Assembly (NCBI GenBank): GCA_049976425.1
Contig: JBMFIG010000037.1
Location: forward strand, 1 to 11,610
From: Thermoproteus sp.
Lineage (GTDB): Archaea > Thermoproteota > Thermoprotei > Thermoproteales > Thermoproteaceae
Direction: 5' to 3'
DNA length: 11,610 nucleotides
The translations under genes were made by a program, and so were the position numbers. The notes below the pieces were generated by a model. It was not told where the DNA came from. It did no database searches and worked only from the letters and a program-made list of their open reading frames with translations. This document shows, in pieces, positions 1-11,610 of the stretch. Positions within the stretch are counted from its first letter, which is position 1. Every line of letters begins with the position of its first letter.

Positions 1-324
1 CTTCAAGCTCCAGGCAGACGGGACTCCTCAAGGAGCGTCCTAGAGGCGCGGTAGAACGCGCCGCGCCCCTCCGCCGATGCGTCCGACGTCACGCCTTAAT
101 GAATAGTCGTACAGATCCCGCGGTCAAGCCGCGTAGAGGTTTGGGATGCGGCCGATGAATGATGTTAATTGATGTAGGCGTCTGCCCCCTACGCCGCCAC
201 TAACCGCCTCGCCTGTCTTTCGGGCCGATGGGGATCTGTTCGGCGACGAAGGGCATCTCCCCGCGACCGAGTACATTACCTCGTAAAAGAGCCCCGCGGA
301 GGGTATCCGGCCGTACAGAACTAG

Positions 325-417
<93 letters not shown>

Positions 418-436
418 TCTTTACTTATTTCTCCCA

Positions 437-454
437 TATTTTTAAGCTTTGCTC
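437..454 (-). promoter_or_regulatory. BRE/TATA promoter of tRNA-Arg
   Basis: Minus strand GAGCAAAGCTTAAAAATA; the BRE ends about 31 nt upstream of tRNA position 1, implying a very short leader. Confidence 0.7.
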
Positions 455-595
455 ACAACGTCGCCGAGCTGGCGCCTCATCGTCAAACGACGGGATAAGC
501 CGCCACAGCGCCGATCCGGCGGATCGGGCCAACCGCGAAGCTGTAGAGACGCCCGTAGTCCCCCGGCGCCGACTGAAGGCAAGCTGGCAGACGCG

Positions 596-610
596 GGCAA
601 ACTTTTTAAG
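596..610 (+). promoter_or_regulatory. BRE/TATA promoter of tRNA-Pro
   Basis: GGCAAA-C-TTTTTAAG, with the BRE ending 29 nt before tRNA position 1. Confidence 0.7.
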
Positions 611-629
611 CCGAACCGAGATACGCTAC

Positions 630-733
630 CGGGCCGTAGTCTAGCCTGGTAGGACGCACGGCTCGGTACGGCGAGGCGCGGCCCAGCCGTGAGCAGGCCC
701 GTGTGATCCCGGGTTCAAATCCCGGCGGCCCCA
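630..733 (+). tRNA. tRNA-Pro(CGG) with 30-nt non-canonical intron at position 36/37 (intron 667-696)
   Basis: Sequence CGGGCCG TA GTCT AGCCTGGTA GGAC G CACGG CT-CGG[intron]GC CCGTG TGATC CCGGG TTCAAAT CCCGG CGGCCCC A. The BHB has central helix GCTC(661-664)/GAGC(691-694), bulges GG^T and AG^G, and intron stem ACGGC/GCCGT. G37 and A73 are typical of tRNA-Pro. The first pair is a C1:C72 mismatch, and CCA is not encoded. Confidence 0.93.
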
Positions 734-821
734 CTCCTCTGCTTTTCTAACGGAGTTATGATCGGCGCGGACGCCGTCATGTTCTTACCGGGCCGGCCTG
801 GCAACGACACAGCTGATTAGG

Positions 822-929
822 CGCCGTCGTCAACACCCTGGTCCTGTACCTTATATCGCCGCCCAGTATCAAGGCTATCCCCAGCTCCCCAACCCGATAC
901 ATCTCGGGGACCGCTATCCGTATCCCTCG
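822..929 (-). pseudogene. Remnant of an ABC transporter permease, TupB-like (tungstate/molybdate)
   Basis: The minus frame reads RGIRIAVPEMYRV-GELGIALILGGDIRYRTRVLTTA. The last 23 codons (890-822) match the recalled TupB C-terminal motif (GE.G..L.VGGNI...TRVLTTAI). The similarity is lost on both sides and there is no full-length ORF. Confidence 0.6.
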
Positions 930-1060
930 GCAGACGGGCTCCTTGGCTTTGTCGGAGTGCTCTGCGACGAGGTAGCTAGCTCGCCGAGGATCCGGCGACC
1001 TCGGGCTGTCATGTCGATGGAGAGCGCGCCGGCGGGCTCCGACGCGCGCAGGGGCCTACA

Positions 1061-1076
1061 CGACGGAGCTCCGTCG
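1061..1076. repeat. Perfect 16-bp palindrome CGACGGAGCTCCGTCG
   Basis: Read directly from the sequence; it lies about 25 nt downstream of the stop codon of the minus-strand prenyl synthase gene. Confidence 0.8.
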
Positions 1077-1100
1077 GCGGTTGCTGGCGATGTGGGGGTT

Positions 1101-1877
1101 TTAGAGCTTGGCTGTGGTGAGCGTGCCGTTGAGGGCCCTCTCGAGGACCAGCTCCACGAACCTCTCTAGCGGCACTATCTTCTCCCCGAGCAACCTCCTT
1201 AGGGATTTCATGGAGCCTCTAATCTCCTCGACCAGCGGCGTCATCTCCCTCTTCGCCCCTTCGTCGGCCATGTCGTCCGAGTACTGGTATAGGACTCCGA
1301 GGAGCCTCCCGAGAGCCGCCGCCGGTCTGAGGAGATCTCTCCTGCTCAATATCATGGTGGGCATCACGAAGGCGGCCTCTATCAACGGCGCCGTCTTGAG
1401 CTCCGCGGCCTCCTTCCTCAGCCCCTCTATGTCTAGGGCCTGTCCCTCCGCGAGCCTCTTGGCCACGCCGGCGAGGTACTTGACCGCGTCGGCGCTTATG
1501 GACACGGCCCTCTCTATGGCCTCTGCTATCAGCCAGTCGCTGGCCACTATGGCCATCCCGTCGCCGTAGATAGCGCGGGGCGTCTCGACGCCTCTCCTCG
1601 CGTCGTGTCTGTCGACGACGTCGTCTTGTAGGAGGGACACTATGTGGAGGACCTCCAGCAACGCGGCGGCGTTGATTATCCTCTCGTCCTTCAGCTTTTC
1701 GGGATCCAGCACGTATGTGAAGAGCAGTAGGAGGAGCGGCCTTATCATCTTGCCCGGCGTCTCTATGTAGTACCTTATCGCGGCCCTCAGGGAAGGGTTC
1801 TGGACCGACTCGCCTATACGTCCCATATCCTCCCTCACTCTGCCCAAAGCGTCGAGGACCTCAGGCGGTATCTCCAC
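1101..1877 (-). CDS. Trans-polyprenyl diphosphate synthase (IspA/IspB family), probably medium-chain
   Basis: Motifs GKMIRP, first Asp-rich motif LLQDDVVD..DARRG, GQALD, KTA and second Asp-rich motif YQYSDDMAD; GTG start; 258 aa. Confidence 0.92.
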   Translation of the reverse strand: MEIPPEVLDALGRVREDMGRIGESVQNPSLRAAIRYYIETPGKMIRPLLLLLFTYVLDPEKLKDERIINAAALLEVLHIVSLLQDDVVDRHDARRGVETPRAIYGDGMAIVASDWLIAEAIERAVSISADAVKYLAGVAKRLAEGQALDIEGLRKEAAELKTAPLIEAAFVMPTMILSRRDLLRPAAALGRLLGVLYQYSDDMADEGAKREMTPLVEEIRGSMKSLRRLLGEKIVPLERFVELVLERALNGTLTTAKL

Positions 1878-1880
1878 GTG

Positions 1881-1890
1881 AAAATAAAAA
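1881..1890 (-). terminator. Putative oligo-T terminator after the winged-helix gene
   Basis: Minus strand TTTTTATTTT beginning about 12 nt after the TAA stop at 1905-1903. Confidence 0.4.
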
Positions 1891-1902
1891 GGAGTTCCCT
1901 TT

Positions 1903-2094
1903 TTATTGTTTGAGTTTATATCTGTGGTCGACGGTCTCCTCGACCTTGCCCTCCCTCTTCAGCCTAGTCAACTGGGCCTTCACAACGGCCACTCTGTCGA
2001 CCCCTATGGCCTTGGCCACCTCCTCCGCGGTGAACTCCTTGCCGGGGTTCTGCGCGAGGAATTGGTACACTTTATTCTTTACGCCCTCCGGCAT
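1903..2094 (-). CDS. Small (63 aa) winged helix-turn-helix DNA-binding protein
   Basis: VYQFLAQNPGKEFTAEEVAKAIGV..AVVKAQLTRLKREGKVEE....YKL is a classic wHTH pattern; it has an ATG start and a consensus promoter. Confidence 0.88.
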   Translation of the reverse strand: MPEGVKNKVYQFLAQNPGKEFTAEEVAKAIGVDRVAVVKAQLTRLKREGKVEETVDHRYKLKQ

Positions 2095-2113
2095 ATTTAT
2101 ACACTGCTCCCAG

Positions 2114-2130
2114 TTTTTATATTTTTCCGC
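2114..2130 (-). promoter_or_regulatory. BRE/TATA promoter of the wHTH gene
   Basis: Minus strand GCGGAAAAA-TATAAAAA; the TATA begins 27 nt before the ATG at 2094. Confidence 0.75.
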
Positions 2131-2182
2131 GGCTCTTTTTATCCCGGCCCCTCTCGGTTTATATTTTCGCCTAATGCGGCGG

Positions 2183-2198
2183 GCGAATTGTATTAAAA
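2183..2198 (+). promoter_or_regulatory. BRE/TATA promoter of ribH (leaderless)
   Basis: GCGAAT-TG-TATTAAAA; the TATA begins 27 nt before the ATG at 2218. Confidence 0.65.
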
Positions 2199-2217
2199 CT
2201 GGGGCGTTCGCCGGGGC

Positions 2218-2670
2218 ATGGTGAGGCTCGCGATAGTGGTGGCCGAGTTCAACTACGACGTGACCCAGCTCATGTTACAGAAGGCTCTGGACCACGCCAA
2301 GTTCTTGGGAGCCGAGGTGACCTACGTGGTCAAGGCGCCGGGCGTCTTCGACGTGCCGGCTCTTCTGGCCGAAGTGGTGAAGAAGGAGGAGGTCGACGCG
2401 GTGGCCGTCCTGGGCGCGGTAATACAAGGCGCCACAAAACACGACGAGCTGGTGGCTAACCAGGCGGCGCGCAAGATACTCGACATCTCGGTCGACAGCG
2501 GGAAGCCGGTGGCCCTCGGCGTGATCGGGCCCGGCGCGAACAGAATGCAGGCCCTCGAAAGGGTAGAGGAATACGCGCGGAGGGCAGTGGAGGCGGCTGT
2601 GAAGATGGCGAGAAGGAGGCGGGCGTTGAGGGAGGCCAGATACTCCGGCTCTACCGTGTTTATCGAGTAG
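2218..2670 (+). CDS. ribH: 6,7-dimethyl-8-ribityllumazine synthase
   Basis: Motifs [27 protein letters not shown] and KPVALGVIG; 150 aa. Confidence 0.95.
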
Positions 2671-3208
2671 GCTCCAGTATATTCAACATCTCCCAGACGG
2701 CTTTCATGACCTCTATCTCCAGCTTGAGCTTGGCGTAGACGTCCTCCTCTATGGCTCCGGCCGAGTAGGCGTCCTCCACCTTCTTCTCGAGGGCGACCAG
2801 GTCTATCTTGGACAGCTTGTCCTTGGTCAGAGAACGGGCCCAGGCGTATCTGATCCTCGCGTCTATCTGGTCGGTCCTGTCCCTAAGGGCCTTCGCCTTC
2901 TCCTCCAGCTCGGCGATCTTCCTCCTGGACTCCTCGGCGAGCTTGGCGAAGTCCTCCTCAGATATTAGGCCCAGCTCGCGCTTCGCCGACAGGACCTCGA
3001 GCTCCCTCGTCAGCTCCGCGACGACGCCCTCTATCTGCTCCAGCCTGATCTTGACCCTGGCGAGGTCGCTGTCCCAAGAGCCCTTAAGCGCCTGCGACGC
3101 CTCGACGAACGCCCTCCAGGTGTCCTCAACGCCTCTCAGCTTCTCCTCGTACTGCGCGAGCAGTTTGTCCAGCTCGCCGACCGCCACGTAGGCCACGTCG
3201 ACGCTCAT
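2660..3208 (-). CDS. Coiled-coil protein, CdvA-like/SHOCT-like motifs (paralog 1)
   Basis: All-helical heptad pattern with motifs [15 protein letters not shown] and [16 protein letters not shown]. It has a 4-nt ATGA overlap with the upstream paralog and overlaps the ribH end convergently by 11 nt. The CDS is secure; the family call is inference. Confidence 0.8.
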
Positions 3209-3930
3209 GGCAACACCCCCTCCAGCTCTTTTTTAAGCCTCTCGTACGCCTCCTTGGATATCTTGCCCTCCTTAAGCAACTCGTCGAGCTTGCCGAGGGA
3301 GACCCGTAGGTTTATGACCTCGGCGTTTGTCGAGGTCGACAACACTCGTTTGAAGTGTTGCCCGAGGACCTCCTCTATGGAGCTGTACCTCCTCTCCACG
3401 TCCTCCAGAAGGGCCTTCAGCCCGTTCAGCTTCTCCTCTATCTCTTGCCTCGCCTTGTTGTACTGGTCCTCGGGTATTAGGTCCCTCTTCAGCTCGAGCT
3501 CCTTCAAGGCCCTCTCGTAGTTGGCTATCGACGCGCTGAGGAGGTCCAGGGACCTCCGCAGGACCAGCTTCTCGACCTCCCACTGCCTCTTGTAGCTCAG
3601 GACGGAGGACTCGTAGCTGTGCCAAGATTCGTCGAGCTTCTTCAAAAGCTCGTCGTACTTCATCACGACGTTGTCGACGACGGGCTTTATGGCCTTGTCG
3701 AAGTCGGCCTCGGCCCTCTCGACGGCGGCTACCTGGGCCAGCTGCACCACCTGCGCCTGCTCCTGTTGCTGCGCCTGTTGTTGGGCCGGCTGTTGCGCCT
3801 TGTACCTAACGTAGACGGGGCATTCGGCGTAGTTGCCTATGCAGTACCAGTCGAAGGGGTTCACCGGCTTCCCGGTGTAGCCGCAGACGAAGCCGCCCTC
3901 GCTTCTCCTAAGAGCAGGGCAAACGCTCAT
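3205..3930 (-). CDS. Cys4 domain + Gln-rich linker + CdvA-like coiled-coil protein (paralog 2)
   Basis: N-terminal C-x11-C-x13-C-x6-C, linker AQQPAQQQAQQQEQAQ, a coiled coil with LELKRDLIPEDQY and a C-terminal LDELLKEGKISKEAYERLKKEL. It aligns with the downstream ORF. Confidence 0.82.
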   Translation of the reverse strand: MSVCPALRRSEGGFVCGYTGKPVNPFDWYCIGNYAECPVYVRYKAQQPAQQQAQQQEQAQVVQLAQVAAVERAEADFDKAIKPVVDNVVMKYDELLKKLDESWHSYESSVLSYKRQWEVEKLVLRRSLDLLSASIANYERALKELELKRDLIPEDQYNKARQEIEEKLNGLKALLEDVERRYSSIEEVLGQHFKRVLSTSTNAEVINLRVSLGKLDELLKEGKISKEAYERLKKELEGVLP

Positions 3931-3947
3931 GGCGCTTATTGTATAGA

Positions 3948-3963
3948 GTTATATATTTATTAC
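3948..3963 (-). promoter_or_regulatory. Promoter of the coiled-coil gene pair, embedded in the last codons of the upstream gene
   Basis: Minus strand GTAATAAATATATAAC, spanning 33 to 18 nt before the ATG at 3930. Confidence 0.6.
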
Positions 3964-4623
3964 GCTCAGCGCTCTCTTAGCCTCGGCGAGGTCCTGGAGG
4001 GTGCCCACGTCGACGAACTCGGCCTTGGACACGTAGACGGCCACGCGGGGTATTAGGGAGCGGGCGAGCTCGTCGAAGTCGAGGTACCTCTCCTCGAGCC
4101 TGCGCAACACGGAGCCCTCGGCCACGTATATCCCCGTCGACACGACGTGTCTAAACCTCGGCTTCTCCCTCCACGCCGCCAGCCGCCCCTCCGCCGTCTC
4201 CAACACGCCGAACCTCACGGCGGTCTCGACCTCGCGCCCCACCACCGTGAGATCGACGGAGGACCTCGCGTGGAACTCGGCGGCGGCCCTCACGTCGAGA
4301 TCCGTGACGACGTCGCCCGGCGCAACCAACGCGGGCCCCTCGTCTATGTAGTCCCTGGCGTAGTAGAGCTGCCCGGCGGTCCCCAACAGCCTCCTCGACG
4401 GGACGAAGACAACATCGGGGTGCCGCTCGCGGAGGTAGGACCTCAACACCTCCTGCATGTAGTGGCCCACCACGTATATCTCCCTCACTCCGTTCGCCCT
4501 CAGCCACCCCAGCGCGTAGTCTATGATGGCCCTGCCGCCGAGCGCGACGAGGGGCTTGGGCGCGAAGTACGTCAAAGGCCTCAGCCTGGTGCCCAGCCCG
4601 GCGGCTAGGAGGAAGGCCTTCAA
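3949..4623 (-). CDS. Sugar-phosphate nucleotidyltransferase (NTP_transferase family, no LbH domain)
   Basis: Motifs KAFLLAAGLGTRLRPLT..PKPL, LGTAG, GD, FGV, EKP, GIY and DVGT. The true start is inferred at TTG 4623, overlapping the upstream TGA (TTGA), giving 224 aa; the extra 100 N-terminal residues in the ORF track are spurious. Confidence 0.92.
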   Translation of the reverse strand: MKAFLLAAGLGTRLRPLTYFAPKPLVALGGRAIIDYALGWLRANGVREIYVVGHYMQEVLRSYLRERHPDVVFVPSRRLLGTAGQLYYARDYIDEGPALVAPGDVVTDLDVRAAAEFHARSSVDLTVVGREVETAVRFGVLETAEGRLAAWREKPRFRHVVSTGIYVAEGSVLRRLEERYLDFDELARSLIPRVAVYVSKAEFVDVGTLQDLAEAKRALSVINI

Positions 4624-4958
4624 AGGTAGTCCCTCAGCCCGTACTTCTTCAAGTGTTGCTCGATCTTCTTGACCTCCTTGTCCATCTTCTTGGCCTCGAC
4701 CACCAGGTCGGCCCGCTTCTCCTCGGCCCCCTTTGCCTTTATGGTGCAGAGTCCGTCCGGCGTCAGCGCGCGCGCCTCGCAGTAGGCGTACTGGCACCTC
4801 GCGCCTATACACTCGTCGTTGAGCCAGGTGCACCAGAACACTATCTTGTTGCCCCTTATCATGGGCTTCAACGCCTTCTTGCCGCATCTGAAGAGGGAGG
4901 AGCCGTTGGGGCCGAAGGCGCATCTAGGCCCCAGACATAGTTCCCTCGCGCCGGACAC
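4620..4958 (-). CDS. Hypothetical 8-Cys protein (probable metal-binding) with C-terminal helix
   Basis: Eight Cys in two internal repeats (CLGPRC..CGKKAL..C and CIGARC..CEARAL..C); GTG start preceded by AAATTTTAATA; stop coupled to the next start. Confidence 0.82.
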   Translation of the reverse strand: MSGARELCLGPRCAFGPNGSSLFRCGKKALKPMIRGNKIVFWCTWLNDECIGARCQYAYCEARALTPDGLCTIKAKGAEEKRADLVVEAKKMDKEVKKIEQHLKKYGLRDYL

Positions 4959-4986
4959 AGTATATAGCTTACCCCTCTATTAAAAT

Positions 4987-5913
4987 TTAATCCGCGATCC
5001 TGTAGCCCAGAGACTTGAGGAACTCGGCCACCTCCTCGAACCTAGGCGAGGACCGCGCGCCGGGCCTCGTGACCTTGATGGAGGCCGCGGCGTTGGCGAA
5101 GAGGAGCCTCTCGTAGAGCGAGAGGCCGGCCAGCCTAGCGGCTATGTAGGCGGCGGCGAAGGTGTCGCCAGCGCCCGTCGTGTCGACCGGCTGTAGCTTG
5201 AACGCGTCCACGTAGATGAACTCGCCGTCGCTGACGGCCATGGCGCCCCTATCGCCGAGCGTTATCACAACCTCCTTCGCGTTTATGCTCTTGGCTATGA
5301 CGTCGACAGCCGCTCTGTGGTCGGCCGAGCTGGCCAACATCTTGGCCTCAACCTGGTTCATCAACACCACGTCGACGCCCGAGAGAGCCTTCGAGGCTAT
5401 CTCCAGGCCCTTCCTCGCCAGCGCCGTGCCTCCGTCGACCGAGACCGTCTTGCCGAGCCTCTTGGCGACCTCCTTCGCCTTGAGTATGAGCTCCACGCGC
5501 CCGCTCGCTATGTGGACGTGGTCGACGCCGCCCAGCGACTCCTCGTTTATGTCGTCGGGGGACAGGCCCATGTTGGCCCCTCTGTAGGCTATCATCCGCT
5601 TCACGCCGTCGGGCTGGACCAAGACGACCACGACTCCCGACCTAACCCCCTTGATCCTCTTGACAAAAGACACGTCGACCCCCTCGCCGGCGAGCTCCCT
5701 CAGTATTATATCGCCCAGTACGTCGTCGCCGACGGAGCCTATGAACCTCGCCCTATGCCTCATCCTGGTTATCGCCACGGCGAAGTTCGCCGCAGAGCCG
5801 CCTCCCCCGGTGTATATATCCACGGCGTCCACCGACTGGTCTAGGCCGGGCAACTCCGGCGTCTTTATATATATATCGTAGTTCAAATTCCCTATAGACG
5901 CGACTAAGGCCAC
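4987..5913 (-). CDS. PfkB/ribokinase-family carbohydrate or nucleoside kinase
   Basis: Motifs GGSAANFA, GSVGDD.LG, NQVEA, ITLGDRGA, VDTTGAGDTF and ANAAASIKV; GTG start; 308 aa. Confidence 0.95.
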   Translation of the reverse strand: MALVASIGNLNYDIYIKTPELPGLDQSVDAVDIYTGGGGSAANFAVAITRMRHRARFIGSVGDDVLGDIILRELAGEGVDVSFVKRIKGVRSGVVVVLVQPDGVKRMIAYRGANMGLSPDDINEESLGGVDHVHIASGRVELILKAKEVAKRLGKTVSVDGGTALARKGLEIASKALSGVDVVLMNQVEAKMLASSADHRAAVDVIAKSINAKEVVITLGDRGAMAVSDGEFIYVDAFKLQPVDTTGAGDTFAAAYIAARLAGLSLYERLLFANAAASIKVTRPGARSSPRFEEVAEFLKSLGYRIAD

Positions 5914-5945
5914 AATTTATTTTACCCCTATATTATCTATTGTGG
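5910..5945. promoter_or_regulatory. Compact bidirectional promoter between the PfkB kinase and the hypothetical gene
   Basis: Only 28 AT-rich nt separate two divergent GTG starts, flanked by the inverted repeat CCACAAT/ATTGTGG. Confidence 0.6.
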
Positions 5946-6445
5946 TCGAGGACCTCCTCCAGCTGAGGAAGGCCATAGAGGAGAAGATAGCCCAGATGGA
6001 GAAGGAGCTCGAGCTATACAGGAAAGTGCTCGCGGCTCTGGACGAGGTGATCGGCAAGAGGTCGTTCACGACGGCGGCCGAGGAGAAGGAGAGGCGCGAG
6101 GCGGCCAGAAAGCCCCTGGAGGTCCAGACCCTTAAGTCCAAGGACGGGGAGGAGCTCGGCGTGGCCGAGATATACGAGGACGAGCTGGTCTTGAGGCCCA
6201 AGACGCCCGTCAAGCTCGAGGGACTCCTCAAGAGGTTCTTCGTCGAGAAGCTCCTGGAGAGATATAGGGAGGAGGACGAGGACGCCGTGAGGCAGGGCAA
6301 GAAGGAGGCGGCCCTCGAATACGAGGTGCAGGAGGAGGGAGGGGCCGTCAAGGCCATCGTGGTTAAGAACTACGGCGACGAGAACAGACGTAGGGACATA
6401 ATAAGGGCGTTTAGGTGGACTCTCGAGAGGGCGCTCAAGAGCTGA
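5942..6445 (+). CDS. Hypothetical protein (N-terminal coiled coil + alpha/beta domain)
   Basis: 167 aa with host-like codon usage, an N-terminal heptad helix ending in RSFTTA and a C-terminal VKNY....R..DIIRAFRWTLER. It resembles an uncharacterised TACK-archaeal family (from recollection, not searched). Confidence 0.85.
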   Translation: MVEDLLQLRKAIEEKIAQMEKELELYRKVLAALDEVIGKRSFTTAAEEKERREAARKPLEVQTLKSKDGEELGVAEIYEDELVLRPKTPVKLEGLLKRFFVEKLLERYREEDEDAVRQGKKEAALEYEVQEEGGAVKAIVVKNYGDENRRRDIIRAFRWTLERALKS

Positions 6446-6459
6446 GGGGCCAGGCCGCT

Positions 6460-8244
6460 TCAAGGCGCCGCCTCCGGGCCTTGCTCCACCTTGACCTTCT
6501 TCTGGCTCTTGTACATCTCCAAGAGCTCGTCGACGGTCGTCGCCTCCTCCGGCGATTTGTCCGTCCTGTATCTGCCGGTGAATCTGGGGAAGCGTATCGC
6601 CAGGCCGACGTCGGGCCTCACGGCGCCTAGGCAACAGGTGTGCAACGGCGACAGCGTGATCTCCGCCCCTATGATCTCAAGGACCACGCCGGGCGTGAAC
6701 CAGACGTCGGGCTCCATCCTGGACGAGACCCTAGGGTGTCTGTGGTCTATCTTGTAGGGCTCCAGCATCTGGTACATCTTCTTCAAATCGGCGTCTGTGA
6801 ACCCGCTCCCCACCTTGCAGACGGTGTAGAACGTGTCCGTCTTGGGGTCGTAGGCAGCCGTGAGGAAGGCGCCGTAGAGGCCCGCCCTCTTGCCCCTCCC
6901 GTAGAAGGCCCCCACGACGACGAGGTCCACGGTGTCGCTCATCTCGCTACGGTAATCCCTCTTGTATTTTATCCAGTTCCAGCCCCTGGCCCCCATCTCG
7001 TAGATAGACGTGGGGCTCTTGCAGACCAGCCCCTCCATGCCCATGGATATGGCCTCGTGGAAGAACACGTCGACCTTCTCCTCGTCGTCGAAGAGGGCCC
7101 ATTTGGCTATGACCACGTCCTCCCCCTCCTTGACTATCTCCGACAGCTTGAGCCTTCTGTACATAAGCGGCTTGTCCGTGAGATCCTCGCCGTCTAGGTA
7201 GAGCAGATCGAAGAGGTTGAGCTTGGCCGGGTACTCCTTGACGGCCTCCTCCACCTCGTGCTTCCTCTTGCGGTGCATGAGCTCTTGAAACGGCAGTAGG
7301 TCGCCTGTGTCGGGATCCACCGCCACGATCTCGCCCTCGAGCACGGCCTCTCTGGCCGACACCGACCTCTTCACGGCCTCCACGACGTCGGGATAGGCGT
7401 GGGTTATGTTCTCGAGCCTCCTGCTGTATATAGCCACGCCGTCGGGCGATACGTGTATCTGGGCCCTCTCCCCGTCGTATTTGTACTCGCATATGGCGGC
7501 GCCCCCCAGCTTGGCCAAGATCTCCCTCGACGTGCTGAGGCGTTGGGCCAACATAGGCATGACCGGCACGCCTGGCGTTATCCTCACCTCAGCCAGCCCC
7601 GCCGCCCCCCTCTCGGCCACCAGCCTGCCGAGGAAGCCGAGGTCGGGCCTTACGTTGTAGGCCCTCTCCAAGGCTTCTTCCGGCACGCCGAAGGCCTCCG
7701 CCAGGGCGTCTATCACCGTCATGTCGGCCACGCCCAGCCTCAGACGGCCCACGACGAAGCGGGCCACGTACTTGGCCTCGTCCGGCGAGAGCTGGGAGAA
7801 GAGCGACGAGAGGAGGGATATCTTTAGGTCCTGCGACCCCTCGCCGGAGGCCTTGGCCACCTTGAGAAGCGTGTCGTAGACCTGCGATATGGATAGGCCG
7901 GCCTTTCTGCCCCCCGCGAAGGCGAGCAACGTCTGGGCCTGCCGTCTGGAGAGGGCCCTCCTCGCCGCCTCCCCCATGTCGCCCGTCTTCTTGTAGAGCT
8001 CCTCGATCTCGTCGGCCTTGGCGCCCGAGGCCCGCGCGATTGCTCTTATGCAGAGCTTCTCGCCGACGCCGAGCTCCAGGCCCTCCCAAGGAGGCCTCAG
8101 ATCGCCCAATATGATATATATCGCCTTGTCTATCTCGGCCGGCTCCAGCTTCTTGAATAGGCCCACCAGAAGCCGCACCATCGTGGTCCTCTGAGTAGTC
8201 GACTCTATCGAGGCGAGTACCTTGGCCAGCTCCGAGAACTCCAC
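6460..8244 (-). CDS. lig: ATP-dependent DNA ligase
   Basis: Motif [18 protein letters not shown], IIIa [24 protein letters not shown] and VI IRFPRF, plus an N-terminal DNA-binding domain; 594 aa; GTG start. Confidence 0.98.
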
Positions 8245-8247
8245 GTG

Positions 8248-8778
8248 CTATACTCCTCCCTTAAAAATACTTAGGTACAGCTCCAGATACGTGGCGTCGA
8301 CCTTCTCCCTCAAGCCCAGCCTCTCGGCCAGAGCGGATATCTCCGCCTCGGCCTCCCCCACAGATCCCTCTGAGGAGGCGACCGCCTCTATCTCCACGAA
8401 CTGGCCGAGCCCCTCCACGTCGTCTAGGGATACGGTGAGGGGGCCGTAGGAGTAGTACTCGCGCCTCTTCTTTATGACCGCCACTTTCTTAAACCCGAGG
8501 GCCTCCAGCACGGCCTCCACGTCGCCCTCGGCCGAGGCCGTCAGCTCCAGCCGCGCCTTGGCGTTGGACCGCATGCGGGGGCCCTTGTACGACACCTCCA
8601 CGTCGGAGCCGGAGCGCCTCACCCTAAGCGCCTCGTCTGTCTCGGCGAAATCCCTACAAGGATGTTGGAAATAGACGTCGACCTCCTCCTTGGCCTCCAC
8701 GAGAGAGGCGCCGAGCTTTAAAAGCTCCTCCCTGACCTTGCCGAGGTCGGCGCGGTACTTCTGCTCAACCTCCAACAT
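8248..8778 (-). CDS. cyaB: CYTH/triphosphate tunnel metalloenzyme (class IV adenylate cyclase-like)
   Basis: N-terminal ExExK (EVEQKY), DVYF..P.RDF..TDEALRVR, YKGP, KKRR, LDDVEGLGQFVEIE and C-terminal TYLEL. Confidence 0.92.
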   Translation of the reverse strand: MLEVEQKYRADLGKVREELLKLGASLVEAKEEVDVYFQHPCRDFAETDEALRVRRSGSDVEVSYKGPRMRSNAKARLELTASAEGDVEAVLEALGFKKVAVIKKRREYYSYGPLTVSLDDVEGLGQFVEIEAVASSEGSVGEAEAEISALAERLGLREKVDATYLELYLSIFKGGV

Positions 8779-9580
8779 TCTTGCACGGAGGCCTCGCGGG
8801 ATCGGACACGGCTACGCTGAAGAGGTAGCAACGCGACGTGGCCTCGCCGTAGTACGCGCACTCCCTGCAGTCGTCCGGACGGCCGGGCATTATGCGGACG
8901 GACACCTTCAAAGCGGCGGGCCTCGGAGGCGGCGGCAAAACGGGCGGAGGAGGCGCTTGCGGCGGCGGTTGCACGGGTTGTGGGGCGGGAGGCTGAGGCT
9001 GGGGAGGAGGCGGCAACTGCACAGGTTGTGGAGGCAACTGAGCAACTGAAGGAGCCGAGGGGGGCTGTTGTGGAGGAGGCTGTTGCGCTTGCTTCAAGGC
9101 CTCCTCCAACGGCTTTATCTCGGAGACCGGCGGTTGAGGAGGCGGCGCCACGACGGGTTGCACGGGCTGGGTAGGAGCCGAGGGCGCAGGCAATGGGGGC
9201 GGCGGGGGCGGAGGGGCCGCCTGAGGGCCCAGCTGTATGCCGAACTCCTCGCCGGCCTTCTTGTAAACCGCGCTTAGGGCCTTCGACACGTCCTCGGTCC
9301 CCTCCAGTATTTTCTGGCCGTCTATGACGACTGCGGGGAAGGCCGTTATGTTGTACCTCTTGAGTATGGAGACGAGGGAGCGGAAGTGCGGCGGCACTCT
9401 CTCCACTGGCTGGTCCAGCATCTTGACCACTTGATCCGCCGCGTCCTGCCTTATCTTGACCGTGGCGAGCCTGACCCGATCCCTCCTCTCCACCTTCGAC
9501 CTAATCTCCTCGATGGCCTTCTTGAGGGACTCCTCGAGCTCCTGGCTCTTCCCCGATATGACGAACAGCTCTACGTACAC
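8765..9580 (-). CDS. Hypothetical protein: thioredoxin-like domain (no CxxC) + Pro/Gln-rich linker + C-terminal Cys4 domain
   Basis: YNITAFPAVVIDG resembles the thioredoxin cis-Pro loop; about 100 aa of P/Q-rich sequence; C-terminal CRECAYY...RC...DPARPPC. GTG start preceded by CTTAAATA; overlaps the CYTH start by 14 nt. Confidence 0.82.
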   Translation of the reverse strand: MYVELFVISGKSQELEESLKKAIEEIRSKVERRDRVRLATVKIRQDAADQVVKMLDQPVERVPPHFRSLVSILKRYNITAFPAVVIDGQKILEGTEDVSKALSAVYKKAGEEFGIQLGPQAAPPPPPPPLPAPSAPTQPVQPVVAPPPQPPVSEIKPLEEALKQAQQPPPQQPPSAPSVAQLPPQPVQLPPPPQPQPPAPQPVQPPPQAPPPPVLPPPPRPAALKVSVRIMPGRPDDCRECAYYGEATSRCYLFSVAVSDPARPPCKNVGG

Positions 9581-9588
9581 GTTTTCAA

Positions 9589-10194
9589 CTACGCGCCTCT
9601 ATTTAAGCCTAGCGTTTGCTGGATCAGACGAGAGCGCCAGAGCTCCCTCTCGATGACCTGCCCCTCGGGCCTCAGCTCGTAGAATATCTGTGTCGAGAAC
9701 ACGTATATCTTCTCCGGCACGCCCACGTTGCTCATGACGTATCTCGGGAGGGCGTCGCCCAATATCCTGCGCTCCAGCATTGTCTGCGGGAGGACGACGA
9801 AGTTGGGAGGGACGTAGACGCCCTCTACGCCCCATCTCAAGGACGTGAGGGACTCGAGGGAGGCCTCCCGGAGCCCGTCGACCAGGGTGGCCTCTATCAC
9901 GGCCCTGCGTAGCTCCATCTCGGAGAAGCGGGGTATCTGGAGCACCAGCTTCCCGGCTATCTTGGCCGAGTCGTGGGCCAGGTCCTTGACCGGCTGGACG
10001 ACGCCGAGGGAGCCGCGGACCTCGCGCCGCTCCCAGCCGTTGGAGCGGACTAGGAACTCGACCGTCACGAAGACGCCGAGCCTATACCTGGAGAGGACCT
10101 CGTCCGACGTCTTGAGGGGAAGCCCCTTGATCTTCCGCTGCATGGAGGAGCGTATGTGGGAGATGAGGCGGGCTCCCTCCTCTAGAGAAAGCAT
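9589..10194 (-). CDS. AMMECR1-domain protein (divergent)
   Basis: Motifs LSLEEG..L, GVFVT, EVRGSLG (canonical LRGCIG), PRF...EL, LPQ and QIFYE..PEG; TTTTTAAAA box 28 nt upstream. Confidence 0.85.
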
Positions 10195-10240
10195 GAAAGA
10201 AAAAGGAGGAGGGTTTTAAAAAGGTGGCGGGGTATTACGC

Positions 10241-11610
10241 CTACTTCGGCGGGGCCAATATCTGCATCAAGCGCCTCCTCCTCCAGTTGCTGTACTCCAT
10301 CAGCAGTATCGCGACGATTATCACTATGACTATCACCAGCACTATCCACAGCACAAGCTCGGATATCGGTATCCTAACTCCGCCTATGGTTATGCCGGCG
10401 GTGCCGGGCACGGTGACGCGTATGGCGACGGTCTGGCCGGCGGGCGGAGTTATCTGGGCAGTGCCGACGTGGTTCTGCTGGGCGGTGACCTTTATGGTGT
10501 ACTGCTGGCCGGCCAACACCTCGACTTCTACGGGGGCGGACGAGAAGCTCTTGTACAGAGTGCCGTTGGCGAAGTAGACGTCGACCTGCGACACCATGTT
10601 GTTGATGGGATAGCCGTTGTCGTCGACGGCGGATATCTGCAGCACTGCGGTCGGGACGGTTATGGTCTTGGTGGCGGTCTGGCCAGGCGACAGCGTGAAC
10701 GAGCCGGTGGAGTAGGTGCCGAACGGCGTTACGGCCACCACGTTGTACTGGAGCGGCGCGCCGGTGTTGTCCTGCGCGAGCACCTCGGCGCTCACGGAGC
10801 CGGTGCCCGTGGCTACCGCGGAGCCGCTGGGGCCTATTATCTGTATGGGCCACTGGCCGACGGAGCCCATGGCCTGGTCGACGACGCTGGCGGATATCTT
10901 GGCGGTGGGCACCACTATCTGCACGGTCGCGGTCTGTCCCTTAGAGACGGTGACGGTCTTGCTCCACGTGTAGCCGAAGGCCTGGGCGGATACGGTGTAG
11001 GTGCCGGCGAGCACCTCGGCAGTCACGGAGCCGGTGCCGGTAGCGACGTTGGCTATCTGCACAGGCGAGCTGCTGAGGGCGGTGCCGAAGGCGTCGACCA
11101 CGCTGGCAGATATCACGCCGGACGGCACGCTGACTACGTAGGTGGTCGGCCCGCTGACGGTCAGCGTTGTGGTGTTGACCACGACGGAGCCGCTGGGAGT
11201 CTTGACCGTAGTGGCCACGGTCACGTTGTAGGCGCCGACGTACTGGCTCAACGGCAGGTAGGCGGTCACAACGCCGTTGCCGGTCGCCACGGTCTGGCCG
11301 TTCAGCGAGATTGTGATCGGCCAGTCGGTCCTAAGCTTCCCGAAGCCGTCCTGGGCCTGCACGGTGACCTGCGCCAGCAGGCCGAGGGACGCAAGGTCGA
11401 AGGAGCTCGGCAGAGACGAAGTGGTCAGCGTTGTCTTAAACGGCGTCGTGAGCTTTATCGGGACTCCGTTGACGGTCACGGCGTCTATCTCCATCTGTAG
11501 CGGGTAGCTCACGCTGGTGGGTATGGGCTGGGACGGCACAATGTAGGAGGTGCCGGATACGGTCACCGTCTTGAACGGTATAGCCACGGTGCCGCTGGGA
11601 GTCTGCATGT
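10241..11610 (-). CDS. C-terminal part of a large membrane-anchored surface protein, probably the S-layer protein (5' end outside the window)
   Basis: Thr/Val/Ser/Gly-rich beta-strand repeats of about 70-90 aa, N-glycosylation sequons (NVT, NTT, NGT), a C-terminal transmembrane helix LVLWIVLVIVIVIIVAILLM and a basic tail WRRRRL. The frame is open to the window edge. Confidence 0.82.
   Translation of the reverse strand, partial: MQTPSGTVAIPFKTVTVSGTSYIVPSQPIPTSVSYPLQMEIDAVTVNGVPIKLTTPFKTTLTTSSLPSSFDLASLGLLAQVTVQAQDGFGKLRTDWPITISLNGQTVATGNGVVTAYLPLSQYVGAYNVTVATTVKTPSGSVVVNTTTLTVSGPTTYVVSVPSGVISASVVDAFGTALSSSPVQIANVATGTGSVTAEVLAGTYTVSAQAFGYTWSKTVTVSKGQTATVQIVVPTAKISASVVDQAMGSVGQWPIQIIGPSGSAVATGTGSVSAEVLAQDNTGAPLQYNVVAVTPFGTYSTGSFTLSPGQTATKTITVPTAVLQISAVDDNGYPINNMVSQVDVYFANGTLYKSFSSAPVEVEVLAGQQYTIKVTAQQNHVGTAQITPPAGQTVAIRVTVPGTAGITIGGVRIPISELVLWIVLVIVIVIIVAILLMEYSNWRRRRLMQILAPPK
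10776..11038. repeat. Internal direct repeat within the surface protein (10776-10807 and 11007-11038)
   Basis: GCGAGCACCTCGGC(GC/AG)TCACGGAGCCGGTGCC, 30/32 identical, encoding GTGSV(S/T)AEVLA. Confidence 0.85.

Follow-up and report, generated by a model that had tools for sequence, protein, structure and literature searches.

How Thermoproteales divide is a standing question, and a 2024 review considered crenactin and the arcadins their most likely division machinery, by a mechanism yet undiscovered. Two adjacent genes, A and B, in the window analysed here (the whole stretch of 11,610 nt from Thermoproteus sp.) raise the question of whether CdvA-like coiled-coil proteins take part, as a preliminary description had proposed. 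The pair is almost certainly arCOG03733/arCOG03734, judging from sequence identity to the Thermoproteus tenax proteins P0009 (WP_014127748.1, arCOG03733; 76% with A) and P0158 (WP_014127747.1, arCOG03734; 78% with B). It is already known. Adjacent paralogs arCOG03733 (zinc ribbon plus CdvA-like) and arCOG03734 were described from most Thermoproteales by Makarova et al. (2024, mBio 15:e00335-24, PMC10936438), who drew the same inference and proposed the pair as part of the Thermoproteales division system. A and B showed no substantive difference from these, having the zinc ribbon on the first protein only, the same adjacency and the same likeness to the CdvA coiled coil. The present analysis adds the conservation of the ATGA overlap and of the promoter box, a modelled antiparallel heterodimer, the distribution across the GTDB class and the reuse of the zinc ribbon. 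No experimental work on the A or B proteins was found in the searchable literature.

Both genes lie on the minus strand, exactly at the coordinates given in the preliminary description. Gene A (positions 3205–3930), identified by ORF calling and orthology, encodes 241 aa, and gene B (2660–3208), the ortholog of arCOG03734 ("coiled-coil protein, CdvA-like"), encodes 182 aa and lacks the zinc ribbon. The claimed ATGA, in which the stop codon of A overlaps the start codon of B, was read directly in the sequence at 3205–3208 (minus strand). All 22 family loci preserve the order A then B and the 4-nt overlap, and we propose that the conserved overlap couples translation, yielding A and B in roughly equal amounts. 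A BRE/TATA-like box, CGTAATAAATATATAA, is situated at 3949–3964 on the minus strand, 19–34 nt upstream of the ATG of A, and shares bases with the stop codon of the NTP-transferase gene that lies upstream. Its consensus, CGTAAyAAATATATA, was also retained in all 22 family loci while the flanks diverged. The spacing of archaeal promoters is the basis for reading this box as a promoter. The pair had been credited with a promoter of its own; a conserved box is indeed present, and from it we infer BRE/TATA promoter function, which would produce a leaderless mRNA. The other genes in the window were housekeeping genes, with no hint of division among the neighbours.

Protein A consists of an N-terminal Cys4 module (residues 1–44; 3799–3930, minus strand), a low-complexity linker (residues 45–75; 3706–3798, minus), delimited by alignment and pLDDT, and a CdvA-like coiled-coil domain (residues 76–241; 3208–3705, minus), delimited by AF2 helices and hhalign. 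Across all 22 A sequences, four cysteines (C4, C16, C30 and C37) were invariant, as were P5, P25, F26, W28, Y29, N33, Y34, E36 and P38 in the same module. No such cysteines occur in B, in agreement with the assignment of a Cys4 domain to the upstream copy only. The module is termed a zinc ribbon in print, but AF2 confidence over it was low (pLDDT 37–66) and it should be considered a predicted zinc ribbon only. The linker varied in length and composition, and pLDDT was below 50 at residues 28–60. A linker was thus present in A alone as had been described, but its Gln-rich form was limited to Thermoproteus, while in the sister genus it was rich in Pro, Glu, Lys and Ala and variable in length. 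The predicted helices of A (56–147, 154–199, 203–220 and 226–238) include two helix-turn-helix hairpin motifs, LIPEDQY at 151–157 and GKISKEAY at 222–229. Elsewhere, a profile of the Cys4 module matched the starts of two ABC ATPases, five small Cys-rich proteins and one cut-off ORF bearing the start of such an ABC ATPase, and in P0113 the module precedes a region containing a kinase-like motif. Protein P0134 (545 aa), largely hydrophobic over its first 380 residues, carries an A/B-like domain at its C-terminus.

Protein B begins directly with helix 1 in its AF2 model (pLDDT 94.7; helices 2–78, 84–125, 129–133, 137–149 and 155–178). By sequence comparison, A and B are true paralogs. BLASTP with composition adjustment aligned them at 23% identity over 155 columns (E 4e-8) and recovered all three segment matches on which the preliminary description had based its claim of paralogy. 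Their Smith-Waterman score was 138, against 43 ± 8 for shuffled B (n = 1000; maximum 76; z 11.9; 0 of 1000 shuffles reaching 138) and 58 for reversed B. Comparison of the two families by hhalign (22 and 24 sequences) gave a probability of 97.9% (E 4e-13), increasing to 99.9% (E 7e-33, 168 columns) with wider alignments, against 29–32% in reversed-profile controls.

The A profile matched 107 of 120 genomes and 35 of 39 genera of the class. Full-length matches were confined to the class, where 57 of 60 genomes had them, with partial matches only in 18 of 341 others, and the pair is single-copy and near-universal within it. Among the matches listed, a second, B-like match was found just downstream in families f1, f3, f6, f7, f9, f10, f11, f12, f14 and part of f15. 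Family f4, the only one to retain canonical CdvA (3 of 3 tested) together with Snf7 (8 of 9), lacks the pair, with a single A-profile match in nine genomes, at E 0.003 only. However, the pair co-occurred with many tubulin-family genes in f7, f8, f9 and f14, and the A-like gene of family f5 was found alongside weak Snf7 matches, so that A and B do not strictly replace either system.

In the Thermoproteus genome and in 28 other genomes of its family, no Snf7 or tubulin/FtsZ match was found, though the Snf7 profile detects archaeal CdvB poorly (it left the S. acidocaldarius control under the cut-off). This much agrees with the view of a lineage without FtsZ and Cdv. The lineage is not devoid of Cdv parts, however. 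For Thermoproteales, PMC10936438 reports an ortholog of CdvA (arCOG04054) that is diverged and bears a PRC domain. Its counterpart here, a protein of 218 aa sharing 71% identity with WP_014127569.1, is encoded at G000:C5:61742-62398. Its length and a neighbouring uracil-DNA-glycosylase gene led to it, and it was then confirmed by identity and by hhalign, which matched it to CdvA at 96.7% over 158 columns including a PRC-like N-terminal domain. Against A and B it reached 75–86%, the hairpin motif being common to all three. This third paralog is encoded elsewhere in the genome and keeps the PRC-like domain that A and B lack. Two other candidates were discarded: ORF G000:C9:22707-22832 proved not CdvA-like, and the sole match of a 23-sequence CdvA profile to the genome was a Phe-tRNA synthetase ORF (E 0.04). 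A Vps4_C match in a 346-aa ORF on G000:C40 (25.1 bits, just over the cut-off) was likewise set aside, as Cdv-less control genomes match too.

We suggest, tentatively, that the pair forms a scaffold for division or membrane remodelling, a plausible reading although one that falls short of probable. The two-gene operon would encode A, with a zinc ribbon, a flexible linker and a CdvA-type coiled coil, and B, with the coiled coil only. Their coiled coils would pack antiparallel into a heterodimer. In CdvA, dimers formed through the coiled coil are published to polymerise head to tail into antiparallel double-stranded filaments, and on this analogy the A-B dimer could be the unit from which a scaffold is assembled. 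In this class, such a scaffold would serve a division independent of ESCRT-III and FtsZ, or other membrane remodelling. The one zinc ribbon tethered to each dimer may be a docking module for a partner, as is the E3B peptide of CdvA. Polymerisation, docking and a division role are what we infer from this analogy. The near-universal, single-copy occurrence of the pair suits a core process. On the other hand, a published structure study found that the PRC domain of CdvA makes lateral filament contacts and that CdvA without it fails to polymerise, which counts against an A-B filament. It is unlikely, on present evidence, that A-B and the PRC-bearing third paralog together polymerise as a CdvA-type filament without ESCRT-III, marking or constricting the division site, with the zinc ribbon recruiting a partner that generates force or binds the membrane (perhaps crenactin/arcadins or a membrane protein). 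If this were true, it would be the core of a CdvA-only, third kind of archaeal division machinery. If A, B and the PRC-bearing ortholog form polymers in the absence of ESCRT-III, scaffolds of the CdvA type would be older than the ESCRT component of the Cdv system or have outlasted it. The conserved, probably heterodimeric pair and the PRC-CdvA ortholog provide concrete proteins for localisation, purification and imaging.

The same heterodimer could instead have no part in cytokinesis and be an ESCRT-I-like adaptor (a stalk of the Vps23/Vps37 type) or a general tether, whose zinc ribbon brings cargo or enzymes to a given site, for example the nucleoid, the membrane or a budding vesicle. PMC10936438 likens these architectures to ESCRT-I Vps23/Vps37, which combine an N-terminal domain for binding with a linker and a heterodimerising helical hairpin, and connects the hairpin of CdvA with the "steadiness box". 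Fold and sequence searches with A and B gave no ESCRT-I match. The recurrence of the zinc-ribbon module on ABC ATPases, small Cys-rich proteins and P0113, and of the A/B-like domain on P0134, fits a modular docking role, and the coexistence of the pair with tubulin-family genes in four families also favours an adaptor. Against this, the genome yielded neither ESCRT-III nor any other ESCRT component that such an adaptor could feed, and A and B occur almost universally, in single copy, within the class. We regard the adaptor or tether as a possible but doubtful function.

Both the scaffold and the adaptor presuppose that A binds B, which complex modelling indicates to be probable. The A-B model scored 0.68 in each of three runs, against 0.00 for the best of three controls, so that the interface looked for in the preliminary description was recovered in prediction. 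Of 80 solved complexes, 58 reach this mark, as do 2 of 110 mismatched pairs, but close cousins of a true partner can pass the test too, and the modelling covered 1:1 A-B only. At least 66% of contacts were common to the runs, and partner pLDDT was at least 82. The modelled contacts were antiparallel, for instance A113 with B20–27 and A92 with B45. Were A and B tandem duplicates forming separate homo-oligomers, their adjacency and the ATGA would be relics of duplication. True CdvA is published as a homodimer and homopolymer, and in family f5 an A-like gene stands alone, followed on the same strand by no ORF of the size of B (at least 90 aa). In the table of PMC10936438, the Thermofilum adornatus accessions of the two arCOGs are non-consecutive, and paralogs are just the close cousins that may pass the complex test. 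Yet order and overlap were kept in 22 of 22 loci even as identity fell to 22–23%, adjacency was kept across most families of the class among the matches listed, and the hetero-complex far exceeded its controls. Separate homo-oligomers are thus improbable.

The kinship with CdvA is on firmer ground, and the coiled coil of A and B is very probably homologous to that of CdvA on profile evidence. With diverse alignments, hhalign matched B to true CdvA at 94.2% (E 1e-7, 108 columns), pairing the conserved Trp and both hairpin motifs, and A at 89.3% (E 2e-6), against 3–19% (E 1e-3 to 1e-2) for reversed profiles. Shallow comparisons with 23 CdvA sequences had given 37% for A and 8% for B and were superseded by the wider alignments. 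When a CdvA HMM was run over 5016 genome ORFs (at least 90 aa), A ranked first (E 0.0024). A HHpred probability of 99 between the T. tenax orthologs and PF18822 is given in PMC10936438, and these results together uphold the CdvA-like reading of the preliminary description. Pfam's own profiles were less generous. Neither A nor B had a match over the cut-offs in Pfam and NCBIfam scans. In HMMER, A fell under the cut-off for both families in which the hairpin had been said to occur, PF18822 (13.6 bits, E 0.068, cut-off 30; no match for B) and SHOCT (PF09851; 15.9 bits, E 0.011, cut-off 27, residues 212–236). Matches to GvpG (PF05120; E 0.005 for A, 0.013 for B) were likewise under curated cut-offs. 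The Pfam scan also found no Snf7 family and no PRC barrel in A or B, the latter as described earlier, and neither PF18822 nor the PRC family PF05239 matched the Thermoproteus genome. The profile-profile scores thus speak for a homologous domain but do not establish membership of the family as Pfam defines it.

Structure comparisons were unspecific. Foldseek searches with the A and B models detected nothing in the PDB at E 0.001 or better, and sequence profile searches against the PDB returned no CdvA and no E below 0.008. S. islandicus CdvA (9s9i_A) superposed on B with an rmsd of 1.9 Å over 96 residues, at 18% identity, the second highest among the best 50 matches listed (top 19%). In VIA-align, 156 of 48161 chains, and 212 of 660 in a second set, reached Z of at least 8. 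The generic helical hairpins 4ilo and 3na7 led with Z 10.8–11.0, and the CHMP4B, Snf7, CHMP2A-CHMP3, CdvB2 and Vipp1 hairpins (9.2–9.8) scored like unrelated ones; since generic hairpins outscored CdvA (9.5), no fold assignment is possible. Convergence without shared descent, through coiled-coil composition and the common G-x-I-x-E-x-x-Y turn, would accommodate the sub-threshold HMMER scores, the better E-values of A with GvpG and SHOCT than with CdvA, the unspecific fold search and the low shallow-profile probabilities, but is very improbable given the 89–94% of diverse profiles against 3–19% for reversed ones of equal composition, the 108-column alignment of B including the Trp and both turns, the independent HHpred result in PMC10936438 and the first rank of A in the genome.

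Compared with known systems, SHOCT and GvpG share the same short turn motif, over approximately 25–30 residues only. CdvA of Sulfolobales, Desulfurococcales and Nitrososphaeria (arCOG04054; PF18822; structures 9s9g and 9s9i), a remote homolog in its coiled-coil domain, shares with A and B the conserved Trp and the two G/x-I-x-E-x-x-Y hairpin turns, although helix 1 is longer in A and B and the turns are spaced by ~71 rather than ~61 residues. CdvA acts with CdvB, of which the Thermoproteus genome showed no Snf7/CdvB match, and ends in an E3B peptide that binds the CdvB winged helix, whereas in the AF2 models A and B stop directly after the last helix. CdvA is one protein; here two diverged paralogs are found, with an N-terminal zinc ribbon on A in place of the PRC barrel. 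In both, according to the models, dimer-forming helical hairpins would be combined with a recruiting element on a flexible tether.

Gene A (3205-3930, minus strand; 241 aa) and gene B (2660-3208, minus strand; 182 aa) overlap as the preliminary description had claimed. The TGA stop of A and the ATG start of B merge in an ATGA at 3205-3208 (minus strand), and this 4-nt overlap is kept in 22/22 loci of Thermoproteaceae, the family of the window. A convergent lumazine-synthase gene shares 11 nt with the 3′ end of B. The Cys domain and Gln linker assigned to the upstream copy alone were also found, A having a Cys-rich start and a Gln-rich linker ahead of its helical region, and B being helical already from residue 2. 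A promoter of their own had been proposed as well. A CGTAAyAAATATATA box lies 19-34 nt upstream of the A start in 22/22 loci, with diverging flanks. Archaeal promoters have a known BRE/TATA geometry relative to the start, and because of this the conserved box may be read as the BRE/TATA of a leaderless bicistronic A-B mRNA.

The likeness of A and B exceeds chance. BLASTP aligned A 85-237 with B 13-166 (23% identity, E 4e-8), containing all three previously noted segment pairs, and the Smith-Waterman score of 138 was reached by none of 1000 B shuffles (43 ± 8). Their family profiles matched with a probability of 97.9%, rising to 99.9% (E 7e-33, 168 columns) with more diverse members, and reversed-profile controls reached about 30%. 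Each is the other's sole relative in the genome at E up to 1.

Plain HMMER did not recover the proposed likeness to the archaeal division protein CdvA: A scored 13.6 bits against PF18822, under the cut-off of 30. This profile matched 152/251 genomes of the phylum, but neither the genome of the window nor 34 sampled genomes of families f1, f3, f15 and f11. Profile-profile comparison did support the claim. Using 43 true CdvA proteins drawn from PF18822 matches, and A and B alignments widened with representative hits, hhalign matched B to CdvA with 94.2% probability (E 1e-7, 108 columns), pairing W45 of B with the invariant Trp of CdvA and aligning both hairpin turns. The match of A (89.3%, E 2e-6) was out of register by one hairpin because the turn motif repeats internally. 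Reversed-profile controls gave 3-19%. Among all 5016 ORFs in the genome, A ranked first with an unfiltered CdvA HMM (E 0.0024), and B was not among the matches listed. The structural model of B (pLDDT 94.7), a long helical hairpin and a second, shorter one, fitted 96 residues of S. islandicus CdvA with an rmsd of 1.9 Å (Z 9.5). However, unrelated hairpins scored Z 10-11, and thus the fold alone decides nothing. We conclude that the coiled-coil domain of A and B is homologous to that of CdvA. We also conclude that A and B themselves are not CdvA, since they lack its PRC barrel, as the preliminary description had noted, and its E3B tail, and no CdvB was found in the genome.

Makarova et al. 2024 (mBio 15:e00335-24, PMC10936438) report two CdvA-related families specific to Thermoproteales and give an HHpred probability of 99 against PF18822 for WP_014127748.1 and WP_014127747.1. 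They regard both families as likely components of the elusive division system and liken their architecture to ESCRT-I Vps23/Vps37. By exact look-up, the compared protein P0009 (76% identical to A) is WP_014127748.1 and the B ortholog (78% identical to B) is WP_014127747.1. As these are the accessions of the paper, A and B are, by sequence identity, the published pair, which has thus been predicted computationally before. Searching full texts for the arCOG number led to no publication other than this paper and its preprints, and the literature search found no experimental study of the A/B proteins. The feature is real and was correctly read; its CdvA-like nature is supported, and any function in the cell is putative.

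The premise of a lineage without any Cdv protein is outdated, since the genome contains a third CdvA-like gene (G000:C5:61742-62398, + strand; locus L110:1501-2157) encoding 218 aa of arCOG04054 type with a PRC-like N-terminus. This protein is 71% identical to WP_014127569.1 (arCOG04054), and its match to true CdvA has a probability of 96.7% and spans 158 columns, including the PRC-like N-terminus. Its gene adjoins a uracil-DNA glycosylase gene, the same neighbour that the T. tenax table of PMC10936438 gives beside the CdvA ortholog. A single-protein query found it in 25/28 other genomes of the family and 19/31 of the sister family. The tubulin and Snf7 (ESCRT-III/CdvB) profiles had no match in this genome or 28 others of the family, the Snf7 profile being weak on archaeal CdvB, as a Sulfolobus control fell under the cut-off. 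A crenactin-like actin is present. A 346-aa ORF (G000:C40:7842-7961, − strand) matched Vps4_C barely above the cut-off (25.1 bits) and is probably a generic AAA ATPase; it is of interest because Vps4 is not known from this order.

Everything returned by word-based protein searches (40 clusters for A, 10 for B) was annotated "hypothetical protein" and came from Thermoproteus or Pyrobaculum. A was present in 27 of 29 genomes of the family and B in 28; the exceptions are a contig break and a genome of 73% completeness. The A profile matched 107/120 genomes and 35/39 genera of the GTDB class, and, among the rows listed, most families had a B-sized second match just downstream. In a phylum sample of 401 genomes, 57/60 class members matched. 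Outside the class 18/341 did, all partially (confined to the Zn-ribbon module, to the last hairpin, or to no more than 89 profile positions). Only 83 clusters among 1.84 billion representative proteins matched at E ≤0.001. Family f4 has canonical CdvA (3/3 tested) and Snf7 (8/9) without the A/B pair. In the low G+C family f5, Snf7 matched weakly, and the only A-like gene, which has a Cys4 module (L050:1162-1956, +; L056:1453-2292, −; 264-279 aa), lacks a B-sized ORF (at least 90 aa) downstream on the same strand. A neighbouring gene encodes a product that presumably resembles DUF790/Bax1 nucleases. This lone gene may represent the state before duplication. In f7, f8, f9 and f14, tubulin-family genes occur alongside A/B. 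Given these combinations, the pair is only loosely complementary to Snf7 and tubulin, with few independent lineages behind the pattern. Tandem clusters of 4-10 tubulin-family matches were seen in some class families that also have A/B (genomes G045, G046, G047 and G061; for example G047:C25:14468-19479).

The Zn-ribbon module of A appears, from its sequence contexts, to be portable. In one genus of the sister family it stands at the N-terminus of two ABC-transporter ATPase-like proteins (L140:645-1838, −; L141:575-1774, −) and of a cut-off copy of one (L142:1513-1968, +). It also heads five small proteins belonging to other Thermoproteota (3/5 with a second Cys motif) and protein P0113, ahead of a region with a Ser/Thr-kinase-like motif. 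In a 271-aa protein of the window (8765-9580, −; only a weak Pfam match, DUF1525), a long linker rich in Pro and Gln joins an N-terminal domain to a C-terminal Cys motif, CxxCxYY...C...DPxxPPC. That motif is also found at the end of small proteins of other Thermoproteota whose N-terminus is the A-type Zn ribbon (L145:843-1187, L147:979-1353, L143:1054-1419), and thus Cys modules fused elsewhere are split here over two genes 4.8 kb apart. An A/B-like coiled-coil domain lies C-terminally in P0084 (495 aa, all-helical) and P0134 (545 aa), whose first ~380 residues are largely hydrophobic, which hints at a membrane-proximal role. Two further ORFs of the window had no Pfam match: a Cys-rich one of 112 aa (4620-4958, −), overlapping a long 5′ extension of the NTP-transferase frame, and a highly charged protein of 167 aa, probably a coiled coil (5942-6445, +), flanked by the genes for PfkB kinase and DNA ligase.

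The modelled A-B complex packs the coiled-coil domains antiparallel. It scored 0.68 in three runs (best of three controls, 0.00), a value reached by 58/80 solved complexes and 2/110 mismatched pairs, counts that are only rough here because our own alignments were used. Contact agreement was at least 66% and partner pLDDT at least 82. The model supports A-B binding and makes a heterodimer plausible. True CdvA dimers polymerise head to tail via coiled-coil contacts, their PRC domains make lateral contacts, and a flexible tail bears the CdvB-binding peptide. By this analogy we infer, beyond the dimer model, that coupled translation would supply matched amounts of A and B, that their heterodimer would be the repeating unit of a scaffold to which the PRC-bearing paralog perhaps gives lateral contacts, and that the tethered Zn ribbon of A would dock a partner, as the tethered peptide of CdvA does.
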